Source of the DNA: Candidatus Staskawiczbacteria bacterium | GTDB taxonomy: Bacteria; Patescibacteriota; Minisyncoccia; Minisyncoccales; Staskawiczbacteraceae | NCBI GenBank assembly: GCA_041661545.1 | Contig: JBAZUH010000001.1 | Coordinates: 147,877-211,876 of the forward strand | Length of the DNA stretch: 64,000 nt | Direction: 5' to 3' | Shown here: piece after piece, positions 1-64,000 of the stretch | Layout: each line of letters opens with the position of its first letter | How positions within the stretch are numbered: position 1 is the stretch's first letter | Translations under genes and position numbers: made by a program | Notes under the pieces: model-generated | The model's database searches: none | What the model saw: only the letters and a program-made list of their open reading frames with translations | What the model was told of the DNA's origin: nothing

Positions 1-89
1 AATAATTAGCGCTTGGCGATATCCTGGAATCTCTAAACCCGGTGAAGAAATTCCAGTACCCGATGATATTAGGCAAGAGCTCTTAGAAA

Positions 90-410
90 ATGGAGACGAA
101 TAAAATTATTGGTTATACATTATTAATTGTTGGATTACTACTAATAGTTTTGCCGTTATGGCAAACTTATAATATTTTTACAGGCAAAGCTTTGCCAGCT
201 CAGGTATTTGTGCAACCCGAACCTAGTAAATCAGCCCAAGTTGCAGGTCCACTAGATATACAGGGCCAAGTTCAAAATGCCATGCTAAAAGTTTTACCAA
301 TAGACTTTATAAATAATACTTTAAATCTTACAAATTGGATGTTGTTATTATACATATTAATCTATGGTGGTGGAAAGATAGCCGACATTGGTGTAAAATT
401 AATCAAATAA
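90..410 (+). CDS. small membrane protein, unknown function
   Basis: 106-aa ORF with N-terminal (IIGYTLLIVGLLLIVLPL) and C-terminal hydrophobic segments; no family recognised. Confidence 0.45.
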   Translation: METNKIIGYTLLIVGLLLIVLPLWQTYNIFTGKALPAQVFVQPEPSKSAQVAGPLDIQGQVQNAMLKVLPIDFINNTLNLTNWMLLLYILIYGGGKIADIGVKLIK

Positions 411-411
411 T

Positions 412-801
412 ATGGCCTTTAGTCAAAAGAAGAATATTTTTATTATATGGCTTAAGTGGCATTTTTTAGAAGTGCCAAAGTTTTTGCTTGAAGTTTGGCA
501 AAATTATGTTTTGTTTGTTTTAAATTATTTTTCTTTGCCAACTCTGTTAAAATCACTATTTTCTCCTTGGCGTAGATATAGGTGGAATTATCCTAAAGGT
601 TTTCAAATTGGTGAAATTGCAGGAACGTTTCTTTCTAATGTGTTTTCTAGATTTTTGGGTTTTTTAATGAGAATTGTTTTAATAGTGTTGGGAATTTTAT
701 TGCAAGTTTTTGTTATATTCTTGGGGGCAGTAATATTTTTGTTTTGGATATTAGTGCCAATTATTATATTGGTGGGGTTTTGGTTTGTTTTATTTTATTA
801 A
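412..801 (+). CDS. polytopic membrane protein, unknown function
   Basis: 129-aa ORF starting 1 nt after the previous stop; long hydrophobic C-terminal half. Confidence 0.45.
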   Translation: MAFSQKKNIFIIWLKWHFLEVPKFLLEVWQNYVLFVLNYFSLPTLLKSLFSPWRRYRWNYPKGFQIGEIAGTFLSNVFSRFLGFLMRIVLIVLGILLQVFVIFLGAVIFLFWILVPIIILVGFWFVLFY

Positions 802-816
802 TAAGTTAAATATCAA

Positions 817-3381
817 ATGGCGTTTATTTTTGACATTAAAAATACAGAAATATTTTTGGCAGTAAAGAGAACCAAGTCTTTGCTTTTTAGATTTGCAAAA
901 ATTTTAAAAGATATTTCTTTGCTGTTGTTTATAATTTCTTTGTTGCTTATAGGTTTTTCTTTGTTTAATTTTGGTTCTGGTTATTTTGCAGAAAAAATGT
1001 TAGTTTTATTTTTTTCTGCTTATCTTGTTTTTTGGAATATTAGTTTATTTAAGGAATTTAAAATTAAAAAACCAGAAAATGATTTTAAAATTTCTGATGC
1101 AGTTGCTAAGCATAGTAATTATAACTTGGCCGAACTTTTGAGCTTTAGCGCTACTAATATTATTGTAGATTCTATTAAGTTTTGTAAAAAGAAAAAAATT
1201 AAAATCAATTCAACTTCTTTATTTTATTCTCTTGTGAGGTTTAGCAAAGATGTAGATTTAATTTGTTTACGATTGGGGCTAACTCCTAAAAAGTTATTAA
1301 TTGATATAAAAAATTATTTAGAAAAAGCAGAAAGAATTGGATTATCTGAGGACGCGGATATTTTTTCTGATAATTTTGAAAAAACTATAAAAACAGCTCT
1401 TAAAGTTTCTTTTGATAGAGGTCATCAAGCAATTGATGATAAAGACATATTAGTAGCTCTGGCCAAAGAAGATGAGCTGTTTCAGAAAATTTTAGTAGAA
1501 TTTGATTTGAAGGCAGAAGATGTTGAAAATTTAACTTTATGGTTAGAATCTGCAGAATTATTAAGAAATAAAAATAAAAAGTTTTGGACGTATGAAAATT
1601 TATTAAGACAAGGGTCTTTGGGAAAAGATTTTGCAACTGGCTATACAATAACCTTAGATAAATACTCTACAGACTGGAGAAAGGTAGTTTCTAATTGGAA
1701 ATATAGAGAAATTATAGGTCATAAAAAAGAATTAGAGGCAACAGAAATAGTATTGGCTAAAAAAAGTTCATCTAATGTTTTAATAGTGGGGGAAGCTGGC
1801 ACTGGTAGAAAAAGTATAATTGAGGCTTTAGCTCAAAAATGTTATTTGGGAACTTCTTTAGAAGAATTGAATAGTAAAAGGGTGGTTGAGCTAGATGTTA
1901 TTATGTTGGCGGCTCAAATACCTGATTTTGAAAAAATGGAATCTGCTTTAGAACAGATATTTTCAGAAGTTATTTCCTCTGGAAACGTAATTTTAGTTAT
2001 AGACAATTTAGAAAATTTTGTTGGTCAAAAAATACAAAAAGCTGGAGCAGTTGATATTACGGGAGTGCTTTCAAAATATTTGCCACTTCCAAATTTTCAG
2101 TTTATAGGGATAACTTCTTATGATGGTCTTCATAAAAGTTTAGAGGGTAACTCATCTTTTTCTAATTTTTTTACAAAAGTTGAAGTTTCTGAGGTTACAG
2201 AAGCTGAAACTATTAATATATTGCAATCTTCGGCTTTAGAATTAGAATATCACCATAAAGTTGTTATTTTATATCCAAGCATAAGAGAAACAGTAAATTT
2301 AACTGCTAGATATATGCCCAGCTTGCCATTTCCTAAAAAAGCATTAGATGTTTTAGAGGAAACTGCTGTTTATGTTCATAGATTAAAAGAAAAAATTGTT
2401 TTGCCTCACCATGTTGCAGAAATTATTTCTAAAAAAACAGAAATACCAGTTGGAAAAATGGAAGTTAAAGAAAAAGAGGTTCTACTTAATTTAGAAAATC
2501 TTATTCATGAAAGAATTGTTAACCAAGAAGAAGCTGTAAAGGGCATTTCAACCGCCATGAGGCGGGCTAGAATGGGCCTTGCCTCTAAAAAAAGACCTAT
2601 GGGTACATTTTTGTTCTTAGGGCCCACTGGAGTTGGTAAAACAGAAACCGCAAAGGCATTATCACAAATATATTTTGGGTCTGAGCAAAAAATGATAAGA
2701 CTTGATATGTCGGAGTTTCAAAGTGTTTTGGATATTCCACGATTAATTGGAGCTACTTCACCAATAGAAATGCAGGGTCTTTTGACCACGCCAGTTAGAG
2801 AATCTCCATTTTCTTTAGTTTTGTTAGATGAAATAGAAAAAGCGCATCCCAATATATTAAATTTATTTTTACAAATTTTAGACGAAGGTCATATAACAGA
2901 CGGACAGGGTCGCAAAGTTGTTTTTGCTAGCACAATTATTATTTGCACTTCAAATGCGGGAGCTGATATTATTTTTAAACAAGTAGAATCTGGTCAAGCG
3001 CTAGAAAAAGATAAATTATTAGCTATGCTTTTTGAGAAGAATATATTCAGGCCCGAATTTGTTAACCGTTTTGACGCAGCTGTAATTTTTCATCCTTTAA
3101 CAAAAGATAATTTAATGAAAATAGCCCAGTTATCTTTGGGCGGGTTGCAAAAAAACCTAAAAGAAAAAGATATTAATTTTGAAATTACAGAAGAGCTAAA
3201 ATCAAAAATTGTGGAATTATCTTATAAGCCAGAATTTGGAGCTAGAGAAATGAGAAGAGTTGTTCAAGATAAAGTAGAGGCAGTGGTTGCCGAAGCTTTG
3301 TTGTCTGATAAAATAAAAAAAGGAGATAGAATAGAAATTGATTCAGAAAGCTTTGAAGTTATTATTAATCCGATTGAATAA
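817..3381 (+). CDS. ClpA/ClpB-family AAA+ ATPase with N-terminal membrane anchor
   Basis: 854 aa. The second nucleotide-binding domain is canonical (GPTGVGKTE, LLDEIEKAH, sensor region). The first P-loop is atypical (GEAGTGRKS). The first ~80 aa are hydrophobic helices. Confidence 0.85.
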   Translation: MAFIFDIKNTEIFLAVKRTKSLLFRFAKILKDISLLLFIISLLLIGFSLFNFGSGYFAEKMLVLFFSAYLVFWNISLFKEFKIKKPENDFKISDAVAKHSNYNLAELLSFSATNIIVDSIKFCKKKKIKINSTSLFYSLVRFSKDVDLICLRLGLTPKKLLIDIKNYLEKAERIGLSEDADIFSDNFEKTIKTALKVSFDRGHQAIDDKDILVALAKEDELFQKILVEFDLKAEDVENLTLWLESAELLRNKNKKFWTYENLLRQGSLGKDFATGYTITLDKYSTDWRKVVSNWKYREIIGHKKELEATEIVLAKKSSSNVLIVGEAGTGRKSIIEALAQKCYLGTSLEELNSKRVVELDVIMLAAQIPDFEKMESALEQIFSEVISSGNVILVIDNLENFVGQKIQKAGAVDITGVLSKYLPLPNFQFIGITSYDGLHKSLEGNSSFSNFFTKVEVSEVTEAETINILQSSALELEYHHKVVILYPSIRETVNLTARYMPSLPFPKKALDVLEETAVYVHRLKEKIVLPHHVAEIISKKTEIPVGKMEVKEKEVLLNLENLIHERIVNQEEAVKGISTAMRRARMGLASKKRPMGTFLFLGPTGVGKTETAKALSQIYFGSEQKMIRLDMSEFQSVLDIPRLIGATSPIEMQGLLTTPVRESPFSLVLLDEIEKAHPNILNLFLQILDEGHITDGQGRKVVFASTIIICTSNAGADIIFKQVESGQALEKDKLLAMLFEKNIFRPEFVNRFDAAVIFHPLTKDNLMKIAQLSLGGLQKNLKEKDINFEITEELKSKIVELSYKPEFGAREMRRVVQDKVEAVVAEALLSDKIKKGDRIEIDSESFEVIINPIE

Positions 3382-3645
3382 TTAGCTATTGACATAAATA
3401 TATAAAAGAGTAGCATATAAATATAAATAGATGAATATTAAAAACCTCACAATTTTATTGAACTTGTTGTTATTGGACTTGCGCCAGGAGGTTTTTGATA
3501 ATGTGTAAACAATAAAACAAAAAAATATCAAAAAATCCTCCTAACAGAGGATTTTTTCTTTATTATTCTCGTTAGGCTAAAGCTTTAAACAGTTTTAGCC
3601 TAGCGAGAATAGTCGCACTTTCAAAATCAAACTACACATATAGCC

Positions 3646-3906
3646 ATGAGAACAATTAAATTTTCGCATGCAGTAAGAGGCAATTTAGACGTTGCCTCAG
3701 CAGCAGATGCTATCAATGAAATAGCTGAAAAACTGAACATCACGATAGTTAGCGAAGGAGCATCTTACAATGAGGAGACAGGAGAAATCGACATAAAAGT
3801 GAAGATAGACACTTCTTCTGGAGAAGTTCATAAATTCGAAAGTACCCTGCGGGAGGCTATTGATAATTTAGCACAGGTGGATGAATCAGCGATACCTGCT
3901 GCGTAA
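3646..3906 (+). CDS. hypothetical acidic 86-aa protein (GC-rich cassette I0)
   Basis: ORF visibly GC-richer than its flanks; followed by a hairpin plus C+T7 terminator at 3936-3963; no family recognised; no obvious SD. Confidence 0.45.
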   Translation: MRTIKFSHAVRGNLDVASAADAINEIAEKLNITIVSEGASYNEETGEIDIKVKIDTSSGEVHKFESTLREAIDNLAQVDESAIPAA

Positions 3907-3935
3907 AAGTTTATATAAAATAGTGATACTATTTT

Positions 3936-3963
3936 GGCTTGATGAAAATCGGGCCCTTTTTTT
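3936..3963 (+). terminator. intrinsic terminator of cassette I0
   Basis: GGCUUGA-UGAAAA-UCGGGCC stem (two G.U pairs) followed by C + 7 T. Confidence 0.6.
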
Positions 3964-4057
3964 ATGCCTGTGCACAAGTCTGTTTTTATATAAAAATGCT
4001 TTTACTGACCTGTGGATAACTATATTAAAATAGCTCTATTTAAGACTATTTTTGACA

Positions 4058-4136
4058 GTGGGGCAGGGGTGTTGACTAGGTGCCATGAAGTGGACTATAA
4101 ATAAGGAGAAGTGGGGAGATGTGGATAAATGTGGGA
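4058..4136 (+). promoter_or_regulatory. putative MraZ operator (GTGG[G/A] direct repeats)
   Basis: GTGGG/GTGGA boxes start at 4058, 4090, 4111, 4121 and 4131. The last three are spaced exactly 10 nt apart, just downstream of the -10 and upstream of mraZ. Confidence 0.6.
4072..4101 (+). promoter_or_regulatory. sigma70-like promoter of mraZ operon
   Basis: TTGACT (4072-4077), 18-nt spacer, TATAAA (4096-4101). Confidence 0.55.
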
Positions 4137-4178
4137 AAACTGGTAAAATAAGAGTATAACTAAAATAAATATATTTTC

Positions 4179-4610
4179 ATGTTAATTGGTCAATACGAAC
4201 ATACAATTGATATAAAAAAGCGATTAGCCCTTCCATCTAAATTTAGAGGAGAGTTGGGCGAAAAGGTGATTGTTACAAAGGGAGTAGAGAACTGCTTGAT
4301 TGTTTATACAGAAAAAGAATTTTTAGTAATTTCTGAAAAATTAAGTAATTTAACTATTAGTCAACCAGAAGCTAGGGGATTTGCAAGAACATTTTTAGCT
4401 TCAGCTATGGAAATAAATTTAGATAAATTAGGAAGAATATTAGTTCCAGACTATTTAAAAAAATATGCAGGGTTAAATAAAAATGTTGTTATTTGCGGAT
4501 TGTCTAATAGGTTAGAAATATGGGATTTGGAAAACTGGAATGCTTGGACAAAAGAAACAGAAAAAGGAGTTAGTGATATGGTTTCTAAATTAGGAGGGTT
4601 AGGAATATAA
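4179..4610 (+). CDS. mraZ: transcriptional regulator MraZ
   Basis: 143 aa; duplicated SpoVT/AbrB-like halves (DIKKRLALPSKFR ... DKLGRILVPDYL); first gene of the dcw-type operon. Confidence 0.95.
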   Translation: MLIGQYEHTIDIKKRLALPSKFRGELGEKVIVTKGVENCLIVYTEKEFLVISEKLSNLTISQPEARGFARTFLASAMEINLDKLGRILVPDYLKKYAGLNKNVVICGLSNRLEIWDLENWNAWTKETEKGVSDMVSKLGGLGI

Positions 4611-4615
4611 AAAAT

Positions 4616-5503
4616 ATGATACATACAGCTGTTCTTAAAAAAGAAGTTTTAGAAGGTCTTTCTCCAAAACAAAATGAAAACTTTATTGATTGCACAGTAG
4701 GTGAGGGGGGCCATGCAGAAGATATTCTTAAAAAAAATGGACCAATAGGAAAAGTGTTAGGTATAGATTTAGACCCACAGCAAATTGTATCTAGCCATTG
4801 GTTAGAAGCAATTTATAAAGATAGAGTTGCATTGGTTAACGATTCTTATACGCACATTACAGAAATTGTTGAAAGAAAAGATTTTAAACCAGTTAATGGC
4901 ATTTTATTGGATTTGGGAATGTCTTCTGTGCAATTAGACAAGGCTCATAAAGGTTTTTCTTTCAAAGTAGATCAAGGGATAGATATGAGATACAACGACG
5001 AAACGGGATATCTTACAGCAGAAAAAATTGTAAATGAATGGCCTGAAGAAAAAATTGAAGAAATGTTAGAAGAATATGGAGAAGAAAAATTTGCCAGAAA
5101 AATTGCTAAAAGTATTGTAGAGCAAAGAAAGCTAGGAAGAATTAAAACAACATTTCAACTTATAGAAATTATAAAAGATTCTACGCCTAGCGCATATTGG
5201 GGAGGAAAAATTCATTATGCAACTAGAACATTTCAAGCATTAAGAATTGCAGTTAACGACGAACTGGAAAATATTAAAAAAGTATTGCCACAAGCAGTTT
5301 CAATTTTAGAGCCAGAAGGCAGGTTAGTGATAATATCTTTTCATTCATTAGAAGACAGAATAGTTAAACAGTTTTTAATAGAAGAATCAAAAAAGGGAAC
5401 AATAAAAATATTAAACAAAAAACCACTAACAGCTTCCAGAGACGAGCTTGGGAAAAACCCCCGCTCAAGATCTGCAAAGTTGAGAGTGGCTATAAAAATA
5501 TGA
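4616..5503 (+). CDS. rsmH: 16S rRNA (cytosine1402-N4)-methyltransferase RsmH
   Basis: 295 aa; DCTVGEGGH, LLDLGMSS, SFHSLEDR motifs; follows mraZ. Confidence 0.95.
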   Translation: MIHTAVLKKEVLEGLSPKQNENFIDCTVGEGGHAEDILKKNGPIGKVLGIDLDPQQIVSSHWLEAIYKDRVALVNDSYTHITEIVERKDFKPVNGILLDLGMSSVQLDKAHKGFSFKVDQGIDMRYNDETGYLTAEKIVNEWPEEKIEEMLEEYGEEKFARKIAKSIVEQRKLGRIKTTFQLIEIIKDSTPSAYWGGKIHYATRTFQALRIAVNDELENIKKVLPQAVSILEPEGRLVIISFHSLEDRIVKQFLIEESKKGTIKILNKKPLTASRDELGKNPRSRSAKLRVAIKI

Positions 5504-5883
5504 CAACAGCTATATTAAGCTTAGGCAAAGCACAAAAAAGAATACAAAGTAGAATACAAACACAAATTGATTCTATAGAAATTCCTACTATAAATTGGAA
5601 ATTATTATGTATTGCCGGATTCTTTATGAGTTTAATGCTGTTGGTTTTTTATGTTTGGCAAATAGGCAACTTAACTAAGAGCTATTATTTGGTATCTGGA
5701 TATGAAAGACAAATTAGTAAACTTTCTGATGAAAATAAAAATTTACAAATTTCTTTTGCAGAAAATAGTTTTATGGAGCAAGCTATGGTAAGAATGCAAG
5801 AATTAAATTTTCAAAAAGCTACATTAATAAAATATGTGCACGTATTAGATTCTGAAACTCAAACAGCATTAGCAAACAAATGA
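5500..5883 (+). CDS. FtsL-like cell division protein
   Basis: 127 aa with a single TM helix then a coiled-coil-like region; lies in the position of ftsL between rsmH and ftsI; start and stop overlap both neighbours. Confidence 0.5.
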   Translation: MTTAILSLGKAQKRIQSRIQTQIDSIEIPTINWKLLCIAGFFMSLMLLVFYVWQIGNLTKSYYLVSGYERQISKLSDENKNLQISFAENSFMEQAMVRMQELNFQKATLIKYVHVLDSETQTALANK

Positions 5884-7616
5884 AGAAAAATGTTAGCTGG
5901 CGAATAAGTTTTATTTTAATAGCCATTATCTTATTGGGGACGGGTGTTGCTGCTCGTCTATTTTATTTACAAATTTTAAAACATAAACTTTACGAAGCTC
6001 AAGCACTTGGCCAACAAGTAGATTTTAACCCAGTTATTGGCCCAAGAGGGCAAATTTTTTGTGAAAATAGCCAAGAAACAAAAGGCGGAAAAGCTTCTGG
6101 AGATGTAAAAAGTTTAGCAATTAATAAAGATAACTGGACTATTTCTGTAAATCCTAAAGATATTACAAACAAACAAACTTTTGCTGAAATTTTAAGCAAA
6201 AATATTGGCCTTGCACAAGAAGAGATATTATCTAAGATAAGTGCTCAAAATTCTTATGTGGTAATAAGAAAAAACTTATCTTCAGCAGAAGCAGATAAAA
6301 TTAAGGCTTTAAATATTAGAGGTTTATTTTGGGAAAATAATCCGGAAAGATATTATCCTCAGGGGCAGATGGCTTCAAAAACGCTTGGATTTTTAGGTGG
6401 TTCGGGAGTTGGGCAATATGGCATAGAGGGGTATTACGAAGACATATTAAAAGGCAAAGAAGGCATTCAACAAAAAAATATTGGTCTAGACTCAGTATTT
6501 TTAAATGATGATAGAATTTCTTTAAATGGCTCAGATATTTATTTAACAATTGATTATAATATACAATTTCAAGCAGAAAATTTATTAAAACAAGAAAAAA
6601 TAAAAAATGATATAGAATCTGGTCAAATAATGGTTATAAAACCTGATACCGGAAAAATTTTAGCTTTGGCTGGTTTTCCTAATTTTAATCCTAATCAATA
6701 TTCTAAAGAGTCAGATTTAGATATTTTCCAAAACCCAATTCTTCAAAAACTTTTTGAGCCAGGATCTATTATGAAGCCATTTACTATGGCTGCCGCCCTA
6801 AACGAAGGAAAAATAACACCAGATACAACCTACACAGACACCGGAGTAGTAACATTTGGCAATTATTCTATTTATAACTTTAATAGAGAAAAATCTGGGC
6901 TGCAAACAATGACACAAGTTTTAGAAAAATCTATTAATACAGGTGTTGTTTTTGCAGAGCAAAAAATATCGCATCAATCATTTTTTAATTATATTGATAA
7001 ATTTGGATTTACTCAAAAAACAGGCATTGATTTGCAAGGAGAAGTTTATTCGCATAATAGTTTATTAAAAAATGGTCATGATATTGAATATGCAACAGCT
7101 TCTTTTGGCCAAGGAATTGAATTAACTCCTATTCAAATTACTAGAGGATTTTGTGCAATAGCAAACGGTGGCAAATTGGTAAAACCATATATAGTTGAAA
7201 AAATTGTTGATGGAAATAATGAAATTTATACTAAGCCCGAAATATCTAATTCTATTATTTCACAAAAAACAACCACTCAATTAACGAGAATGTTGATTAG
7301 TGTTATTGATAATGGTTTTAATAAAGTAGCTCAAATTCCCGGATATTATTTAGCTGCTAAAAGTGGAACAGCTCAAATTCCTTTAGAAAATGGAAAGGGG
7401 TATAGACCAAATAATCAGACTATTCAAAGCTTTGTTGGTTATGGCCCAGCCCTAAATCCCGAATTTTTAATATTTATTAAGTTAGATAATCCTAAATCAT
7501 CTCAATCTTCTCTTTCTGCAGGCCCAGTTTTTAAACAATTAGCTCAATATATTATTAATTATTGGCAGATTCCGCCAGACTATGATGTAGAAGCCAATAC
7601 GCAACCTGCTCAATAA
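5880..7616 (+). CDS. ftsI: class B penicillin-binding protein (FtsI/PBP2-type transpeptidase)
   Basis: 578 aa; N-terminal TM; SxxK (SIMKPF), SxN (SINTG), KSG (KSGTA) motifs. Confidence 0.9.
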   Translation: MKKNVSWRISFILIAIILLGTGVAARLFYLQILKHKLYEAQALGQQVDFNPVIGPRGQIFCENSQETKGGKASGDVKSLAINKDNWTISVNPKDITNKQTFAEILSKNIGLAQEEILSKISAQNSYVVIRKNLSSAEADKIKALNIRGLFWENNPERYYPQGQMASKTLGFLGGSGVGQYGIEGYYEDILKGKEGIQQKNIGLDSVFLNDDRISLNGSDIYLTIDYNIQFQAENLLKQEKIKNDIESGQIMVIKPDTGKILALAGFPNFNPNQYSKESDLDIFQNPILQKLFEPGSIMKPFTMAAALNEGKITPDTTYTDTGVVTFGNYSIYNFNREKSGLQTMTQVLEKSINTGVVFAEQKISHQSFFNYIDKFGFTQKTGIDLQGEVYSHNSLLKNGHDIEYATASFGQGIELTPIQITRGFCAIANGGKLVKPYIVEKIVDGNNEIYTKPEISNSIISQKTTTQLTRMLISVIDNGFNKVAQIPGYYLAAKSGTAQIPLENGKGYRPNNQTIQSFVGYGPALNPEFLIFIKLDNPKSSQSSLSAGPVFKQLAQYIINYWQIPPDYDVEANTQPAQ

Positions 7617-7620
7617 AAAA

Positions 7621-7646
7621 CACCTCGAGAAGTTCGAGGTGTTTTA
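7621..7646. terminator. bidirectional hairpin terminator between ftsI and tRNA-Glu
   Basis: CACCTCGA-loop-TCGAGGTG flanked by an A-run and TTTT. Confidence 0.7.
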
Positions 7647-7650
7647 GATG

Positions 7651-7725
7651 TGGCCCTACCGGGATTTGAACCCGGGTTTAGTGCTTGAGAAGCACGCGTC
7701 CTAGACCAGGCTAGACGATAGGGCC
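7651..7725 (-). tRNA. tRNA-Glu (anticodon CUC)
   Basis: The reverse complement folds as a cloverleaf. Acceptor GGCCCTA/TAGGGCC; Glu-type D arm GTCTAG..GGTCTAGGAC; anticodon loop TTCTCAA; T arm CCGGG-TTCAAAT-CCCGG. One C.U mismatch at 27:43. Confidence 0.8.
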
Positions 7726-7868
7726 ATGATTATTTATGTAAATTTATATTATTTTTATCATAAATTTAAGGTTTTGTCTATTTAGCCGTGTTTAACCAAC
7801 AATAAGTTATCCCCATAGCCATTGAGTTATTTTTAGGGTAAAATAAATAAATATATAATTATCTGTTT

Positions 7869-9008
7869 ATGATTAAGAATTTATTTAAAAATTACATTTA
7901 TCCAATCTCTGTTTTTTCTGGTGGGGTAATTGGAGTGGGGTTTTTATCTTTGCCATATGTTGCAATGCAATCGGGCATATGGATAACCTTAGGATATTTT
8001 ATAATTTTAACAGCTTTAATTGTTTTAATTAATTTAATTTTTTGTGACATTAGCTTAAAAACTCCTGATTTTAAAAGATTCCCCGGTTTTGTTGGCCATT
8101 ATTTTGGAAAAAAAGCAGAGATTTTTACCATGATTTTAATTATTGTGGGGGCAATAGGAGTTCTTTTAGCATATTTATTGGTTGGCTCCCAGTTTTTAGA
8201 ATCAGTTTTTAAACCAGTGTTAGGCGGGAGTACTTTTTTATATGTGTTAATTTATTTTTTTATAGTTAGCATAATTGTATATTTTGATATAAAAGTAGTT
8301 TCTAAAGTAGAATTTTGGGTTTTAGTTTTACTTTTTTTATCTTTGCTAGTTGTTTTTATAGAGGGTTTTTCAAACATAAAATTAAGCAATATTTTTAGTA
8401 ATAATCAAAATATTGGAATTGATAATTTATTTTTACCCTATGGGCCGTTATTGTTTGCTCTTTGGGGCGTTGGATTAATACCAGAGGTAGAAGAAATGAT
8501 TAGGGGCAACAAAAAAAGGTTAAAATCTATAATTACAGCCTCTACGATAATAATTTCAGTTTTTTATTTTTTATTTGTTATTTTAATATTAGGCATAACA
8601 GGAAATCAAACAGATCAAATTGCTTTAATTGGTCTTAAAAATTTTTTAAATAGTAATTTAGTTTCAATTGCCCTGTTAATGGGTGCTTTAGCAGCTATTG
8701 TTGCTTTTATCACTCAAGGAATAATTCTTAAAAAGACTTTAGTATTTGATTTAAAAATTAAACATTGGCAAGCATTTATTATAACGTGTTGCCCTCCATT
8801 AGTACTTTTTTTAATTGGATTTACATCTTTTATACCATTATTGTCTTTTATTGGAGCAGTATTAATTGGAATTGATGGAATTTTGATTTTGTTAATGTAT
8901 AAAAAAATTGGAGGAAAAAATATAATAATTTATTCGTTGTCTTTATTGTTTCTATTGGGAGTAATATATGAATTAATGTATTCCTGCCTACCGGCAGGCA
9001 GGTTATAA
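7869..9008 (+). CDS. amino-acid-permease-like polytopic membrane transporter
   Basis: 379 aa with ~11 hydrophobic helices; resembles the aromatic amino acid/HAAAP permease family; the last 7 codons are supplied by the 20-bp GC palindrome. Confidence 0.55.
   Translation: MIKNLFKNYIYPISVFSGGVIGVGFLSLPYVAMQSGIWITLGYFIILTALIVLINLIFCDISLKTPDFKRFPGFVGHYFGKKAEIFTMILIIVGAIGVLLAYLLVGSQFLESVFKPVLGGSTFLYVLIYFFIVSIIVYFDIKVVSKVEFWVLVLLFLSLLVVFIEGFSNIKLSNIFSNNQNIGIDNLFLPYGPLLFALWGVGLIPEVEEMIRGNKKRLKSIITASTIIISVFYFLFVILILGITGNQTDQIALIGLKNFLNSNLVSIALLMGALAAIVAFITQGIILKKTLVFDLKIKHWQAFIITCCPPLVLFLIGFTSFIPLLSFIGAVLIGIDGILILLMYKKIGGKNIIIYSLSLLFLLGVIYELMYSCLPAGRL
8983..9002. repeat. 20-bp GC palindrome CCTGCCTACCGGCAGGCAGG (copy 1)
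   Basis: Near-perfect palindrome in AT-rich DNA; encodes ...CLPAGR at the permease C-terminus; second copy at 54971-54990. Confidence 0.9.
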
Positions 9009-9024
9009 AATAAACGTAAATTAT

Positions 9025-9984
9025 ATGGTTTTACAAATTTTAGGATTTATAGCATCAATATTTATTTTATCTTGGTTGAGCTCTAAAATGGTGTCGGCAT
9101 TAATTAACATAGCTAAATATTTGCGTTGGAGAGAGTTTATTATTGCTTTTTTTGTAATGGCAGTAGCAGCATCTTTGCCAAACCTTTTTGTAGACATTGG
9201 AGCTGCAATGCGAGGTATGCCAGAATTAGCTTTTGGTGATATATTAGGAGGAAATTTAATTGATTTAACTTTAGTTTTGGCGTTAGCTGTATTTTTTAGC
9301 GCAAAATCTTTGCCCGCAGAAAGCGAAATGGTACAGAAGTCAGCGGTTTTTACATCTATAATAACCCTTCTTCCTTTATTTTTAATTTGGGATCAAAAAT
9401 TAGATAGAATAGATGGTGTAATACTTTTGTTGGCTTTTTGTATTTATACATGGTGGATGTTTTCAAAAAAAGATAGGTTTAAAAAAGTTTATAGGGGAAA
9501 ACCAAAGAACGAAGGGGTGGCATATTTTGGTTTTTTAATAAACACAATAAAAATAGTATTTTTTATAATTTTACTTTTAGCGATTTCTTATTTTATTATA
9601 AGTTCTGCACAATTTTTCTCTAGTCAGTTGGGTATATCTTTATCGCTTGTTGGTATATTAATTGTGGGGTTGGGAAACTGCTTTCCAGAAATATATTTTT
9701 CTATTATTTCTGCCAGGAGAGGGGAAAATTGGCTTATTTTGGGTGACTTAATGGGGTCTGTAATAATTTCTGCTACTTTGGTTCTTGGTATAATTGCATT
9801 AATTTTTCCTTTTGAAATTAAGGATTTTTCTCCATTTTTAGTTGCTAGAATATTTACTATAGTAGCTTCTTTAGTATTTTTAGTGTTTATAAGAACAGGT
9901 AAAAAAATTACCAAAATAGAGGGTTCAATTTTTACGTTAATTTATATACTATTTTTAATCACAGAAATATTTTTACCCCGTTAA
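9025..9984 (+). CDS. Ca2+/Na+ antiporter (CaCA / YrbG family)
   Basis: 319 aa with two alpha-repeat signatures (GDILGGNLIDLTLVL and GNCFPEIYFSIISA...GDLMGSVIISATLVLG). Confidence 0.8.
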   Translation: MVLQILGFIASIFILSWLSSKMVSALINIAKYLRWREFIIAFFVMAVAASLPNLFVDIGAAMRGMPELAFGDILGGNLIDLTLVLALAVFFSAKSLPAESEMVQKSAVFTSIITLLPLFLIWDQKLDRIDGVILLLAFCIYTWWMFSKKDRFKKVYRGKPKNEGVAYFGFLINTIKIVFFIILLLAISYFIISSAQFFSSQLGISLSLVGILIVGLGNCFPEIYFSIISARRGENWLILGDLMGSVIISATLVLGIIALIFPFEIKDFSPFLVARIFTIVASLVFLVFIRTGKKITKIEGSIFTLIYILFLITEIFLPR

Positions 9985-10007
9985 ATTTTTAAGGTAATAT
10001 ATTAAAT

Positions 10008-11075
10008 ATGGATATATCAATAATACTTTTAATAATAATTGCAGTTGGGGTAATAACAGCGGTTTTTTTGTTGCTTCGCAAAAAGGAAGAACCTACCAAA
10101 AAAGATGATGGGTCTATGCTTATGCTTCAACAACAAATAAACCAAATTGCGCAAGCAGTTGATTTAAAACTTTCGGAATCTAATAAAAACGCGCAAGAGC
10201 AGTTTAAATATTCTGCTGACATAATAAAAAATGTAACAGAAAAATTAACCAAGTTAGATGAAACAAATAGACAGGTGGTTAACTTTGCAGACCAATTGAA
10301 TTCATTGCAAGATATTTTAAAAAATCCTAAACAGCGAGGAATTTTAGGAGAATATTATTTAGAAACTGTTTTAAAAAATGTTTTACCACCAGGAAGTTAT
10401 GAAATGCAATATAGGCTAGGAAAAAATGAAGAAGGCGATGAATTAATTCCCGATGCAGTTGTGTTTGTTAAAGAAAAAATTATTCCCATAGATTCAAAAT
10501 TTTCTTTAGAAAATTATAATAGAATTATTGAGCAAAAAGATCCTTTAGAAAAAGAAAAACTAGAAAAAGTATTTGTAAATGATTTAAAAAATAGAATTGT
10601 AGAAACATCAAAATATATTCAGCCATCAAAAGGAACAATGGATTTTGCATTTATGTTTATACCCCACGAAGCCATTTATTATGATTTGCTTATAAATAAA
10701 ATTGGAGCATTAAAAGAGGAAACAGAAAGTTTAATTCAACGCGCAGCCTCTAAATATAAAGTAATTATTGTTTCGCCAACATCATTTTTGGCATATTTGC
10801 AAACAGTGCTACAAGGGTTAAAAGCTATGCAAATTGAGGAACAAGCCAAAGATATTGTAAAAAGGGTTGGAGATTTGATGACGCATCTTAAAAAATATGC
10901 AGAAAAGTACGATAAATTAGGAAAATCACTTTCTACAGTAATTAATCAATACAATGATGGAGGAAAAGAATTTAAAAAAATTGATAAAGACATTATAAGA
11001 ATAACTGGTGCTGAGGAAGCTTTGGGTTATGAGCCTCCCGCATTAGATAAGCCAGATTTAGAAGATGGTGAGTAG
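10008..11075 (+). CDS. rmuC: DNA recombination protein RmuC
   Basis: 355 aa; N-terminal TM, long coiled coil, C-terminal RmuC nuclease-like core (DAVVFV...IPIDSKF, FMFIPHEAIY). Confidence 0.8.
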   Translation: MDISIILLIIIAVGVITAVFLLLRKKEEPTKKDDGSMLMLQQQINQIAQAVDLKLSESNKNAQEQFKYSADIIKNVTEKLTKLDETNRQVVNFADQLNSLQDILKNPKQRGILGEYYLETVLKNVLPPGSYEMQYRLGKNEEGDELIPDAVVFVKEKIIPIDSKFSLENYNRIIEQKDPLEKEKLEKVFVNDLKNRIVETSKYIQPSKGTMDFAFMFIPHEAIYYDLLINKIGALKEETESLIQRAASKYKVIIVSPTSFLAYLQTVLQGLKAMQIEEQAKDIVKRVGDLMTHLKKYAEKYDKLGKSLSTVINQYNDGGKEFKKIDKDIIRITGAEEALGYEPPALDKPDLEDGE

Positions 11076-11131
11076 CGGGGTTGACGAATAGCACATTTTT
11101 TGCTAAGATATATCTATATAAAAACACTCAT

Positions 11132-11437
11132 ATGATAGCAATAATAAAAACTGGCGGAAAGCAATATTTGGTTCAGCCAGGAGACAAAATAAAAGTAGAA
11201 AAGTTATTAAAAGAAGTAGGAGAAGAAGTTGTTTTCTCTGATGTTTTATTAGTGGAAAAATCTAAGAAAGTAGAAATTGGAACACCTTTTGTTACAGCTC
11301 AGGTTCATGCAAAGGTTTTAAAACATGGAAAGGGAGATAAAATAATAGTTTATAAATACAAACCAAAGAAAAGAGAAAGTAGAAAAATTGGTCACAGACA
11401 GCCATATACAGAAGTGGAAATTACAGGAATTAAATAA
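11132..11437 (+). CDS. rplU: 50S ribosomal protein L21
   Basis: MIAIIKTGGKQYLVQPGDKIKVEKL is a canonical L21 N-terminus. Start moved to the internal ATG at 11132 because the longer ORF covers a TTGACG..TAAGAT promoter. Confidence 0.9.
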   Translation: MIAIIKTGGKQYLVQPGDKIKVEKLLKEVGEEVVFSDVLLVEKSKKVEIGTPFVTAQVHAKVLKHGKGDKIIVYKYKPKKRESRKIGHRQPYTEVEITGIK

Positions 11438-11443
11438 AATTTT

Positions 11444-11467
11444 AAAAACCCCGCATTGCGGGGTTTT
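11444..11467 (+). terminator. intrinsic terminator after rplU
   Basis: AAAAA-CCCCGC-ATT-GCGGGG-TTTT. Confidence 0.8.
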
Positions 11468-11472
11468 ATATT

Positions 11473-12243
11473 ATGACAAAAGAAGTAAAATGGCTTCTAG
11501 ATGAGAAGTATAACGGCAAAAAAACAGAAAGTTTTTATAAAGATGTTAAAAGGCTCGAAGCTGGTGAGCCGGTTGATTATGTAATAGGATTTACTGAGTT
11601 TTTGGGTTGTAAAATTGATTTATCTAAAAAACCTTTAATACCACGACCAGAAACAGAATATTGGGTATGTGAAGAGATTAAGAGAATTAGTCGCGTTTTT
11701 GGCGAACGCCAAAAACGCGACTTTTTTGCCTTAGACATGTTTGCGGGGTCGGGGTGCATTGGAATTGCTATTTTGCGCCACGTGAAAAATGTGAAAGTTA
11801 TTTTTGCAGATAAAAGCCAAGATTGTGTTAAGCAAATAAAAATTAATCTTAAAATAAACCATGTCAAAAAGGGTTTTATTGTGCGACAATCAGATATATT
11901 TAGTAATATAAAAGAGAAGGCCGATTACATTTTCGCTAATCCGCCATATATTCCAACAACACGCAGAAGTAGGGTTGGAAAATCTGTTTTAAAATTTGAA
12001 CCGCACAAAGCTTTATTTGCCGGCAAAAATGGACTATTTTTTATAAATAAATTTTTAAAAGATGCCAAAAAATATTTAAATGCCGGTGGAATAATTTTTA
12101 TGGAATTTGATGGTTTGGCAGGCTCGTCACATGCCCCATCGCAGAAAAAAGAAATAGAAAAATTAATAAAAAAATATAAATATTCTAAATGGGAATTTAA
12201 AAAAGATCAATATAACCGTTGGCGCTGGGTCGAAATACAATAA
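11473..12243 (+). CDS. prmC: release-factor glutamine N5-methyltransferase PrmC/HemK
   Basis: 256 aa; SAM-binding DMFAGSGCIG and catalytic NPPY (FANPPYIP). Confidence 0.85.
   Translation: MTKEVKWLLDEKYNGKKTESFYKDVKRLEAGEPVDYVIGFTEFLGCKIDLSKKPLIPRPETEYWVCEEIKRISRVFGERQKRDFFALDMFAGSGCIGIAILRHVKNVKVIFADKSQDCVKQIKINLKINHVKKGFIVRQSDIFSNIKEKADYIFANPPYIPTTRRSRVGKSVLKFEPHKALFAGKNGLFFINKFLKDAKKYLNAGGIIFMEFDGLAGSSHAPSQKKEIEKLIKKYKYSKWEFKKDQYNRWRWVEIQ
11878..11887 (+). repeat. ATTGTGCGAC polar motif copy 1
   Basis: Exact 10-mer inside prmC (read as I-V-R). Confidence 0.9.
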
Positions 12244-12244
12244 T

Positions 12245-12273
12245 TTGACGGAAATTGTCTAATCTGTTAATGT
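12245..12273 (+). promoter_or_regulatory. sigma70-like promoter of cassette I1
   Basis: TTGACG (12245-12250), 17-nt spacer, TAATGT (12268-12273). Confidence 0.45.
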
Positions 12274-12347
12274 TTAGATAAGTTATCATCTCGCGACTGA
12301 GATGCAAACACAAGCAGTTCGTTGTCAACCAAAATAGAGGAAGTAAA

Positions 12348-13697
12348 ATGAAGACGCAAGACATGGAACACAACAGAAAAGGCGCTATAATCGCCGAAGG
12401 TAAGACCAAGAGAATTCACAAAGTTCTTGGTCGACCAGGCTTGGTTATTGTTGAGTCGAAAGACGATATTACTGCCGGCGACGGGGAAAAACATGACGTC
12501 ATCAAAAACAAAGCTGAGCTGTCCACCGCAACAACATGTAATGTGTTTTCGTTGCTCAGGCATTGCGGCTTGCCGGTTGCCTTTGAGGACCAACTAAACC
12601 CCAAGGAATTCTTAGCTCCGGCGCTGGATATGATTCAATTGGAAGTTGTGGGGCGTCGTGTTGCAACGGGCTCTTACCTCCAGCGCAACCCGCACGTTCC
12701 CAATGGTACAGTGTTTCCACGCCTCGTGACCGAGTTCTACTTGAAGACGCACGGCTGCGAGTTCAACGGACACAAGTTCCCGAAAAGTACGCCAGGGAAA
12801 TCCTACGACGATCCGTACATGAAAATCGTCGGCGAAGAAGTCTGGCTCTATAATGCGCACATCCCGTTGGCTACGCAGGAGCCATTCCTCAAGCTTCCGC
12901 TTATCGAGATTTTCCCGAAAAACAACGGGGAAGAAGTGATGGCACGCATGGCTGCGTTGAATACGCTTGCTTTCCTGATCATTGAGAAGGCCTGGAAAAT
13001 CCTCGGCTATGACATGTTGGATTGGAAAATCGAATTTGGCTGGTACAACGACACGCTTTGTATCGGAGACGTGATCGACGCTGATTCGTGGCGTGTGATG
13101 AAGGATGGGCAGAAATTGTCCAAGCAGGCTTACCGTGATAATGAAGGGCTTACTGTGATGGAAAAAGTCCTACGCAGGACGGCAACACTCACCGGTTGTT
13201 TTCGGATTCCCGAGCAGTCTTTGGTGGTATGGAGTGGTTCGCCAAACGATGATACGAACCCCTTCATGACGGCTTTCAAGCTATTCACCGACTCAGGAAT
13301 TCCCGGATTGAACATTCATTGCTTCGTCAGATCTGCTCACAAAGAAACGATTCAGTCGGCGTTTATGTTACAGGACATGGAATTTGGTTGTAAAGGCCTT
13401 GGTGATTCCACCCCATTGCCCGATCCGGTTATCGTCACTAACGTTGGAAGGAGTAATGGTTTGGGACCTATGTGTGCGGCGAATAGCATGGTGCCGGTTA
13501 TCAGTACAGTTCCCGACCCGGTGGATGTCAACTCATCGTTGCGCATGCCCAGCGATGTTCCGCTGATGGTGGTTACCGATCCTAAACTCGCCGTTCAGGC
13601 CGCGCTCAAGATTCTTGCCGGCAGAAATCCTTTATTATGGGCTCTTTTGCGCCTGAAGCAGGAAGAGCGCACGACTAATGCGATTCTGCTTCCGTAA
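12348..13697 (+). CDS. bifunctional SAICAR synthetase / class II AIR carboxylase (PurC-PurE fusion, PAICS-like)
   Basis: 449 aa and GC-rich. N-terminal half carries PurC motifs (EGKTK, SKDDITAGDG, VVGRRVATGSYLQRNP, DWKIEFG, VIDADSWR). C-terminal half carries PurE motifs (RSAHK, GRSNGLGP). The domain order and several blocks match what I recall of animal PAICS. Confidence 0.85.
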   Translation: MKTQDMEHNRKGAIIAEGKTKRIHKVLGRPGLVIVESKDDITAGDGEKHDVIKNKAELSTATTCNVFSLLRHCGLPVAFEDQLNPKEFLAPALDMIQLEVVGRRVATGSYLQRNPHVPNGTVFPRLVTEFYLKTHGCEFNGHKFPKSTPGKSYDDPYMKIVGEEVWLYNAHIPLATQEPFLKLPLIEIFPKNNGEEVMARMAALNTLAFLIIEKAWKILGYDMLDWKIEFGWYNDTLCIGDVIDADSWRVMKDGQKLSKQAYRDNEGLTVMEKVLRRTATLTGCFRIPEQSLVVWSGSPNDDTNPFMTAFKLFTDSGIPGLNIHCFVRSAHKETIQSAFMLQDMEFGCKGLGDSTPLPDPVIVTNVGRSNGLGPMCAANSMVPVISTVPDPVDVNSSLRMPSDVPLMVVTDPKLAVQAALKILAGRNPLLWALLRLKQEERTTNAILLP

Positions 13698-13724
13698 TCG
13701 GTGTAACTCCATTTTTTTATTTTT

Positions 13725-13760
13725 GCCCGCTACGCTTTGCGTTTGCCGGGCTCTTTTTTT
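13725..13760 (+). terminator. intrinsic terminator of cassette I1
   Basis: GCCCG...CGGGC stem with inner ACGC/GCGT, then TC + 7 T. Confidence 0.65.
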
Positions 13761-13778
13761 ATGGTAATATATATTAAT

Positions 13779-14465
13779 ATGCTAGAGAAACAGATAAAAT
13801 TATCACCAAATTCGTTAAACCTTTATTTAGATTGTCCACATTGCTTTTGGTTAGATAAAAATTTGGGCATTAAAAGACCTCCGCCATATCCCTATGCATT
13901 AAATTCTGCAGTTGACGCATTATTAAAAGAAGAGTTTGATACATATAGAGCAAAAAATTTGCCACATCCAATTTTTAAGGAGAACCATATAAAAGCCCAC
14001 TTATTTGGCAACCAAAAACTGTTAAATCAATGGAGGAACAATTTGGCTGGAATAAGATATTTTGATGAAGACTTAAAAGCCACTTTATTTGGTGCTGTTG
14101 ATGATGTTTTAGAATTTGATAATGGTGAACTAGCCCCTTTAGATTATAAATCAACTGGAAGCACAGCAGGAAAAGTTTATGATAGATTTCAGCTTCAGTT
14201 AGATACATATACATTTTTAATGGAAAAAAACGGATACAAAACTCCAAGAAAAGGTTATTTAGCTTTTTATATTGTAGATAAAAGTAGGGGATTTATTGAT
14301 AGATTGCCATTTAGAAAAGAAATTGTAGAAATAGAAACAAATCCATTGGATGTTTATGAAATTTTTAAAGATGCAGTTAAGATTTTAAGAGAACCCCAAC
14401 CTCCAAAACATAGTTTAGATTGTGTTTTTAAAAAGTTTTTAGATGGGGCAAAAAATTTTAATTAA
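13779..14465 (+). CDS. PD-(D/E)XK (Cas4/RecB-like) nuclease family protein
   Basis: N-terminal CPHCFW cysteine pair; D...DYK core (VDDVLEF...LAPLDYKS); QLQLDTY. The start at 13779 (or 13761) was chosen to clear the upstream terminator. Confidence 0.55.
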   Translation: MLEKQIKLSPNSLNLYLDCPHCFWLDKNLGIKRPPPYPYALNSAVDALLKEEFDTYRAKNLPHPIFKENHIKAHLFGNQKLLNQWRNNLAGIRYFDEDLKATLFGAVDDVLEFDNGELAPLDYKSTGSTAGKVYDRFQLQLDTYTFLMEKNGYKTPRKGYLAFYIVDKSRGFIDRLPFRKEIVEIETNPLDVYEIFKDAVKILREPQPPKHSLDCVFKKFLDGAKNFN

Positions 14466-14500
14466 TAGTAATTTAGTGTATAATATAATAAATAATATAA

Positions 14501-16015
14501 ATGAAAATGAAAATTCCTAATTTTTTAAAAAATATATTCACTGACAAGCACAAAAAAAGAAATAGATGGATTGTTGCTATTTTAGTTATAGCTGTATTAT
14601 CATTTTTTGTTTTTGCCCCTAAGGGCGATAATGAATCTATTCAAGCAGGTTTTGTTACAAAACAAAATTTGAAAGAAACGGTTTTATCTACTGGTCAAGT
14701 TGTTAGCTCTACAGACCTTGCATTAAGTTTTCAAAGTGGTGGAGTTGTTACGCGTGTTTCAGTAAAAGAGGGAGATAAAGTTAAAAAAGGAAAAGTCTTA
14801 GCTTCTTTAAATGCAGGCTCAGCTCTTGCTTCTTTAACTTCCGCAAGAGGGGCTTTGGCACAAGCAAAAGCAAACTATGATAAACTAATAGCGGGTGCAA
14901 CATTTAATGATATTAATTCTGGCGTGGTTGTTATAGAATCTAGAAGGATTGTTTTAGATGGAGCATATAACGATGCTTTAAATGCTATTAGCGACGCCCT
15001 GTTAAAATCTTATAATGCTTTAACAGCGGTAACTAATTTGCAAAATACTTATTTTACTGGATTTGACCAGGCTGCCAAAGATGGAAAAGCACAAATTCAA
15101 GCTGCACTTTCTTCTTTAGAATTATCTTCAAACAAAGCAAAAAGTAGCAAATCTTCGGTAGAAATTGATAGCGCCGTATCTACTACAGTTTATTCTTTAA
15201 ACACAATTTCAAGTGCTTTAAAAGTTGTTCGTGATATGTTAGACGAAACTTATTATTATGGCAGAGTGCCTGAATCGGAAAAAACCGCAATTGATACGCA
15301 AAGAACAAACATTAATACTGCCCTAACAAGTGTTACAAATTATCAGCAGGCAGTATCAAATGCAAAAATATCATTATTACAAAGTCGTCCAGAAATTGAT
15401 TTAGCAAAGGGGCAAATATTGTCGGCGCAGGGTCAGGTTGATGCAGCTCAGGCTGTTTTGAATAATTTAATTATTGTAGCTCCAGCTAACGGAACAATCA
15501 CGCAAATAGACGTCAAGGTAGGTGAACAAGCCACCCCACTAAAAACAGCTATAATTTTGCAGGACATAGGCAATCTTTATGCAGAGGCTGATATTAGCGA
15601 AGCCAATATTGCAAGTTTACAAATTGGTCAAACAATAGATTATACTTTAGATGCATTGGGGCCAGACCAGCATTTTAGCGGAAATGTTTTAACAATTAAT
15701 CCTTCATCTACGGTTATTTCTGGGGTAGTCAATTATTTGATAAAAGGTAGTTTAGACAATATTCCAAATATAAAGCCGGGGATGACAGTTAATATCACAA
15801 TTTTAGTTGCAGAAAAAAACGATGTTTTAGCTGTTCCATCAACAGCAGTAATTAATAAAAATAATAAGCAATACGTAAGAGTTATTGATGACTCAAAGAA
15901 AAAAACTTATCACGAAGTAGAAGTAGAAACAGGTTTACGAGCAGATGGCGGTTTGATAGAAATTATCTCTGGATTAAGCGAAGGCCAAGAAGTTATTATT
16001 TATATGAAAAAATAA
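14501..16015 (+). CDS. efflux periplasmic adaptor (HlyD/MacA family)
   Basis: 504 aa; N-terminal TM, biotinyl-lipoyl-like hairpin flanks, long coiled coil, C-terminal beta-barrel; precedes ABC ATPase and permeases. Confidence 0.8.
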   Translation: MKMKIPNFLKNIFTDKHKKRNRWIVAILVIAVLSFFVFAPKGDNESIQAGFVTKQNLKETVLSTGQVVSSTDLALSFQSGGVVTRVSVKEGDKVKKGKVLASLNAGSALASLTSARGALAQAKANYDKLIAGATFNDINSGVVVIESRRIVLDGAYNDALNAISDALLKSYNALTAVTNLQNTYFTGFDQAAKDGKAQIQAALSSLELSSNKAKSSKSSVEIDSAVSTTVYSLNTISSALKVVRDMLDETYYYGRVPESEKTAIDTQRTNINTALTSVTNYQQAVSNAKISLLQSRPEIDLAKGQILSAQGQVDAAQAVLNNLIIVAPANGTITQIDVKVGEQATPLKTAIILQDIGNLYAEADISEANIASLQIGQTIDYTLDALGPDQHFSGNVLTINPSSTVISGVVNYLIKGSLDNIPNIKPGMTVNITILVAEKNDVLAVPSTAVINKNNKQYVRVIDDSKKKTYHEVEVETGLRADGGLIEIISGLSEGQEVIIYMKK

Positions 16016-16019
16016 TAAT

Positions 16020-16736
16020 ATGGCTCTTATCGAAGTTGATAATTTAAAAAAAGATTATATAAACGAAGAAGTTATTACACGTGTTTTGCATGATGTAAGT
16101 TTTAAGATACAAGAAGGAGAATTTGTGGCAATTATGGGGCCCTCTGGTTCTGGAAAATCAACATTAATGCATATTCTAAGTTTTTTAGATAGAGAAACCG
16201 GTGGTATTTATAAGTTTGAAGGAGAAAATACAAAAGATTTTAACGACGATTATTTAGCAAAATTAAGAAATGAAAGAGTTGGGTTTGTTTTTCAATCTTT
16301 TAATTTGCTAGCACGTACAACTGTTTTAGATAATGTAAAATTACCGTTAGTTTATAGCAAGAAAAAAGACCTTGATAAATTAGCAGAGAAAGCTTTAGAA
16401 TCGGTTGGTTTGTCTCATAGGTTAAATTATTTAACTAATCAAATTTCTGGCGGAGAAAAACAACGTGTGGCTATTGCCAGAGCCTTGGTAAATAATCCCG
16501 CAGTAATTTTTGCTGATGAGCCCACAGGAAATTTAGATTCAAAATCTGGCAACACGGTGATGTTTCTTTTGCAAAAATTAAATAATGCAGGACACACTAT
16601 TATTTTAGTTACACACGAAACTGATACAGCCAACCATGCCAAAAGAATTATTAGAATTAAAGACGGCACAATTATTTCAGATGAAAAAGTAGCAAATAGA
16701 ACAATTGCTAGTGCAGAAAAAGATTTAGTTAAATAA
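16020..16736 (+). CDS. ABC transporter ATP-binding protein (MacB/LolD type)
   Basis: Walker A GPSGSGKST, signature LSGGEKQR, Walker B IFADEPTGNLD. Confidence 0.92.
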   Translation: MALIEVDNLKKDYINEEVITRVLHDVSFKIQEGEFVAIMGPSGSGKSTLMHILSFLDRETGGIYKFEGENTKDFNDDYLAKLRNERVGFVFQSFNLLARTTVLDNVKLPLVYSKKKDLDKLAEKALESVGLSHRLNYLTNQISGGEKQRVAIARALVNNPAVIFADEPTGNLDSKSGNTVMFLLQKLNNAGHTIILVTHETDTANHAKRIIRIKDGTIISDEKVANRTIASAEKDLVK

Positions 16737-16737
16737 A

Positions 16738-18009
16738 ATGGATTTTTTGGGAACCATAAAATTAGTATTCAAAACTTTACTTGCCAGAAAAGGCAGGTCC
16801 TTTTTGACTATATTGGGAATTGTTATTGGGGTTGCCGGAGTTATAATTATTATTTCTTTGGGCGCTGGAGCACAAAGTTTAATTTTAGGACAAATAACAA
16901 AATTAGGTTCTAATCTTTTATCTGTTCAACCCGGAAAAAGTAATGAAAACGGTCCACCAGCGCAAGTTTTTGGTATTACCATAACAACTTTAATCAATGA
17001 AGATGCAGATGCTTTAAGAAATAAATCACAAGTTCCTCATGCAGAGGCTGTTGTGGGCATGGTAATGGGATCTGTATCTGTAACTTGGCAAAATAAAACA
17101 ATAGATACCAATTTTATTGGAACAGATTATAATTTTCCAAATGTTTTAAATACTTCTATACAATCTGGGCAATTTTTTGATCAAAGCCAAGGAGAAGGCG
17201 GAGCTAATGTTGTTGTTTTGGGATATTCGGTAGCATCACAACTTTTTGATAACACTGGTATAGAGCCAGTGGGGCAAGTTATTAAAGTTAGAAGTTCAAC
17301 TCAAGAAAAAGCGGGCGGAATACCTTTAAGAGTTGTAGGAGTTATGGCTGAAAAAGGCAGTGCTATATTTTTGGATTTTGATGATCAAGTTTATTTGCCT
17401 CTTACAATTGGACAACAACAAATATTAGGCGTTCGTTATTTAAGAGTTATTGATGTAAAAGTAGATTCACCTGAAAATATAGACCAAACAATTATTGATA
17501 TAGAAAATGTAATTAATCAAAGGCATCGTATAATAAAAGACTCTGATGCTGATTATACAGTAAGAAATATGGCCGATGCTATAGATATTTTAAGCACTAT
17601 AACAGATGCTTTAAGATTATTTTTAACAGCTATGGCTGCAATTGCTTTAATTGTAGGAGGAATAGGTATTTTAAATATTATGTTGGCCACTGTAGCCGAA
17701 AGAACAAGAGAAATTGGTTTAAGAAAGGCAGTAGGTGCTACTAATAAAGCAGTAATGAGACAATTTTTAATTGAGGCAGGGGTGTTAACGTTTCTGGGAG
17801 GAATTATAGGAATAATTATAGGAGTGATTATCTCATATATAGCATCTTTGATTATGCAGTATTTGGGTTATGATTGGGCCTTTGTTATTTCTTTGTGGTC
17901 GGTTCTTGTTGCCATAGGAGTCTCAGTTTTAACAGGGGTAATATTTGGATTGTACCCTGCGCTAAAAGCTTCAAAATTAAATCCAATAGATGCATTGCGT
18001 TACGAGTAA
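16738..18009 (+). CDS. ABC transporter permease (MacB/FtsX type)
   Basis: 423 aa; MacB periplasmic domain plus C-terminal FtsX-like 3-TM module (RTREIGLRKAVGAT, NPIDALRYE). Confidence 0.85.
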   Translation: MDFLGTIKLVFKTLLARKGRSFLTILGIVIGVAGVIIIISLGAGAQSLILGQITKLGSNLLSVQPGKSNENGPPAQVFGITITTLINEDADALRNKSQVPHAEAVVGMVMGSVSVTWQNKTIDTNFIGTDYNFPNVLNTSIQSGQFFDQSQGEGGANVVVLGYSVASQLFDNTGIEPVGQVIKVRSSTQEKAGGIPLRVVGVMAEKGSAIFLDFDDQVYLPLTIGQQQILGVRYLRVIDVKVDSPENIDQTIIDIENVINQRHRIIKDSDADYTVRNMADAIDILSTITDALRLFLTAMAAIALIVGGIGILNIMLATVAERTREIGLRKAVGATNKAVMRQFLIEAGVLTFLGGIIGIIIGVIISYIASLIMQYLGYDWAFVISLWSVLVAIGVSVLTGVIFGLYPALKASKLNPIDALRYE

Positions 18010-18024
18010 AAAGTTTTTAAAGTT

Positions 18025-19287
18025 ATGAATAATAAAATATTTCAACAATCTATAAAAGCTTTATCTGCAAATCCTGTAAGAACAATTTTAACTACATTGG
18101 GTATTGTTATTGGAATCGCAACAGTAATTACAGTTTTATCAGCTGGAGCAGGATTTAGAAGTTTAATAGATGCAGAATTGGCTGCTTGGGGTACAGATAC
18201 TCTTTTTATAGAAACTAGAGTTCCGCCCACAACAAAAAGTTTAGCAAATAATAATGCTGCTTCAGCTGATTTAAGTAGGGCTACTTCAACAGTACAAATT
18301 ACAACTTTTAAAACAACTGATTTAGATGCAATAAAAAAAATAAATAATGTTTCAGGTGCTTATGGCATGACAACTGGACTTTCGGTAGCAAGTTATAGAG
18401 ATAATGCTAAAAGCGCCATTTATTTTGGTGTTGGGGCAGATATGTTTTCTATAGATAAGCACACATTAAAATCAGGAAGATTTTTTACAGAAGCAGAAGA
18501 TAGTGGAGCAATTCAAGTGGTAATTTTGGGTAGCAATTTAGCAGATGATTTGTTTGGACAAGACGATTCTATTGGAAAATTAATTAGAGTTGGCAGTTTA
18601 AATTTTCAAGTAATTGGAGTTTATAATCCACAAGGGTCGCTGTCTGCTGGTGGAGCAGATGATGGTTTATATATGCCCTTGATTACGGCCCAGAAAAAAA
18701 TGCTTGGAGTAAATTATATAACAATTGGTGTTGTGCAGTTGGCAGATGTTAATTTAAGCGATATTACTGCTGAGTTAATTAGGCAAACCATGAGAGATTT
18801 ACATAATGTTAGCAACCCCGATAAAGATGATTTTATGGTTACCACTCAAGCAGATGCAATGAACACTTTTAATACAATTTTTGACGGAATAACAATTTTA
18901 TTAATTGCAATAGCATCTATTTCCTTAATTGTTGGTGGTGTGGGAATTATGAATATAATGTATGTTGTTGTAACCGAAAGAACCGCAGAAATTGGTTTAA
19001 AGAAAGCGGTTGGGGCCACTAATTCAGAAATTTTAAAAGAATTTTTAACAGAATCTATTTTAGTTACTGTTTTAGGTGGAATAATGGGAATTATTTTAGG
19101 AGCAATATTAAGTTGGTTGGTTTCATTTATTGCAACTGCTAACGGATTAGTATGGGTATTTACTGTTCCACTTTACGCAATAATTATTGCAGTAGGGGTT
19201 TCAGCTGTAATAGGAATATCTTTTGGTGTATTGCCCGCCAGGTCTGCAGCAAGGCTTGATCCTATTGAGGCATTGCGTTACGAATAG
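18025..19287 (+). CDS. ABC transporter permease (MacB/FtsX type), second copy
   Basis: 420 aa paralogue of the previous gene (RTAEIGLKKAVGAT, DPIEALRYE). Confidence 0.85.
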   Translation: MNNKIFQQSIKALSANPVRTILTTLGIVIGIATVITVLSAGAGFRSLIDAELAAWGTDTLFIETRVPPTTKSLANNNAASADLSRATSTVQITTFKTTDLDAIKKINNVSGAYGMTTGLSVASYRDNAKSAIYFGVGADMFSIDKHTLKSGRFFTEAEDSGAIQVVILGSNLADDLFGQDDSIGKLIRVGSLNFQVIGVYNPQGSLSAGGADDGLYMPLITAQKKMLGVNYITIGVVQLADVNLSDITAELIRQTMRDLHNVSNPDKDDFMVTTQADAMNTFNTIFDGITILLIAIASISLIVGGVGIMNIMYVVVTERTAEIGLKKAVGATNSEILKEFLTESILVTVLGGIMGIILGAILSWLVSFIATANGLVWVFTVPLYAIIIAVGVSAVIGISFGVLPARSAARLDPIEALRYE

Positions 19288-19334
19288 TGGACTGATATAA
19301 TTAAATAATATAAATTAAACTAAGTAAAAAATAT

Positions 19335-19961
19335 ATGTTTAAATTTAATAAAGAGCATGGGCAAGCTTCTAAACTACTTTTAGTTTTAGCAGTAGTTATA
19401 TTAGTGGCTGTTATTATTACATTTTTAATTTTAAAAATGACAGAAAAGCCGCCCGCACCACCAGTAACTCCAGAAGTAGAGGTTCCTTTGCCGGTTTACG
19501 AAAAAACATTGGGAAATATTAGATTTGTCTTTTTAACAGCAATTGATAAGGGAAATGTATTAAAGGGTTCTGAAGCGGTTAATGCTCAATTCTCTAACGC
19601 CAAAGACCTTGTTATTGGTAATCCAGGAGCAAAATTTATAACAGTTACAATGGGAGCGCAGAATGTTGGTACTATAAACACAGATAAAAATGCATGGAAA
19701 ATAGAAAATATTATTGATTCGCGAGGAAGAAATTTTGTTCCGCTTGATGGATATGTGGTTAGTGCATGGATTCCAAATCCTAATTTATGCGGAAATTTAT
19801 TAAAACCTGCATTTGATCCAACTCCTTGCACAAAAATATATGAAGTTTCTAAAGAATCAACTGGATTAAAAGTAAGAGTAATGACTGGAAAAAACAACTC
19901 TACAGCTAATAACAATATAGATAAAAATGATACGTTTTTAATTGATTTAATAGTTAAATAA
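19335..19961 (+). CDS. membrane-anchored extracytoplasmic protein, unknown function
   Basis: 208 aa; N-terminal TM, proline-rich linker, beta-rich body. Confidence 0.45.
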   Translation: MFKFNKEHGQASKLLLVLAVVILVAVIITFLILKMTEKPPAPPVTPEVEVPLPVYEKTLGNIRFVFLTAIDKGNVLKGSEAVNAQFSNAKDLVIGNPGAKFITVTMGAQNVGTINTDKNAWKIENIIDSRGRNFVPLDGYVVSAWIPNPNLCGNLLKPAFDPTPCTKIYEVSKESTGLKVRVMTGKNNSTANNNIDKNDTFLIDLIVK

Positions 19962-19969
19962 TAAAAATT

Positions 19970-20371
19970 ATGGCAATACAAGACCCAAGCGACCAAATAA
20001 AATCTCCTGAAAAAATTTCTGAACAACAGGAGCAAGTAGTTCCTTCTGAGCAGGAAGTAGTAAAAGCTCCAGAAAAAGGAAAAGTTTCAGAAGAGGATAA
20101 AATTATAGCAGCCGAATTAAGAAGAGAAATTGAAAAAATGGAATTAAACCCTGATTTGGCTAAAGAGGTAGAAGTGCAAAAAGAAAAATTAGAATATTTG
20201 GGCGAGCAAGGAAAAATTCAACACCTTCTAGAATTGGCTAAGGCAAAGGGTGGAAGAGAAGGACTTGTTTTTGCCGTACAAACTGCAAAAACAATGAACG
20301 AACCATATTTATTAGATCTTTTGCATGATGTTCTAGTGAGTGAGGGCTTATATCAAAAATTAGAAAAATAA
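19970..20371 (+). CDS. hypothetical acidic/coiled-coil protein
   Basis: 133-aa ORF tightly packed between neighbours; E/K-rich. Confidence 0.4.
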   Translation: MAIQDPSDQIKSPEKISEQQEQVVPSEQEVVKAPEKGKVSEEDKIIAAELRREIEKMELNPDLAKEVEVQKEKLEYLGEQGKIQHLLELAKAKGGREGLVFAVQTAKTMNEPYLLDLLHDVLVSEGLYQKLEK

Positions 20372-20372
20372 A

Positions 20373-22850
20373 ATGGCGATAATTATTTTTGGGCTTATTT
20401 TAGTTTTTTTATTAATTGTTTTAGCTTTTATAATAGTTTTAAATGCTGAAACAAGCGAAAAAAATTCTGTCTTTGGTGGACTAGATATGGTTCTTTTTTT
20501 AGTTATGATGCCAAAGCATACTCCGCAAAAAGAAGGAGAAGTTAAAAAAGAAGAAAAACTATTAATAGCTCAAATGGAGCAAGTTTTTGCGAATTTTTTG
20601 TATTTGAAAAAAACAAAAATGTTTCAAACGCCACCTTCTTGTGCGTTTGAGATTGCTTCACAGATAGGTGGTTCAGATATATCTTTTTATGTGGCTGTTC
20701 CTAAATATTTAGAGTCTGTTTTTGAAAAATATGTTCAAGGAGTTTATCCTAACGCAGTAGTTGATAAAGTGCCTCAAGATTATACAATTTTTGAGCCACA
20801 GGGGGCAACAGCTGGAGCTTACTTAAAACTTACAGAAAGTTCTCTTTTTCCAATAAGTACTTACCAAAATTTAGAAACCGATCCATTAGCCTTAGTAACA
20901 AATAATTTAAGCAAAATTGCAACAAATGAGGGCGCAGCTGTGCAGGTTTTAATAAGACCAGCATCTAAATCTAATTTAAGAAAAAGAGGGGAGAAGGCGC
21001 TAAAAAAAATTAGAGAAGGAAAGGCAGTTAATATGGCTGTTATTCAGGCCTCTCAAGGTCATGTCATGGAGGGTTTGCAAGACATGCTCGATACTTTGCA
21101 TGGAAAAAGTTTGCGCAAACAAGAAGAAGAGGCTGGAATAAAAGATAGAGAACAAACTTTTGATCAAAAAGGCTATGATGCTATTCAAAATAAAATTCAA
21201 AAACAACCATTTGAAGTTGATATAAGAGTTATTTCTTATGCTCAATCACAAAGTAGGGCAGAAGATATTTTGCGCCATTTAACTTCATCATTTAGTCAGT
21301 TTTCGTTGTCTGCCATAAATGGTTTAGAAGTTAAAGAAGTATATGGTAAAGAATTGCAAAAATTAGTTTATAATTATAGCTTTAGAAGTTTTGTAAAAAG
21401 AGAAGCAAACATTTTAAATTTAGAAGAGCTAGCTAGTATTTATCATTTTCCAACTCAATATATTGAAACTCCATATATTAAGGCTGCAAAATCTGCAAAT
21501 GCAGCACCACCAGATAATTTGCCAGCAACAGGAGATATATTAGTTGGAGCGGTTGATTATCGTAATGAAAAAAGAAATGTTTATTTTGGAAGCAAGGCTG
21601 ATAGAAGAAGACATTTTTATTATATTGGGCAAACTGGTACTGGAAAGTCGTATTTTTTAGAGGGTTTGGTTATGCAAGATATAAAAAATGGAGAAGGTGT
21701 AGCAGTAATTGACCCTCACGGAGATGTAGTTGAACATATTTTAGAATATATTCCAAAAGAACGCATAGATGATGTTGTAATTTTTGAACCTTTTGATTTA
21801 GAAAGGCCATGTGGTTTAAATATGTTAGAATATGATAGTCCAGAACAAAAAGATTTTGCAGTTCAGGAAATGATAGCAATTTTTATGAAGCTTTTTCCTC
21901 CCGAAATTATTGGTCCAATGTTTGAGCACTATATGAGAAACGCAATGTTAGCCTTAATGGCCGACAAAGATAACCCAGGAACTTTAGTTGAAATTCCTAA
22001 AATGTTTACTGATCCAGCTTTTTTACAACAACGTTTAGCAAAAGTTACAGATCCTGTGGTTAGATCTTTTTGGACAAAAGAATGGGCGCAAACAACAGGT
22101 TCTACAAGGTCTGATATGTTAGGATATGTAGTTTCAAAACTCGGCCGGTTTATTGAAAACGAAATGATGAGAAATATAATAGGACAATCTCATTCTGGTT
22201 TTGATTTAGCGCAAGTAATGGATGGCAAAAAAATATTTTTAGCTAATTTATCTAAAGGTTTAACGGGCGAAGTAAATAGCTCTTTGCTTGGTATGATTTT
22301 AGTTTCAAAAATGCAAATGGCAGCAATGAAACGAGCTAGAGTTACAGAAGACAAAAGAACAGATTTTTATTTATATATAGATGAGTTCCAAAATTTTACT
22401 ACCGATTCTATTTCTACAATTTTATCTGAAGCTAGAAAATATAAGCTTAATTTAATTATGGCTCACCAATATATGCCTCAACTTACAGATCAAATTAGAG
22501 ATGCGGTTTTGGGTAATGCGGGCGCAATAGGTGCATTTAGAATTGGAGCTGAAGACGCAGAAAAACTAGAAAAACAATTTCAACCAGGATTTTCAAGATT
22601 TGATTTGGTAAACTTAGATAACAGAACAATGATTTTGAAAATGCTAATTAATGAAAAGGTTTCTACTCCATTTAAAATGAATACTGTTTCACACGAAAAA
22701 GGTAGGCCAGAAATTGTAGAGCCAATTAAAAAAATATCAAAATTAAAATACTCAAGAGCAAGAGCAATAGTTGAAGAAGAAATTTCTCAGCGTTCATTTG
22801 TAACTTTGCCTCCAATGCCACTCCCTCCACCAATGCCTCCAGTGCGATAA
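20373..22850 (+). CDS. VirD4/TraD-like (type IV coupling protein-like) P-loop ATPase with N-terminal TM
   Basis: 825 aa; Walker A IGQTGTGKS, Walker B LYIDEFQNF, HQY...Q motif; proline-rich tail. Confidence 0.7.
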   Translation: MAIIIFGLILVFLLIVLAFIIVLNAETSEKNSVFGGLDMVLFLVMMPKHTPQKEGEVKKEEKLLIAQMEQVFANFLYLKKTKMFQTPPSCAFEIASQIGGSDISFYVAVPKYLESVFEKYVQGVYPNAVVDKVPQDYTIFEPQGATAGAYLKLTESSLFPISTYQNLETDPLALVTNNLSKIATNEGAAVQVLIRPASKSNLRKRGEKALKKIREGKAVNMAVIQASQGHVMEGLQDMLDTLHGKSLRKQEEEAGIKDREQTFDQKGYDAIQNKIQKQPFEVDIRVISYAQSQSRAEDILRHLTSSFSQFSLSAINGLEVKEVYGKELQKLVYNYSFRSFVKREANILNLEELASIYHFPTQYIETPYIKAAKSANAAPPDNLPATGDILVGAVDYRNEKRNVYFGSKADRRRHFYYIGQTGTGKSYFLEGLVMQDIKNGEGVAVIDPHGDVVEHILEYIPKERIDDVVIFEPFDLERPCGLNMLEYDSPEQKDFAVQEMIAIFMKLFPPEIIGPMFEHYMRNAMLALMADKDNPGTLVEIPKMFTDPAFLQQRLAKVTDPVVRSFWTKEWAQTTGSTRSDMLGYVVSKLGRFIENEMMRNIIGQSHSGFDLAQVMDGKKIFLANLSKGLTGEVNSSLLGMILVSKMQMAAMKRARVTEDKRTDFYLYIDEFQNFTTDSISTILSEARKYKLNLIMAHQYMPQLTDQIRDAVLGNAGAIGAFRIGAEDAEKLEKQFQPGFSRFDLVNLDNRTMILKMLINEKVSTPFKMNTVSHEKGRPEIVEPIKKISKLKYSRARAIVEEEISQRSFVTLPPMPLPPPMPPVR

Positions 22851-22860
22851 ATTAAAAATA

Positions 22861-22886
22861 AAAATAGGGGATAGCCCCTATTTTTT
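22861..22886 (+). terminator. intrinsic terminator after VirD4-like gene
   Basis: AAAATAGGGG-ATAG-CCCCTATTTTTT. Confidence 0.8.
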
Positions 22887-22997
22887 GTTTGGGCTTAACT
22901 ATTGACATAATATAATAAATGTTATAAAATCTAAATGCTGGACATTGACAATACAGATCGTTTAGAACACGGCCACCCCGTGTGCGATCACACATAA

Positions 22998-23624
22998 TTG
23001 AAAATGTCCCCACCGAATACCACCATGAAAACGTTCCAAAAACTCCGTCAGAAGATCCTCGGACAAAGCTGCCTGGGAAGCCTTTTGGTCATTGCCGTGT
23101 TCGCCGTGATGATCATCATGATTTGTGGCGTGCACTGGCCTACGACGGCACTTGCTGCTCAGACACCGCAATCCGTAGATATCAAGGCCAAGGAGTTGTT
23201 TCGGCCGACCGAGGCGATGTTTCACGTGCAGAATGAGGACATCGCCGTTACCGTGCTTCGGCCAATTCTCGATGAGTCCTCAACCAAGGACCACTTAGTC
23301 ATCGTCGGTTACAACCCGACGGTGGTTATCCCCGACTATATGGAGTTCGTCGGTACGCCCCAGTGTCACTGGGATGGTATTCACGAAAGTACGCGCTGGG
23401 CATACACCATTTATGTCCGGCATGGATCCACTGGTCGCCTGGCGACTCGCCAGATTAACCTCGCGGATTTCATGTCGGCCTACCCGGATGCGTTGGGATC
23501 CAAGCTTGTTCGTCTAGGCGTCATCTCCGGCAACAATTCCGTGGAGTTTACCACGATGCCCTTTAGCCGGATGAATCTTGATCAGGGGATGAACCCCTGG
23601 GATTTTGTCGAGACCGAGGAATAG
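22998..23624 (+). CDS. membrane-anchored hypothetical protein (GC-rich cassette I2)
   Basis: 208-aa GC-rich ORF. Start ambiguous (TTG 22998, ATG 23004 or 23025). One TM helix (LLVIAVFAVMIIMICGV), then a ~150-aa domain with no recognised family. Confidence 0.5.
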   Translation: MKMSPPNTTMKTFQKLRQKILGQSCLGSLLVIAVFAVMIIMICGVHWPTTALAAQTPQSVDIKAKELFRPTEAMFHVQNEDIAVTVLRPILDESSTKDHLVIVGYNPTVVIPDYMEFVGTPQCHWDGIHESTRWAYTIYVRHGSTGRLATRQINLADFMSAYPDALGSKLVRLGVISGNNSVEFTTMPFSRMNLDQGMNPWDFVETEE

Positions 23625-23705
23625 TCGGCTCTCCATTTTTCGCGTGTGATGTGTGTGTAAGGGTGGGGGTAGCTACTGATGCGTTTGTAGCGCCCCCACC
23701 CAAAA

Positions 23706-23756
23706 CCCCGTAGAAATTAATGGCTTGCTCCGTTTAATTTGCGGGGTTCTTTTTTT
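23706..23756 (+). terminator. intrinsic terminator of cassette I2
   Basis: CCCCG...AAATTAA-loop-TTAATTT...CGGGG, then TTC + 7 T; preceded by a separate strong hairpin at 23661-23701. Confidence 0.65.
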
Positions 23757-23796
23757 GTATAAAAAAACCGCCTTTCAGCGGGTTTTTATTTTTAAA

Positions 23797-24357
23797 TTAA
23801 ACTCTTTTTACGTATGTTCCGGTTTCGGTGTTAACTTCTATAATATCTCCTTCCTCTACAAATAACGGAACTTGTATTATAGCCCCAGATTCTAATATGG
23901 CCTCTTTGGTTCCGCCCTGAGCCCTATCTCCTTTAACTCCTGGGGCAGATTCTTTAACTTTTAGTTGAACTTTTATTGGTAGCTTAAAAGTAATAATTTT
24001 TTCATCAAAAAGAATTCCAGTTACAGTTTCATTTGGTCTTAAATATTTTGCTTGAGGCCCAATGTGGTCTTCTGTGAAAAAAAATCTTTTTGATGGATCA
24101 TTTATTTCACAAAAAAAGTATTGCCCTTTGCTTTGATATAAAAATTTAATATCTTTTTTTTCTAAATCAGCTTCATGAAAAACATCTCCCTGTTGAAAGT
24201 TTCTTTCTTGAACTCGGCCATCGATTAAGTTTTTTATTTTACTTTGGATAACAGGCCTTCTTTGAGCCATTTTCATCATAGAAGCTTCTAAAACTTCCCA
24301 TGGTTGACCCTCATCAATAAATTGTACTCCTGGTTTTAAATCTGTATGTGTAAGCAT
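23797..24357 (-). CDS. efp: translation elongation factor P
   Basis: 186 aa; canonical EF-P N-terminus and KOW/OB organisation (DLKPGVQFIDEGQPWEVLE...KMAQRRPVIQSKIKNL). Confidence 0.95.
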   Translation of the reverse strand: MLTHTDLKPGVQFIDEGQPWEVLEASMMKMAQRRPVIQSKIKNLIDGRVQERNFQQGDVFHEADLEKKDIKFLYQSKGQYFFCEINDPSKRFFFTEDHIGPQAKYLRPNETVTGILFDEKIITFKLPIKVQLKVKESAPGVKGDRAQGGTKEAILESGAIIQVPLFVEEGDIIEVNTETGTYVKRV

Positions 24358-24431
24358 CTAAGTTTATCAGGTTTATAAAGTCAAAAGTAGAAAGTATTTT
24401 TATAACTTTAAGAACTTTATAACTTTAAAAA

Positions 24432-25103
24432 CTATTCAGTTATTCTCCATTCTACGTCTTCTTTTTTACCAACATATTCTAGCCATTCACCATTTTTGAT
24501 AACAAACCATTTCTTTTTTGTTTCAGACCAAATCATTGGGTCACCTTTATAAAATGGTTTTTTAACTATTTCTTTTGGTTTTAAGCGGTCTAATTCAAGC
24601 CATTTTTTAAATACAGTTTCAATGGCATAGTCTAATTTTCTTGTATTTGCCCATTTTGAAACCGTAGTTATAGCCTCCTTGGCTTTTTCGGTTGAACCAG
24701 CCAATTCCAACAATTGTTTTGCTGGTTTAGTGAATCTAGAATAGATTATCTTTTTCTTTTTAGCATTATTTTTCAATTCTTGCAACCCAATGCCCTTGGT
24801 TTGAAAGTAGTGGGCAATAATGTTTTGTATAGCTGTTTCTTCTTTTAATTCTTCAAAATCTTTAATTTTTTGGCGTTTTATATACTCTTCAATTTTCTTA
24901 GCATTTTTTTCACCAATGCCTAAAGCCATAATAGCTTTCAAGCCATTTCCTTTATAAATATCCGCAACATCAACTTGTAGTGCATCTAAAATGCCGATAG
25001 CTTTTTTATAAGCTTTTATCTTAAAATTTAAAGCTTTGTCTCCCTTAAGTTCTAAAAGCTTTATAATCTCCCCAAAAATTTCCGTAATTTCTTTGTTTAT
25101 CAT
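24432..25103 (-). CDS. helix-hairpin-helix domain protein (PolX N-terminal-like), function unknown
   Basis: 223 aa; the N-terminal ~90 aa resemble the 8-kDa/HhH region of family X polymerases (FKIKAYKKAI...GIGEKNAKKIEEY); no polymerase domain. Confidence 0.5.
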   Translation of the reverse strand: MINKEITEIFGEIIKLLELKGDKALNFKIKAYKKAIGILDALQVDVADIYKGNGLKAIMALGIGEKNAKKIEEYIKRQKIKDFEELKEETAIQNIIAHYFQTKGIGLQELKNNAKKKKIIYSRFTKPAKQLLELAGSTEKAKEAITTVSKWANTRKLDYAIETVFKKWLELDRLKPKEIVKKPFYKGDPMIWSETKKKWFVIKNGEWLEYVGKKEDVEWRITE

Positions 25104-25141
25104 TATCGTATTTTACCACAGGCACAGGTTGGGGGGAACTC

Positions 25142-25169
25142 TTGACTAATTGGCATAACATGATATAAA
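25142..25169 (+). promoter_or_regulatory. sigma70-like promoter of cassette I3
   Basis: TTGACT (25142-25147), 16-nt spacer, TATAAA (25164-25169). Confidence 0.5.
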
Positions 25170-25205
25170 GAGTATGCAAAAGGAACTTCGTCCTTTCGTC
25201 GCCCA

Positions 25206-25448
25206 ATGGGCAAACGTAACCCGCAACTTGAAAATCAACAAATCATGAACTCAATTTTGGCCTATACACTCGTTGTCCGTTTCGACAGCCCCCCGTGGTT
25301 AGCAGTGGTGATGATTGCAGTAGCGCTGCTCGGCTTTGTGGCATCTCGCTTCAAAAGCGAGGCGGCCAAGTATGTGGTTGTCGTCACGTACCTACTTTCA
25401 GCCGTGCTTTTGGGGGTGGTGCTTTCCTCGCTGTCCATCACTCACTGA
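25206..25448 (+). CDS. small two-helix membrane protein (GC-rich cassette I3)
   Basis: 80-aa GC-rich ORF (alternative start 25245) with two hydrophobic helices; own promoter and terminator; no SD seen. Confidence 0.4.
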   Translation: MGKRNPQLENQQIMNSILAYTLVVRFDSPPWLAVVMIAVALLGFVASRFKSEAAKYVVVVTYLLSAVLLGVVLSSLSITH

Positions 25449-25468
25449 TTTTCATTCACGTGTTTTAT

Positions 25469-25505
25469 GCCCTTAGGTTCCTATACCTTTCGGGCTTCTT
25501 TTTTT
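25469..25505 (+). terminator. intrinsic terminator of cassette I3
   Basis: GCCC..AGG-loop-CCT..GGGC, then TTC + 7 T; ends nearly identical to the I5 terminator. Confidence 0.55.
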
Positions 25506-25526
25506 ATATGTATTTATATTTATATT

Positions 25527-25566
25527 CAGTTCATAATATACGCTATCGCGTGTTTATTGAACTTGG
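25527..25566. repeat. ~39-bp imperfect palindrome, left copy
   Basis: cAGTTCATAATATACGCTATCGCGTGTTTATTGAACTTGG; shares the core TACGCTATCGCGT and GTTCAT/ATGAAC-type ends with 26152-26190. Confidence 0.85.
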
Positions 25567-25591
25567 TTGAAGCTTGTGATATTGTTAAAAT

Positions 25592-26131
25592 ATGAACGAG
25601 ATTAAGGAAAAAATATTATTACTTTTGCTTGGTGGCATTGCTTTTGGCTACAGCATTACTCCTGGCAAGCAACGTATGGTGCTTAGGGAAATTTCTAGAG
25701 AATGGAATAAAATAAACAAGAGAGAGCTAAATGAAGGAATAAAATATTTATATAAAGTGGGGCTTATTGATAAAGATACCAAAGGTAATGGTTCCATATT
25801 TTTATCGCTGACAAAAAAGGGTAAATTAAAAGCGTTAAATTTTCAGCTCAACAATATTAAAAACAAAAAAGAAAAGTGGGACGGGAAATGGCGGATGGTA
25901 GCCTTTGATATACCCGAAAAATATAAAGGGGGAAGAGATGCCTTGCGACACAGGTTGAAGATTATAGGATTTTGCGAATTACAGAAGAGCGTCTTTATAA
26001 CTCCATATAATTGCATGAAAGAAATAAATTTTTTGGTTAATTATTTTAAATTAGATAAGTATGTCCGCTTCGGAATTTTAGAAACAATTGATAACGGTAG
26101 GTATTTTAAAAAAATATTTAAATTAGATTAA
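25592..26131 (+). CDS. PaaX-like regulator (winged-helix N-terminus + Cas2-like ferredoxin-fold domain)
   Basis: 179 aa; WDGKWRMVAFDIPEKYKGGRDALRHRLKIIGFCELQKSVFITP is typical of the PaaX-family middle domain. Confidence 0.6.
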   Translation: MNEIKEKILLLLLGGIAFGYSITPGKQRMVLREISREWNKINKRELNEGIKYLYKVGLIDKDTKGNGSIFLSLTKKGKLKALNFQLNNIKNKKEKWDGKWRMVAFDIPEKYKGGRDALRHRLKIIGFCELQKSVFITPYNCMKEINFLVNYFKLDKYVRFGILETIDNGRYFKKIFKLD

Positions 26132-26151
26132 ATATTCATTGGACTAGGTGT

Positions 26152-26190
26152 AAGTTCATATATTACGCTATCGCGTATTTTATGAACTGG
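26152..26190. repeat. ~39-bp imperfect palindrome, right copy
   Basis: aAGTTCATATATTACGCTATCGCGTATTTTATGAACTGG; about 32/39 identical to the left copy; arms pair 13/15. Confidence 0.85.
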
Positions 26191-26255
26191 TAAGGTGATG
26201 TGGTTGTTAGTAGTTTATAAATTATGAAATTATGGTAATATAAATGAAATAAAAT

Positions 26256-26828
26256 ATGGAAAAAAGACATAGAATTTTTATTGCTATAAATTTACCCAGT
26301 GATATTAAAAAACAGTTGTTTCTATATTCAGAAAAATGGTTAGATTTGCCCGCCAAATGGACGCCTAAAGATAATTTGCATATTACTTTAGAATTTTTGG
26401 GTGCTTTAACAGATCAAGAAATAGGAGAAATTTGTGTTGTTGTTAAAGAAGTTGCAGAAAGGCACGAAAGTTTTTCTGTAAATTTGAATAAAGTTTTATA
26501 TGGACCACCTAACAAAATGCCACCGAAAATGGTTTGGGCAGAGGGCGAAAAATCTAAAGAATTAGCAGAACTTAGGCAAGATTTAGAAAATTCTTTAGGC
26601 GAAAAAGTTGCTTTTGTACCAGAAAATAGGGCATTTGCTCCGCATATAACATTGGCTCGCATTAGCGCTATGGAGTTTAAATATATTGAGCCAGAAGAAA
26701 GGCCAGAAATAAACGAAAATATTGATTTAAGTTTTACAGTTGAATCAATTGAGGTTATGGAGTCTGAAATGAGAAAAGGCGGTCCTATTTATACAGTTTT
26801 AGAATCGCACGAGCTTGGTAATGGGTAA
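26256..26828 (+). CDS. thpR: RNA 2',3'-cyclic phosphodiesterase (ThpR/LigT, 2H family)
   Basis: 190 aa with two HxT/S motifs (HITLEFLG and HITLARI). Confidence 0.85.
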   Translation: MEKRHRIFIAINLPSDIKKQLFLYSEKWLDLPAKWTPKDNLHITLEFLGALTDQEIGEICVVVKEVAERHESFSVNLNKVLYGPPNKMPPKMVWAEGEKSKELAELRQDLENSLGEKVAFVPENRAFAPHITLARISAMEFKYIEPEERPEINENIDLSFTVESIEVMESEMRKGGPIYTVLESHELGNG

Positions 26829-26850
26829 TTAGTAATAGGTAACGGGTAAT
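26817..26850. repeat. GGTAAY-unit repeat arm (left)
   Basis: GGTAATGGGTAATTAGTAATAGGTAACGGGTAAT; inverted relative to 27224-27256. Confidence 0.75.
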
Positions 26851-26852
26851 AT

Positions 26853-27224
26853 ATGGAAAATAAAATTAAAAATTTTTATGAACTCGAAGCCTGGCAAGAG
26901 GGGCACAAGCTAGTTTTAGATATTTACAAAATTACAGCAGGATTTCCATTAGATGAAAGATTTGGAGTAATAAGTCAACTGAGACGAGCGTCAAGTTCTA
27001 TTACCGCTAATATAGCGGAAGGATTTGATAGATATCATTTTAATGATAAAATAAGATTTTATTATCAGTCTCGCGGATCTGTTGGTGAAGTCCAAAATTT
27101 TATGATGTTGTCTTGTGATTTAAAATTTATTGATGGCCAAATTTTAGATGAAATAATGGAGAAGTGTAATATTGTACGGAGATTAATTAATGGTCTAATA
27201 AGATCTATAGAAAATCAAAAATAA
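26853..27224 (+). CDS. four-helix-bundle protein (23S rRNA intervening-sequence protein family)
   Basis: 123 aa; LEAWQ...QLRRASSSITANIAEG...YYQSRGSVGEV signature of this family. Confidence 0.85.
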   Translation: MENKIKNFYELEAWQEGHKLVLDIYKITAGFPLDERFGVISQLRRASSSITANIAEGFDRYHFNDKIRFYYQSRGSVGEVQNFMMLSCDLKFIDGQILDEIMEKCNIVRRLINGLIRSIENQK

Positions 27225-27256
27225 TTACCGGTTACTCGTTACTGTTTACCGGTTAC
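27224..27256. repeat. GGTAAY-unit repeat arm (right, inverted)
   Basis: ATTACCGGTTACTCGTTACTGTTTACCGGTTAC is the reverse-complement style of the left arm. Confidence 0.75.
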
Positions 27257-27262
27257 AAAGTT

Positions 27263-28585
27263 ATGAAGATACATTTAATTGGAATTGGGGGAATAGGGGT
27301 TAGTGCAATAGCACAATATTATTTATCAAAAGGCTATCAAGTTAGCGGTTCTGATTTAGTTAAGTCAGAAATTACAGATTTTTTAAAGAAAAAAGGCATA
27401 AAAATTATCATTGGTAATTCAGAAAAAAACATAAAAAAGGATATAGATTTAGTTGTTTATAGTCCAGCAGTTAAGAAAAATAGCCCAGAATTATTGAAAG
27501 CTAAAAATTATAATATAAAAGCTATGAGCTATCCTAAAGCTTTGGGTGAATTAACTAAAGAATATTATACAATTGCGGTGGCCGGAGCACATGGTAAAAG
27601 CACAACTGCATCAATGATTGCTTTAACAATGATTAAAGCCAAGCTAGACCCAACTGTTATTGTTGGCACAAAATTAAAAGAGTTTGGTGGTTCTAATTTT
27701 AGAGCTGGTAAGTCAAAATTTTTAGTAATTGAGGCCTGTGAATATGATTCTTCGTTTTTACAATATTTTCCTAATATAGCAGTAGTAACAAATGTAGATA
27801 AAGAGCATTTGGATTTTTTTAAAACACTTGCCAATGTCAAAAAAGCATTTAAAAGTTTTATATTAAAAACCGACAAAGACGGTTATTTTGTTTTTAATTT
27901 AGATAATAAATATATTCCTAAAATTAAAAATCCTAAATTTAAAGTTTTGCCATTTTCTATAAAGCAAAAAGAGGTTTTTCAATTAAGTAAAATTTTAAAT
28001 GTTCCTGGTAAGCATAATATTTACAATGCACTTGCCACTATAGCTGTGGCAAAAATTTTAGGTATTCCTAGCACAGTATATTTCAAAGCACTGGGCCAAT
28101 TTAAAGGAACGTGGAGAAGGTTTGAATCAAAACAAGCAGTTGTCGGCAACCCGCCTTCGTCAAAGACTTCGGCGAGGCAAAGAAAGATAATAATAATTTC
28201 TGATTATGCCCATCACCCTAATGAAGTTTCGGCAACTTTGCAGGCTACTAGAGAAAAATATCCAGATAAAAAAATTTGGTGCATTTTTCAACCACACCAG
28301 CACCAAAGAACTCATTATCTATTTAATGATTTTGTTAAAATTTTTAGAAAAATGCCAATAAATGGAATTGTTATTACAGATATATACGATGTTGCAGGCA
28401 GAGAAACAAAAACCATAAACTCTGAAGTTAGTTCTGAAAAATTAGTTAAAAAAATAAATAAAAAAGACGTATTTTATTGTGCGACAAAGAATCTTGAAAA
28501 AGAAATTATAAATAATATAGGCAATAATGATGTGTTAATAATAATGGGTGCAGGAGATATATATAAATTATTTGATAAATTTTAG
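27263..28585 (+). CDS. murC: UDP-N-acetylmuramate--L-alanine ligase MurC
   Basis: 440 aa; IGIGGIGVSAIA Rossmann start, P-loop AGAHGKSTT, DYAHHP. Contains a GC-rich patch encoding NPPSSKTSARQRK at about 28148-28190. Confidence 0.9.
   Translation: MKIHLIGIGGIGVSAIAQYYLSKGYQVSGSDLVKSEITDFLKKKGIKIIIGNSEKNIKKDIDLVVYSPAVKKNSPELLKAKNYNIKAMSYPKALGELTKEYYTIAVAGAHGKSTTASMIALTMIKAKLDPTVIVGTKLKEFGGSNFRAGKSKFLVIEACEYDSSFLQYFPNIAVVTNVDKEHLDFFKTLANVKKAFKSFILKTDKDGYFVFNLDNKYIPKIKNPKFKVLPFSIKQKEVFQLSKILNVPGKHNIYNALATIAVAKILGIPSTVYFKALGQFKGTWRRFESKQAVVGNPPSSKTSARQRKIIIISDYAHHPNEVSATLQATREKYPDKKIWCIFQPHQHQRTHYLFNDFVKIFRKMPINGIVITDIYDVAGRETKTINSEVSSEKLVKKINKKDVFYCATKNLEKEIINNIGNNDVLIIMGAGDIYKLFDKF
28476..28485 (+). 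repeat. ATTGTGCGAC polar motif copy 2
   Basis: Exact 10-mer inside murC, in a different reading frame from copies 1, 3 and 9. Confidence 0.9.
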
Positions 28586-28586
28586 T

Positions 28587-29204
28587 ATGATAAAATTAGT
28601 TTATTTTGATTATGGAGGAGTCATTAAAGACGGATATCCGTTAAAAAAATATTTCCATAAAATTTGTGATGTTTCATTAGAGGAAGCTGAAAAAACAAGT
28701 TTATCAATAAAGACATTCGGCAATAAAGCCAGCAAGGGCCTAATAAGTGACGAAGAATTCTGGAAAGAATGTTCTATAATTTTAGATAAAAAACTGCCAG
28801 ATAATTACTTAGATTTGGCTATTGGTGAATATAGAGCAAATTTTATTTTTAAAACTGACATTTTAAATTTAGCGAAAAAGCTAAGAAATCAGGGCATTAA
28901 AACGGGCATTCTATCAAATATTTTTAAATTTGAAGCAGATGTAATCAGGGGTAACGGTGGCTATGATGAGTTCGATCCGACAATCTTGTCTTATGAAGTA
29001 GGGTTCAGGAAGCCGGAGGCTGAAATATATAGAATGGCCATAGATAGAGCGAGAGTTAAGCCAGAGGAATGCATATTTATAGACGACAAAAAAGAAAATC
29101 TTATTTTACCAGAACAATTAGGTATAAAAACAATATTATTTAAAAATCCAAAACAGGTTATAGACGATGTGTGGAAAATTGTTGACGTAAATAAGAATGA
29201 ATGA
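28587..29204 (+). CDS. HAD-superfamily hydrolase
   Basis: Start reset to ATG 28587 (MIKLVYFDYGGV carries HAD motif I DxD); later FIDDKKEN motif IV. Confidence 0.75.
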   Translation: MIKLVYFDYGGVIKDGYPLKKYFHKICDVSLEEAEKTSLSIKTFGNKASKGLISDEEFWKECSIILDKKLPDNYLDLAIGEYRANFIFKTDILNLAKKLRNQGIKTGILSNIFKFEADVIRGNGGYDEFDPTILSYEVGFRKPEAEIYRMAIDRARVKPEECIFIDDKKENLILPEQLGIKTILFKNPKQVIDDVWKIVDVNKNE

Positions 29205-29240
29205 TAATATTGAGCTACATTGAAAAATTTAAAATCTTTG

Positions 29241-29467
29241 ACTTGGGTCCCCGGCGAAAGCTTAGGGGGTTGGGCCCAACGAGATGGCTTGTGCGCTAGT
29301 GCAGGCCCGGCTTCCTCCGTAATCATAGGATAACTGCTAAATCAAGTAAATTGATGAGTCAGTAAGCGACCCGCTTGGCGGGTAATTGGGGTGGTACCGC
29401 GAGATTTTAAGACTTCTCGTCCCTGTTCTCCGATGTTGCATCGGAGCATAGAGATGAGAAGTTTTTT
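29241..29467 (+). promoter_or_regulatory. T-box riboswitch leader (tRNA-sensing antiterminator)
   Basis: Canonical T-box sequence AATTGGGGTGGTACCGCGAG (29384-29403). Stem III ACCCGC-TTG-GCGGGT lies immediately 5' of it. An antiterminator is possible (GGG[bulge GTGGTACCG]CGAG...CTCG-T-CCC). The competing terminator is CTTCTCGTC...CTCCGATG-TTG-CATCGGAG...GATGAGAAG + T6 (29413-29467). A long GC-rich Stem I is closed by ACTTG/CAAGT (29241-29347). Confidence 0.8.
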
Positions 29468-29504
29468 ATTTGTAAAGAACATTAACAACCAACAAACCAA
29501 AATT

Positions 29505-29711
29505 ATGCACGACGAAGATCTGCCCAAGGATAATCTCGATATGACGTGTACTGAATGTGGAGTAGTGGCACCGACGTGGCGATTGAAAAAAGCCATAGGT
29601 GGTAATCACTTAATAGTTCGGCATAATTTTTGTCCGATTGTTAGAAGCGGGAAGATTGTGCAGCTGTGTATGCCATGCAAGCTGAAAAGCTTGCCTAAAG
29701 GGACACTTTAA
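29505..29711 (+). CDS. 68-aa zinc-ribbon-like protein (GC-rich cassette I4)
   Basis: ATG 29505 lies 38 nt after the T-box terminator. CxxC (CTEC) ... CxxC (CMPC) plus a further Cys. Own terminator at 29700-29728. Confidence 0.45.
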   Translation: MHDEDLPKDNLDMTCTECGVVAPTWRLKKAIGGNHLIVRHNFCPIVRSGKIVQLCMPCKLKSLPKGTL

Positions 29712-29728
29712 TGTGGCCCTCTTTTTTT
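29700..29728 (+). terminator. intrinsic terminator of cassette I4
   Basis: GGGACAC-TTTAAT-GTGGCCC (one mismatch), then TC + 7 T; the stop codon sits in the loop. Confidence 0.55.
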
Positions 29729-29852
29729 GCGTTTTACTCTTTATCTTTTCTTGATAAATTGGTATTATTTAATAATGTTTACCCTGGTTAAATAGCGCCA
29801 TGCGCTAATTTTGTAGCAGCAAAATTATTTAACTGGGTGAAATCACAAATTT

Positions 29853-31052
29853 ATGATAGATACAAATAAACAAAAAATAGAAGAAATTTTAACTCGCGGG
29901 GTTGAAGATGTAACAGTAAAAGAAGAATTGCATAAAAAGCTTCTTTCTGGAAAGAAAGTAAGGCTTTATTTGGGCATAGATCCAACTGGAGCAGATTTGC
30001 ATTTAGGACACGTGGTTGTTTTATGGAAATTAAGAGATTTCCAAGATTTAGGCCACGAAGTTATTTTATTAATAGGAGATTTTACTGCTAAAATTGGAGA
30101 CCCAACAGGAAGAGATACGGCCAGGAAAGTTTTAACAGAAAAAGAAATAAAAGAAAATTTTAAATACTACAAAAAACAAGCGTCAAAGATTTTAGACTTT
30201 TCTAAAGTAAAAATAAAATATAATTCAGATTGGCTTTCTAAATTAAAATTTGAAGATATTTTAAAGCTATCTAGTAATTTTACAGTTCAGCAAATGATTC
30301 AGCGAGATATGTTTCAAAAAAGAATATCAGAAAATTTACCAATAAGCTTGCAAGAGTTTATGTATCCTTTAATGCAGGGGTATGATTCTGTAGTAATGGA
30401 TGTTGATTTAGAAATTGGAGGAAATGACCAGATGTTTAATATGCTGGTGGGGAGAGACTTGCAAAAAATTTATAACAATAAAAATAAAGATGTAATGACT
30501 TGTAAACTTTTATTGGGCACAGATGGCAGAAAAATGAGCAAGACTTTTGATAATTTTGTTGCGATAGAAGATGCTCCTAATGATATGTTTGGAAAAATAA
30601 TGTCTATTAAAGATGAGTTAATGGATCATTATTTTGAGTTAACTACAAGACTATCTAATACAGAAATTTCAGAAATTAAAAATTCTTTAGATAATCCACG
30701 CGATATGAAAGCAAGATTAGCTAAAGAAGTAGTAAAGCTGTATTACGGAGATGTGGAAGCCGTAAAAGCAGAGGAAGAATTTAATAAAGTTCACAGAGAT
30801 AAAGAATTGCCAAGCGATATGCCGGTTTTTGAAACAGATAAAAATAATTATCCACCTTTAGATTTATTATTTGATACAAAGTTAGCTGAATCGAAAAATG
30901 AAGCCAAAAGGTTAATTGAGGGCGGGGGAGTGGAAATTATAAATGGTGATATAAAAGAAAGGGTTGCTGATTGGAAAAAAGAAATTAGTTTAAAAGACGG
31001 AGATATCATAAAAGTTGGAAATAGGAAATTTGTTAAGATATCGCTACGCTAA
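29853..31052 (+). CDS. tyrS: tyrosine--tRNA ligase
   Basis: 399 aa; HIGH (DLHLGH), KMSKT, C-terminal S4-like domain. Confidence 0.95.
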   Translation: MIDTNKQKIEEILTRGVEDVTVKEELHKKLLSGKKVRLYLGIDPTGADLHLGHVVVLWKLRDFQDLGHEVILLIGDFTAKIGDPTGRDTARKVLTEKEIKENFKYYKKQASKILDFSKVKIKYNSDWLSKLKFEDILKLSSNFTVQQMIQRDMFQKRISENLPISLQEFMYPLMQGYDSVVMDVDLEIGGNDQMFNMLVGRDLQKIYNNKNKDVMTCKLLLGTDGRKMSKTFDNFVAIEDAPNDMFGKIMSIKDELMDHYFELTTRLSNTEISEIKNSLDNPRDMKARLAKEVVKLYYGDVEAVKAEEEFNKVHRDKELPSDMPVFETDKNNYPPLDLLFDTKLAESKNEAKRLIEGGGVEIINGDIKERVADWKKEISLKDGDIIKVGNRKFVKISLR

Positions 31053-31070
31053 AAATTAAATTAAAATAAT

Positions 31071-32498
31071 ATGCCAAGATTTTTAATAAAAGATACATCA
31101 AAACACATAGGTGAAAAAGTCAGAGTTTGTGGATGGGTAAATACCTGGAGAGCCCACGGTAAAATTTTGTTTATTGATTTACGAGATATTAGCGGAATTT
31201 TACAAGTGGTTTTTGTTCCTTCAAATGCAGAGGCTTATGAATTGGCAAAACAGTTAAGGCCCGAGTGGGCAATAGAAATTGTGGGGCAAATTGTAAAAAG
31301 GCCAGAAAATATGATTAACGATAAAATTGAAACAGGACAGGTTGAAATGTCTGTAGAAAGTTTAAAGGTTTTATCAAAATCAGAAACCCCACCATTTTCT
31401 ATAGAGGGTGATGGTTATGATATTGGAGAAGAAACAAGAATGAAATATAGGTATTTAGATTTGAGAAGAGAAAGGCTTAAGAACAATCTTATTGTGCGAC
31501 ATAAAGTTATGCAATTTGCTAGAAATTTTTTGAGTCAAGAGGGTTTTACAGAAATTGAAACCCCCATATTAACAAAATCAACCCCAGAGGGTGCAAGAGA
31601 TTATATTGTGCCATCTAGGCAAGAACCCGGAAAGTTTTATGCATTGCCTCAATCTCCTCAGCAATATAAGCAATTATTAATGGTTGCTGGAATAGAAAAA
31701 TATTTTCAATTTGCAAAATGTTTAAGAGATGAGGACCCAAGAGGAGACAGACAACCAGAATTTACTCAATTAGATTTAGAAATGAGTTTTGTGTTGCAAG
31801 AAGATGTTATGGATTTAATAGAAAGGCTTCTAATACTTACTGTGCAAACATTATTTCCAAATAAAAAAATTCAAGAAACTCCTTTTCCAAGAATAGATTA
31901 TAAAGATGCGATTAAAAAATATAAAACTGATAGGCCAGATCTTAGAAAAGATAAACATGACAAAGATTTGTTAGCTTTTTGTTGGATTGTAAATTTCCCA
32001 TTTTTTGAAAAAACAAATAATGGCAAATGGACATTTACGCATAACCCCTTTTCGGCAGCTAAACCAGAATTTGAAGAAGACTTATTGAATAATAAAAATA
32101 TAGAAAATATATTAACTACTCAATATGATGTTGTATTAAATGGTTTTGAAATTGGTGGAGGAAGTATTAGGAATCATAGACCAGAAGCTCTTGAAAAAGT
32201 TTTTGAAATAATGGGTTATAAGAAAGAAGTTATAAAAGAGCAATTTGGTCATATGCTAGAAGCTTTTAAATATGGTGCTCCGCCTCACGGGGGCATTGCC
32301 TGGGGTTTTGACAGGCTTATTGCTTTACTCACAGGAGAGCCTAATATTAGAGAAGTAATTGCTTTTCCTAAAACTGGAGATGGCAGAGACTTAATGATGC
32401 AAGCTCCAGCAGAGGTAGATAAAAAACAATTAGAAGAGTTACATATAAAAATTAACTCGTCTAAGCCCATTAAAAATGGAGAAATAAAAAAGAAATGA
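31071..32498 (+). CDS. aspS: aspartate--tRNA ligase (short form, possibly non-discriminating)
   Basis: 475 aa; OB anticodon-binding N-terminus, class II motifs (QSPQQYKQLLM, FRDEDPRGDRQPEFTQLD, GGGSIR, GFDRL); no GAD insertion. Confidence 0.9.
   Translation: MPRFLIKDTSKHIGEKVRVCGWVNTWRAHGKILFIDLRDISGILQVVFVPSNAEAYELAKQLRPEWAIEIVGQIVKRPENMINDKIETGQVEMSVESLKVLSKSETPPFSIEGDGYDIGEETRMKYRYLDLRRERLKNNLIVRHKVMQFARNFLSQEGFTEIETPILTKSTPEGARDYIVPSRQEPGKFYALPQSPQQYKQLLMVAGIEKYFQFAKCLRDEDPRGDRQPEFTQLDLEMSFVLQEDVMDLIERLLILTVQTLFPNKKIQETPFPRIDYKDAIKKYKTDRPDLRKDKHDKDLLAFCWIVNFPFFEKTNNGKWTFTHNPFSAAKPEFEEDLLNNKNIENILTTQYDVVLNGFEIGGGSIRNHRPEALEKVFEIMGYKKEVIKEQFGHMLEAFKYGAPPHGGIAWGFDRLIALLTGEPNIREVIAFPKTGDGRDLMMQAPAEVDKKQLEELHIKINSSKPIKNGEIKKK
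31491..31500 (+). repeat. ATTGTGCGAC polar motif copy 3
   Basis: Exact 10-mer inside aspS. Confidence 0.9.
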
Positions 32499-33466
32499 AC
32501 TTAAAGCGTATTATTGGGGGGCCACTTTTGGCAATTATTTTTTTAGGTGGTTTTGTATATACCATTAATGGAGCTCAGAGGTTTTTTGATAATTCTGCAA
32601 AATTACCGGAAGAAAAAGTATTTTTAGGTAGTGTTTCTAGCGGGTTAGAGAGCGTTATAGACAAAAATAGTACAAATGAGTTATTAGAAAATCCAGTAGC
32701 TCCTGTTATATTAAAAGTTGTACCTTTAGAACAAAAACAAGAAATAAATATAAGCGCTAAATCAGTAATTTCTGTGGAAAGTGATTTAAACAATTATAGT
32801 AAAATAATTTTTGAAAAAAATTCTGATGAAAAATTACCAATAGCAAGTTTAACAAAACTAATGACAGCAATTATTGTTTTAGATAACTATAATTTGTCAG
32901 ATACTTGGGTTGTAAGCAAAATAGCAGACTCGCAAAGTTCTATTAGGCAAGATGTAAAATTAGGGCAAGAGTTAACTATTAAAAGTTTTTTAGAAATAAT
33001 GTTGGTGGAATCAAGTAATAAATCAGCGTATGCTTTATCTGAATTAGTTGGTAAAAGTAATTTTATTGATTTAATGAATCAAAAAGCAGAAGAGCTTGAA
33101 CTAAAAGATACAATTTTTGTAGACCCCACGGGCTTGAGCCATAAAAATGTATCTACTGCTAAAGACTTAGTTAAATTAACAGAATATATTATTAAAAATT
33201 ATCCTCAAATAGCAGAGATAAGCCAATTTAAAAAACTTTATGTTGAAGGGTTTGGAGACATTATTAACACAGACCAATTGTTGGGAGAGATTCCAGAAAT
33301 AGTTTGTAGCAAAACAGGATTTACTACTTTAGCTAAAGGTTGCCTGCTTTTGGCCGTAAAGAATCCTCAGAGCAATAATTATTTAATTAACGTTGTTTTG
33401 GGCTCAGATGATAGATTTGGAGAAATGAAAAAATTAATTAATTGGTCTGTTGAATCTTGCAAATGA
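32495..33466 (+). CDS. D-alanyl-D-alanine carboxypeptidase (S11, PBP5/DacB-like)
   Basis: SxxK (ASLTK), SxN (ESSNK), KTG (SKTGFT); N-terminal TM. Confidence 0.8.
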   Translation: MNLKRIIGGPLLAIIFLGGFVYTINGAQRFFDNSAKLPEEKVFLGSVSSGLESVIDKNSTNELLENPVAPVILKVVPLEQKQEINISAKSVISVESDLNNYSKIIFEKNSDEKLPIASLTKLMTAIIVLDNYNLSDTWVVSKIADSQSSIRQDVKLGQELTIKSFLEIMLVESSNKSAYALSELVGKSNFIDLMNQKAEELELKDTIFVDPTGLSHKNVSTAKDLVKLTEYIIKNYPQIAEISQFKKLYVEGFGDIINTDQLLGEIPEIVCSKTGFTTLAKGCLLLAVKNPQSNNYLINVVLGSDDRFGEMKKLINWSVESCK

Positions 33467-34140
33467 CTAGGAAAATAATATTTTTGATATTTGTAGTATT
33501 AATATTGGCGTCTACAATATTTATTTTATATTTTTACGAATTTAAAAATAAAACAATTAAAATAAGTGTTCCAGAAGCAATAGAACAAAAAAATATAAAT
33601 GATGATGACTTATTATTAAAAGTAAATAAACAAAATTGTTTGTTAGCAGACTATGTTCCAAGTGATTTAATAGATGTGTTGAATTATCAGATTCCCGCTA
33701 GTAAAAGTTTTAAACTTAGGAAAGTTGCAATTTATGATTTAAAGGCTATGATAAATCAGGCCAAGCAAGAAGGCATTAGTTTAAAAGTAATTTCTGCTTA
33801 TAGGTCTTATCAAGATCAAAAACGTATTTATAATTCTTGGGTTGATAAATTAGGGCAAAAAGAGGCTAGTAGGCAGAGCGCACCTCAAGGATGTAGCGAA
33901 CATCAACTGGGCACAACAATAGATTTTAATAAACTAGATTCTAATTTTGCCAATGAGCCCGCTGGAATTTGGCTTGAAAAAAATGCTTATAAGTATGGAT
34001 GGGTTATTTCTTATCCTGCAAATTCAGAAAAAATAACAGGCTATATTTATGAGCCATGGCATTATAGATATATTGGAATAGATAATGCATTAAATTTTAA
34101 AAATTCGGGGTTGATATTAAGTGAATTTTTAAATAAATAA
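33457..34140 (+). CDS. M15B (VanY-type) D-Ala-D-Ala carboxypeptidase
   Basis: SAYRSY, SEHQLGTTIDF, EPWHYRY zinc-peptidase motifs; N-terminal TM. Confidence 0.8.
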   Translation: MQMTRKIIFLIFVVLILASTIFILYFYEFKNKTIKISVPEAIEQKNINDDDLLLKVNKQNCLLADYVPSDLIDVLNYQIPASKSFKLRKVAIYDLKAMINQAKQEGISLKVISAYRSYQDQKRIYNSWVDKLGQKEASRQSAPQGCSEHQLGTTIDFNKLDSNFANEPAGIWLEKNAYKYGWVISYPANSEKITGYIYEPWHYRYIGIDNALNFKNSGLILSEFLNK

Positions 34141-34150
34141 TTTTAAAAAT

Positions 34151-35215
34151 ATGACAACGTTATTAATATTAAATGTTATTAAAATATTTTCCTTGGCTGC
34201 TTTTGCTTCGGTGGTAGCCATTTTATGGACTCCGCTTTTAACGCATTTTTTATATAAAAATAATCTTTGGAAAAAAACATCAGGTAAAAAAGCAATTTCT
34301 GGCGAAGAAGCAGTAATTTTTAATAATTTACATAAAGAAAAAGAAATTGGAATTCCAAGAATGGGAGGGCTTTTGATTTGGATGACAACAGTTTTTATTA
34401 TTTTTTTATTTTTTATATTATCTTTAATTTTTCCTGATACATGGGTGTCTAGGCTTAATTTTTTATCAAGAAGCCAAACGTGGTTACCACTTTTTACATT
34501 AATAATTGCATCTATAGTTGGTTTAATTGACGATATTTTAGTTACAAAAGGTTGGGGCAAATATATTGCTGGAGGAATATCCTTAAAGAAAAGATTATTA
34601 ATTGTTACATTAATAGGGCTTATTGGAAGTATTTGGTTTTATCAAAAATTAGGTTGGGATGTAGTATTTATTCCATTTTTAGGTGACGTTTCTATAGGGC
34701 TATGGTATATACCATTATTTATTATAGTAACAATTGCTTGTTGGTCTGGAGGAATAATAGATGGTTTAGACGGTTTAGCAGGGGGAGCATTTGCTTCTAT
34801 TTTTGGAGCATTTACAGTTATAGCTTTCTCATTAGGACAAATTGACTTGGCTGCTTTTTGCGCCGTTATTACAGGAACATTATTTTCATTTTTATGGTTT
34901 AATATACCCCCTGCTCGGTTTTATATGGGCGAAACGGGTATATTGGGTTTAACAACTGTTTTGTCTGTGATAGCATTTTTAACTAATTCGGTTTATGTTT
35001 TGCCAATAATTGCGGGGCTTTTAGTAATTACTGTGGCTTCAGCAATAATTCAAGTTTTGTCTAAAAAATTTAGAAAGAAAAAAATATTTTTATCTACTCC
35101 AATACATCATCATTTTGAAGCATTAGGCTGGCCGTCTTATAAAGTTACCATGAGAGCGTGGATTATAGGTGTTATTTTGGCATTAATAGGTGTTGCCATA
35201 AGACTATTCAAATAG
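34151..35215 (+). CDS. mraY: phospho-N-acetylmuramoyl-pentapeptide transferase MraY
   Basis: 354 aa polytopic; GLIDD, DGLDGLAGG, PARFYMGETG, HHHFE motifs. Confidence 0.95.
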   Translation: MTTLLILNVIKIFSLAAFASVVAILWTPLLTHFLYKNNLWKKTSGKKAISGEEAVIFNNLHKEKEIGIPRMGGLLIWMTTVFIIFLFFILSLIFPDTWVSRLNFLSRSQTWLPLFTLIIASIVGLIDDILVTKGWGKYIAGGISLKKRLLIVTLIGLIGSIWFYQKLGWDVVFIPFLGDVSIGLWYIPLFIIVTIACWSGGIIDGLDGLAGGAFASIFGAFTVIAFSLGQIDLAAFCAVITGTLFSFLWFNIPPARFYMGETGILGLTTVLSVIAFLTNSVYVLPIIAGLLVITVASAIIQVLSKKFRKKKIFLSTPIHHHFEALGWPSYKVTMRAWIIGVILALIGVAIRLFK

Positions 35216-35290
35216 TTGAATCTTTTTTGTTTTAGGGTTATCATTTAAAATTGTAAATTTGAAATTAAAAATTCCGCGAAGGCGGCGCGG

Positions 35291-35345
35291 GCCCATAGTA
35301 AATTGTATTCGTCCCGATGTACATCGGGAAGGGCCAGATTCAATT
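35291..35345 (+). pseudogene. tRNA-like 5' fragment (truncated in T-loop)
   Basis: GGGCCCATAGTAAAT is identical to the first 15 nt of tRNA-Ala at 35603. It is followed by a D-arm-like segment, a perfect 18-nt palindrome TCCCGATGTACATCGGGA in the anticodon-arm position (6-nt rather than 7-nt loop) and GGCCAGATTCAATT (a T-arm 5' half). No 3' half is present. Confidence 0.35.
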
Positions 35346-35348
35346 AGT

Positions 35349-35612
35349 ATGTATTTTTTATATATTTTACAAAGTGTTAAAAACAATAGATATTATATTG
35401 GGAGTACAAATAATTTGGATAGACGCTTATCTGAACATAACGGAGGGAAAACCAAGTCATTAGAAAATTTAAGGCCACTAAAAATAGTTTTTAGTAAAGA
35501 ATTTGAAAAAGAGATAGACGCTAGACGAATAGAAAGAAGATTAAAAAAATTTAAAAATAGGAATATTATTGAAAATATTGTAAAAGAGCAGAGGATAAAA
35601 ATGGGCCCATAG
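35349..35612 (+). CDS. GIY-YIG nuclease family protein (small, UPF0213-like)
   Basis: 87 aa from ATG 35349: YFLYILQSVKNNRYYIGSTNNLDRRLSEHNGG is the GIY-YIG signature. The last 10 nt including the TAG stop overlap the 5' end of tRNA-Ala. Confidence 0.85.
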   Translation: MYFLYILQSVKNNRYYIGSTNNLDRRLSEHNGGKTKSLENLRPLKIVFSKEFEKEIDARRIERRLKKFKNRNIIENIVKEQRIKMGP

Positions 35613-35673
35613 TAAATCGGTATTACGCCTCCATGGCATGGAGGAGGGCCGGGTTCGATTCCCGGTGGGTCCA
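35603..35673 (+). tRNA. tRNA-Ala (anticodon GGC)
   Basis: Acceptor GGGCCCA/TGGGTCC with the G3:U70 Ala identity pair; D arm GTAA-ATCGGTA-TTAC; anticodon arm CCTCC-ATGGCAT-GGAGG; T arm CCGGG-TTCGATT-CCCGG; discriminator A; CCA not encoded. Confidence 0.85.
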
Positions 35674-35731
35674 CAAACAGGGTGTTCCTGCGATACAGAA
35701 CATTGAAAATCAAGCGAAAGGAAATCACGCC

Positions 35732-35986
35732 ATGCCAACCACGATTGACGCCATTTTGGAAAAATCTGGGGGTTCTTGTCCCTCAAGGCGCCCCGACTGT
35801 TTGCTGTTGTATAAGTATGTGCCCCTTATTTGTTGCGTTAGCAACTTTCCCGATATAAAACTGGATCAAAGGGTTCATGCTTCCCGTGTTGATAGGAATG
35901 GGGAAAATCCTAATAGGGTATATTTAAAGGAAATGGACGGTTGGATTCCGGTGGACCATTTCGATTTAGAGGAAAAAGGAGGTTGA
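35732..35986 (+). CDS. 84-aa Cys-rich hypothetical protein (GC-rich cassette I5, gene a)
   Basis: ATG 35732 preceded by AAAGGA; 4 Cys (C15, C22, C33, C34); the TGA stop overlaps the next ATG (TGATG). Confidence 0.45.
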   Translation: MPTTIDAILEKSGGSCPSRRPDCLLLYKYVPLICCVSNFPDIKLDQRVHASRVDRNGENPNRVYLKEMDGWIPVDHFDLEEKGG

Positions 35987-36246
35987 TGATGGAACCACTA
36001 AAAATTGGAGGACTTATTGAGCAAAAGCATAGGCTAAAAAGCAAGGTCCCCATACTTTTGTTGACTTTTTTCGTAATATACATTCCTTTTCTGGGCAAGA
36101 TTGTCTATGACAGCAGGTCTTTGCCAAATTTTTGGGAACTGGTTCTGCTGGGGGGATTAGCTGTTGTTCCAGTGAGTGCTGGGTTGGTATGCTTTACCGT
36201 TAATATCATGCTAAACCGAAGCAAGCACTTCAGGCCCTTTCATTAA
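35986..36246 (+). CDS. 86-aa two-helix membrane protein (GC-rich cassette I5, gene b)
   Basis: ATG 35986 preceded by the strong SD AAAGGAGG; translationally coupled to gene a; two hydrophobic helices. Confidence 0.5.
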   Translation: MMEPLKIGGLIEQKHRLKSKVPILLLTFFVIYIPFLGKIVYDSRSLPNFWELVLLGGLAVVPVSAGLVCFTVNIMLNRSKHFRPFH

Positions 36247-36251
36247 TTTTT

Positions 36252-36282
36252 GCCCTTGGACATCTCTTGGGCTTCTTTTTTT
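36252..36282 (+). terminator. intrinsic terminator of cassette I5
   Basis: GCCC...GGGC weak stem, then TTC + 7 T; flanks TGCCCTT..GG...GGGCTTCTTTTTTTAT match the I3 terminator. Confidence 0.45.
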
Positions 36283-36353
36283 ATTCATTGACACGGTTTT
36301 CTTTTATGTAATATAATAACTTAACAGTATAAATAATATTTAATTATAAAATT

Positions 36354-36848
36354 ATGAATAGTAGAAATGTATTCAGTATATTAATGATTGTCACAATATT
36401 TTTAGTTGCAGGAGCTGTTTATGCTGTGGCGCCGAATCAATTAAATTCAGTAAAATATACAGAAGCTCAAAAAAAATGTATAAAGATTGCTCAAGAAAAA
36501 ATGGCTAATGCTTTAAAGCCAGCTAGAGAGGCCATGCAAAATGCCACTAAAGATGTGTTGAAAATAAAACAAAATGCAATATCAGCAGCCCAAAAACTTA
36601 CAGACCAAGAAGCTAAAAAAGTTGCTATAAAAGCTGCTAATGAGGCATATAATAACAATCCTGTTGTTAAGAAGGCAAAAATTCCATATTCGGGGGCGGT
36701 TAAAGTAGCAAACGAACAATTTAAAAAAGATCAAAAAAATTGCTTATCTGAATCTCCATTTTCTCCAAACGGATTTTTAAAAAATATTAGAGAAAGATTT
36801 TCAAATTTTGGGCAAGGAATAGAAAAGTTTTTTACTGGTAGAAAATAA
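36354..36848 (+). CDS. secreted alpha-helical hypothetical protein
   Basis: 164 aa; signal/TM start; K/A/Q-rich. Promoter TTGACA (36288), 18-nt spacer, TATAAT (36312). Terminator at 36857-36884. Confidence 0.5.
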   Translation: MNSRNVFSILMIVTIFLVAGAVYAVAPNQLNSVKYTEAQKKCIKIAQEKMANALKPAREAMQNATKDVLKIKQNAISAAQKLTDQEAKKVAIKAANEAYNNNPVVKKAKIPYSGAVKVANEQFKKDQKNCLSESPFSPNGFLKNIRERFSNFGQGIEKFFTGRK

Positions 36849-36941
36849 GAAATAAGAAAAAACCGGCACATAGGCCGGTTTTTTAAATAATATAATTATA
36901 TTATTGATTTCTTTAAAATTTTTTAGTAATATTATATTTGT

Positions 36942-38156
36942 ATGAACATAAATTATAAAAAAATAATATATTCAGTTGTTTTTGTAATAATATTGTTAGC
37001 AGCTGTTGCTTTAGGTATATGGATAGGTGTAAATAAAGTTGCTTACCACGTGCCTCAGCCAGGAACAATTGATTTTTCACTTTTTTGGGATGCATATAGC
37101 CAACTCAAAGAAAATTTTATAAGCCCAGAAAAAATAGATGATCAAAAAGTAATTTATGGGGCTATAAAGGGAATGGCAGAGTCGTTAGGAGATCCTTATA
37201 CAGATTTTTTTAATCCCAGCCAAGCTAAATTGTTTCAACAGGACTTATCTGGTTCTTTTGGTGGAATAGGCGTAGAAATTGGTATTAAAGAAGATATGTT
37301 AACTATTATAGCTCCTCTAAAAAATACTCCAGGAGAAAGGGCGGGTTTGAAGTCAGGTGATGTAATTGTAAAAATAAATGGGCAAGATAGCAGTAAAATG
37401 ACTGGTGATGAAGCAGTAAGCTTGATTCGCGGACCAAAAGGTAAATCAGTTATTCTGAGTATTATGCGAGAAGGCTGGGACAACACAAAAGATATAACAA
37501 TTGTAAGAGACACAATAAAGGTTCCGTTTATTGAATGGTCTTTAATAAATTCTTTAGGAGATGTTGATGACAAAAATGGGGATATAGCATATATTCAAAT
37601 ATACCAATTTAACGAAAGTCTTAGTGAAGAGTTTAAAGTAATTGCTTTAAAAATTTTACAAAGTCCAGCAAAAAAGATAATATTAGACTTGAGAAACAAC
37701 CCCGGAGGTTATTTAGAAGTTTCGCAAGATATTGCTGGATGGTTTTTACAAAAAGACCAAGTAGTAACAATAGAAGATTTTGGAAAAGCTAAATCACAAG
37801 AAATATATAAAACTTCTGGTAATTCCGGTTTAATAAGTTATCCAATTGTTGTATTAATAAATGAGGGCTCTGCTTCAGCATCAGAAATATTAGCAGGAGC
37901 TTTAAGAGATAATAGAAATATCAAATTAATTGGTATGAAATCTTTTGGAAAGGGTTCAGTTCAGCAAGTGATAAGTTTGAATGGTGGTGCGTTTTTAAAA
38001 ATAACAATTGCTCATTGGCTAACCCCAAAAGGCAAATCTATTTCTGAAGTAGGGCTAACTCCAGATATAGAAATTGATATAACAGAACAAGACGTAGAAA
38101 ATAAAAAAGACTCGCAATTAGACAAAGCTATTGAAATTGTAAACAATTTAAAGTAG
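36942..38156 (+). CDS. carboxy-terminal processing protease (S41, CtpA-like)
   Basis: 404 aa; N-terminal TM, PDZ (GLKSGDVIVKING), catalytic region GSASASEILAGAL ... GKGSVQ. Confidence 0.9.
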   Translation: MNINYKKIIYSVVFVIILLAAVALGIWIGVNKVAYHVPQPGTIDFSLFWDAYSQLKENFISPEKIDDQKVIYGAIKGMAESLGDPYTDFFNPSQAKLFQQDLSGSFGGIGVEIGIKEDMLTIIAPLKNTPGERAGLKSGDVIVKINGQDSSKMTGDEAVSLIRGPKGKSVILSIMREGWDNTKDITIVRDTIKVPFIEWSLINSLGDVDDKNGDIAYIQIYQFNESLSEEFKVIALKILQSPAKKIILDLRNNPGGYLEVSQDIAGWFLQKDQVVTIEDFGKAKSQEIYKTSGNSGLISYPIVVLINEGSASASEILAGALRDNRNIKLIGMKSFGKGSVQQVISLNGGAFLKITIAHWLTPKGKSISEVGLTPDIEIDITEQDVENKKDSQLDKAIEIVNNLK

Positions 38157-38193
38157 AATATAGAATATATAAAAGTTAAATAAATATATCAAT

Positions 38194-38667
38194 ATGAAAG
38201 TGATTCTATTGCAAGACGTAGAGGGTCTTGGTAAAAAATATGAAATAAAAGAGGTAAAGAGCGGTCACGCTAGAAATCTTTTATTGCCTCAAAAAATGGG
38301 TCGCCCAGCAACAAAAGAAGCCTTAAAATGGTTGGCTGATCAAAAAGAAGTCATAGAAAAAACAGTAGAAGAAGATTTAAAGAAGTCTCAATCTTTGGCA
38401 TCTCAGCTTGATGGATTGGAATTAAACATTGCCGTTAAGGTTGGAGAAGAAGGACAACTTTTTGAAGGTGTTGGAGTACAAAAAATAGTTGAAAAATTAA
38501 AAGAAATGGGATTTGACGTTAAAAAATCTCAAGTTAAGCTAGAGCATCCTATTAAAGATTTAGGAGATTTTCCGGTAAGCATAAGTTTGGAGCATAATTT
38601 AGAAGCAGAGATAAAAGTAACAGTATCTGCTTTCTCTGAAAAAAATTCTAAAGAAGACGTAGAATAA
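38194..38667 (+). CDS. rplI: 50S ribosomal protein L9
   Basis: MKVILLQDVEGLGKKYEIKEVKSGHARNLLLPQ canonical L9 N-terminus. Confidence 0.92.
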   Translation: MKVILLQDVEGLGKKYEIKEVKSGHARNLLLPQKMGRPATKEALKWLADQKEVIEKTVEEDLKKSQSLASQLDGLELNIAVKVGEEGQLFEGVGVQKIVEKLKEMGFDVKKSQVKLEHPIKDLGDFPVSISLEHNLEAEIKVTVSAFSEKNSKEDVE

Positions 38668-38668
38668 T

Positions 38669-40318
38669 ATGGCCACAAAATATATCTTTGTTACAGGTGG
38701 AGTAATGTCTGGCGTAGGAAAAGGCGTAGCAGCCGCCTCAATCGCCAAAATCATTCAATCAAGCGGTTTTGAAGTCACAGCTATTAAAATTGACCCATAT
38801 GTAAATGTTGATGCTGGCACAATGAGCCCCACTGAACACGGTGAGGTTTTTGTTTTAGACGACGGCATGGAGTGTGACCAAGATATGGGTAATTATGAAA
38901 GATTTCTAAATACAAGCTTGTCTAGCGCTAATTATATGACAACGGGAAGTGTTTATCAGTCGGTTATTAATAAAGAACGAAAAATGGAATATGGTGGAAA
39001 ATGCGTGGATGTGGTTCCTCAAATTCCTTTAGAAGTTATTTCACGTATAGATGAGGCTGCAAAGAAAAGTAAATCAGATATTGTTATAGTAGAAGTTGGA
39101 GGCACAGTTGGAGAGTATCAAAATATTCTTTTTTTAGAAGCTATTCGTATGTTAAAGATTAAGAAGCCAAATGATATTCTTGTAGTTTTGGTTAGTTTTA
39201 TTCCGGCTTTGGGCGCAGGCGGAAACGAGCTTAAAACTAAACCAACGCAATATGCAGTAAAAAGTTTGAATTCAGTAGGTATTCAGCCAGATATTATTTT
39301 GGGAAGAGCTCCAGTATCTTTAGATCAAAAAAGAAAAGAGAAAATTCAATTTATGTGTGGCTTAGAAGAAGGAGATGTTATTTCTGCACCAAATGTAGAA
39401 AGTATTTATGAGGTGGCAATAAATTTTGAAAAAGATAATATTAGTAAAAGAATTTTTAAGAAACTCCATTTAAAACCAAAGAAGAGAAATTTAGTAGAGT
39501 GGCAGGCATTTGTTAAAAAGATAAAAAATCCAAAAGGAGAGGTTAAAATAGGTATTGTAGGAAAATATTTTGGTAGCGGAGATTTTGTTTTAACAGATTC
39601 ATATATTTCTGTATTAGAGTCGGTTAAACATGCTGCTTATTTTTATAATCAAAAACCAGTTATAGAATGGTTAGATTCTGATATATATGAAAAAAATCCT
39701 GCTAAATTAAAAGAATTAAAAGATTATGACGGCATAATTGTTCCAGGAGGATTTGGAAATAGGGGAGTAGAGGGTAAAATTAAAGCCATAGAATATTGCA
39801 GAAAAAATAAAATCCCATTTTTTGGATTGTGCTTGGGCTTACAACTTTCGGTAATTGAATTTGCAAGAAATGTTGCTGGCATAAAAGATGCAACTTCTCG
39901 CGAGTTTGATAAAAATGCTGTAAATCCGGTTATTGATGTTATGCCAGAGCAAAAAACACTTTTGGAAGAAAAGCATTATGGCGGAACAATGAGGTTGGGA
40001 GCATATGATTGTCAGGTTCAAGAGAATACTATTAGTCATAAGGCTTATAAAGATTGGGTAAACAAAGCTAGTGGCCTTTATACGATTTCTGAAAGACATC
40101 GACACAGATATGAAGTTAATAATGATTATCGCGATTTGCTTATTGAAAATGGCCTAGTAGTAGCCGGTTTGAATGAGAAAAAAGACTTAGTAGAGATAAT
40201 TGAACTAAAAGATCATCCATTTTTTGTGGGGGTACAGTTTCATCCAGAATTCAAATCAAGACCATTAAGGCCTCATCCGTTGTTTAGAGAGTTTATCAAG
40301 GCTGCAATAAAAAAATAA
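38669..40318 (+). CDS. pyrG: CTP synthase
   Basis: 549 aa; KYIFVTGGVMSGVGKG, glutaminase domain GLCLGLQ, HRHRYEVN. Confidence 0.96.
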   Translation: MATKYIFVTGGVMSGVGKGVAAASIAKIIQSSGFEVTAIKIDPYVNVDAGTMSPTEHGEVFVLDDGMECDQDMGNYERFLNTSLSSANYMTTGSVYQSVINKERKMEYGGKCVDVVPQIPLEVISRIDEAAKKSKSDIVIVEVGGTVGEYQNILFLEAIRMLKIKKPNDILVVLVSFIPALGAGGNELKTKPTQYAVKSLNSVGIQPDIILGRAPVSLDQKRKEKIQFMCGLEEGDVISAPNVESIYEVAINFEKDNISKRIFKKLHLKPKKRNLVEWQAFVKKIKNPKGEVKIGIVGKYFGSGDFVLTDSYISVLESVKHAAYFYNQKPVIEWLDSDIYEKNPAKLKELKDYDGIIVPGGFGNRGVEGKIKAIEYCRKNKIPFFGLCLGLQLSVIEFARNVAGIKDATSREFDKNAVNPVIDVMPEQKTLLEEKHYGGTMRLGAYDCQVQENTISHKAYKDWVNKASGLYTISERHRHRYEVNNDYRDLLIENGLVVAGLNEKKDLVEIIELKDHPFFVGVQFHPEFKSRPLRPHPLFREFIKAAIKK

Positions 40319-40326
40319 AAGAAAAT

Positions 40327-40362
40327 AAAAACCGTCCGCGACGAAATCGGGACGGTTTTTTT
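40327..40362. terminator. bidirectional terminator between pyrG and rpmA
   Basis: AAAA-ACCGTCC-loop-GGACGGT-TTTTTTT. Confidence 0.8.
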
Positions 40363-40373
40363 AAAATGTTATT

Positions 40374-40655
40374 TTATTTTGTAATTTCTACAGAAACTAC
40401 TTTAGCTGTTCTTCGTGATCCGTTAAAAAGTTTCTTAGCTGTTGAAGAAAATTTAACAAAACCATCTTTCATGGCATATATAGTATCATCAGATCCCTTT
40501 TTAACGTTTTTTCCCAAAAGATATTTTGTGCCACGTTGTCTGATAATAATCATTCCCGTTTTTACTTTTTGTCCGGCAGAAATTTTAACTCCTAGCCTTT
40601 GAGCAGCAGAATCTCTTCCTAGCCTAGACGAACCTCCTTGTTTAGTTTTTGACAT
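40374..40655 (-). CDS. rpmA: 50S ribosomal protein L27
   Basis: MSKTKQGGSSRLGRDSAAQRLGVKISAGQKV...IIIRQRGTK canonical L27. Confidence 0.95.
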   Translation of the reverse strand: MSKTKQGGSSRLGRDSAAQRLGVKISAGQKVKTGMIIIRQRGTKYLLGKNVKKGSDDTIYAMKDGFVKFSSTAKKLFNGSRRTAKVVSVEITK

Positions 40656-40676
40656 ATTTGTAAATATTTATAAATT

Positions 40677-40868
40677 TTGTATAATATGATTATGTTATCA
40701 GAAATAAAGGAATTTGTCAAAGTTCATTTTAGTAACATAATGCTATTTATAATAATAGTTCTTTTGGTTATGTTAGCTTTTTCAGCAGGTTTTTTAGTAG
40801 CGAAATACCAATTTAAGGAACCACTTAAAATTACAATACAATTATGGAACACATACCACAACATATAG
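40677..40868 (+). CDS. possible small membrane protein
   Basis: 63-aa ORF with one TM helix; overlaps the uppS start by 25 nt; weak support. Confidence 0.3.
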   Translation: MYNMIMLSEIKEFVKVHFSNIMLFIIIVLLVMLAFSAGFLVAKYQFKEPLKITIQLWNTYHNI

Positions 40869-41530
40869 TTTTATTTCCAGACGGCAATAGGCGCTGGGCA
40901 AAACAAAAAGGGTTGCACACTCTAGAGGGTCATAAAAAAGGCTATCAAAATCTTTTAGACTTTTCACAATGGTGCAAAAATAAAGGAGTAAAAACTCTTA
41001 CTGCTTTTGGTTTTTCTACAGAAAATTGGAATAGAACCGAAGAAGAAGTGACTTATTTAATGAAGCTTTTAGAAAACTGTTTAATAGACAATCTTTCAAG
41101 CTATGATAAAGAGGGAACTTGCGTAAGGGTAATAGGGCAAAGAGATAGATTGCCCAAATCTTTGCAAGAAGCAATTATAAAAACAGAAACAGCCACTAAA
41201 AATAATCAAAATTTATTTTTAAATTTAGCAATAAGTTATGGCGGTAAATGGGATATTTTAAATGCGGTAAAAAATATAGTTAAAGAGGGAACTCCTGCTG
41301 AGAAAATAGACGAAAAATTATTTGAAAATCATTTATCTACCACTGGCTTGCCAGCACCTGATTTTATAATAAGAGCTGGAGGAGAAATGCGTCTTTCTAA
41401 TTTTGTTTTGTGGCAAGCAGCTTATGCTGAGCTATATTTTTCTTCAAAATTTTGGCCAGACTTTAATGAAGAAGATTTAGATACAGCACTTGCTGAATTT
41501 GATAAAAGGTCACGCCGTTTCGGAAAATAA
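40844..41530 (+). CDS. uppS: undecaprenyl-diphosphate synthase
   Basis: 228 aa; HIVLFPDGNRRWA, FSTENWNR, IRAGGEMRLSNFVLWQAAYAE. Confidence 0.95.
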   Translation: MEHIPQHIVLFPDGNRRWAKQKGLHTLEGHKKGYQNLLDFSQWCKNKGVKTLTAFGFSTENWNRTEEEVTYLMKLLENCLIDNLSSYDKEGTCVRVIGQRDRLPKSLQEAIIKTETATKNNQNLFLNLAISYGGKWDILNAVKNIVKEGTPAEKIDEKLFENHLSTTGLPAPDFIIRAGGEMRLSNFVLWQAAYAELYFSSKFWPDFNEEDLDTALAEFDKRSRRFGK

Positions 41531-41536
41531 AAATTT

Positions 41537-41560
41537 AAAACCCCGCTTAGCGGGGTTTTT
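41537..41560 (+). terminator. intrinsic terminator after uppS
   Basis: AAAA-CCCCGC-TTA-GCGGGG-TTTTT. Confidence 0.8.
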
Positions 41561-41587
41561 GCTTGTGTTGAGTTTATTCAAGCATTT

Positions 41588-42076
41588 TTAATTTATTTTA
41601 CAAAATATCTTAGCCATTTCAAACCATTTTGGGGTGCGGGGATTGTTTTTATATTTTGCTGAAGATTTGTGGATTTCTATAAGAGAGCATATTTCATTTT
41701 TTTTCCAAGTAGATAAATTTTTGCCTTTGTTATTTTTAAGTATTTCTACTGCTTTTAACCAAAGTTCAAAATCTTTTTTCTTTTTATCTGACAATGGATT
41801 TTTTTTAAAAAATGATATTACTATTTTAGATAAGTCGTCTATTTTTTGAACAGAAAATCTTGCTTGGTCTTTTGAGGTTGAAATTTCTCCGCAGTTAAAT
41901 TCTTTTTTTATTTTTTCTAATATTTTAATTTTACTTAAAGGAGATGTAACAACAAATTGAGCTTTCCATCTATAATATGTTGGCGAGCCTGTTCTATCGT
42001 GTCTAGCATCTTTTCTAAATTGCAAATCAAAACATCCATCATTGTTTACTATTGTAGAAATATTAAATGTTTTCAT
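41588..42076 (-). CDS. free-standing LAGLIDADG-family homing endonuclease-like protein
   Basis: 162 aa; degenerate LAGLIDADG core (IVNNDGCFDLQF); family-typical ...LEKIKKEFNCGEI...F.V.KIDDLSKIVISFFKKNPL..KKKKDFELW. Confidence 0.65.
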   Translation of the reverse strand: MKTFNISTIVNNDGCFDLQFRKDARHDRTGSPTYYRWKAQFVVTSPLSKIKILEKIKKEFNCGEISTSKDQARFSVQKIDDLSKIVISFFKKNPLSDKKKKDFELWLKAVEILKNNKGKNLSTWKKNEICSLIEIHKSSAKYKNNPRTPKWFEMAKIFCKIN

Positions 42077-42099
42077 GGTCTTAGTATACCAAATAGATA

Positions 42100-42109
42100 A
42101 TTGTGCGAC
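42100..42109 (+). repeat. ATTGTGCGAC polar motif copy 4
   Basis: Exact 10-mer, intergenic, 20 nt upstream of the metK promoter -35. Confidence 0.9.
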
Positions 42110-42129
42110 AAGGGTGTGGATATCTATGC

Positions 42130-42157
42130 TTGCATTGAATTTTTATTTTGATATAAT
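42130..42157 (+). promoter_or_regulatory. sigma70-like promoter of the SAM riboswitch-metK unit
   Basis: TTGCAT (42130-42135), 16-nt spacer, TATAAT (42152-42157). Confidence 0.6.
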
Positions 42158-42176
42158 TTAGACAATACAATTTAAA

Positions 42177-42308
42177 TTATCAAGAGAATAGGAAAGGGTA
42201 CTGACCCGTTAAATCCTATCAGCAACCTGCTTAGTTGAGTAAGGTGCTAATTTCAGCCCGAAAGGGAAAGATAAATTTTTAATTAGCTTTCCCATAAGGA
42301 AAGTTTTT
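42177..42308 (+). promoter_or_regulatory. SAM-I (S-box) riboswitch with terminator
   Basis: TTATCAAGAG...GGAAAGGGTACTGACCC...AATCC..TCAGCAACC...GGTGCTAATTTCAGC...AGATAA matches the S-box core. The terminator CTTTCC-CATAA-GGAAAG + T5 (42287-42308) can compete with GGGAAAG of the aptamer 3' side. Confidence 0.85.
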
Positions 42309-42314
42309 ACGTTT

Positions 42315-43364
42315 ATGATTATAAATCAAAAAACATATGCAGTAGAAAGTGTGACATCTGGTCATCCAGATAAAGTTTGCGATCAAATTTCAGACGCAAT
42401 TTTAGATGCTTGTTTAGCACAAGATGCAAATTCAAGAGTTGCAGTAGAATCATTTGGTGGGCATGGAATGTTAGTTGTTGGCGGAGAAGTTACAACAACA
42501 GCAAAAGTTGATTATCAGGCAATTGCAGAAAAAGTTTATAAAGATATTGGTTATACTCAAGAATTAAAATTTATAGTAAATGTTGTTGAACAATCACCAG
42601 ATATTGCTATGGGTGTAAATACTGGCGGAGCAGGGGATCAGGGCATTATGTATGGATATGCTACAAGCGAAACCCCAGAATATATGCCATGGGCAGTGGT
42701 TAAGGTTCATGCTTTAGCAAAAGGCTTGCAAAATTTAAGAGAATCAGGAGAAATAAAATGGCTAAAACCAGATGGAAAATCTCAAATAACAATGCAAGAT
42801 GGAAAAATTAAAAATGTTTTAATTAGCACTCAGCATGATGTGGAAGTTTTGCAAGAAGAAATAAAAAACACTTTAACAGAAAAATTAATAAAACCAATTT
42901 TAGGAGATATCGCTGGCATAGATATATTTGTTAATCCAACGGGAAATTTTGTGCAAGGTGGTTTTGAGGCTGACACTGGTTTAACTGGCCGAAAAATAAT
43001 GGTAGATACTTATTGCGGTTTAATTTCTCACGGTGGTGGAGCTTTTTCAGGCAAAGACCCAAGCAAAGTAGACAGGTCAGCTGCTTATATGGCTAGATTT
43101 GCAGCAAAAAATATTGTTGCTAATGGATACGCAAAAGAATGTTTGGTATCGGTGGCTTATGCAATTGGCATGGCCGAACCATTAATGGTTTCTGCAGTTG
43201 ATGAAAATGGAAAAAGTTTAGATGAATTAATTGCTAAGTTTGATTTTAAACCACAATCTATTATTAAAACTTTAGAATTAAAACAGCCTATTTATCAAAA
43301 AACAGCAGCCTACGGTCATTTTGGAAAAGCCGACCTACCCTGGGAAAAAATAATCAAAATCTAA
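42315..43364 (+). CDS. metK: S-adenosylmethionine synthase
   Basis: 349 aa; ESVTSGHPDKVCDQISDAILD, GAGDQG, GGGAFSGKDPSKVDRS. Confidence 0.95.
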   Translation: MIINQKTYAVESVTSGHPDKVCDQISDAILDACLAQDANSRVAVESFGGHGMLVVGGEVTTTAKVDYQAIAEKVYKDIGYTQELKFIVNVVEQSPDIAMGVNTGGAGDQGIMYGYATSETPEYMPWAVVKVHALAKGLQNLRESGEIKWLKPDGKSQITMQDGKIKNVLISTQHDVEVLQEEIKNTLTEKLIKPILGDIAGIDIFVNPTGNFVQGGFEADTGLTGRKIMVDTYCGLISHGGGAFSGKDPSKVDRSAAYMARFAAKNIVANGYAKECLVSVAYAIGMAEPLMVSAVDENGKSLDELIAKFDFKPQSIIKTLELKQPIYQKTAAYGHFGKADLPWEKIIKI

Positions 43365-43374
43365 TATCAAAAAT

Positions 43375-43413
43375 AAAAAACAGCCATGTGCACCGGTGCA
43401 CATGGCTGTTTTT
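43375..43413 (+). terminator. intrinsic terminator after metK
   Basis: AAAAAA-CAGCCATGTGCACC-GGTGCACATGGCTG-TTTTT; a perfect long stem. Confidence 0.85.
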
Positions 43414-43423
43414 ATTGTGCGAC
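43414..43423 (+). repeat. ATTGTGCGAC polar motif copy 5
   Basis: Exact 10-mer immediately after the metK terminator T-run. Confidence 0.9.
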
Positions 43424-43600
43424 AAAAATACCTTTAATTCCGTCGTTTTTTGTTTTAATATAAAGTTATAATATTAAAAGACTTATATCTTAGAGACATT
43501 TTGGATGGCTCAAAACTACTAATATGATTATTTTAAAAAGTTTGTTTTTTCTGTTTGCATTTTTATATAGAAAGAGCAATATTAAACAATAAATATAAAT

Positions 43601-44245
43601 ATGAAAATGCCACTATCATCTTTAGAAAATCTTATCCGGCCACCATTAATGAGAGACATTTTTGGCTATTTCGTGCCAGGTTTTATTTTTTGTATTGTGT
43701 ATTTTATTTACGCCAATGATTATACGTCTTTAATATTATCAACTTCTGGGCTTGCATTAATTTGGGTTAGCGTGGCGATTACTGTAGTTTCTTATTTTGC
43801 TGGTAAAATCGGCATGATGTTAATTGATTGTCTATACTCAATGGTTAGTTTTGTAGTATATACCGTAATAAAAATTCACAAATGCCATATAAGTAAAACT
43901 TCGGTTTTTCAATACATTAAAAATTCTATGCCCGTTGGATCGGTTTCCACACCAGTTGAAACTAAAGATGAAATTGTATATTCTGAATTGCTATCATTAT
44001 GTCAGGAGGTGCCAGTAGTTGGCGATTATCTTGAGAGGAGTGCCATACGTCAAATTTTTTGTAGAAGCGGTCTTGGCTTGTCGATAATACTAGCTGCGAT
44101 ATTAACTCCTAGACTGCCCATAGTGTTAATCGTAGTCGCCGTAAGTTTTCTGTTTCTAATCGATCACATCGCAACTACAAAAAGTTCGAGAGACATGGAG
44201 ATTGACATCGCGATTTTATCTGAAAAAAGAAGGCAGGGCAAATAA
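43601..44245 (+). CDS. polytopic membrane protein, unknown function
   Basis: 214-aa AT-rich ORF with 4-5 hydrophobic helices; bracketed by motif copies 5 and 6. Confidence 0.5.
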   Translation: MKMPLSSLENLIRPPLMRDIFGYFVPGFIFCIVYFIYANDYTSLILSTSGLALIWVSVAITVVSYFAGKIGMMLIDCLYSMVSFVVYTVIKIHKCHISKTSVFQYIKNSMPVGSVSTPVETKDEIVYSELLSLCQEVPVVGDYLERSAIRQIFCRSGLGLSIILAAILTPRLPIVLIVVAVSFLFLIDHIATTKSSRDMEIDIAILSEKRRQGK

Positions 44246-44265
44246 TGGTTTAAAGCGTACATATT

Positions 44266-44275
44266 ATTGTGCGAT
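44266..44275 (+). repeat. ATTGTGCGAT polar motif copy 6 (1-nt variant)
   Basis: 9/10 match; 20 nt after the preceding stop and about 14 nt upstream of a TTGACA -35. Confidence 0.7.
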
Positions 44276-44345
44276 ATTTCAGGCATTAATTTGACAAAGT
44301 ATGTAGATTATATAATATACAAGATGTAGGCAACTTGTATTTATT

Positions 44346-45059
44346 ATGAATAAAAAAAATAATAAACAACGTAAAGATGGTGCAGAGCTAGCTATTTTGC
44401 ATAAAATTATAGAAACAATAAGTTATGACTTAAACCTAGAAGAGGTTTTGTCAAAAATTATAAAAACAGTTGGCAAAGTTACAAAAGCTGATTCTTGTTT
44501 TTTATATTTAATTGATGGCAACAACCTTGTTATGCGCGCTTCGCAAAATCCTCACCCAGGGATTATTGGAAATATTAAATTAAAATTAGGAGAGGGAATT
44601 ACAGGTTGGGTGGCTAAACACAAAAAAACAGTTATTATACCAAAAAATGCATATGAAGATTCTCGATTTAAATTGTTTAATAATTTGCCCGAAGATAAAT
44701 ATGAAACATTTTTGTCTGTGCCTGTAATATATAAAAAACAAACTTTGGGTGTAATCAATGTTCAACATAAAAATTCTCAAAAATATTTTGATAGTGAAAT
44801 AAAACTTTTTGAAACTATTGCCAGAGCAATTGGTGGGGCTATTGAAAATGCAAGATTATTTTCAGAGAGCGAGTGTTTAAGAGAAACTTTAGAAACTAGA
44901 AAATCAGTAGAAAAAGCAAAAGGAATTTTAATGAAAGAAATGTCAATTTCTGAAGATGATGCTTATAAACTTTTAAATAAAAAAAGCATGGACAAAAGAA
45001 TTTCAATGAAAGAAGTTGCAGATGCAATTTTAATTTCTGATGAATTAAGAAAACAATAA
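44346..45059 (+). CDS. GAF-ANTAR RNA-binding antitermination regulator
   Basis: 237 aa. N-terminal GAF-like domain (ADSCFLYL...GEGITGWVA...SVPVIYK..LGVINVQH). C-terminal ANTAR (LETRKSVEKAKGILMKEMSISEDDAYKLLNKKSMDKRISMKEVADAIL). Confidence 0.85.
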   Translation: MNKKNNKQRKDGAELAILHKIIETISYDLNLEEVLSKIIKTVGKVTKADSCFLYLIDGNNLVMRASQNPHPGIIGNIKLKLGEGITGWVAKHKKTVIIPKNAYEDSRFKLFNNLPEDKYETFLSVPVIYKKQTLGVINVQHKNSQKYFDSEIKLFETIARAIGGAIENARLFSESECLRETLETRKSVEKAKGILMKEMSISEDDAYKLLNKKSMDKRISMKEVADAILISDELRKQ

Positions 45060-45060
45060 C

Positions 45061-45088
45061 TTGACACGATATTTATAAAGAATATAAT
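45061..45088 (+). promoter_or_regulatory. sigma70-like promoter of cassette I6
   Basis: TTGACA (45061-45066) starts 2 nt after the ANTAR gene stop; 16-nt spacer; TATAAT (45083-45088). Confidence 0.65.
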
Positions 45089-45100
45089 TAAATTGAAGCT

Positions 45101-45167
45101 GGCACAATGTTGTGTCAACTAAAGCGACAAAGAGGTCTCCTACGCAGGTAGGGGATTTTTGTTGTTT
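45101..45167 (+). promoter_or_regulatory. ANTAR-type leader: two hexaloop hairpins overlapping an intrinsic terminator
   Basis: HP1 is GGCAC-AATGTT-GTGTC (45101-45116). A 7-nt linker follows. HP2 is GCGAC-AAAGAG-GUCUC (45124-45139). Both loops have A at position 1 and G at position 4. The terminator CTCCTAC-GCAG-GTAGGGG + ATTTTTGTTGTTT (45137-45167) shares 45137-45139 with the HP2 3' arm. Confidence 0.65.
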
Positions 45168-45225
45168 AGGCTCATTGAAAACCAATCTTACAGGAACAAC
45201 AACCAGCCAACCAAAGGAGAACCAA

Positions 45226-45453
45226 ATGAACAACTGTCCACTTGCAAAAAATTGCGGAACCAAAAGGTTTTTGGATGATTTCTATGGCGACAGCCACCCC
45301 GATAAGCCTTGCTCGGGCATTTATGCCAGTTGCCACCTCTATATAGCAGACAGAGATGCCCGAGAAGTAGCCGAAGATGCCAAGGACTCGTCCGATCACC
45401 ATTCTGGCGAGCACGCTTCACTTCTGGACAAATTGCTGAGGAGAGCTGGTTAA
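45226..45453 (+). CDS. 75-aa Cys/His-rich hypothetical protein (cassette I6, gene a)
   Basis: ATG 45226 preceded by AAAGGAGAA; Cys at 4, 10, 29 and 36; His/Asp-rich acidic tail; terminator at 45483-45513. Confidence 0.5.
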   Translation: MNNCPLAKNCGTKRFLDDFYGDSHPDKPCSGIYASCHLYIADRDAREVAEDAKDSSDHHSGEHASLLDKLLRRAG

Positions 45454-45482
45454 TAACCATGGTTGATTGATCTCGTCTCTAT

Positions 45483-45513
45483 GCCGCGTTTCCCAAAGCG
45501 TGGCTCTTTTTTT
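45483..45513 (+). terminator. intrinsic terminator after I6 gene a
   Basis: GCCGCG-TTTCCCAAAG-CGTGGC (one G.U), then TC + 7 T. Confidence 0.6.
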
Positions 45514-45593
45514 GACTTTATTGATTTTGTGTTGTAAGTTATACATACTACAACATTGTGTTGTGGCGTTCATTTACAAGTAGAACAACAACT

Positions 45594-46226
45594 ATGAAAA
45601 CACGATATTTACTGATTGGCTTTGTATGCGCATTGGCGCTTGGCTGTCAAAAGCCTGAAAATACTTCGGCAAAAACGGAAAATGTATGGGGTAAATTTGC
45701 AAAGAGCGTTCTTGCAGCCGGGAAGGCCAAAGACGCCGACACATTCGTCAACAAGCTGAGCATGTCCAGCGTTGCCGACCTCGACGCTCTGCTTGAGGAG
45801 CTGAAAAAAGCTAACCCCGAAGTTGAATTTGAGGAGAACGCGGAAAGACCCACGGACGCCGAGATCCGCAAAGAAGCAGAGGCAAACGTGCGCCTCTTCA
45901 TGAACTCGTACGCGGACGTGTTTGACGGCGGCGGTGAGCTTTTTAGTGTTATAACCGCTCAATTCCCCGAGACAAGGGGCACAAACATTTACTCCTTGAT
46001 CATTTGGGCAAAACAAAGCGACGGAAAATTTCGGGGCATCAAGGTCGACAGCGTCTGGAAGAAAGACGACGGCACCATTAAGGTTATGACGTGGACGCAA
46101 CTTAGTGGCTACGAAGCCAGCAAGGGCGCCATCTCAAAAAAGGCCATTCTGGAACGTGACACTGCCGAGGCTTGTAATTACCCAGAGTGGATACAATATA
46201 AAACTGTTTTCACTGACCCAAACTAG
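45594..46226 (+). CDS. putative lipoprotein (cassette I6, gene b)
   Basis: From ATG 45594: MKTRYLLIGFVCALALGC is a lipoprotein-type signal with a lipobox-like LALGC. 210-aa GC-rich ORF; no family recognised. Confidence 0.55.
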   Translation: MKTRYLLIGFVCALALGCQKPENTSAKTENVWGKFAKSVLAAGKAKDADTFVNKLSMSSVADLDALLEELKKANPEVEFEENAERPTDAEIRKEAEANVRLFMNSYADVFDGGGELFSVITAQFPETRGTNIYSLIIWAKQSDGKFRGIKVDSVWKKDDGTIKVMTWTQLSGYEASKGAISKKAILERDTAEACNYPEWIQYKTVFTDPN

Positions 46227-46270
46227 GCGAGCAACTGCTCATTAATAGATGATAATAGGAAAACAAAAAA

Positions 46271-46534
46271 ATGTCACAGTACGTTTTTCCAGTTAGTGAG
46301 GGTGTGGAATGTTTAGTGGGGTGGGATGAGTCCATGCAAACATTCTTCGGCCAAATTTACAGGGTTGATAAAGACGGCGAGCGAGTGGATGCTGAGGAAG
46401 ATGGCACCATTTTATGGGTAGGTCGTCGCCACAATGAAATTAAGTCGGTTTATGTGCTGGCAACGCAACTTAGGCCAAGAGCCGAAATACCATCCAAAAT
46501 ATACGGGGCATTGTTCAAAACTGAGGTCGACTGA
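46271..46534 (+). CDS. 87-aa hypothetical protein (cassette I6, gene c)
   Basis: GC-rich ORF (..LVGWDESMQTFFGQIY..WVGRRHNEI..); resembles small proteins I associate with phage/plasmid hypotheticals, but this is unverified. Confidence 0.5.
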   Translation: MSQYVFPVSEGVECLVGWDESMQTFFGQIYRVDKDGERVDAEEDGTILWVGRRHNEIKSVYVLATQLRPRAEIPSKIYGALFKTEVD

Positions 46535-46555
46535 GATTCCAATTCAGTTGACAAG

Positions 46556-46582
46556 ACCGCGAGTCATCGTGGTTCTTTTTTT
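46556..46582 (+). terminator. intrinsic terminator ending cassette I6
   Basis: ACCGCGA-GTCA-TCGTGGT (one G.U), then TC + 7 T. Confidence 0.65.
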
Positions 46583-46614
46583 ATTTAAAAATTTTTCAGC
46601 GCTAGTATTATTCT

Positions 46615-46624
46615 ATTGTGCGAC
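46615..46624 (+). repeat. ATTGTGCGAC polar motif copy 7 (last + strand copy)
   Basis: Exact 10-mer in the convergent intergenic gap; sits in the loop of TATTCT...AGAATA. Confidence 0.9.
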
Positions 46625-46674
46625 AGAGAATATTCATATAACCGACTAAATTGGTCGGTTATGGTGTTGTGAAA

Positions 46675-47646
46675 TTATTTTTTGTCGGGGTCGCTGTGAT
46701 ATTGATGATGGATGTCGCGGAGGCGTTTGTTGGTGACGTGCGTGTAAATTTGAGTTGTTGCAATATTTGAGTGGCCGAGGAATTCTTGAATGGAACGAAG
46801 GTCAACTCCTTGATTCATTAAATCTGTTGCATAACTGTGGCGTAAAGTGTGGGGAGTTGTGAAAACTGGCACCCCAGAAAGTAAAGCATATTTTTTAACC
46901 ATTCTTTCGATTGAACGTGAAGTTAGGCGGGCATCGGTATTATCTTTTTTATCGCGAAAATTTATAAACAAAGCTTTTTGATTGGCGTGCGAAACATTAT
47001 TTCTTATTTCTAAATATTTTTTAATGTATTCTAACGCACGTTCTGAAAAATAAACTACACGGGGTTTGCCACCTTTTCCAATAACGCCCAACTCGATATC
47101 TTTTTTATTTTTTATACTATTAAATTGCTCAAGATTTAAAGATATTAATTCGGCAATTCTAAGCCCGGTTGAAAAAAAGCTCTCTAAAATAGCACGATCT
47201 CTGATGCTTATATCATCTTTTGGCTCTATAGATGACAAAAGCTTGCCAATTTGTTCTAAGGTAAGGAATTTGATACTTTTTAGGCCCCTATCAGCCTTTG
47301 CAAGGGCTATTTTGTCTGGGGGTAGGGAAACTATGTCTTTTGCCACAAAGTAGCCTAAAAGGGCTCTTAGGGCTATTAAATAGTAGTTTTGGGTGCCTTT
47401 TGATAGTAATTTACCTGTAGCTGGGCTTGGAGTGCGAGATAGGTATAAACGGTATGCCCAAATATGTTCAGAGGTCAATTGGTGGGGGAGAATAGAGCTA
47501 TTTTTGCTGGTATCTAACCATACAAAAAACTTTTCTAAATAATTTTTATAATTTTCCTGAGTATTTTTTCTTAAACCTTTTTCAACTTCACAAAAATCTA
47601 AAAAATCTTGCAAATGTTGTTTAATTGATTTGTTTGAATTTTTCAT
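46675..47646 (-). CDS. xerC: tyrosine recombinase XerC/XerD family
   Basis: 323 aa; SAM-like N-domain; catalytic R...HxxR...Y (GLRIAEL, HTLRHSYATDL, GHSNIATTQIYTHV). Promoter TTGACC, 16-nt spacer, TATTAT on the - strand at about 47713-47740. Confidence 0.9.
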   Translation of the reverse strand: MKNSNKSIKQHLQDFLDFCEVEKGLRKNTQENYKNYLEKFFVWLDTSKNSSILPHQLTSEHIWAYRLYLSRTPSPATGKLLSKGTQNYYLIALRALLGYFVAKDIVSLPPDKIALAKADRGLKSIKFLTLEQIGKLLSSIEPKDDISIRDRAILESFFSTGLRIAELISLNLEQFNSIKNKKDIELGVIGKGGKPRVVYFSERALEYIKKYLEIRNNVSHANQKALFINFRDKKDNTDARLTSRSIERMVKKYALLSGVPVFTTPHTLRHSYATDLMNQGVDLRSIQEFLGHSNIATTQIYTHVTNKRLRDIHHQYHSDPDKK

Positions 47647-47771
47647 TGTTTTAGAAGTGGCCCTTTATATAACGCCTCTTTACCTACATTTTGCGACGTA
47701 GCCTCTATCTCTATAATACACCTCCCTGGGCCCAGGTCAACCCAAAAAGACGACCTAGACATCAACTTATT

Positions 47772-48140
47772 TTAAGGCGTTGTAACAGCCGGACAATTTT
47801 GCGGAGTTCCCGGTTTAATAATGCTATCTACTATTCCAGAAAAATAATTTTTTGTTTTTTCTAAAATATTTTCTGGATTATTTTTTTCTGCTTGTGCAGA
47901 TAAATTTTGTTCAACATCGTTTTTAATTGTCTCTCCCCCATTTTCAACCCCTCCAGTCACTTTTGAGATGATGTTTGCATCAACCCATTCAGATCCTTTT
48001 GATATTTGGGCCTGTGCACTGTTAGTTGCTGCTGACACCAAGTTTTCACCAACATTTTTAAAATATATTTGTTGGCTTAAAAAAACAAAAACTAAAATAG
48101 TAATTATTGCAACCATAGAAAATATAAATCCTTTTTTCAT
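47772..48140 (-). CDS. secreted/membrane-anchored hypothetical protein
   Basis: 122 aa; N-terminal TM (IFSMVAIITILVFVFL); no family. Confidence 0.45.
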   Translation of the reverse strand: MKKGFIFSMVAIITILVFVFLSQQIYFKNVGENLVSAATNSAQAQISKGSEWVDANIISKVTGGVENGGETIKNDVEQNLSAQAEKNNPENILEKTKNYFSGIVDSIIKPGTPQNCPAVTTP

Positions 48141-48213
48141 AAGTTTATGTAATTAATGTAGCGTAGCGATATATTTTATTTTTGTTTTTTAAATATTTTA
48201 AAATTGTATTTGT

Positions 48214-48223
48214 GTCGCACAAT
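48214..48223 (-). repeat. ATTGTGCGAC polar motif copy 8 (first - strand copy)
   Basis: Exact reverse complement GTCGCACAAT; 6 nt downstream of the gltX stop, in the sense orientation of gltX. Confidence 0.9.
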
Positions 48224-48228
48224 AGTTT

Positions 48229-49728
48229 TTAAGCCAATAGCTTAATTGCGTTTTCAATGCGTTTTAGGGTTTTTTCTTTGCCCAGAATATTAGCTATTTC
48301 AAACGGGCTGGGAGACATATTTTTGCCAGAAAGTGCTACGCGCAATGGCCACAATAAATACCCTTTATTTTTTTCTGGATAGCCTTTTTCTAAATTAAAT
48401 TTTTCTGATGCAGAAAACATTTCTGTTTCCATTTGTTTTATATCCCATTTTTTTATTTCCGATAATATTTTTTCTGCCATCATTAAGGCCTCTTTTACCT
48501 CGTTATCCCCCATCTTCTGCCATCTTAATAATTCTTTATCAAATTGTAATTTATCTTTAAAAAAGAAATCTGAAAGCTCAACTATATCTGATAATTTTTT
48601 CATTCTGGTTTTAGAAATCTCTACAACCTCTTGTAGTTTGCTTTGAGTCATTTGGCCAATTACTAAAAGCCCCGCTTCCTTTAAATATGGCATGCATAAT
48701 TCTGTTAATTTTTCTATTGGTTTTTCGCGAATATAAAAACCGTTTAAAAAATCTAGTCTTTGAATATTAAAAACAGCTCCAGCTTTTTGAACTTTTTCTA
48801 TAGAAAATTCTTTAGCCAGTTGAGATAATGTAAAAATTTCTTTTTCTGTTCCGGGGTTCCAGCCCAATAAAACCATAAAGTTTATTATTGCTTCTGGCAA
48901 ATAACCGTGTTTGTGGTAGTCAGATAAGGCTACATCGCCTTGTCTTTTAGAAAGTTTGCTTCTATCTGCATTTAACATTAATGGTAAATGAGCATATATA
49001 GGCTGATAAAAATCAAGGGCTCTTTGCAATAATATATGACGAGGAGTATTGGGTAAATGTTCTTCTCCTCTAATTACGTGACTAATTTTCATTAAATAAT
49101 CATCTACAACTACTACAAAGTGGTACAGCGGAGTTGTTAAATTTTTTGCAATAACAATATCCCCCAGCAATCCTGCGTCAAACTCTACGTCTCCACGAAT
49201 TAAATCATTAAATTTAATTTTTTTATTTTCTATTTTAAATCTTATTACTGATTGTTGTTTGTTATTTATTTTTTTCTGGATTTCATCATCAGATAAATGT
49301 GCGCAGGTGCCGTCATATTTAGGGGCTAATCCCCTATCCATTTGTTCTTGTCTTTTATCTTCTAATTCTTCTTCTGTACAAAAACAATAATATGCTTTTT
49401 TTTCTTCTAAAAGTTGTTTTAAATATTTTTCATAAATATCTAGTCTTTGCGATTGTTTGTATGGGCCAAATTCCCCACCAATATCTGGACCTTCATCCCA
49501 CTGAATTCCCAACCATTTTAATTCTTCAATAATTTCTTCTGTCCATTTTTGTTCGCTTCGTTGAATGTCTGTATCTTCAATACGCAAAATAAATTTGCCT
49601 TTATTTTTTTTAGCAAATAAATAATTAAACAAAGCTGTTCGGCTACCACCTACATGTAGTGGACCTGTTGGAGACGGCGCAAACCTCACCCTTATTTTTT
49701 TTATTTCCTCTATTTTTTCTTTTTTCAT
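48229..49728 (-). CDS. gltX: glutamate--tRNA ligase
   Basis: 499 aa; RFAPSPTGPLHVGGSRTALFNY (HIGH-type), KLSKR (KMSKS-type). Confidence 0.95.
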   Translation of the reverse strand: MKKEKIEEIKKIRVRFAPSPTGPLHVGGSRTALFNYLFAKKNKGKFILRIEDTDIQRSEQKWTEEIIEELKWLGIQWDEGPDIGGEFGPYKQSQRLDIYEKYLKQLLEEKKAYYCFCTEEELEDKRQEQMDRGLAPKYDGTCAHLSDDEIQKKINNKQQSVIRFKIENKKIKFNDLIRGDVEFDAGLLGDIVIAKNLTTPLYHFVVVVDDYLMKISHVIRGEEHLPNTPRHILLQRALDFYQPIYAHLPLMLNADRSKLSKRQGDVALSDYHKHGYLPEAIINFMVLLGWNPGTEKEIFTLSQLAKEFSIEKVQKAGAVFNIQRLDFLNGFYIREKPIEKLTELCMPYLKEAGLLVIGQMTQSKLQEVVEISKTRMKKLSDIVELSDFFFKDKLQFDKELLRWQKMGDNEVKEALMMAEKILSEIKKWDIKQMETEMFSASEKFNLEKGYPEKNKGYLLWPLRVALSGKNMSPSPFEIANILGKEKTLKRIENAIKLLA

Positions 49729-49783
49729 ATAGATTTTAATTTATTTAAATCAATGCCCTTCTTTCAGGTTGTCGTACGACAAC

Positions 49784-51571
49784 CTAGGCTACTTCTTGTT
49801 GGTAACATTTTTCACAGTACACAATTTCTGGCCGGTCGGGTGCATAGGAGGTTTCAAATTCATTGATACATCCAGTATCTCCATGAAAGTGTTCTGTTTG
49901 ATTTTGATACACTCCATTTTCAGATTTTTTACCAGCACAAGCACACTTTTTATGCCACAACTTCATTGGGCTTTGTTTTTTTACGCGCCTTACATGTCTA
50001 CAATTATGGCATAAACGTGGAATGGGAAGATTGTTTGTTCTATAAAAATCAAGTTCTTGTTTTGTTATTTTAAAAGCCGTCGTGCACCTATCAGCACAGT
50101 GCCCTCCATGAGCGCACCCAATTGTTTCATTCATAATTTCATCTGTTATATCTTTGATGTGATCAGAAATTGATTCTGAGTTGAGGGTAATTTTATAACT
50201 TTTTTCCTCAGGTTCTTCCCAGCGATAACCCTCGGCGAGTGCCTCTTCTTTTGTTAAAGGAAAGTCATTAAAGGCTAAAGATTCATTATAAGAGAAAAGT
50301 GAAAGCTCGGGCGGAAAAAATTCACCATATTTATATACCCTTCCCTTTTTATCTATATAGGGCATATCATTCATATGTTGGATGATTTTAGGAATAAGAA
50401 TCTCATACTCTTCTTTTGAATATTGCTTATTAAAAATACAGTATTGTTTTTTCTGTAAGCCAACACAACCAAATAAATTATTTCCTGTATAGCATTGCAT
50501 GCAATACGTGCAATTATGGGCACTACGCGAAGTTCGATAACAAAATTTAATTTGTGAACAATTTTCTCCACAACTTGATACTTCATAAATTAATTCTGAA
50601 TTTTCTCCCCAAAGCGAAAAATCCATGGAGTCTTTTGTAGAAGGAGTTATTAAATATTGTACATACCTACAATCTTCAGCGCTTTGCACGTAATAAGAAT
50701 CTTTTACATTTTTAGAATTATTGATATATTCGCCCGAAACATTAAAGTTGTGTTTTCCGTGCACAGAACGAACAATATTTTTAGAAAAGAATTCTTCTGC
50801 CTGCAAGGTAAATTCTTCTAAATTTTTAAAGGACCCAAAATCAAGTTCTAATAATTTCTTCTTATAATTTTCTTTCGTATATGGTTGGTTAAAAATATAA
50901 TATTGTTTGTTGTGCAGATTGACACAGCCCACACAATTCATGCACCCTTGAAGATCTTTAGAAAACCAAACGTCAACGCAGTCTTCACAATCACGCGAAA
51001 AAAATGTTTTATATGACTTAATAAGACCAAAAGATTCATAGCATTGGTCAGAAGACTCTAATCTTGTTACATCTATAGAATTTTTAGTGTTGTTAATCCA
51101 TGAGCTGTACATACAATCTTCACAGGTAGTTGCTACAAAAACTAAATAACAATTTTTAAGATTATTGCATCCAGTACAATATTCGCTATTCACCACCCCC
51201 CACATTGTTTGACTAAGTTGAGGAACTTTAATTGATAATTCTCTAAGTTGTTCAAAGAACGGTTTGGAAAAATCATATTCTTGCCCATATTCCATAGGGT
51301 CCCATTTATCAGACTGCCATATATCTCGTTCATATACTTTGTATGGCGCTTCTTTTGGAAATATAGAAAATATATTTTCTCCGCTCCAATCGCTTTTTCT
51401 TTTATATAAAACTCGAAAATCTCGAGCAGCAAGTCTGCGCACAACTCGACAAGTTGGGCAAAATGTTGGTGGAGGTACTTTGATTTTTTCGTAAAACGCA
51501 AAATCATCGGGCTCTATAATAAAGTCGTGTTTACAATTTTGACATTGTCGATTTTCTGAATTCATGATCAT
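49784..51571 (-). CDS. 595-aa cysteine-rich multi-zinc-ribbon-like protein, unknown function
   Basis: About 50 Cys in CxxC/CxxxC arrays. A related motif occurs at both termini (CxxC..F.I...D..FY....P.P..C..CR..RR). Repeated C..C.GC..L..KQY.IFN..Y.KE.Y units. Confidence 0.6.
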   Translation of the reverse strand: MIMNSENRQCQNCKHDFIIEPDDFAFYEKIKVPPPTFCPTCRVVRRLAARDFRVLYKRKSDWSGENIFSIFPKEAPYKVYERDIWQSDKWDPMEYGQEYDFSKPFFEQLRELSIKVPQLSQTMWGVVNSEYCTGCNNLKNCYLVFVATTCEDCMYSSWINNTKNSIDVTRLESSDQCYESFGLIKSYKTFFSRDCEDCVDVWFSKDLQGCMNCVGCVNLHNKQYYIFNQPYTKENYKKKLLELDFGSFKNLEEFTLQAEEFFSKNIVRSVHGKHNFNVSGEYINNSKNVKDSYYVQSAEDCRYVQYLITPSTKDSMDFSLWGENSELIYEVSSCGENCSQIKFCYRTSRSAHNCTYCMQCYTGNNLFGCVGLQKKQYCIFNKQYSKEEYEILIPKIIQHMNDMPYIDKKGRVYKYGEFFPPELSLFSYNESLAFNDFPLTKEEALAEGYRWEEPEEKSYKITLNSESISDHIKDITDEIMNETIGCAHGGHCADRCTTAFKITKQELDFYRTNNLPIPRLCHNCRHVRRVKKQSPMKLWHKKCACAGKKSENGVYQNQTEHFHGDTGCINEFETSYAPDRPEIVYCEKCYQQEVA

Positions 51572-51589
51572 GTTTCAAGCCCTAGAAAT

Positions 51590-52708
51590 TTATTCTAGCA
51601 TTAAAAATTCTAATATTTCTCTGGCAATGGCGCGGGCGGCTAATGGTTTGGCAAAATCTAGGGCAGATTGCTTCATTTGTTCTAATTTTTCTGGATGTAA
51701 AAATAGTAATTTAACATTTTCCATAAAAAAATTAGGCGTTAAATTTTCTTCTTCTATTACCATGCAGGCATTATTTTGCATATATGCATAAGCATTTTTT
51801 GATTGATGGCTTCCGCCAGACGTGCTTGGCAAAGGAATTAATATGCTTGGTTTGCCAGATGCTGAAATTTCAAACACCGAGCCAGACCCAGAGCGAGAAA
51901 TTATTAAGTCGGCTGCTTTATAGGCGTGTTTTATTTTTTCTTCGTTTAAAAATCCTATTGGATGATAATATCTGTCTAAATCTTTGTCTTCCATAACCTG
52001 AGCTTCAGCGGATATTTCTTTAACATTTTGAGTGCCAGTAACATGTATAACCTCGTAGTCTTTTAATAACTCATTTATAATTCTTAGTATAAAATCATTT
52101 ATTGTTTCAGCACCTTGAGAGCCACCAATTACCAAAAATACTGGTTTAGAAAGTGTTAAGTTAAAAATCTCTACAGCCTTGTCTTTGCTACCCTCTAAAA
52201 CCTCTTTTCTTATTGGATTTCCTATTAGTGTAGTTTTTTTGGGATCAAAATATTCAGTTTTAGGAAAAGAAATAAAAACCTTCTTTGCCCATTTAGCTGT
52301 TACGCGGTTAGATAGGCCTGGTGATACATCTGACTCGTGCAAAAATACTGGAATTCTTAAAATTCTAGCAGAAATAGTTACTGCTACAGAGCCTTCGCCA
52401 CCTTTACTAAAAACTAAATCGGGTTGCATTGTTAAAAGAAAAAAGAAACTTTGCAATATGCCAAATGGTATTTTGAATAAAATATCAATAATATTTTGCC
52501 ATGAAAAATATCTTCTAATTTTTCCAGAAACAATTGTTTTTATTATAAAATCTTCTTGAGCAAGAGAAATTAAACTAAACTCGTCTTTAGGACCAATATA
52601 ATAAAATTTTAAATCCTTTTTAGGATAAATTCTTCTTATTTCTCTAACAATGGCAATTATTGGGAATATATGTCCTCCAGAACCGCCACCTGTAAATAAT
52701 ATTTTCAT
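51590..52708 (-). CDS. murG: UDP-GlcNAc:lipid I GlcNAc transferase MurG
   Basis: 372 aa; GGGSGGHIFP, GGSQGA, two-Rossmann GT28 layout. Confidence 0.9.
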   Translation of the reverse strand: MKILFTGGGSGGHIFPIIAIVREIRRIYPKKDLKFYYIGPKDEFSLISLAQEDFIIKTIVSGKIRRYFSWQNIIDILFKIPFGILQSFFFLLTMQPDLVFSKGGEGSVAVTISARILRIPVFLHESDVSPGLSNRVTAKWAKKVFISFPKTEYFDPKKTTLIGNPIRKEVLEGSKDKAVEIFNLTLSKPVFLVIGGSQGAETINDFILRIINELLKDYEVIHVTGTQNVKEISAEAQVMEDKDLDRYYHPIGFLNEEKIKHAYKAADLIISRSGSGSVFEISASGKPSILIPLPSTSGGSHQSKNAYAYMQNNACMVIEEENLTPNFFMENVKLLFLHPEKLEQMKQSALDFAKPLAARAIAREILEFLMLE

Positions 52709-53829
52709 GTATTTTTTGAAATATTTAATAAAAGACCTAAAGCGATTAATTCAACTACTAAATGTGATCCACCATAAGAAAATAATGGCAAAGGAATTCC
52801 AGCTAGTGGGAAAATACCTACTACAGAAGACATGTTTATAAGTGCTTGAAATGTTAAATAAAATACTATTCCTATGGCAAGAATTTGAGAAAATCTATCT
52901 TTAGAATCTTTAGCCATTTTAATTCCCATCCAGAATAATAAAATAAAAGAAATAACAATTATTAAACAGCCAATTATTCCTAATTCTTCACCTATAATAG
53001 CAAAAATAGAATCTGTCATAGACTCTGGCAAAAAAAATTTTTGAGCAGACATTCCAAGCCCTTTGCCAAAAAAACCACCCGATCCCAATGCAAGCATAGA
53101 TTGTTTTAATTGTAGCCCTTTGCCCATTGGATCATGATCTGGGTTTAAAAATGTAAAAAAACGATCCACCCTGTATTGTTCAAATCTAATAAAAATTAAA
53201 AAGGCCGTTGCGCCAAGAGCTACTAGGGTTATAGTATGCCAAAATGGAGTTTTTGCTGAAAAATATAATGCTAATAAGGTTGCACCAATAATTCCTAGAG
53301 TGCTAAGATCTCTTTGCAAAATTAAGCCAATCAAAATTAATCCTAACAAAACCATAAAAGGTGCAAGAATATATATTACATTATGATAACTCTTTTTTCC
53401 TGCAGATTTCCAGCTTTTTTCGTCTGAATCAGATAATTTGGAAGCAATCCATGCTGATAAATATATAATTGCTGTAATTTTTAGAAATTCTGCTGGCTGT
53501 ATGCTTGTAAATCCTAAATTAAGCCACCTGGTAGCACCCCCAGCTCTAATTCCTATGCCCGGTATAAAAACCGCAAAAAGAGCTAATATATTTACAAAAA
53601 CTAATGCTGGGGCCCATTTTTTTAAAAAATTTAAAGAAATCATATAGGCTACAAGCCCAAGTGCAACCCCTGGCAAAAGGCCAAAAAGCACCTGATGAAG
53701 CAAAAAGTAATAAATATTGCCCCTATTTTGCATAGATAGAGACGCCGAAAGACAAGCTAAAAATAAAAAGCTGAAGCTAATTATAAAAATAATTAAAAAC
53801 AATAAAGAATAGTTAGGATGTTTTTTCAT
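52705..53829 (-). CDS. ftsW: SEDS-family peptidoglycan polymerase FtsW
   Basis: 374 aa polytopic; RWLNLGFTSIQPAEF, PESMTDSIFAIIGEELG, PLFSYGGS. Confidence 0.9.
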   Translation of the reverse strand: MKKHPNYSLLFLIIFIISFSFLFLACLSASLSMQNRGNIYYFLLHQVLFGLLPGVALGLVAYMISLNFLKKWAPALVFVNILALFAVFIPGIGIRAGGATRWLNLGFTSIQPAEFLKITAIIYLSAWIASKLSDSDEKSWKSAGKKSYHNVIYILAPFMVLLGLILIGLILQRDLSTLGIIGATLLALYFSAKTPFWHTITLVALGATAFLIFIRFEQYRVDRFFTFLNPDHDPMGKGLQLKQSMLALGSGGFFGKGLGMSAQKFFLPESMTDSIFAIIGEELGIIGCLIIVISFILLFWMGIKMAKDSKDRFSQILAIGIVFYLTFQALINMSSVVGIFPLAGIPLPLFSYGGSHLVVELIALGLLLNISKNT

Positions 53830-55151
53830 TTTATATTTTTAACTGCATCTACGAATTGCTTTCCTCTATCAAATTCATTTTTAAATAAATTAAAGCTTGC
53901 TGCTCCTGGTGATAATATAACAACGTCTCCCTTTTTGGTTAATTCTTTGGCTTTTTTTACTGCTGTTTGCATTGAATTAACGTCGTGTATTCTTGTATAA
54001 TGCCCAATATTTTCTTTAATCTTATCTGAAGCCGTGCCTGGCAGCATAATTATTTCATCAACTCGCTCTCTAATAATTTTGGCCATTTCTATATATTTTA
54101 AACCTTTGTTCTGCCCTCCGCAAATTAAAATTATTCTAGAATCTGGAAAATTTTCTAAAAAGGTTTTAACTGCTGTGATTGTAGCATCTGGCATAGTGGC
54201 GGTTGTGTCATTAAAATATTTTACGCCTCGAGCTTCTCTTATAAATTCTTGACGATTTGGAACTCCCTTAAAGCTGTTTAAAGACTTTTCTATAATTTTA
54301 TCAGAAATTTTTAAAATTTTTGCAACCTCTATTGAAGCTAAAATATTAGATAAATTATGCTCACCTAATAATTTTATTTTATCTAGATTAATTGATTTGG
54401 ATTTGTTTTCTTTAGAATAAAATACAACCCTTGATTTTGAATCTTCTGAAAAATTTTTTACAATTTTATCGTCATTATTTAAAATTAGAACATCTTTATT
54501 GTTTTGGTATTTAAAAATAATTTTTTTAGATTCTATATACTCTGTCATGCTTGCATATCTGTTAAGATGATCTGGCATTATATTTGTAACCACGGCTATA
54601 TTGGGGCTTTGGTTTAAGTCTTCTAATTCAAAACTAGATAATTCTAATACAACATAATGATTATTTTTAATTTTAGGTAAAATTTCTAATGGCGAAACCC
54701 CTATATTGCCAACCAAAAAAGTGTTTTTGTTTTTATTTTTTAAGATATGAAAAATTAAAGATGCTGTTGTAGATTTTCCTTTTGTGCCAGTAACGCCTAT
54801 TTTAAAAGCTTTGGTCATTTTAAAAAATAGACTTACGTCTGTTTCTATGGGAATATTATTTTTTCTAGCAATTTTTAAATATGGTGAAGTGCTAGGAACA
54901 TCTGGATTTTTTATAATTAAATCTGCCCATAAAAAATCTTTTTCTTCATGGCGACCCAAAATATATTTTACCTGCCTGCCGGCAGGCAGGTCTTTAATCT
55001 GTTTAATAGATTCTATTAGTTGTTCTTCTGTTTTCAAATCAGTAACTAAAACTTCTGCCCCTTGTTTACAAAAAAACTTGGCTACGCCAACTCCTCCGCC
55101 ATTAAGCCCCAAGCCCATTATTAATATTTTTTTACCCTTAAATGAATTCAT
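53826..55151 (-). CDS. murD: UDP-N-acetylmuramoylalanine--D-glutamate ligase MurD
   Basis: 441 aa; GLGLNGGGVGVAKF, GVTGTKGKSTT. Contains the 20-bp palindrome in-frame (..KDLPAGRQVKY..). Confidence 0.9.
   Translation of the reverse strand: MNSFKGKKILIMGLGLNGGGVGVAKFFCKQGAEVLVTDLKTEEQLIESIKQIKDLPAGRQVKYILGRHEEKDFLWADLIIKNPDVPSTSPYLKIARKNNIPIETDVSLFFKMTKAFKIGVTGTKGKSTTASLIFHILKNKNKNTFLVGNIGVSPLEILPKIKNNHYVVLELSSFELEDLNQSPNIAVVTNIMPDHLNRYASMTEYIESKKIIFKYQNNKDVLILNNDDKIVKNFSEDSKSRVVFYSKENKSKSINLDKIKLLGEHNLSNILASIEVAKILKISDKIIEKSLNSFKGVPNRQEFIREARGVKYFNDTTATMPDATITAVKTFLENFPDSRIILICGGQNKGLKYIEMAKIIRERVDEIIMLPGTASDKIKENIGHYTRIHDVNSMQTAVKKAKELTKKGDVVILSPGAASFNLFKNEFDRGKQFVDAVKNIK
54971..54990. repeat. 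20-bp perfect GC palindrome CCTGCCTGCCGGCAGGCAGG (copy 2)
   Basis: Perfect palindrome inside murD; 19/20 identical to 8983-9002. Confidence 0.9.
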
Positions 55152-55200
55152 TAGTTGATTTTATCAGATTTTCAACAAAAAAAAAGACCCTTCTGCGCAA

Positions 55201-55230
55201 TAAAATAAAACCGCCCCCTTTGGGGCGGTT
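55201..55230 (-). terminator. intrinsic terminator after 55237..56382
   Basis: - strand: AACCGCCCC-AAAGG-GGGCGG-TTTTATTTT. Confidence 0.75.
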
Positions 55231-55236
55231 ATTTAA

Positions 55237-56382
55237 TTAAGCTTCAGAGGAAAATCTTTTGAATACAATTATAAAAAGGAATATTAACACAAGGCCTATT
55301 AAAATCCATAAATACCAGGCTTTCAAAAATTCCCAAAAACCAGATGTTGCAGGAGCCGAAGAAACCGATGCTTGTGGTTGGTCGGGGTTAAAATTTATTG
55401 AAACTGTGTCTGATTGCGTGATTCCCATGGCATTGCTTGTGCTAATGGCTTGCTTTGTGGCAACAGCAGTAAGAGTTTGTATTTTGCCCTCAAAAGTTAA
55501 TGGTTTTGTGGTTGATGGTGCAATAGAACCAATATTTACACCACTAACTATGTCTCCAGAAATCGGTACACCGTTAAGCTGTAAATTTCCTAAAGAAGAT
55601 ATTTCGGAAGGAATATTGGCTGAAATGTTAACATTATCAACCTGATTGGCAGAATTATTGGTAACAGTAATCATAAAATAAACCTGACTATTAGGACCAG
55701 ACTGAATAGTTTTTTGCCATTGCATAGAAGTTGCATTTTGTTTAGCAAAAAATGAAATTGTTAATCCATTTGAATTTGGTTGTTGAGTTGGAGTAGGAGT
55801 TGTTGGCGCAGGCGTAGTTGTTGGGCAGTTTGCAATTTGGGTGTTTATGCAATTATTTGCAGAACAAGAGTCTGTTGTGCAAGCATTATTATCATCACAA
55901 CTTTTATATAATCCACTCTCAACTCCTAAAGAATCAAACCAATGAATAGAACCTCCATAACAAGCAGTTCTAGAATGTGCCACGTAATTATTAATTGGAG
56001 GGATAACTGGATTTATAATATATGGAACGCATGCACCATATTGGCAAAATTGACTGCCACAGCTAGCATATAGGTCTTGCTGAGATCCGCATGAGTCATA
56101 CCAGTAAATGTTATTGCCTGAGCAAAGTTTATAGGCATGGTAAGTGCATCTATTGTAGTTATTGTAGTAATTATTGCATGTTCCGATATAGCTTCCTTGA
56201 TTACCGCAGGAGTCGTACCAATACATACTATTTCCTACGCATCTTTGCTGATAATTAGGAGTGCAAAGACCAGTATAATATTGGGCTTGTGCAATATTGG
56301 GAATAATTAATATAGCCAAAATAAACACCGCTGTTAAAAAGATGCTTCCAATAACTAACTTTTTTATTATTTTTGTATACAT
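55237..56382 (-). CDS. secreted Cys-rich repeat protein with C-terminal sorting-signal-like tail (candidate sortase substrate)
   Basis: 381 aa with a signal/TM start. Three C..G.S.(Y/H)W(Y/F)DS(C/L)G repeats. T/P-rich linker, then a beta-rich domain. The C-terminus is APATSG + a 25-aa hydrophobic helix + KRFSSEA. Confidence 0.55.
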   Translation of the reverse strand: MYTKIIKKLVIGSIFLTAVFILAILIIPNIAQAQYYTGLCTPNYQQRCVGNSMYWYDSCGNQGSYIGTCNNYYNNYNRCTYHAYKLCSGNNIYWYDSCGSQQDLYASCGSQFCQYGACVPYIINPVIPPINNYVAHSRTACYGGSIHWFDSLGVESGLYKSCDDNNACTTDSCSANNCINTQIANCPTTTPAPTTPTPTQQPNSNGLTISFFAKQNATSMQWQKTIQSGPNSQVYFMITVTNNSANQVDNVNISANIPSEISSLGNLQLNGVPISGDIVSGVNIGSIAPSTTKPLTFEGKIQTLTAVATKQAISTSNAMGITQSDTVSINFNPDQPQASVSSAPATSGFWEFLKAWYLWILIGLVLIFLFIIVFKRFSSEA

Positions 56383-56449
56383 AGTTCTATATTTATTAAA
56401 AATGAAGGATACAACACTATATCACTTATAGAAAAGGGCGTCAAGATTT

Positions 56450-57154
56450 TTAGTTGTTTTGTAATTCTGCCTGAACAGTAATTCTTTGATAGTTTTTTCC
56501 TGGTGGCCAGCAACTAATTAGGGTTAAAAAGTTATTATTAATAGCAGATTCATCTACGGGTATATCGGCGCCTTTTTGTATTATCTTTTTTTGTTTAACT
56601 ATATATTTATATTGTTGATTATTTAAATGCACAAAAACTTCGTCACCAATTGATAGGTCATTTAAATCAGTAAATACCCAATCATGTTTTATCATGGGCC
56701 AGCCTGGGGGCGCTGAGTGGCCCAAAATTACCATTTGACCTATTTGGCCAGGATAAACTGACCCTGGATAAAAAACCACTCCCTTATCTAAATCTTTTTT
56801 TAGAGCATTATTGTCTGTGGTAGTAGAAAAAATTATTGGAACTGAAATAGATATTTTAGGAATTTCTAGTATATTTTGTTTGTCAGTATATGTGGTTTTG
56901 ATATCTTTAATTGGTTGAGCTGTTGGTTGAATTGTTGTAGATTCTATAGTGGGTTGACTATGATTAGGATAAAAATAAGCGTTCATGGTAGAGGCGTCTA
57001 TTGATGGATAAGGATTAAAAAAATCACTAACTAACCCAGAAACTGTTCTATAATTAAAAACCCAGGAGACATCAGCCCAATTTATAATTAAAAAGCTTGC
57101 TAAATATATTAGCATAGCGGTTTTTAATATTTTTTGGGCATTATTTTTTTCCAT
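56450..57154 (-). CDS. sortase family transpeptidase
   Basis: 234 aa; N-terminal TM; catalytic His (VILGHS), TLISC active-site Cys motif, downstream Arg (YQRITV). Confidence 0.8.
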   Translation of the reverse strand: MEKNNAQKILKTAMLIYLASFLIINWADVSWVFNYRTVSGLVSDFFNPYPSIDASTMNAYFYPNHSQPTIESTTIQPTAQPIKDIKTTYTDKQNILEIPKISISVPIIFSTTTDNNALKKDLDKGVVFYPGSVYPGQIGQMVILGHSAPPGWPMIKHDWVFTDLNDLSIGDEVFVHLNNQQYKYIVKQKKIIQKGADIPVDESAINNNFLTLISCWPPGKNYQRITVQAELQNN

Positions 57155-57156
57155 AA

Positions 57157-58224
57157 TTAGATAAACATTTGATGTGGAATTAAAGCTATTATAGTATTTT
57201 TATCTAATAATGTAGCTATAGATAATAATACAATAATTAAAACAGACCTATAAACAAGCTGATTTTTAAAACTGATATTAAAATTAAATAATATCAAGGT
57301 TAATAAAATCCCAATTATTACAAAAGAAACTCCATATATAACGTTTTGAATTAAAACATCGTGGTTATATACTACAGAATTTATTATTTTAGATGATATA
57401 TTATTCAGCCCGGTTTCAATTGGAACATTTATATAGCTTGTTGAGTCTGTTGTTTCTGACAAAACTTTTTCCGAATTGTTGGCAATTTTTACAGTTTCGT
57501 TGTTTACTGTTTTAGAGTTCTCTGGAGTTGTTTTAGTTATATCAGATTTAACAATCTCTTTTTTAACCTCTGCGGGTTGTTTTTCTATATTTGTATTTGT
57601 AGTTATTGGTTTTGCTAGTATTTGACTGCCAAACTCTTGAACAACTATTATGGCATTTCCTTGACCAAATCCCTTTAAAATTGCTGTTCCTACTTCTGTA
57701 TAATTAGGGCTTACAATGTTTGCTCTGTGTGAAGGAGAATTTAACCATGCATTGTAAACTTCTTCTGATTCATAAAATCCAATAGCTAAATTTTCGCCAG
57801 CATATTTATATTTATATCCCACCTGTCTAAACCAAAACCAGGGAGTAACTCCGGTAGGACTTACGTGTTCAAAATAGTTATTTTGAACCATATTTTTAGC
57901 CTTCAATTCAGCGGCTTGATTGAGTTTATTATTTTCTGCCAAGGGTTTTAACCCTATTGCTTCCCTAGTTTGGTTAACAAGATTTTCAAGGGTTGCTTTT
58001 GTTATATCTGCAAAAAATATATTTTGAGGAAAATTAATTGCAATTAAAGTAGTTCCAAGCTTTAATACAAAAAGAAAAATAACACAACAAAGCAAAAGTT
58101 TGCTTTGTAAAAATTTAGATCTATACCCATTGCTTTCTGAAGGCAAAATCAATTCTTTTGCCTTGTCAAAAAGACGTTCTATTATGTCTTCGTTTACTGA
58201 ATAATTCATACCATTATAATACAT
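57157..58224 (-). CDS. CAP/SCP (YkwD-like) domain protein with C-terminal membrane helices
   Basis: 355 aa; NYFEHVSPTG...YAGENLA...WLNSPSHRANI CAP signature. Confidence 0.75.
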   Translation of the reverse strand: MYYNGMNYSVNEDIIERLFDKAKELILPSESNGYRSKFLQSKLLLCCVIFLFVLKLGTTLIAINFPQNIFFADITKATLENLVNQTREAIGLKPLAENNKLNQAAELKAKNMVQNNYFEHVSPTGVTPWFWFRQVGYKYKYAGENLAIGFYESEEVYNAWLNSPSHRANIVSPNYTEVGTAILKGFGQGNAIIVVQEFGSQILAKPITTNTNIEKQPAEVKKEIVKSDITKTTPENSKTVNNETVKIANNSEKVLSETTDSTSYINVPIETGLNNISSKIINSVVYNHDVLIQNVIYGVSFVIIGILLTLILFNFNISFKNQLVYRSVLIIVLLSIATLLDKNTIIALIPHQMFI

Positions 58225-58263
58225 TAATAATGATACTTTGTCAATACTTAATAAAAGATCGTT

Positions 58264-59115
58264 TTATAACCCACAAGTGCTGTTATCGCAAACAATTGCC
58301 CTATCTTTTGGCCTAAGGTCGATATATTTTAAATTTTTTATATTATCAGTGGCAATTTCTCCACCCAATAATAAATTTAGTTTTTTAATTTGGGCATCAA
58401 TATCTGCTTTGGGAGATAAGTCAAAATAAGCTTTCCAATTATTGCTGGTATTAACATCTAGCCTTATTGGGCTGGTTACTAGGGCTTCTTTTAGGTCTAT
58501 TTGAAAACTATTTTTTAAATTTTCTTTAATCTTATAAATAGCGGTTATTATGTTTTGACTAATTACTTTTTGGCCTAAAAAAGCTTGGCTGGTGGCCATA
58601 TTCTGTCGCACAATAGTAGTGTCTGCTGGTATTGTTGTTAATAATTCAAAAATAGTTCCTGTTGGGTCAATCATAAAGCAATTATTGCTAATTTGATCAC
58701 AATAAGCCCCAATAGGTTTTCTTTCTACTATTGCAAGCGTCATAGTTTGTGGTAACTTTTTATTTATTTTAAGTTTTTCTATTTCAGGAAATTTTTCTAA
58801 TATTTTTTTATTTACTTCTTTTGTGTTTACTAAAAGAATGCTTTTAGAAGTTATTTTGATATTAAAAAAACTAGCTAATTCTTTTTCTATATAGTTATAA
58901 GTAGCATCATTAAGATTTTGCGTGTTAATTTTAACATTGCCAGAAATTAGAATATTTTTTATCTGAAGTCCAGGATAGAAAAATAAAAAATAAAATCCAG
59001 AAATTATAACAATTAAAATTAATAATAAAATCCAAAACCACAACATTTTAAATATTGATTTTTTTGGTTTTGCACGATGCAGTTTGTCTTTTATATGATT
59101 TTTTCTATATGACAT
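58264..59115 (-). CDS. ftsQ: cell division protein FtsQ/DivIB-like
   Basis: 283 aa; basic N-terminus, single TM, POTRA-like region (IKNILISGN), beta domain; dcw context. Confidence 0.7.
   Translation of the reverse strand: MSYRKNHIKDKLHRAKPKKSIFKMLWFWILLLILIVIISGFYFLFFYPGLQIKNILISGNVKINTQNLNDATYNYIEKELASFFNIKITSKSILLVNTKEVNKKILEKFPEIEKLKINKKLPQTMTLAIVERKPIGAYCDQISNNCFMIDPTGTIFELLTTIPADTTIVRQNMATSQAFLGQKVISQNIITAIYKIKENLKNSFQIDLKEALVTSPIRLDVNTSNNWKAYFDLSPKADIDAQIKKLNLLLGGEIATDNIKNLKYIDLRPKDRAIVCDNSTCGL
58605..58614 (-). repeat. ATTGTGCGAC polar motif copy 9
   Basis: Exact reverse complement inside ftsQ; in the sense orientation of the gene (I-V-R). Confidence 0.9.
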
Positions 59116-60152
59116 TAAAGACCGCGTTTAACTTTGCGCACACTTTCTATTATATAATTTATCCAATATTTTTTAGAAATAACCAAATCTTGAGTTTTAA
59201 TATATTCTTGTTTATAACCACCAAATCCCATTTTAAATAAAGTTGGGCCTGCCCATGGATGATTGGGGTATTTTTCTGGGTCTGTAAAACCCCAAAAGTC
59301 GTATGTTTTACACCTTCTTTTTTCTGCTTCTTTTATGGCCTCCCATTGCAATAAATAAGGTATAGAATATTTGGAAAATTTTTGCAAAGAAGCTGCTTGA
59401 TGGTAAAAAGCTATCTCGGACCAAAAAATAATCATAGCTCCAGCAGTAATCTCGCCTTTATATTTTCCGAAAACGAAAACGATCTGCTTATCTTTATTAA
59501 AAATTTCAAACTCGTTCTTAATAAAATCATCAGAAAATGGAATAAATCTCTGTCTTTTTGCAACTGCTTTATTGAGTTTTTGATATGTTGCAATATCTTT
59601 TGGATCGTCGCTCACTTCAATGGATATATCTTTGTTTTCTGTTGCTTTTCTAATTAAATATCTTGTAGTTTTACGCATTCCATGAACCAAATCCTTTTCT
59701 ATAGGTAAAAGGTCTAATTTCCATGTTGCTTCATAAGCTGATGCATGCATGGGGGCATTTCTAAACCCTAAATCTAAAAATAAGTTTCTGTTTTCTTCAT
59801 TATCCAAAAAAATTGGCGAACATCTTATAAAACTGGCTTTTTTGTTTTTGGCAATATCACTTAAATGTAATAAAATTAATTCTAAAATTTCTTTTTTATC
59901 ATGAGCTGGTAGTTCATTTGTTAAAACAGGGCCATGAGGAATGGTTAAAAATGTCCCTCTTTTAGCGGATACTTTATAAACTAAAACTACTCCAACTAGC
60001 CTTTCTTTGTTGTATGCCCCCAATCTCCAAATTTCTCCACCCATTTGAATATTAAAATCTCCCCAATTCCAAGATTGTAAAAAGGTTTTATCAGAGCAAG
60101 ATAAAAGAAAATTTTCCCACTCTTCTTTGTTTGTTATCTCTCTTATTTCCAT
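59115..60152 (-). CDS. FemAB-family peptidoglycan interpeptide-bridge aminoacyltransferase
   Basis: 345 aa; FLQSWNWG, GNAT-like duplicated fold, YDFWG, FKMGFGG. Confidence 0.8.
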   Translation of the reverse strand: MEIREITNKEEWENFLLSCSDKTFLQSWNWGDFNIQMGGEIWRLGAYNKERLVGVVLVYKVSAKRGTFLTIPHGPVLTNELPAHDKKEILELILLHLSDIAKNKKASFIRCSPIFLDNEENRNLFLDLGFRNAPMHASAYEATWKLDLLPIEKDLVHGMRKTTRYLIRKATENKDISIEVSDDPKDIATYQKLNKAVAKRQRFIPFSDDFIKNEFEIFNKDKQIVFVFGKYKGEITAGAMIIFWSEIAFYHQAASLQKFSKYSIPYLLQWEAIKEAEKRRCKTYDFWGFTDPEKYPNHPWAGPTLFKMGFGGYKQEYIKTQDLVISKKYWINYIIESVRKVKRGL

Positions 60153-60163
60153 TATTATAATTT

Positions 60164-60745
60164 TTAAATTTTATAACCAATATCATTTAACATTTCCATT
60201 ATTTGCTCTAAAGGAATGTCTCTTGTAATATTGTTGTAACTGCCCTCTATGCGTTCAATAAAAGACGAGCTTGAGTGCTCTAAGGGATCATATCCTAGTG
60301 CATATGTATTAAAATATTGGTCTTCGTTTAAATATTTATCAATTTCTTCTTTTGAAAATTTTCTCATAAATACTTGCGTTGGCACAATTTTTGAAATTTC
60401 TTTACCAGATTTGGTGTCTAACATAAAAATTCCGGTATAAAATTGGTGGTTATTTCCAGATAGAGATGATAGTCTTTTAAAGGCTTCTTCTTTTGATTTG
60501 GGTTTTTCTAAAATTTGACCATTAAAATAACCAACCGAATCAAAACCAATAATAATAGCATCTGCGTAATTTTTGGCAACTGCTTTGGCTTTTAATTTTG
60601 ATAGGGCTTTTACCAAATTTTCAGGATCTTTTCTTTCTATTAGGGATTCGTCTACGCTACTTGCTTGTGGTTCAAAATCAATTCCCAAAAACTTAAATGC
60701 TTTAATTCTATATGGAGAAGTTGTAGCTAAAATAATTTTACGCAT
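60164..60745 (-). CDS. maf: Maf-like nucleoside triphosphate pyrophosphatase
   Basis: 193 aa; ILATTSPYR, GFDSV, GAYALGYD-type motifs. Confidence 0.88.
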   Translation of the reverse strand: MRKIILATTSPYRIKAFKFLGIDFEPQASSVDESLIERKDPENLVKALSKLKAKAVAKNYADAIIIGFDSVGYFNGQILEKPKSKEEAFKRLSSLSGNNHQFYTGIFMLDTKSGKEISKIVPTQVFMRKFSKEEIDKYLNEDQYFNTYALGYDPLEHSSSSFIERIEGSYNNITRDIPLEQIMEMLNDIGYKI

Positions 60746-62024
60746 ATTTTTTTAAAAAATTGATTATTCTGTCAGCATCTTTTTTTGAAATATTTATGTG
60801 AGTTGGTAAATTAAATGTAATTTTAGATAAATCTTCGGCATTTTTGCAGCTACCTGCGGTATATTTCATTTCTTCAATTTTTGTATCAAATGGGGCTATT
60901 GGGGTTGTATACCAATCTCCAAGTAAAATATTTTGACTGTGCCATGCCTGATAAATTATATCGTGAGCTTTTGGATGTTTAATTGCAAAACGTAAAAAAG
61001 TATTTCTTCGGGCCGCCGAAGCTTCTCCAGAAGCGGAGGAGCCTTCGTACCGTTTTGGTAGCTCAAATTTAGTATTTTTAAGTTCCTTGTAATAATATTC
61101 TGCTATTTTCTGCCTGTGATTAATAAATTTTTCTAATTTATAAAACTGATTTAGCGCCATTACAGCTAAAGCATTTGGTAAAGCTTTGGGAAAATAATCT
61201 GGCTTTACTCCCTGTTTTTCTTTTTTGGTAACTGCTTTTGATAAAATGTGAAACCATTGAGAAAAAACTAAAAATATTTTACCTAAATCTAAAAAATTAT
61301 AAATTGGCAAAATTAAATAACCTAACAATATGGGGTGTAGTATTTGTTGAAATGTCCAAAATGAATTTGGCATACTAAAATCATCTTGAGCCTGCTTTAA
61401 ATTTTTGGCTAGTTCGTCATCGTTTGTTACAACCATGCCCCCGTAAACTGAAGATATAACTTTATCTCTGCCAAAACTGAAAAATGCGGCCCTACTATGG
61501 GCGCCAACTTTCAGCCCATTAAATTCAGCTCCTAGCGAATGGGCACAGTCTTCTATTAGTATTAAATTATAGGCTCCGCAAATGGCCCTAATTGCGTCCA
61601 TATTGGCGGGAAGTCCAAAAACGTGCTGAACTACCACAACCCTTGTTTTGGTCGTAATTTTGGCCTCTAAATCGCTTGCATCCATGTTAAAGTCGTCTTT
61701 ATTGCAATCTACATAAACTGGTTCTAATCCAGCCCATAAAATAGGATTTGGAACAGCATTACAGGTAAAAGATTGTATTAAAACTTCGCTTCCCTTCTCT
61801 AAATTTAAAGACTTAAGAATTGCATAGAGAGAGCTTCTTCCAGAATTAAAAGAAAAAGCGTGTTTTACTCCAAGATATTCTTTAAATTCGCTTTCTAATT
61901 TTTCTATTGTTTTCCCCTTTTTCCATAACCATGGTCGAATAAGCAAATTTAAAGCAAGATGCAAGTCATCTTTTTCTACATTTGGAGAAAGTGATATTGA
62001 TATTGGTTTAAAATATTGAAACAT
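60738..62024 (-). CDS. DegT/DnrJ/EryC1/StrS-family PLP aminotransferase
   Basis: 428 aa; SGRSSLY, FTCNAV, EDCAHSLGA, FSFGRDKV (PLP lysine). Carries a GC-rich in-frame patch (..SSASGEASAARR..) at about 61008-61050. Confidence 0.85.
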   Translation of the reverse strand: MFQYFKPISISLSPNVEKDDLHLALNLLIRPWLWKKGKTIEKLESEFKEYLGVKHAFSFNSGRSSLYAILKSLNLEKGSEVLIQSFTCNAVPNPILWAGLEPVYVDCNKDDFNMDASDLEAKITTKTRVVVVQHVFGLPANMDAIRAICGAYNLILIEDCAHSLGAEFNGLKVGAHSRAAFFSFGRDKVISSVYGGMVVTNDDELAKNLKQAQDDFSMPNSFWTFQQILHPILLGYLILPIYNFLDLGKIFLVFSQWFHILSKAVTKKEKQGVKPDYFPKALPNALAVMALNQFYKLEKFINHRQKIAEYYYKELKNTKFELPKRYEGSSASGEASAARRNTFLRFAIKHPKAHDIIYQAWHSQNILLGDWYTTPIAPFDTKIEEMKYTAGSCKNAEDLSKITFNLPTHINISKKDADRIINFLKKYA

Positions 62025-62028
62025 GTTT

Positions 62029-63648
62029 TTAATTAGTCAGCATTTTAATTAATCCACCAGGAACTCGGCCTTCTAGTAAAACTGCGTCGCCTGATTTAGC
62101 AAAAACTGTAATCATAGAATAAGCGTCTTTTGCATTGTTACATAATATGCACTTTGCCTTGTTCTTTTTAGTACTATTAAATCCTTTTTCTATGTCTTTA
62201 AAATTTTCTTTATTTGTTATTATTGCTAAGTCGCAAACTTGTCCTATTTTTTTCCCTATTTTTTCATGAATTTTACTAGAAGCTTGACCAAGTTCTATTA
62301 AGCAAGGCATTACGATTATCTTTTTGTTAGAAAAAATAGATAAATAATCTAAATCTGCTAAAACTCCGTCTGGATTAGAAGAATAAGAAGAATCTATAAT
62401 ATCTATATTATGTTTTCCTTTTTTAAGCGTAGCTCCAATTAAGTTTGGTTTTATTTTTTTGCAAGCATCAGAAATATCTCCAAAATTAACACCCAACTCT
62501 TTTGCCACTAAAATAGCTCCCAAAATATTTTGTACATTTTGTTTGCCTAAAACATTAGCTCCAAAGTGAGCTAAATCGCCAGATTTATCAATAGCTAAGA
62601 AAGAAACCTCATTTTTGTGAACAGTAATACTATCAGACCAAATATCTGAATCTAATAACTTATTGCTTAAGCTATAAATTTTTGCTCGTACTCCAAGAGG
62701 GGCTGAGCCTTCAAATTTTTTATAAAGATCTAAACAATATTTATTGTCTCCATTTAAGAATAATTTACCATCTTTTGGCAATGAATCTGCTAATTCCCTA
62801 CCTCCTTCGGCTGAAAGCAAATTATCAAGTGAACCAAAAAGAGATAAATGTTGCTCGTTTACTCCGGTAACAACTCCTATTTTTGGTTTTACTATATCGC
62901 ATAATAAAGCAACCTCACCTTTTCTATAAGCTCCCATTTCTACAATAAAAATTTCGTGATCTGGTTTAAGTTTTTTTAAAACTGTTTGCGCCACTCCAAT
63001 TTCGGTATTAATGTTTCCAGTAGTTTTTAATACTTTATATTTTTTTGATAAAAAAGCATAAAGAAACTCTTTAGTAGAGCTTTTTCCATAAGAACCAGTA
63101 ATGCCTATAACTGCGAGATTTTTAAGTTTTTTTATTTTTTCTCTAGCTTTTTTATATATTAATTTTTTAATAAAAAGCGTGGGAACTTGTAAAATTTGCA
63201 CCAATAAAAGCGTTGCAATAGCAATAAATATTTCTGTAATTACTATAAATAAAGAAAAGTTTTTAATAAATAATAACGAAAGATATATTGTTGCGCCAAA
63301 AGTTAATAATAGTAAAAGTAATGCTTTTTTAGTAAATTTAGGAAATTTCCAACCTCTTCTTGCTAAAGTAAAAATAGAGTATGCTCCAAGCAAATAAAAA
63401 ACACTAGAAACTAACATATCCCATAAAAATATATATTCTTTGCCCAAATATACAAACGAAAAAAGCCACAGTATAATTGCTAGGGCTACAGTTTTGGGGA
63501 GTAATGTTTTTAAAGATTTTTTAATATCACCTTTTATTCTATCAAGTCGGTATTCTTTAATTTGCCAAAAATATATAGAATAAAAAATTCTTTGAGATAA
63601 ATGAATAAACCAAAACAAAAATAATATATAAAAAGTTGATAAAACCAT
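62029..63648 (-). CDS. murF: MurF-like Mur ligase fused to an N-terminal ~165-aa membrane domain
   Basis: 539 aa; about 5 TM helices, then GITGSYGKSSTKE P-loop, EMGAYRKGE, DSSYSSNP. Confidence 0.75.
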   Translation of the reverse strand: MVLSTFYILFLFWFIHLSQRIFYSIYFWQIKEYRLDRIKGDIKKSLKTLLPKTVALAIILWLFSFVYLGKEYIFLWDMLVSSVFYLLGAYSIFTLARRGWKFPKFTKKALLLLLLTFGATIYLSLLFIKNFSLFIVITEIFIAIATLLLVQILQVPTLFIKKLIYKKAREKIKKLKNLAVIGITGSYGKSSTKEFLYAFLSKKYKVLKTTGNINTEIGVAQTVLKKLKPDHEIFIVEMGAYRKGEVALLCDIVKPKIGVVTGVNEQHLSLFGSLDNLLSAEGGRELADSLPKDGKLFLNGDNKYCLDLYKKFEGSAPLGVRAKIYSLSNKLLDSDIWSDSITVHKNEVSFLAIDKSGDLAHFGANVLGKQNVQNILGAILVAKELGVNFGDISDACKKIKPNLIGATLKKGKHNIDIIDSSYSSNPDGVLADLDYLSIFSNKKIIVMPCLIELGQASSKIHEKIGKKIGQVCDLAIITNKENFKDIEKGFNSTKKNKAKCILCNNAKDAYSMITVFAKSGDAVLLEGRVPGGLIKMLTN

Positions 63649-64000
63649 TATGTTAACTTTCTTATTACTCTAGTAATTTTATAAATATTATACCAAAAAC
63701 TTTGAAAAACTATGTCTACTCCATGGGGATATTCTAACTCTGTGCCTCCAAAACCCTTTTTAAACGCAGTTAAATTGGGCCATTTTTTTTCATCAATTCC
63801 CCACATGTCTATTTCTTCTAACCCATCTTTTTTACTAGAAGAAATAATTTCCCATTTTAAAAGATTGGTTCCTTTTACATTTCTATAATTATAATCAGAC
63901 CCCGAATGCAGTGTTACAGCCCTATTGTTAAATATTAAAACAATAGTGGCATTTATTATTTTACTATCGTATTGGGCTAAAAACAATTTAAATTTAACAA
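63648..64000 (-). CDS. FemAB-family protein, C-terminal part (5' end outside window)
   Basis: The frame stays open to the window edge; LHSGSDY...LLKWE...DMWGI...FKKGFGG matches the FemAB C-terminal half. Confidence 0.65.
   Translation of the reverse strand, partial: VKFKLFLAQYDSKIINATIVLIFNNRAVTLHSGSDYNYRNVKGTNLLKWEIISSSKKDGLEEIDMWGIDEKKWPNLTAFKKGFGGTELEYPHGVDIVFQSFWYNIYKITRVIRKLT

Follow-up and report, generated by a model that had tools for sequence, protein, structure and literature searches.

The PurC-PurE (PAICS) fusion is mentioned in the searchable literature only as 'common in eukaryotes'. What, then, is a gene for such a protein doing in Candidatus Staskawiczbacteria, within a 64-kb stretch of DNA (the window) in which it is the only purine gene? 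The original prediction took it for an animal-PAICS-like enzyme, horizontally acquired and possibly repurposed. The span that it singled out (12244-13760) comprises the ORF together with its leader and a terminator-like region (Table 1), and its description of a GC-rich ORF of 449 aa with SAICAR synthetase and class II PurE motifs is borne out by the ORF itself, which starts with ATG, by Pfam and by the positions of the motifs. For the rest, the gene appears to belong to largely routine metabolism, although its history is out of the ordinary.

Table 1. Features of the fusion gene and its immediate surroundings (positions within the window).
Feature	Position	Strand	Basis
prmC, release-factor glutamine methyltransferase, left edge of slot	11473-12243	+	TIGR03534 PrmC, 5.6e-57
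Promoter-like element: TTGACG (12245-12250), 17-nt spacer, TAATGT (12268-12273)	12245-12273	+	read from sequence; predicted
Leader hairpin CAUCUC-GCGACU-GAGAUG	12287-12304	+	sequence and folding; ~7-10 nt past predicted transcription start
Conserved leader box GTTCGTTG, GYTCRTTG in five genomes	12317-12324	+	alignment
Ribosome-binding site GAGGAA, 5 nt 5' of ATG	12337-12342	+	sequence; purine-rich GGA core aligned in relatives
PurC-PurE(II) fusion, predicted bifunctional SAICAR synthetase / AIR carboxylase, bacterial PAICS type	12348-13697	+	domains, alignment, fold
SAICAR synthetase (PurC) half, ~aa 10-285	12375-13202	+	PF01259, residue alignment, Foldseek matches to PurC structures
Class II AIR carboxylase (PurE) half, ~aa 290-449	13215-13694	+	PF00731, residue table; GSPND, SAHK, GRSNGLGP
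Intrinsic-terminator-like GC-rich stem (13725-13751), then CUCUUUUUUU	13725-13760	+	fold -15 kcal/mol, z -1.68
PD-(D/E)XK (Cas4-like) nuclease gene, right edge of slot	13761-14465	+	PF12705 on called gene of L007

The N-terminal part of the protein matches the Pfam domain SAICAR_synt (5.9e-34) and residues 301-441 match AIRC (5.3e-10); a single polypeptide thus carries both domains in the PAICS-type order. The motifs quoted by the original prediction can be located, in the PurC half EGKTK (aa 17-21), ITAG (aa 41-44), KIEFG (aa 227-231), DVIDADSWR (aa 241-249) and KQAYRD (aa 259-264), and in the PurE half GSPND (aa 297-301), RSAHK (aa 328-332), GRSNGLGP (aa 367-374) and SSLRMPS (aa 396-402). 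Class I PurE (N5-CAIR mutase) has the motifs SAHR and GGAAHLPG. Searched alone, the PurE half matches human and silkworm PAICS best (5e-9), followed by the class II PurE of Treponema denticola (0.084) and class I PurE (0.62); with its SAHK and GRSNGLGP motifs, this ranking of class II over class I and a window devoid of purK, it is of class II. Among solved structures the best sequence matches of the whole protein are PAICS from silkworm (4ja0, 2.6e-46) and human (2h31, 2.1e-44), both aligned over the two halves. The AF2 model (pLDDT 83.8, pTM 0.87) has human PAICS as its top Foldseek match (6yb8_A, E 2.3e-31, TM 0.64/0.68), silkworm 4ja0 is found as well, and the likeness extends over the full length; the best stand-alone PurE chain by fold is the class II T. 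denticola enzyme (3rgg). Hence the predicted PurC-N/class II PurE-C architecture rests on domains, on alignment of both halves to PAICS, on fold and on the ranking of the C-terminal half. Two inserts are specific to the clade, HGCEFNGHKFPKSTPGKSY in PurC at about aa 135-153, between the equivalents of Lys131 and Asp137, and EFGCKGLGD in PurE at about aa 344-352.

When the residues lining the two active sites of human PAICS (list from PMC9376930; human numbering below) are aligned to the fusion, nearly all are kept, including every catalytic, metal- and phosphate-binding residue except Ser276. In the SAICAR synthetase site this concerns G16, K17, T18, K19, T40, A41, G42, E97, V99, K131, D137, K191, E193, D207, D212, S213, W214, R215, K228 and R232, among them the ligands for ATP, Mg, CAIR and aspartate; the listed positions change only by N43D (shared with silkworm), F129Y, D133H and M190W. 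The AIR carboxylase site retains G273, S274, D277, S301, A302, the catalytic H303, K304, G330, R331, S332, N333, G334 and L335. Five of its listed positions differ (M272S, T275P, S276N, V328N and A329V), each of them variable in other bacterial fusions. The original prediction saw in GSPND an altered GSxSD motif, but across the family the fourth position can be N, S, H, D, K, T or A, while Ser274 and Asp277 are invariant.

The same residues suggest what the protein does. The C-terminal class II PurE would carboxylate AIR with CO2 to CAIR, requiring neither PurK nor ATP, and the N-terminal PurC would couple CAIR to aspartate, using ATP and Mg, to yield SAICAR; the two reactions would follow one another late in de novo purine synthesis. 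For bacterial members of the family no enzymatic data were found in the literature, and these activities are assigned to the fusion by homology. The gene is under selective constraint, with a dN/dS of about 0.08-0.09 against two relatives at saturated dS. At family-invariant columns the window protein has a single private change (members range from 0 to 5), and within its clade 10 of 233 (range 4-13). Given the conserved residues and the lack of any excess of substitutions, a pseudogene or a decaying gene is rejected for now, and with conserved catalytic residues and purifying selection the suggestion of repurposing finds no sign in its favor here.

The supposed kinship with animals does not survive a comparison with bacterial proteins. 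The fusion is 43-47% identical (~370 bits) to full-length PurC-PurE fusions of many bacteria, as against 34% (155-161 bits) for human and silkworm PAICS. Carriers include Xanthobacteraceae, Verrucomicrobiota, Polyangiaceae, Dependentiae and several CPR lineages. A GTDB scan yielded at least 586 relatives, the top 80 being without exception near-full-length fusions, drawn from many phyla, other CPR included; a domain order that had been called characteristic of metazoa is therefore widespread in bacteria. In neighbor-joining trees, with eukaryotes represented by human PAICS alone, the human protein falls outside a well-supported bacterial group, whether the whole protein (99.5%), the N-terminal half (96%) or the C-terminal half (88%) is used, so that the separate phylogenies proposed for the two halves agree in placing the window protein closer to bacterial fusions than to the one eukaryote. 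By these alignments and trees the fusion is a member of a widespread bacterial family and not of the animal PAICS lineage. Since its best matches are fused purCE genes of bacteria that relatives have too, an outcome that the original prediction had itself equated with routine metabolism, the finding is largely routine. The Staskawiczbacteria proteins form a clade with 100% bootstrap on a long branch and a single cluster at 50% identity; their next relatives stand at 44-48%. In automated annotation, bacterial fusions appear as 'phosphoribosylaminoimidazole carboxylase / SAICAR synthase' or under a half-name; NCBIfam lacks a model devoted to the PurC-PurE fusion, which is why annotations name just one half of the protein.

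Among known systems, the bacterial PurC-PurE(II) fusions (~425-450 aa; Xanthobacteraceae/Pseudolabrys, Verrucomicrobiota, Polyangiaceae, Dependentiae, CPR) share with the window protein the domain order, length class and active-site residues and, relative to animal PAICS, an insertion after the equivalent of Lys131. The window clade differs from them by its separate long branch, a longer PurC insert, an extra PurE insert with a conserved Cys, and a GC content that is high relative to its hosts. Animal PAICS (human 2H31/6YB8, Bombyx mori 4JA0) resembles it in its bifunctional SAICARs-AIRc architecture, in catalytic residues, in the chemistry of class II PurE and in fold (TM 0.61-0.68), but has no insertion where the K131 and D137 equivalents are set apart, in addition to its lower identity and its place outside the bacterial group. 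Octameric assembly and substrate channelling are features of animal PAICS. The class II PurE of T. denticola (3RG8/3RGG), the best stand-alone PurE by fold and sequence, shares the GRSN... and SSLRMPS motifs but is not fused to PurC and is a weak sequence match. In E. coli the same net conversion of AIR to SAICAR takes three proteins, PurC, class I PurE and PurK, and an extra ATP via N5-CAIR; the fusion is 26% identical to concatenated E. coli PurC and PurE.

The prediction of a foreign gene is upheld by composition. The fusion has a GC content of 0.503 between flanking genes at 0.30-0.34, and its GC3 of 0.587 is the second highest among 65 window ORFs, whose median is 0.206. The GC-rich stretches elsewhere gave no credible Rfam match that would make them hidden RNA genes. 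The order of prmC, fusion and PD-(D/E)XK gene reappears in a separately assembled short-read contig (Logan, L007), which rules out an assembly artefact. Relatives share the flanks as well, prmC being found at L001, L004 and L099 and the PD-(D/E)XK gene 3' of the fusion at L001, L004, L097 and L098. The isolation of the gene is equally real within the 64 kb: when every window ORF of at least 70 aa was searched by phmmer (E <= 1e-5) with E. coli PurF, D, N, L, M, K, E, C, B, H, A, GuaA and Upp, the fusion ORF alone was matched, so that no purine cluster is present in the window, whereas such clusters are found in relatives and other bacteria. Among Staskawiczbacteria relatives (L001-L005, L008, L098 and L099) purB lies directly upstream of the fusion in the very same slot; at the window locus it is absent from this place. 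None of the best 120 PurB matches, which reach down to 49% identity, comes from the window's contig, though a search of this depth would miss an ordinary CPR-type purB. The purB of L099 is split into ORFs of 324 and 203 aa; that of L098 is intact. L001 and L099 also have pyrB, which is missing from the window slot. Elsewhere the fusion has as neighbors purB and purH in Vogelbacteria (L071), purB, purH and purM (L061), purL/purD/purM in Dependentiae (L047), and purB (L048).

The claims of a promoter, a leader hairpin and a terminator of its own fare unevenly. The promoter-like element begins 2 nt past the prmC stop codon; it is below the threshold of a consensus scan, whose sites are no more numerous than in shuffled sequences. 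In alignments of five genomes, however, a TTGACA/G -35-like box recurs in four (L097 being the exception) and a (G)TAATnTT-like -10 box in all five, and from its sequence the element may act as a promoter. The hairpin exists, but shuffled sequences fold just as stably (z +0.35 and -0.70). Four of the five genomes have a hairpin at this position, with differing stems (GCUUUC/GAAAGC at the same place in L001 and L098, UGCCUU/AAGGCA in L004), none being clear in L097; possibly it is a 5' stabilising stem-loop. The leader (12150-12450) gave no Rfam match to a known RNA or riboswitch at E <= 1. Downstream, the terminator-like fold reaches the start codon of the next gene; its long branched loop explains why a simple scan missed it. 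Taken together, the fusion appears to be its own transcription unit.

How did the gene get there? The explanation that we favor, and regard as likely, is an old horizontal gain of a functional bacterial PAICS-type enzyme from a GC-richer donor, followed by vertical inheritance with incomplete amelioration. The recipient would have been the ancestor of one Staskawiczbacteria subclade. The gene lies in a fixed slot between prmC and the PD-(D/E)XK gene, where it would have descended under strong purifying selection while its composition still has not ameliorated; purB, the next step of the pathway, accompanies it directly upstream in relatives and not in the window genome. In three host genomes the GC3 of the fusion is 0.58-0.62 versus 0.21-0.40 for the host, while another Staskawiczbacteria copy (L085) is host-like (0.21 versus 0.24). 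Between genomes the fusion is 76-77% identical at the amino acid level, prmC 58-64%, the PD-(D/E)XK protein 80-86% and MFP 57-62%, i.e., the fusion has diverged about as far as its flanking genes. A recent transfer is rejected on account of this divergence and of the saturated dS; the direction and age of the transfer are what we infer from such comparisons. For GC3 to be kept despite saturated dS, either codon usage must be under selection or the donor must have been very rich in GC. No specific donor was identified, and phage records, plasmids and IMG/VR contigs hold stand-alone purC-like halves (<=35% identity) and no fusion, i.e., no mobile-element vector. The preferred explanation would also need a supply of AIR upstream and the PurB and PurH steps downstream somewhere in the 738-kb host genome. 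Against it count the window otherwise empty of pur genes, the purB missing from its usual place and the fact that CPR genomes usually lack de novo purine synthesis; AIR supply and SAICAR use in the window genome are presumed. Nothing specific on bacterial PurCE fusions or CPR purine synthesis was found in the literature for the Staskawiczbacteria clade.

Reductive evolution offers another account, in which a purB-purCE module with pyrB nearby was once present, purB was lost, and the fusion persists as an undecayed dead-end fragment of two steps. That purB precedes the fusion in every clade member with known upstream sequence except at the window locus, that pyrB is seen in L001 and L099 but not in the window slot, that the window has no other pur gene, and that the split purB of L099, next to the intact one of L098, hints at erosion or at a sequencing error would all be in keeping with this. 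Yet the ORF is intact, its catalytic residues are kept, including an Arg331 that most clade members have replaced, unusual substitutions are not in excess, and dN on the window branch (~0.08) equals that on the branch of the purB-bearing L004. The promoter-like, leader and terminator features are also still in place and, depending on how the three genomes branched, the window lineage may never have had purB here; we consider such a remnant unlikely. Direct transfer from an animal or another eukaryote, eukaryotic contamination or a chimeric assembly would account for animal PAICS being the best solved-structure match, but this is so only because solved structures include no bacterial fusion. 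Identities, trees, the lack of introns, a bacterial ribosome-binding site, a terminator-like stem and synteny conserved across several independent assemblies and samples effectively refute any such origin.

It is improbable, too, that the fusion has been repurposed or serves a partial pathway, as in the processing of host-derived AIR or AIR-riboside, the exchange of intermediates with a host, or a PurB-linked reverse run that supplies AIR for thiamine-type chemistry. The long branch, the isolation of the gene at most CPR loci, the invariant Cys and His of the clade-specific inserts (HGCEFNGHKF by the PurC metal site, EFGCKGLG in the PurE half) and the replacement of the phosphate-contacting Arg331 by Met in most clade members could be read in this way. 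Against it, the residues binding ribose, phosphate (Ser274, Lys304 and, in the window protein, Arg331), CO2/carboxylate, aspartate (Lys228, Arg232), ATP and Mg are canonical, the same family sits inside pur clusters in other bacteria, one CPR among them, and no neighboring gene points to a different pathway. Similarly, there is little reason to expect that the window genome lacks purB, purH and purM and keeps the fusion as a stand-alone two-step module fed by imported AIR or its riboside, with SAICAR or CAIR passed to a partner cell or put to another use. Should this nevertheless be true, a CPR episymbiont and its host would each carry part of the pathway, and the Cys/His inserts and the Arg331Met change of sister genomes would mark altered specificity or regulation.

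An old gain of a functional bacterial enzyme, our preferred reading, bears on both the family and its hosts. It corrects a common assumption, since the PurC-PurE fusion is no animal speciality and occurs in many bacterial phyla and several CPR lineages, and this bacterial family is the obvious outgroup for studying the origin of animal PAICS. For CPR biology, it suggests that purCE, purB and pyrB can enter as GC-rich insertions at one conserved locus, to be retained in some lineages and lost from others. Should the remaining pathway steps be missing from the complete genome, the locus would provide a concrete test case for a metabolic hand-off between CPR bacteria and their hosts.

The fusion gene sits in a GC-rich island (GC 0.503 versus 0.30–0.34 in its neighbours). 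In its product, Pfam identifies SAICAR_synt (5.9e-34) followed by AIRC (5.3e-10), and NCBIfam returns only sub-threshold matches to purC and purE, so that NCBIfam lacks a dedicated model for the PurC-PurE fusion. The top sequence matches among solved structures are silkworm PAICS 4ja0 (2.6e-46) and human PAICS 2h31 (2.1e-44), with alignments spanning both halves. An AlphaFold2 model (pLDDT 83.8, pTM 0.87) yields a full-length Foldseek match to human PAICS 6yb8 (E 2e-31, TM 0.64/0.68); its closest stand-alone PurE chain is the Treponema denticola class II enzyme. When the C-terminal half is searched alone, human and silkworm PAICS (5e-9) rank ahead of T. denticola class II PurE (0.084) and class I PurE (0.62). 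The domain, structure and C-terminal matches thus bear out the original observation of an N-terminal PurC fused to a class II PurE.

Features of the window and their coordinates
Feature	Position	Strand	Remarks
Leader hairpin CAUCUC/GAGAUG	12287-12304	+	
GYTCRTTG box	12317-12324		fusion 5' leader
Fusion ORF	12348-13697	+	449 aa; sole ATG ORF in the interval originally proposed
Terminator-like GC-rich stem and U-run	13725-13760	+	-15 kcal/mol, z -1.68; reaches to the ATG of the following gene
208-aa ORF	22998-23624	+	GC3 0.675 (highest of the window), GC 0.536; no Pfam, no credible Rfam match
SAM riboswitch (RF00162)	42174-42277	+	51.1 bits, above gathering score; directly 5' of metK
metK (S-adenosylmethionine synthetase)	42315-43364	+	all three Pfam domains
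GC-rich ORF	45112-46226	+	GC3 0.465; no Pfam match
GC-rich ORF	46675-47646	-	GC3 0.556; no Pfam match

The active-site residues of both human PAICS sites (PMC9376930) were followed through an alignment of human PAICS, the window protein and 20 homologs. In human numbering, 20 of the 24 positions listed for the SAICAR synthetase site are identical in the window protein, including the P-loop G-K-T-K, the Mg ligands E97 and D137, K131, K191, E193, D207, D212-S-W-R215 and the aspartate-binding K228 and R232; the four differences are N43D (also in silkworm), F129Y, D133H and M190W. The AIR carboxylase site retains G273, S274, D277, S301, A302, the general base H303, K304 and G330-R-S-N-G-L335, and differs by M272S, T275P, S276N, V328N and A329V, five positions that also vary among other bacterial fusions. 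The human sequence aligned here has the correct length, fits the spot-checked numbered segments of the alignment to solved structures and carries the published residue at every listed position. The GSPND motif, originally read as altered, corresponds to S276N. Position 276 is variable in the bacterial family (N, S, H, D, K, T or A) and Ser274 and Asp277 are invariant, so the motif is no sign of repurposing. The phosphate-contacting Arg331 is replaced by Met (GMSNGLGP) in most clade members (P0002-P0005, P0007, P0008, P0011, P0012) and kept in P0006 and the window protein (aa 368). Two clade-specific inserts, HGCEFNGHKF and EFGCKGLG, contain invariant Cys/His.

In a collection of 5.8 billion proteins, 11 full-length cluster representatives are 67–80% identical to the window protein, after which identity drops sharply to 45–48%. 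A eukaryotic origin of the 45% group was ruled out by the plainly bacterial neighbours of one member (P0106) on a 2.2-Mb contig and by a cluster named Pseudolabrys. An exhaustive HMMER search of 1.84 billion representatives clustered at 50% identity found 327 proteins with E <= 1e-30; the window clade appears there as a single representative (76% identity), and the following match drops to 44%. GTDB species representatives hold at least 586 relatives, the best 80 of which are all near-full-length fusions. These 80 span Xanthobacteraceae/Pseudolabrys/Hyphomicrobiales, Verrucomicrobiota, Polyangiaceae, Dependentiae and Tepidisphaerales; within the CPR, they occur in Gracilibacteria, Saccharibacteria, Vogelbacteria and Paceibacterota and as a second, distant copy in Staskawiczbacteria.

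After alignment trimming, identity of the window protein is 72–80% within its own clade and 43–47% with other bacterial fusions; it is lower with human PAICS, at 34%, and lower still with concatenated E. coli PurC+PurE, at 26%. Neighbour-joining trees rooted on E. coli and containing one eukaryote were bootstrapped 200 times for the whole protein and 100 times per half. In the whole-protein tree, the window clade (100%) forms a long branch that is sister to all remaining bacterial fusions, and human PAICS falls outside this entire bacterial group (99.5%). Trees of the two halves concur (96% and 88%), which indicates joint inheritance of the halves as one fused gene. Given the method and the single eukaryote, the deep branching order is to be taken as provisional. 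Judged by these identities and trees, the specifically animal affinity originally proposed is excluded. In a Verrucomicrobia MAG (L062, 9965-12175, +) a 737-aa ORF extends the fusion, without a break in frame, by a Rhomboid domain (1.1e-13) after SAICAR_synt and AIRC; this may be a genuine triple fusion or else reflect a stop codon that was missed. Metagenomes and viral contigs also contain stand-alone PAICS-type PurC proteins (~265–300 aa, 28–35% identity, matching only query aa ~10–285), purC-like auxiliary genes without the PurE half (IMG/VR contigs L100-L123; proteins P0289-P0395).

The compositional anomaly of the fusion lies in third codon positions: its GC3 of 0.587 against a window median of 0.206 supports the foreign origin first suggested. 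Values in two relatives are 0.60 versus 0.34 and 0.62 versus 0.40 in the host, and their purB genes reach 0.49–0.53; in L085, the distant Staskawiczbacteria copy, and in the copy from Dependentiae, GC3 is host-like. Among three genomes, the fusion proteins are 76–77% identical, with saturated dS and dN/dS of 0.08–0.09, and the flanking genes span 58–64% (prmC), 80–86% (PD-(D/E)XK) and 57–62% (MFP). Saturated dS and a divergence within the flanking-gene range contradict a recent arrival. The simplest account would be a single old acquisition from a much GC-richer donor, followed by vertical descent with incomplete amelioration; alternatively, the high GC3 may reflect selection on codon usage. 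No fusion was found on phage, plasmid or viral contigs, and no donor can be named. The 208-aa ORF is a further compositionally foreign stretch. The two other GC-rich ORFs adjoin a tyrosine recombinase (Phage_integrase, 2.4e-39), near which cumulative GC skew peaks and gene orientation switches from + to -; the region resembles a replication terminus carrying a Xer-type recombinase, or else an integrated element.

Upstream of the gene, the originally proposed promoter fails a consensus scan; the proposed hairpin is present, with a stability no greater than that of shuffles. Alignment of five clade genomes reveals a common layout: a TTGACA/G box (4/5), ~17 nt further a (G)TAATnTT box, then a short hairpin (4/5), the GYTCRTTG box and the RBS. 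The hairpin stems differ between genomes (CAUCUC/GAGAUG, GCUUUC/GAAAGC, UGCCUU/AAGGCA), and Rfam finds no family in the leader; a 5'-terminal stabilising stem-loop would be a reasonable reading. The GYTCRTTG box occurs in all five genomes (aligned sites in clade loci L001, L004, L097 and L098); its GTTCG core, read on the opposite strand, gives the CGAAC core found in PurBoxes of Gram-positive bacteria, maybe by coincidence. The relatives have a terminator-like T-run of purB ahead of this layout, which suggests that the fusion is transcribed as a unit of its own in all clade genomes compared.

The window gene order is RmuC, L21, PrmC, fusion, PD-(D/E)XK nuclease, HlyD-type MFP, ABC ATPase, FtsX, FtsX. 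Relatives share it and add, directly 5' of the fusion, an adenylosuccinate lyase gene (493–527 aa; 295–308 bits against TIGR00928 purB, slightly under the 326-bit cut-off), an arrangement seen in four lineages with known upstream sequence. By tblastn, purB is absent from this slot and from the rest of the 64 kb, and phmmer with 13 E. coli purine/nucleotide enzymes matches only the fusion in the window. Sister relations among the three compared genomes conflict; either the window lineage lost purB or the gene never entered this locus in that lineage. None of the best 120 PurB homologs comes from the window's contig, a list that ends at 49% identity, so that an ordinary CPR-type purB elsewhere in the genome would escape it. 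A GC-rich pyrB-like aspartate carbamoyltransferase gene (TIGR00670 3.2e-78, GC 0.478) lies a few genes further upstream in relatives (L001 5866-6849, L099 1012-2037), between L21 and the methyltransferase gene(s) preceding purB; in the window it is absent and L21 directly precedes prmC. With pyrB and purB, the relatives' locus thus collects nucleotide-synthesis genes. Upstream of one identical fusion protein (P0005), purB is a single 527-aa ORF in L098 (135-1718) and two ORFs of 324 and 203 aa in L099 (2809-4391), either a frameshift error or strain-level erosion.

With purB missing from its slot, the fusion might be a remnant orphaned by purB loss, which we consider unlikely: private changes number one at family-invariant columns (members 0–5) and 10/233 within the clade (range 4–13), the branch dN (~0.08) is the same as for the branch of L004, which bears purB, and the window copy gives no sign of decay. 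A partial-pathway enzyme or an altered role is quite improbable; of the original interpretation, foreign origin finds support, animal affinity and repurposing do not. The fusion probably carries out the canonical AIR to CAIR to SAICAR conversion. The window gene is a member of a distinct, compact clade of known but little-discussed bacterial PAICS-type PurC-PurE(II) fusions. Elsewhere, such fusions stand in pur clusters, adjoining purH-purB in Vogelbacteria (L071), with purB, purH and purM in L061, with purB in L048, and with purL, purD and purM in Dependentiae (L047), which supports a canonical purine-pathway role of the family, CPR included.

Follow-up and report, generated by a model that had tools for sequence, protein, structure and literature searches.

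The 64-kb window (the whole 64,000-nt stretch of DNA that was analyzed) contains a gene for a GAF-ANTAR regulator that is followed, on the same strand, by a promoter, two small hairpins (P1 and P2), an intrinsic terminator, a conserved linear box, a Shine-Dalgarno (SD) region, a small ORF, and a second terminator. The unit from the promoter to the second terminator was found in 9 distinct related loci of a Staskawiczbacteria-like clade (clade loci hereafter). The features are given below in window coordinates.

44291..44318, + strand: promoter-like site of the regulator gene (TTGACA-16-TAATAT, 10/12), by consensus match only
44346..45059, + strand: GAF-ANTAR regulator gene, 237 aa, with GAF at ~aa 29-167 and ANTAR at ~aa 178-229
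45061..45088, + strand: sigma-70-type promoter (TTGACA, 16 nt, TATAAT; 12/12) of the leader and small-ORF transcript
45100..45117, + strand: P1 hairpin of the predicted ANTAR target, UGGCAC / loop AAUGUU / GUGUCA
45126..45137, + strand: P2 hairpin, GAC / loop AAAGAG / GUC
45135..45167, + strand: intrinsic terminator of the leader, inner stem 45135-43/45148-56, then UUUUUGUUGUUU
45170..45181, + strand: conserved linear box GCTCATTGAAAA (clade consensus G[CT]TC[AG]TTGAAAA), in all 9 distinct clade loci
45212..45220, + strand: Shine-Dalgarno region AAAGGAGAA, 5 nt before the ATG, as read from the sequence
45226..45453, + strand: putatively gated gene for a 75-aa Cys4-His mini-protein, unannotated in the source
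45483..45513, + strand: terminator closing the small-ORF transcription unit (9 bp, 5 GC pairs, T run)

The sequence features described in the original prediction, which had been made from the letters of this DNA, were all present where it had placed them or a few bases away. The ORF at 44346-45059, which the source, a Candidatus Staskawiczbacteria MAG, annotates as an ANTAR domain protein, matched Pfam ANTAR with E=1.5e-19 (70 bits, cut-off 27.3; profile positions 3-54/54) and GAF_2 with 9.4e-19, which upheld its assignment as a GAF-ANTAR protein. Matches to GAF_2, GAF, and GAF_3 spanned ~aa 29-168, N-terminal to ANTAR at aa 178-229. The best PDB match of the GAF domain overall was an unannotated GAF protein (3e0y, 1.4e-23), and the top annotated matches were the GAF domains of PtsP/EI-Ntr (3ci6 at 4.8e-21 and 3trc at 3.4e-14). 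PDB sequence matches for the ANTAR part were EutV (6wsh), Rv1626 (1s8n), and NasR (4akk). More than 4000 homologues of the regulator were found. A covariance-model scan found no ANTAR leader between the promoter-like site at 44291-44318 and the regulator ATG. No terminator was found separating the regulator stop codon from the leader; transcripts of the regulator must therefore end at the leader terminator as well.

The promoter that follows the regulator matched the consensus at 12/12 positions, as predicted, and was one of 2 such perfect sites in the 64 kb, where 0.13 were expected; both hexamers were kept in 7 clade loci. P1 and P2 alike had hexanucleotide loops that begin with A and carry G in fourth place, although the minimum-energy fold added one A-U pair to P1, which converts its hexaloop to a tetraloop. 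The 7-nt linker of the original prediction holds with its longer, mismatch-containing P2, whereas our stem limits place 8 nt between the hairpins. The leader terminator consists of a 9-bp inner stem, an A/U-pairing extension, and a T run to 45167, has an energy of -23.2 kcal/mol (z=-6.4), and was kept in the clade. The overlap previously noted between the 3′ arm of P2 and the terminator proved to be complete, with the whole arm (GUC 45135-37) lying inside the 45135-45167 structure and forming the base of the 9-bp stem.

No Rfam 15 family matched the leader region, either at the gathering threshold or at E<=10, so no curated score threshold applies. We used a covariance model (R1) built from 16 leaders located beside orthologous regulators (45-69% identical), with the present clade excluded. 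R1, whose training leaders are themselves predictions, matched the window at 45101-45140 with 35.2 bits and E=9.9e-6, and bore out the earlier identification of the leader as an ANTAR substrate. The original prediction had proposed such a scan, and the leader was the only significant match in the 64-kb window, the second-best scoring 7.9 bits. It had also asked whether the hairpins are conserved in homologous loci: they were kept in the clade, and P1 covaried in the distant leaders, where 4/5 P1 pairs had changes on both sides (16 such cells; 0/500 shuffles reached the observed value). Within the clade alignment, 95% of P1 cells were paired; these sequences are too alike for two-sided changes, and no hairpin pair had one. 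The GAC/GUC stem of P2 and the G at loop position 4 were invariant in all 16 distant and 7 clade leaders. Position 1 of the P1 loop had an exception, a G in L001.

Downstream of the terminator, GCTCATTGAAAA occurred once in the window, was not fixed in frame to the ATG (all three frames were represented across the clade loci), and had no conserved pairing in them. An aligned (A/G)GGAG was found in the SD position of all clade loci, and no conserved SD-masking structure was predicted for the 5′UTR downstream of the terminator. Translational control of the actinobacterial ANTAR type was considered and judged unlikely, since the SD lies ~75-90 nt beyond the hairpins, which overlap the terminator and not the ribosome-binding site.

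The small ORF encodes a 75-aa protein with Cys at positions 4, 10, 29, and 36, as originally described, and an Asp/His/Ser-rich tail. Family members shared 22-53% protein identity, with Cys4, Pro5, Cys10, Pro28, Cys29, Cys36, and His37 invariant. Differences by codon position were 87/93/160, and codon differences were 90 synonymous and 133 non-synonymous; judged from these aligned sequences, the pattern is a coding signature. Longer calls, namely a 113-aa GTG-started ORF at 45112-45453 and 94- to 137-aa ORFs in relatives, were rejected as upstream extensions. The extension is interrupted by in-frame stops in L001, L112, L114, L115, L117, and L122, and the ATG after the SD is thus the conserved start; the shifting frame of the conserved box also speaks against the longer calls. 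The terminator behind the ORF (45483-45513) had an energy of -12.8 kcal/mol (z=-3.7), with an equivalent hairpin in L001, L002, L112, and L117.

Homologues of the mini-protein were scarce. The exact 75-aa sequence was absent from a collection of 15 billion proteins, a word-indexed search with the single sequence returned no homologue, a PDB sequence search gave no match at E<=10, and 0/9 family members matched Pfam below E 0.01. Exhaustive phmmer over 1.84 billion representatives recovered 2 real relatives, and a profile search with the family returned 7 clusters, all from loci already known. A metagenome scan with the pattern GACAAAGARGTCTCCTAC gave 27 loci, among which only L102 was genuine, and it duplicated L003; the other 26 lay in unrelated, GC-rich DNA and matched by chance. 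The protein is, as originally stated, not a recognized nitrogen protein; it belongs to a previously unannotated, fast-evolving family coupled to the regulator in the Staskawiczbacteria-like clade. The Cys-Pro...Cys...Pro-Cys...Cys-His pattern suggests a metal site, Zn or Fe-S. AlphaFold2 models of two members were of low confidence (pLDDT 59.5 and 60.9), too poor to make fold matches meaningful, so the Cys/His pattern is the sole argument for metal binding.

The original prediction of a self-contained module of regulator, leader, and small Cys-His protein was borne out by its recurrence in the 9 distinct loci with differing flanks. Upstream genes were metK, ArgRS, PALP, or AhpC, and downstream genes encoded a recombinase, DinB, a Big_1 protein, or a radical-SAM enzyme. 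MsrA/MsrB, AhpC (fragments), a flavodoxin-like FMN reductase, and SOUL were seen near some clade loci. Clade leaders preceded one or two mini-protein paralogues, and all places returned by a query with the small protein (6/6) directly followed a GAF-ANTAR gene. This strict coupling suggests that the mini-protein is a dedicated effector or feedback partner of the regulator.

In sister Patescibacteria, leaders of the same type, beside orthologous regulators, control glnA or amt, a relationship that the original prediction had overlooked. Leaders of these distant relatives preceded glutamine synthetase (GS) in 19 loci and the ammonium transporter Amt in 1 locus. They shared a common grammar (P1 CAC-AAnGnn-GUG, P2 GAC-AAAGAn-GUC), with a promoter directly before P1 and a terminator overlapping P2. 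The regulator was 63-69% identical over its full length to the orthologues gating glnA, and many GAF positions were invariant. A tblastn search for GS and Amt genes, covering the window and every clade locus, came back empty.

Taken together, we consider it likely that the locus is an ANTAR attenuator of the canonical kind that probably responds to nitrogen status, with the adjacent Cys4-His mini-protein as its output. Termination would be the default state, as the leader terminator (-23.2 kcal/mol) far outweighs P2. From sequence and folding, transcription would start at a strong constitutive promoter and the first ~70 nt of the transcript would fold into the very stable terminator, which read-through transcripts from the regulator gene would also meet. 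By analogy with the family mechanism, the active GAF-ANTAR protein would bind the P1 and P2 hexaloops. Holding the weak 3-bp P2 would sequester GUC 45135-37, and the base of the terminator stem beside the U tract would be lost, so that RNA polymerase could read through into the 75-aa ORF and a small cytoplasmic protein would be made. The signal is most likely nitrogen status, because the orthologous regulator and leader control glnA or amt and the annotated structures most similar to the GAF domain are the glutamine-binding GAF domains of EI-Ntr (PtsP); antitermination would then respond to low glutamine. The two arguments for the ligand are thus GAF similarity and the target genes of the orthologues. 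A more specific and tentative possibility is that a GAF-ANTAR switch, widespread in Patescibacteria and normally turning on glnA or ammonium uptake at low glutamine, was rewired, in the Staskawiczbacteria-like clade, onto a hitherto unseen family of Cys4-His mini-metalloproteins.

Several alternatives bear on the small gene and its leader. The original prediction had seen in this gene a GC-rich cassette wired into backbone regulation, and its GC content was indeed 0.49 vs 0.28 for the regulator gene, with GC staying high up to ~46650, beside a recombinase at 46675-47646, and with further GC-rich islands in the window. On such a reading, the gene was acquired horizontally and came to lie behind a pre-existing backbone leader, perhaps with the help of the nearby tyrosine recombinase, and its regulation would be accidental or recent. 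This is very improbable. The GC excess was present in every clade member despite the low protein identity within the family, and a foreign-looking composition with the same offset in all members is no mark of a recent event. There was no presence/absence polymorphism of the small gene, which lay behind the regulator in 9/9 distinct clade loci and in every place found by the small-protein query, and most loci had no recombinase nearby. No insert-specific flanking recombination sites or direct repeats were found; the only flanking repeat was TATTGTGCGA, and its copies at 44265 and 46614 were rejected as att-like flanks because this intergenic motif occurs 14 times in the window. The next GC-rich gene, a 210-aa lipoprotein-like ORF with its own terminator and promoter boundary, was likewise conserved and GC-rich in relatives. 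Recent acquisition of the small gene is therefore largely refuted, and what had been read as a cassette is a conserved, clade-wide partner of the regulator. The hairpins could instead be incidental, with 45135-45167 serving only to terminate the regulator transcript and the small ORF either not a gene or expressed independently. The dual role of the leader terminator and the missing source annotation of the ORF fit that account, to which we assign almost no weight given the perfect, conserved promoter between the stop codon and P1, the E~1e-5 from the independent covariance model, and the SD site, third-position-biased substitutions, and invariant Cys/Pro/His residues of the ORF, whose in-frame extensions are broken by stops in relatives while the ATG after the SD is conserved.

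The remaining alternative keeps the same attenuator and concerns the signal: the GAF domain would sense a redox, metal, or stress cue, and the mini-protein would be a redox/metal stress protein. GAF domains bind many different ligands (PMC3369931), the gated protein is rich in Cys and His, the redox-related genes listed above lie near several loci, and GS and Amt genes were not detected by tblastn in the window or the clade loci. The redox neighbors, however, were not kept across the 9 loci, the best-annotated structural relatives of the domain are EI-Ntr GAF domains, and the full-length identity to glnA-gating orthologues, with its invariant GAF positions, argues for the same ligand. We thus regard a redox or metal signal as unlikely and retain the attenuator with a nitrogen-status signal as the preferred reading.

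On that preferred reading, the locus and its relatives give the GAF-ANTAR family, with its >4000 homologues, a concrete and testable RNA target and point to nitrogen status as its likely physiological theme. The system is compact (one protein, a ~70-nt leader, and one small reporter-like ORF) and suits in vitro dissection of the way in which a GAF ligand governs RNA binding by ANTAR. If the tentative rewiring is true, the mini-protein would be a new small-protein effector or regulator feedback partner under nitrogen starvation, in bacteria that are ultra-small, depend on a host, and may no longer have glutamine synthetase. The analysis also exposes a mini-protein family in a lineage of the Candidate Phyla Radiation, where regulatory biology is almost unknown, and corrects the view of this genome's GC-rich stretches as cassettes of recent origin.

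The literature searched contained no characterized GAF-ANTAR protein, and the closest comparisons are with ANTAR systems that have other sensors. ANTAR targets are defined by a dual hexaloop with A1 and G4 and by overlap between P2 and the terminator, with a bias toward nitrogen genes (PMC3369931). EutV and the eut leaders of Enterococcus faecalis form a REC-ANTAR system (PMC3369931, PMC8934654). Like it, the present locus has an ANTAR output domain, two short hairpins with A1 and G4 in hexanucleotide loops, and a P2 that shares sequence with the 5′ side of an intrinsic terminator, where protein binding is predicted to relieve default termination. Unlike EutV, the sensor is a GAF domain instead of a phosphorylated receiver and no kinase partner was seen; unlike eut, there is one target site beside the regulator gene rather than several within an operon, and the target encodes a 75-aa protein, not ethanolamine utilization functions. 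NasR-nasF and AmiR-amiE resemble the locus in having a one-component or ligand-controlled ANTAR antiterminator, a promoter-proximal leader terminator, and, as predicted here, nitrogen-related regulation. They differ in their sensors, NIT in NasR and a pseudo-receiver with AmiC in AmiR, and the target gene here has no recognized nitrogen function.

Cyanobacterial IF7/IF17 and Methanosarcina sP26 are small, nitrogen-controlled proteins that modulate assimilation. The mini-protein resembles these in being very small and under a putative nitrogen-status switch, riboregulatory or transcriptional, but shares no sequence similarity with them, and they do not have the Cys4-His pattern. EI-Ntr (PtsP), whose GAF domain binds glutamine (PMC4848567), contains the closest annotated solved relative of the regulator GAF domain, which fits the nitrogen context of the orthologues; its output is a PEP-dependent phosphotransferase, in contrast to the RNA-binding ANTAR domain here. 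Across a range of bacteria, glnA, amt, and P-II genes have been predicted to be preceded by ANTAR leaders (Ramesh et al. 2012, PMC3369931). The GAF-ANTAR/glnA pairs of Patescibacteria share with our locus an orthologous regulator (45-69% identity) and the same leader grammar, and differ in the gene behind the leader, which here encodes a Cys4-His mini-protein instead of glutamine synthetase or Amt.

Pfam matches bore out the predicted GAF-ANTAR regulator, and the elements that follow it are given below.

Features of the ANTAR module in the window
44346-45059, + strand, GAF-ANTAR regulator, 237 aa (Pfam GAF_2 9.4e-19, ANTAR 1.5e-19, full profile)
45061-45088, + strand, promoter TTGACA-16 nt-TATAAT, two bases past the regulator stop codon
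45100-45117, + strand, hairpin P1, loop AAUGUU
45126-45137, + strand, hairpin P2, GAC/GUC stem, loop AAAGAG
45135-43/45148-56, + strand, stem of the leader terminator, 9 bp, G+C-rich and A/U-extended, then UUUUUGUUGUUU (-23.2 kcal/mol, z=-6.4)
45170-45181, + strand, linear box G[CT]TC[AG]TTGAAAA, just 3' of the leader terminator
45212-45220, + strand, SD site preceding the small ORF
45226-45453, + strand, small ORF, 75 aa, Cys at 4, 10, 29, and 36
45483-45513, + strand, second terminator, downstream of the small ORF

The promoter claimed two nucleotides after the stop codon was present with a 12/12 match, one of two perfect sites in the 64 kb vs 0.13 expected. It is predicted to be strong, and the leader transcript would start near 45095. 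Sequence and folding both placed the entire 3' arm of P2 within the leader terminator, in agreement with the predicted pair of hexaloop hairpins and overlapping terminator. The SD site, 75-aa ORF, and second terminator form a monocistronic unit downstream of the leader.

Because Rfam had no family matching the leader, we built an independent covariance test. Patescibacteria loci with regulators of 45-69% identity carried dual hairpins with A..G.. hexaloops and then T runs, mostly just downstream of the regulator gene, nearby in three loci (L005, L006, L013), and just upstream in L020. Sixteen distant leaders were aligned with the window's own clade left out (alignment A3). P1 had both-side changes in 4/5 pairs (16 cells), a value reached by 0/500 shuffles, pairing collapsed to 23-46% in slid controls of the alignment, and P2 was an invariant GAC/GUC. 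The covariance model from these leaders (R1), run on the window alone with filters off and on both strands, matched 45101-45140 at 35.2 bits (E=9.9e-6) with the remainder at ≤7.9 bits; the leader is the only R1-supported ANTAR target site in these 64 kb. Given the R1 match and the A3 results, the leader conforms at the sequence level to all the criteria set out for ANTAR-target leaders by Ramesh et al. (PMC3369931), and the claim that it is a recognised ANTAR substrate stands at that level.

The first gene after the leader in distant Patescibacteria loci was glutamine synthetase at 19 loci and an ammonium transporter at one; Pfam, checked for seven of these, returned Gln-synt_C at ~1e-120 to 1e-131 and Ammonium_transp at 2.5e-127. 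The ANTAR-type leader at L013 2514-2548 precedes glnA, itself upstream of the regulator, and that at L020 3637-3674 lies ~330 nt upstream of the GAF-ANTAR gene, a position that hints at autoregulation. The closest annotated solved structures to the GAF domain were the GAFs of PtsP/EI-Ntr (3ci6, 4.8e-21; 3trc, 3.4e-14), which bind glutamine (PMC4848567), and the ANTAR part matched EutV, Rv1626, and NasR. A protein family search returned >4000 homologues of the regulator, a relative was encoded in 585 stretches of species-representative genomes, and no characterised GAF-ANTAR protein was found in the literature searched. From the glnA/amt targets of the orthologues and the EI-Ntr-like GAF, we infer that the family acts as a glutamine or nitrogen-status riboregulator. 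The original prediction had set a nitrogen link aside; these targets and the GAF similarity make nitrogen probably the right context for the module.

Wherever DNA was available, regulators ≥81% identical to the window's all carried the same downstream unit: promoter, P1, P2, terminator, linear box, CA-rich unstructured UTR, SD site, small Cys-rich ORF(s), and terminator. These clade loci were the window, L001, L002-4, L112/113, L114, L115/116, L117-121, L122, and L123. Absence of the hairpins from homologous loci had been named as grounds for refutation; P1, P2, and the terminator were kept in all clade loci. Flanks varied both upstream (metK and a membrane protein, ArgRS, a PALP enzyme, or AhpC fragments) and downstream (tyrosine recombinase, DinB/UmuD, a Big_1 protein, or a radical-SAM enzyme). 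What stayed constant was the regulator/small-gene pair alone, which strengthens the idea of a self-contained module of regulator, leader, and small Cys-protein. A reverse search from small protein P0122 returned six places, and 6/6 directly follow a GAF-ANTAR gene. At L122 4001-4721 the GAF-ANTAR gene is broken into two calls, of 207 aa and 44 aa, and a frameshift seems to interrupt the second of the small paralogues; assembly error, not decay, is the probable cause.

The linear box was invariant in 9/9 clade loci (in relatives at L001 4096, L002 3936, L112 5826, L114 5826, L115 3474, L117 2128, L122 4831, and L123 1073). It is non-coding, falling in three different frames among clade loci, no conserved pairing of it was found in the nine, and a second site for regulation or processing may lie here. 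One relative alone (L002 3883-3932, also L003 and L004) has a ~50-nt GC-rich insert (GTCCTGAGCGCCCGCCCTGAGCGAGGTCGAAGGGGAGTCGAAGG...) between leader terminator and box that looks like a small repeat element placed in the 5'UTR.

The small ORF is predicted to be a real coding gene because third codon positions carry the most substitutions (87/93/160), 90/223 differing codons are synonymous, and in-frame upstream extensions are broken by stops in relatives. The cysteine positions originally reported for its product were correct, and across nine sequences only C4, P5, C10, P28, C29, C36, and H37 were invariant. Four clade loci have two tandem paralogues, type A (HCPHKKxC...PCDxC...CHYY) and type B (CPFxxNC...FLxxFY...PC...CH), and the window retains type B only. 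Database searches placed the family in seven clusters among 5.8 billion and gave two real matches among 1.84 billion representatives; Pfam and PDB yielded none, and an exact protein look-up found the window's copy unannotated anywhere. The proposed structure prediction was run twice at low confidence (pLDDT about 60 both times) and gave no usable model. The residue pattern suggests metal binding via Cys4(-His). The mini-protein may either carry out the response as its effector or feed back on the regulator as a partner, the latter by analogy with AmiC or NasS.

The small gene had also been assigned to a GC-rich cassette (I6) wired into backbone regulation. In this AT-rich genome (about 31% GC) GC content is 0.49 in the small ORF and 0.28 in the regulator gene. 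Every clade member has this offset (0.38-0.49 vs 0.28-0.32), and the next GC-rich gene, a lipoprotein-like ORF, is GC-rich in relatives too (52-56% identity), at varying distance from the module. The sole repeat flanking the block is TATTGTGCGA, an intergenic motif found window-wide. We therefore conclude that the GC anomaly is old and maintained, and reject a recent cassette landed behind a backbone leader on the clade-wide pairing, the clade-wide offset, and the non-specific repeat. Genes of 42-54% GC vs the ~31% backbone also lie at 12348-13697, 22998-23624, 25206-25448, and 45594-46534.

Neighbouring features and decamer copies in the window
41588-42076, - strand, free-standing LAGLIDADG endonuclease ORF (Pfam 6e-15)
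42174-42277, + strand, SAM (S-box) riboswitch, 51.1 bits vs gathering score 44.4
45594-46226, lipoprotein-like ORF, 210 aa
46675-47646, - strand, tyrosine recombinase, 93% identical in L001
11877, 28475, 31490, 43413, 44265, and 46614, + strand, exact copies of TATTGTGCGA
48215 and 58606, - strand, exact copies of TATTGTGCGA

The decamer has 8 exact and 6 one-mismatch copies vs 3.5 expected, those examined being intergenic, and seems to be a promoter-proximal or regulatory motif that had gone unrecognised. The exact copies switch from the + to the - strand between 46614 and 48215. Around ~47 kb (about 46600-47700), beside the recombinase, the cumulative GC skew reaches its maximum and the genes turn from the + to the - strand; this region may be a replication terminus with a Xer-type recombinase. 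The SAM riboswitch lies directly upstream of metK (42315-43364, S-adenosylmethionine synthetase), an ordinary arrangement, though one that places another riboregulator less than 3 kb from the ANTAR module. The LAGLIDADG ORF sits between a uppS-like gene and the riboswitch, and L112 and L120 each have an equivalent ORF in that place.

In folding, the default state of the leader was the terminator, with the 3-bp P2 too weak to compete unaided. Under the established ANTAR mechanism (PMC3369931, PMC8934654), active protein would clamp P1 and P2 and keep GUC 45135-37 from the terminator base, giving read-through. Since the regulator gene lacks a terminator of its own, its transcripts must stop at that of the leader or, when the protein is active, continue past it. 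By analogy with the orthologues and similar GAFs, regulator activity would rise at low glutamine. The regulatory reading of the original prediction is thus supported and strengthened. Its interest is moderate and rests on a defined RNA target for the uncharacterised GAF-ANTAR family, with a glnA/amt regulon in relatives, and on a previously unannotated mini-protein family as the module's clade-specific output. As a whole, the module adds a new member to the ANTAR attenuators, a well-known class.
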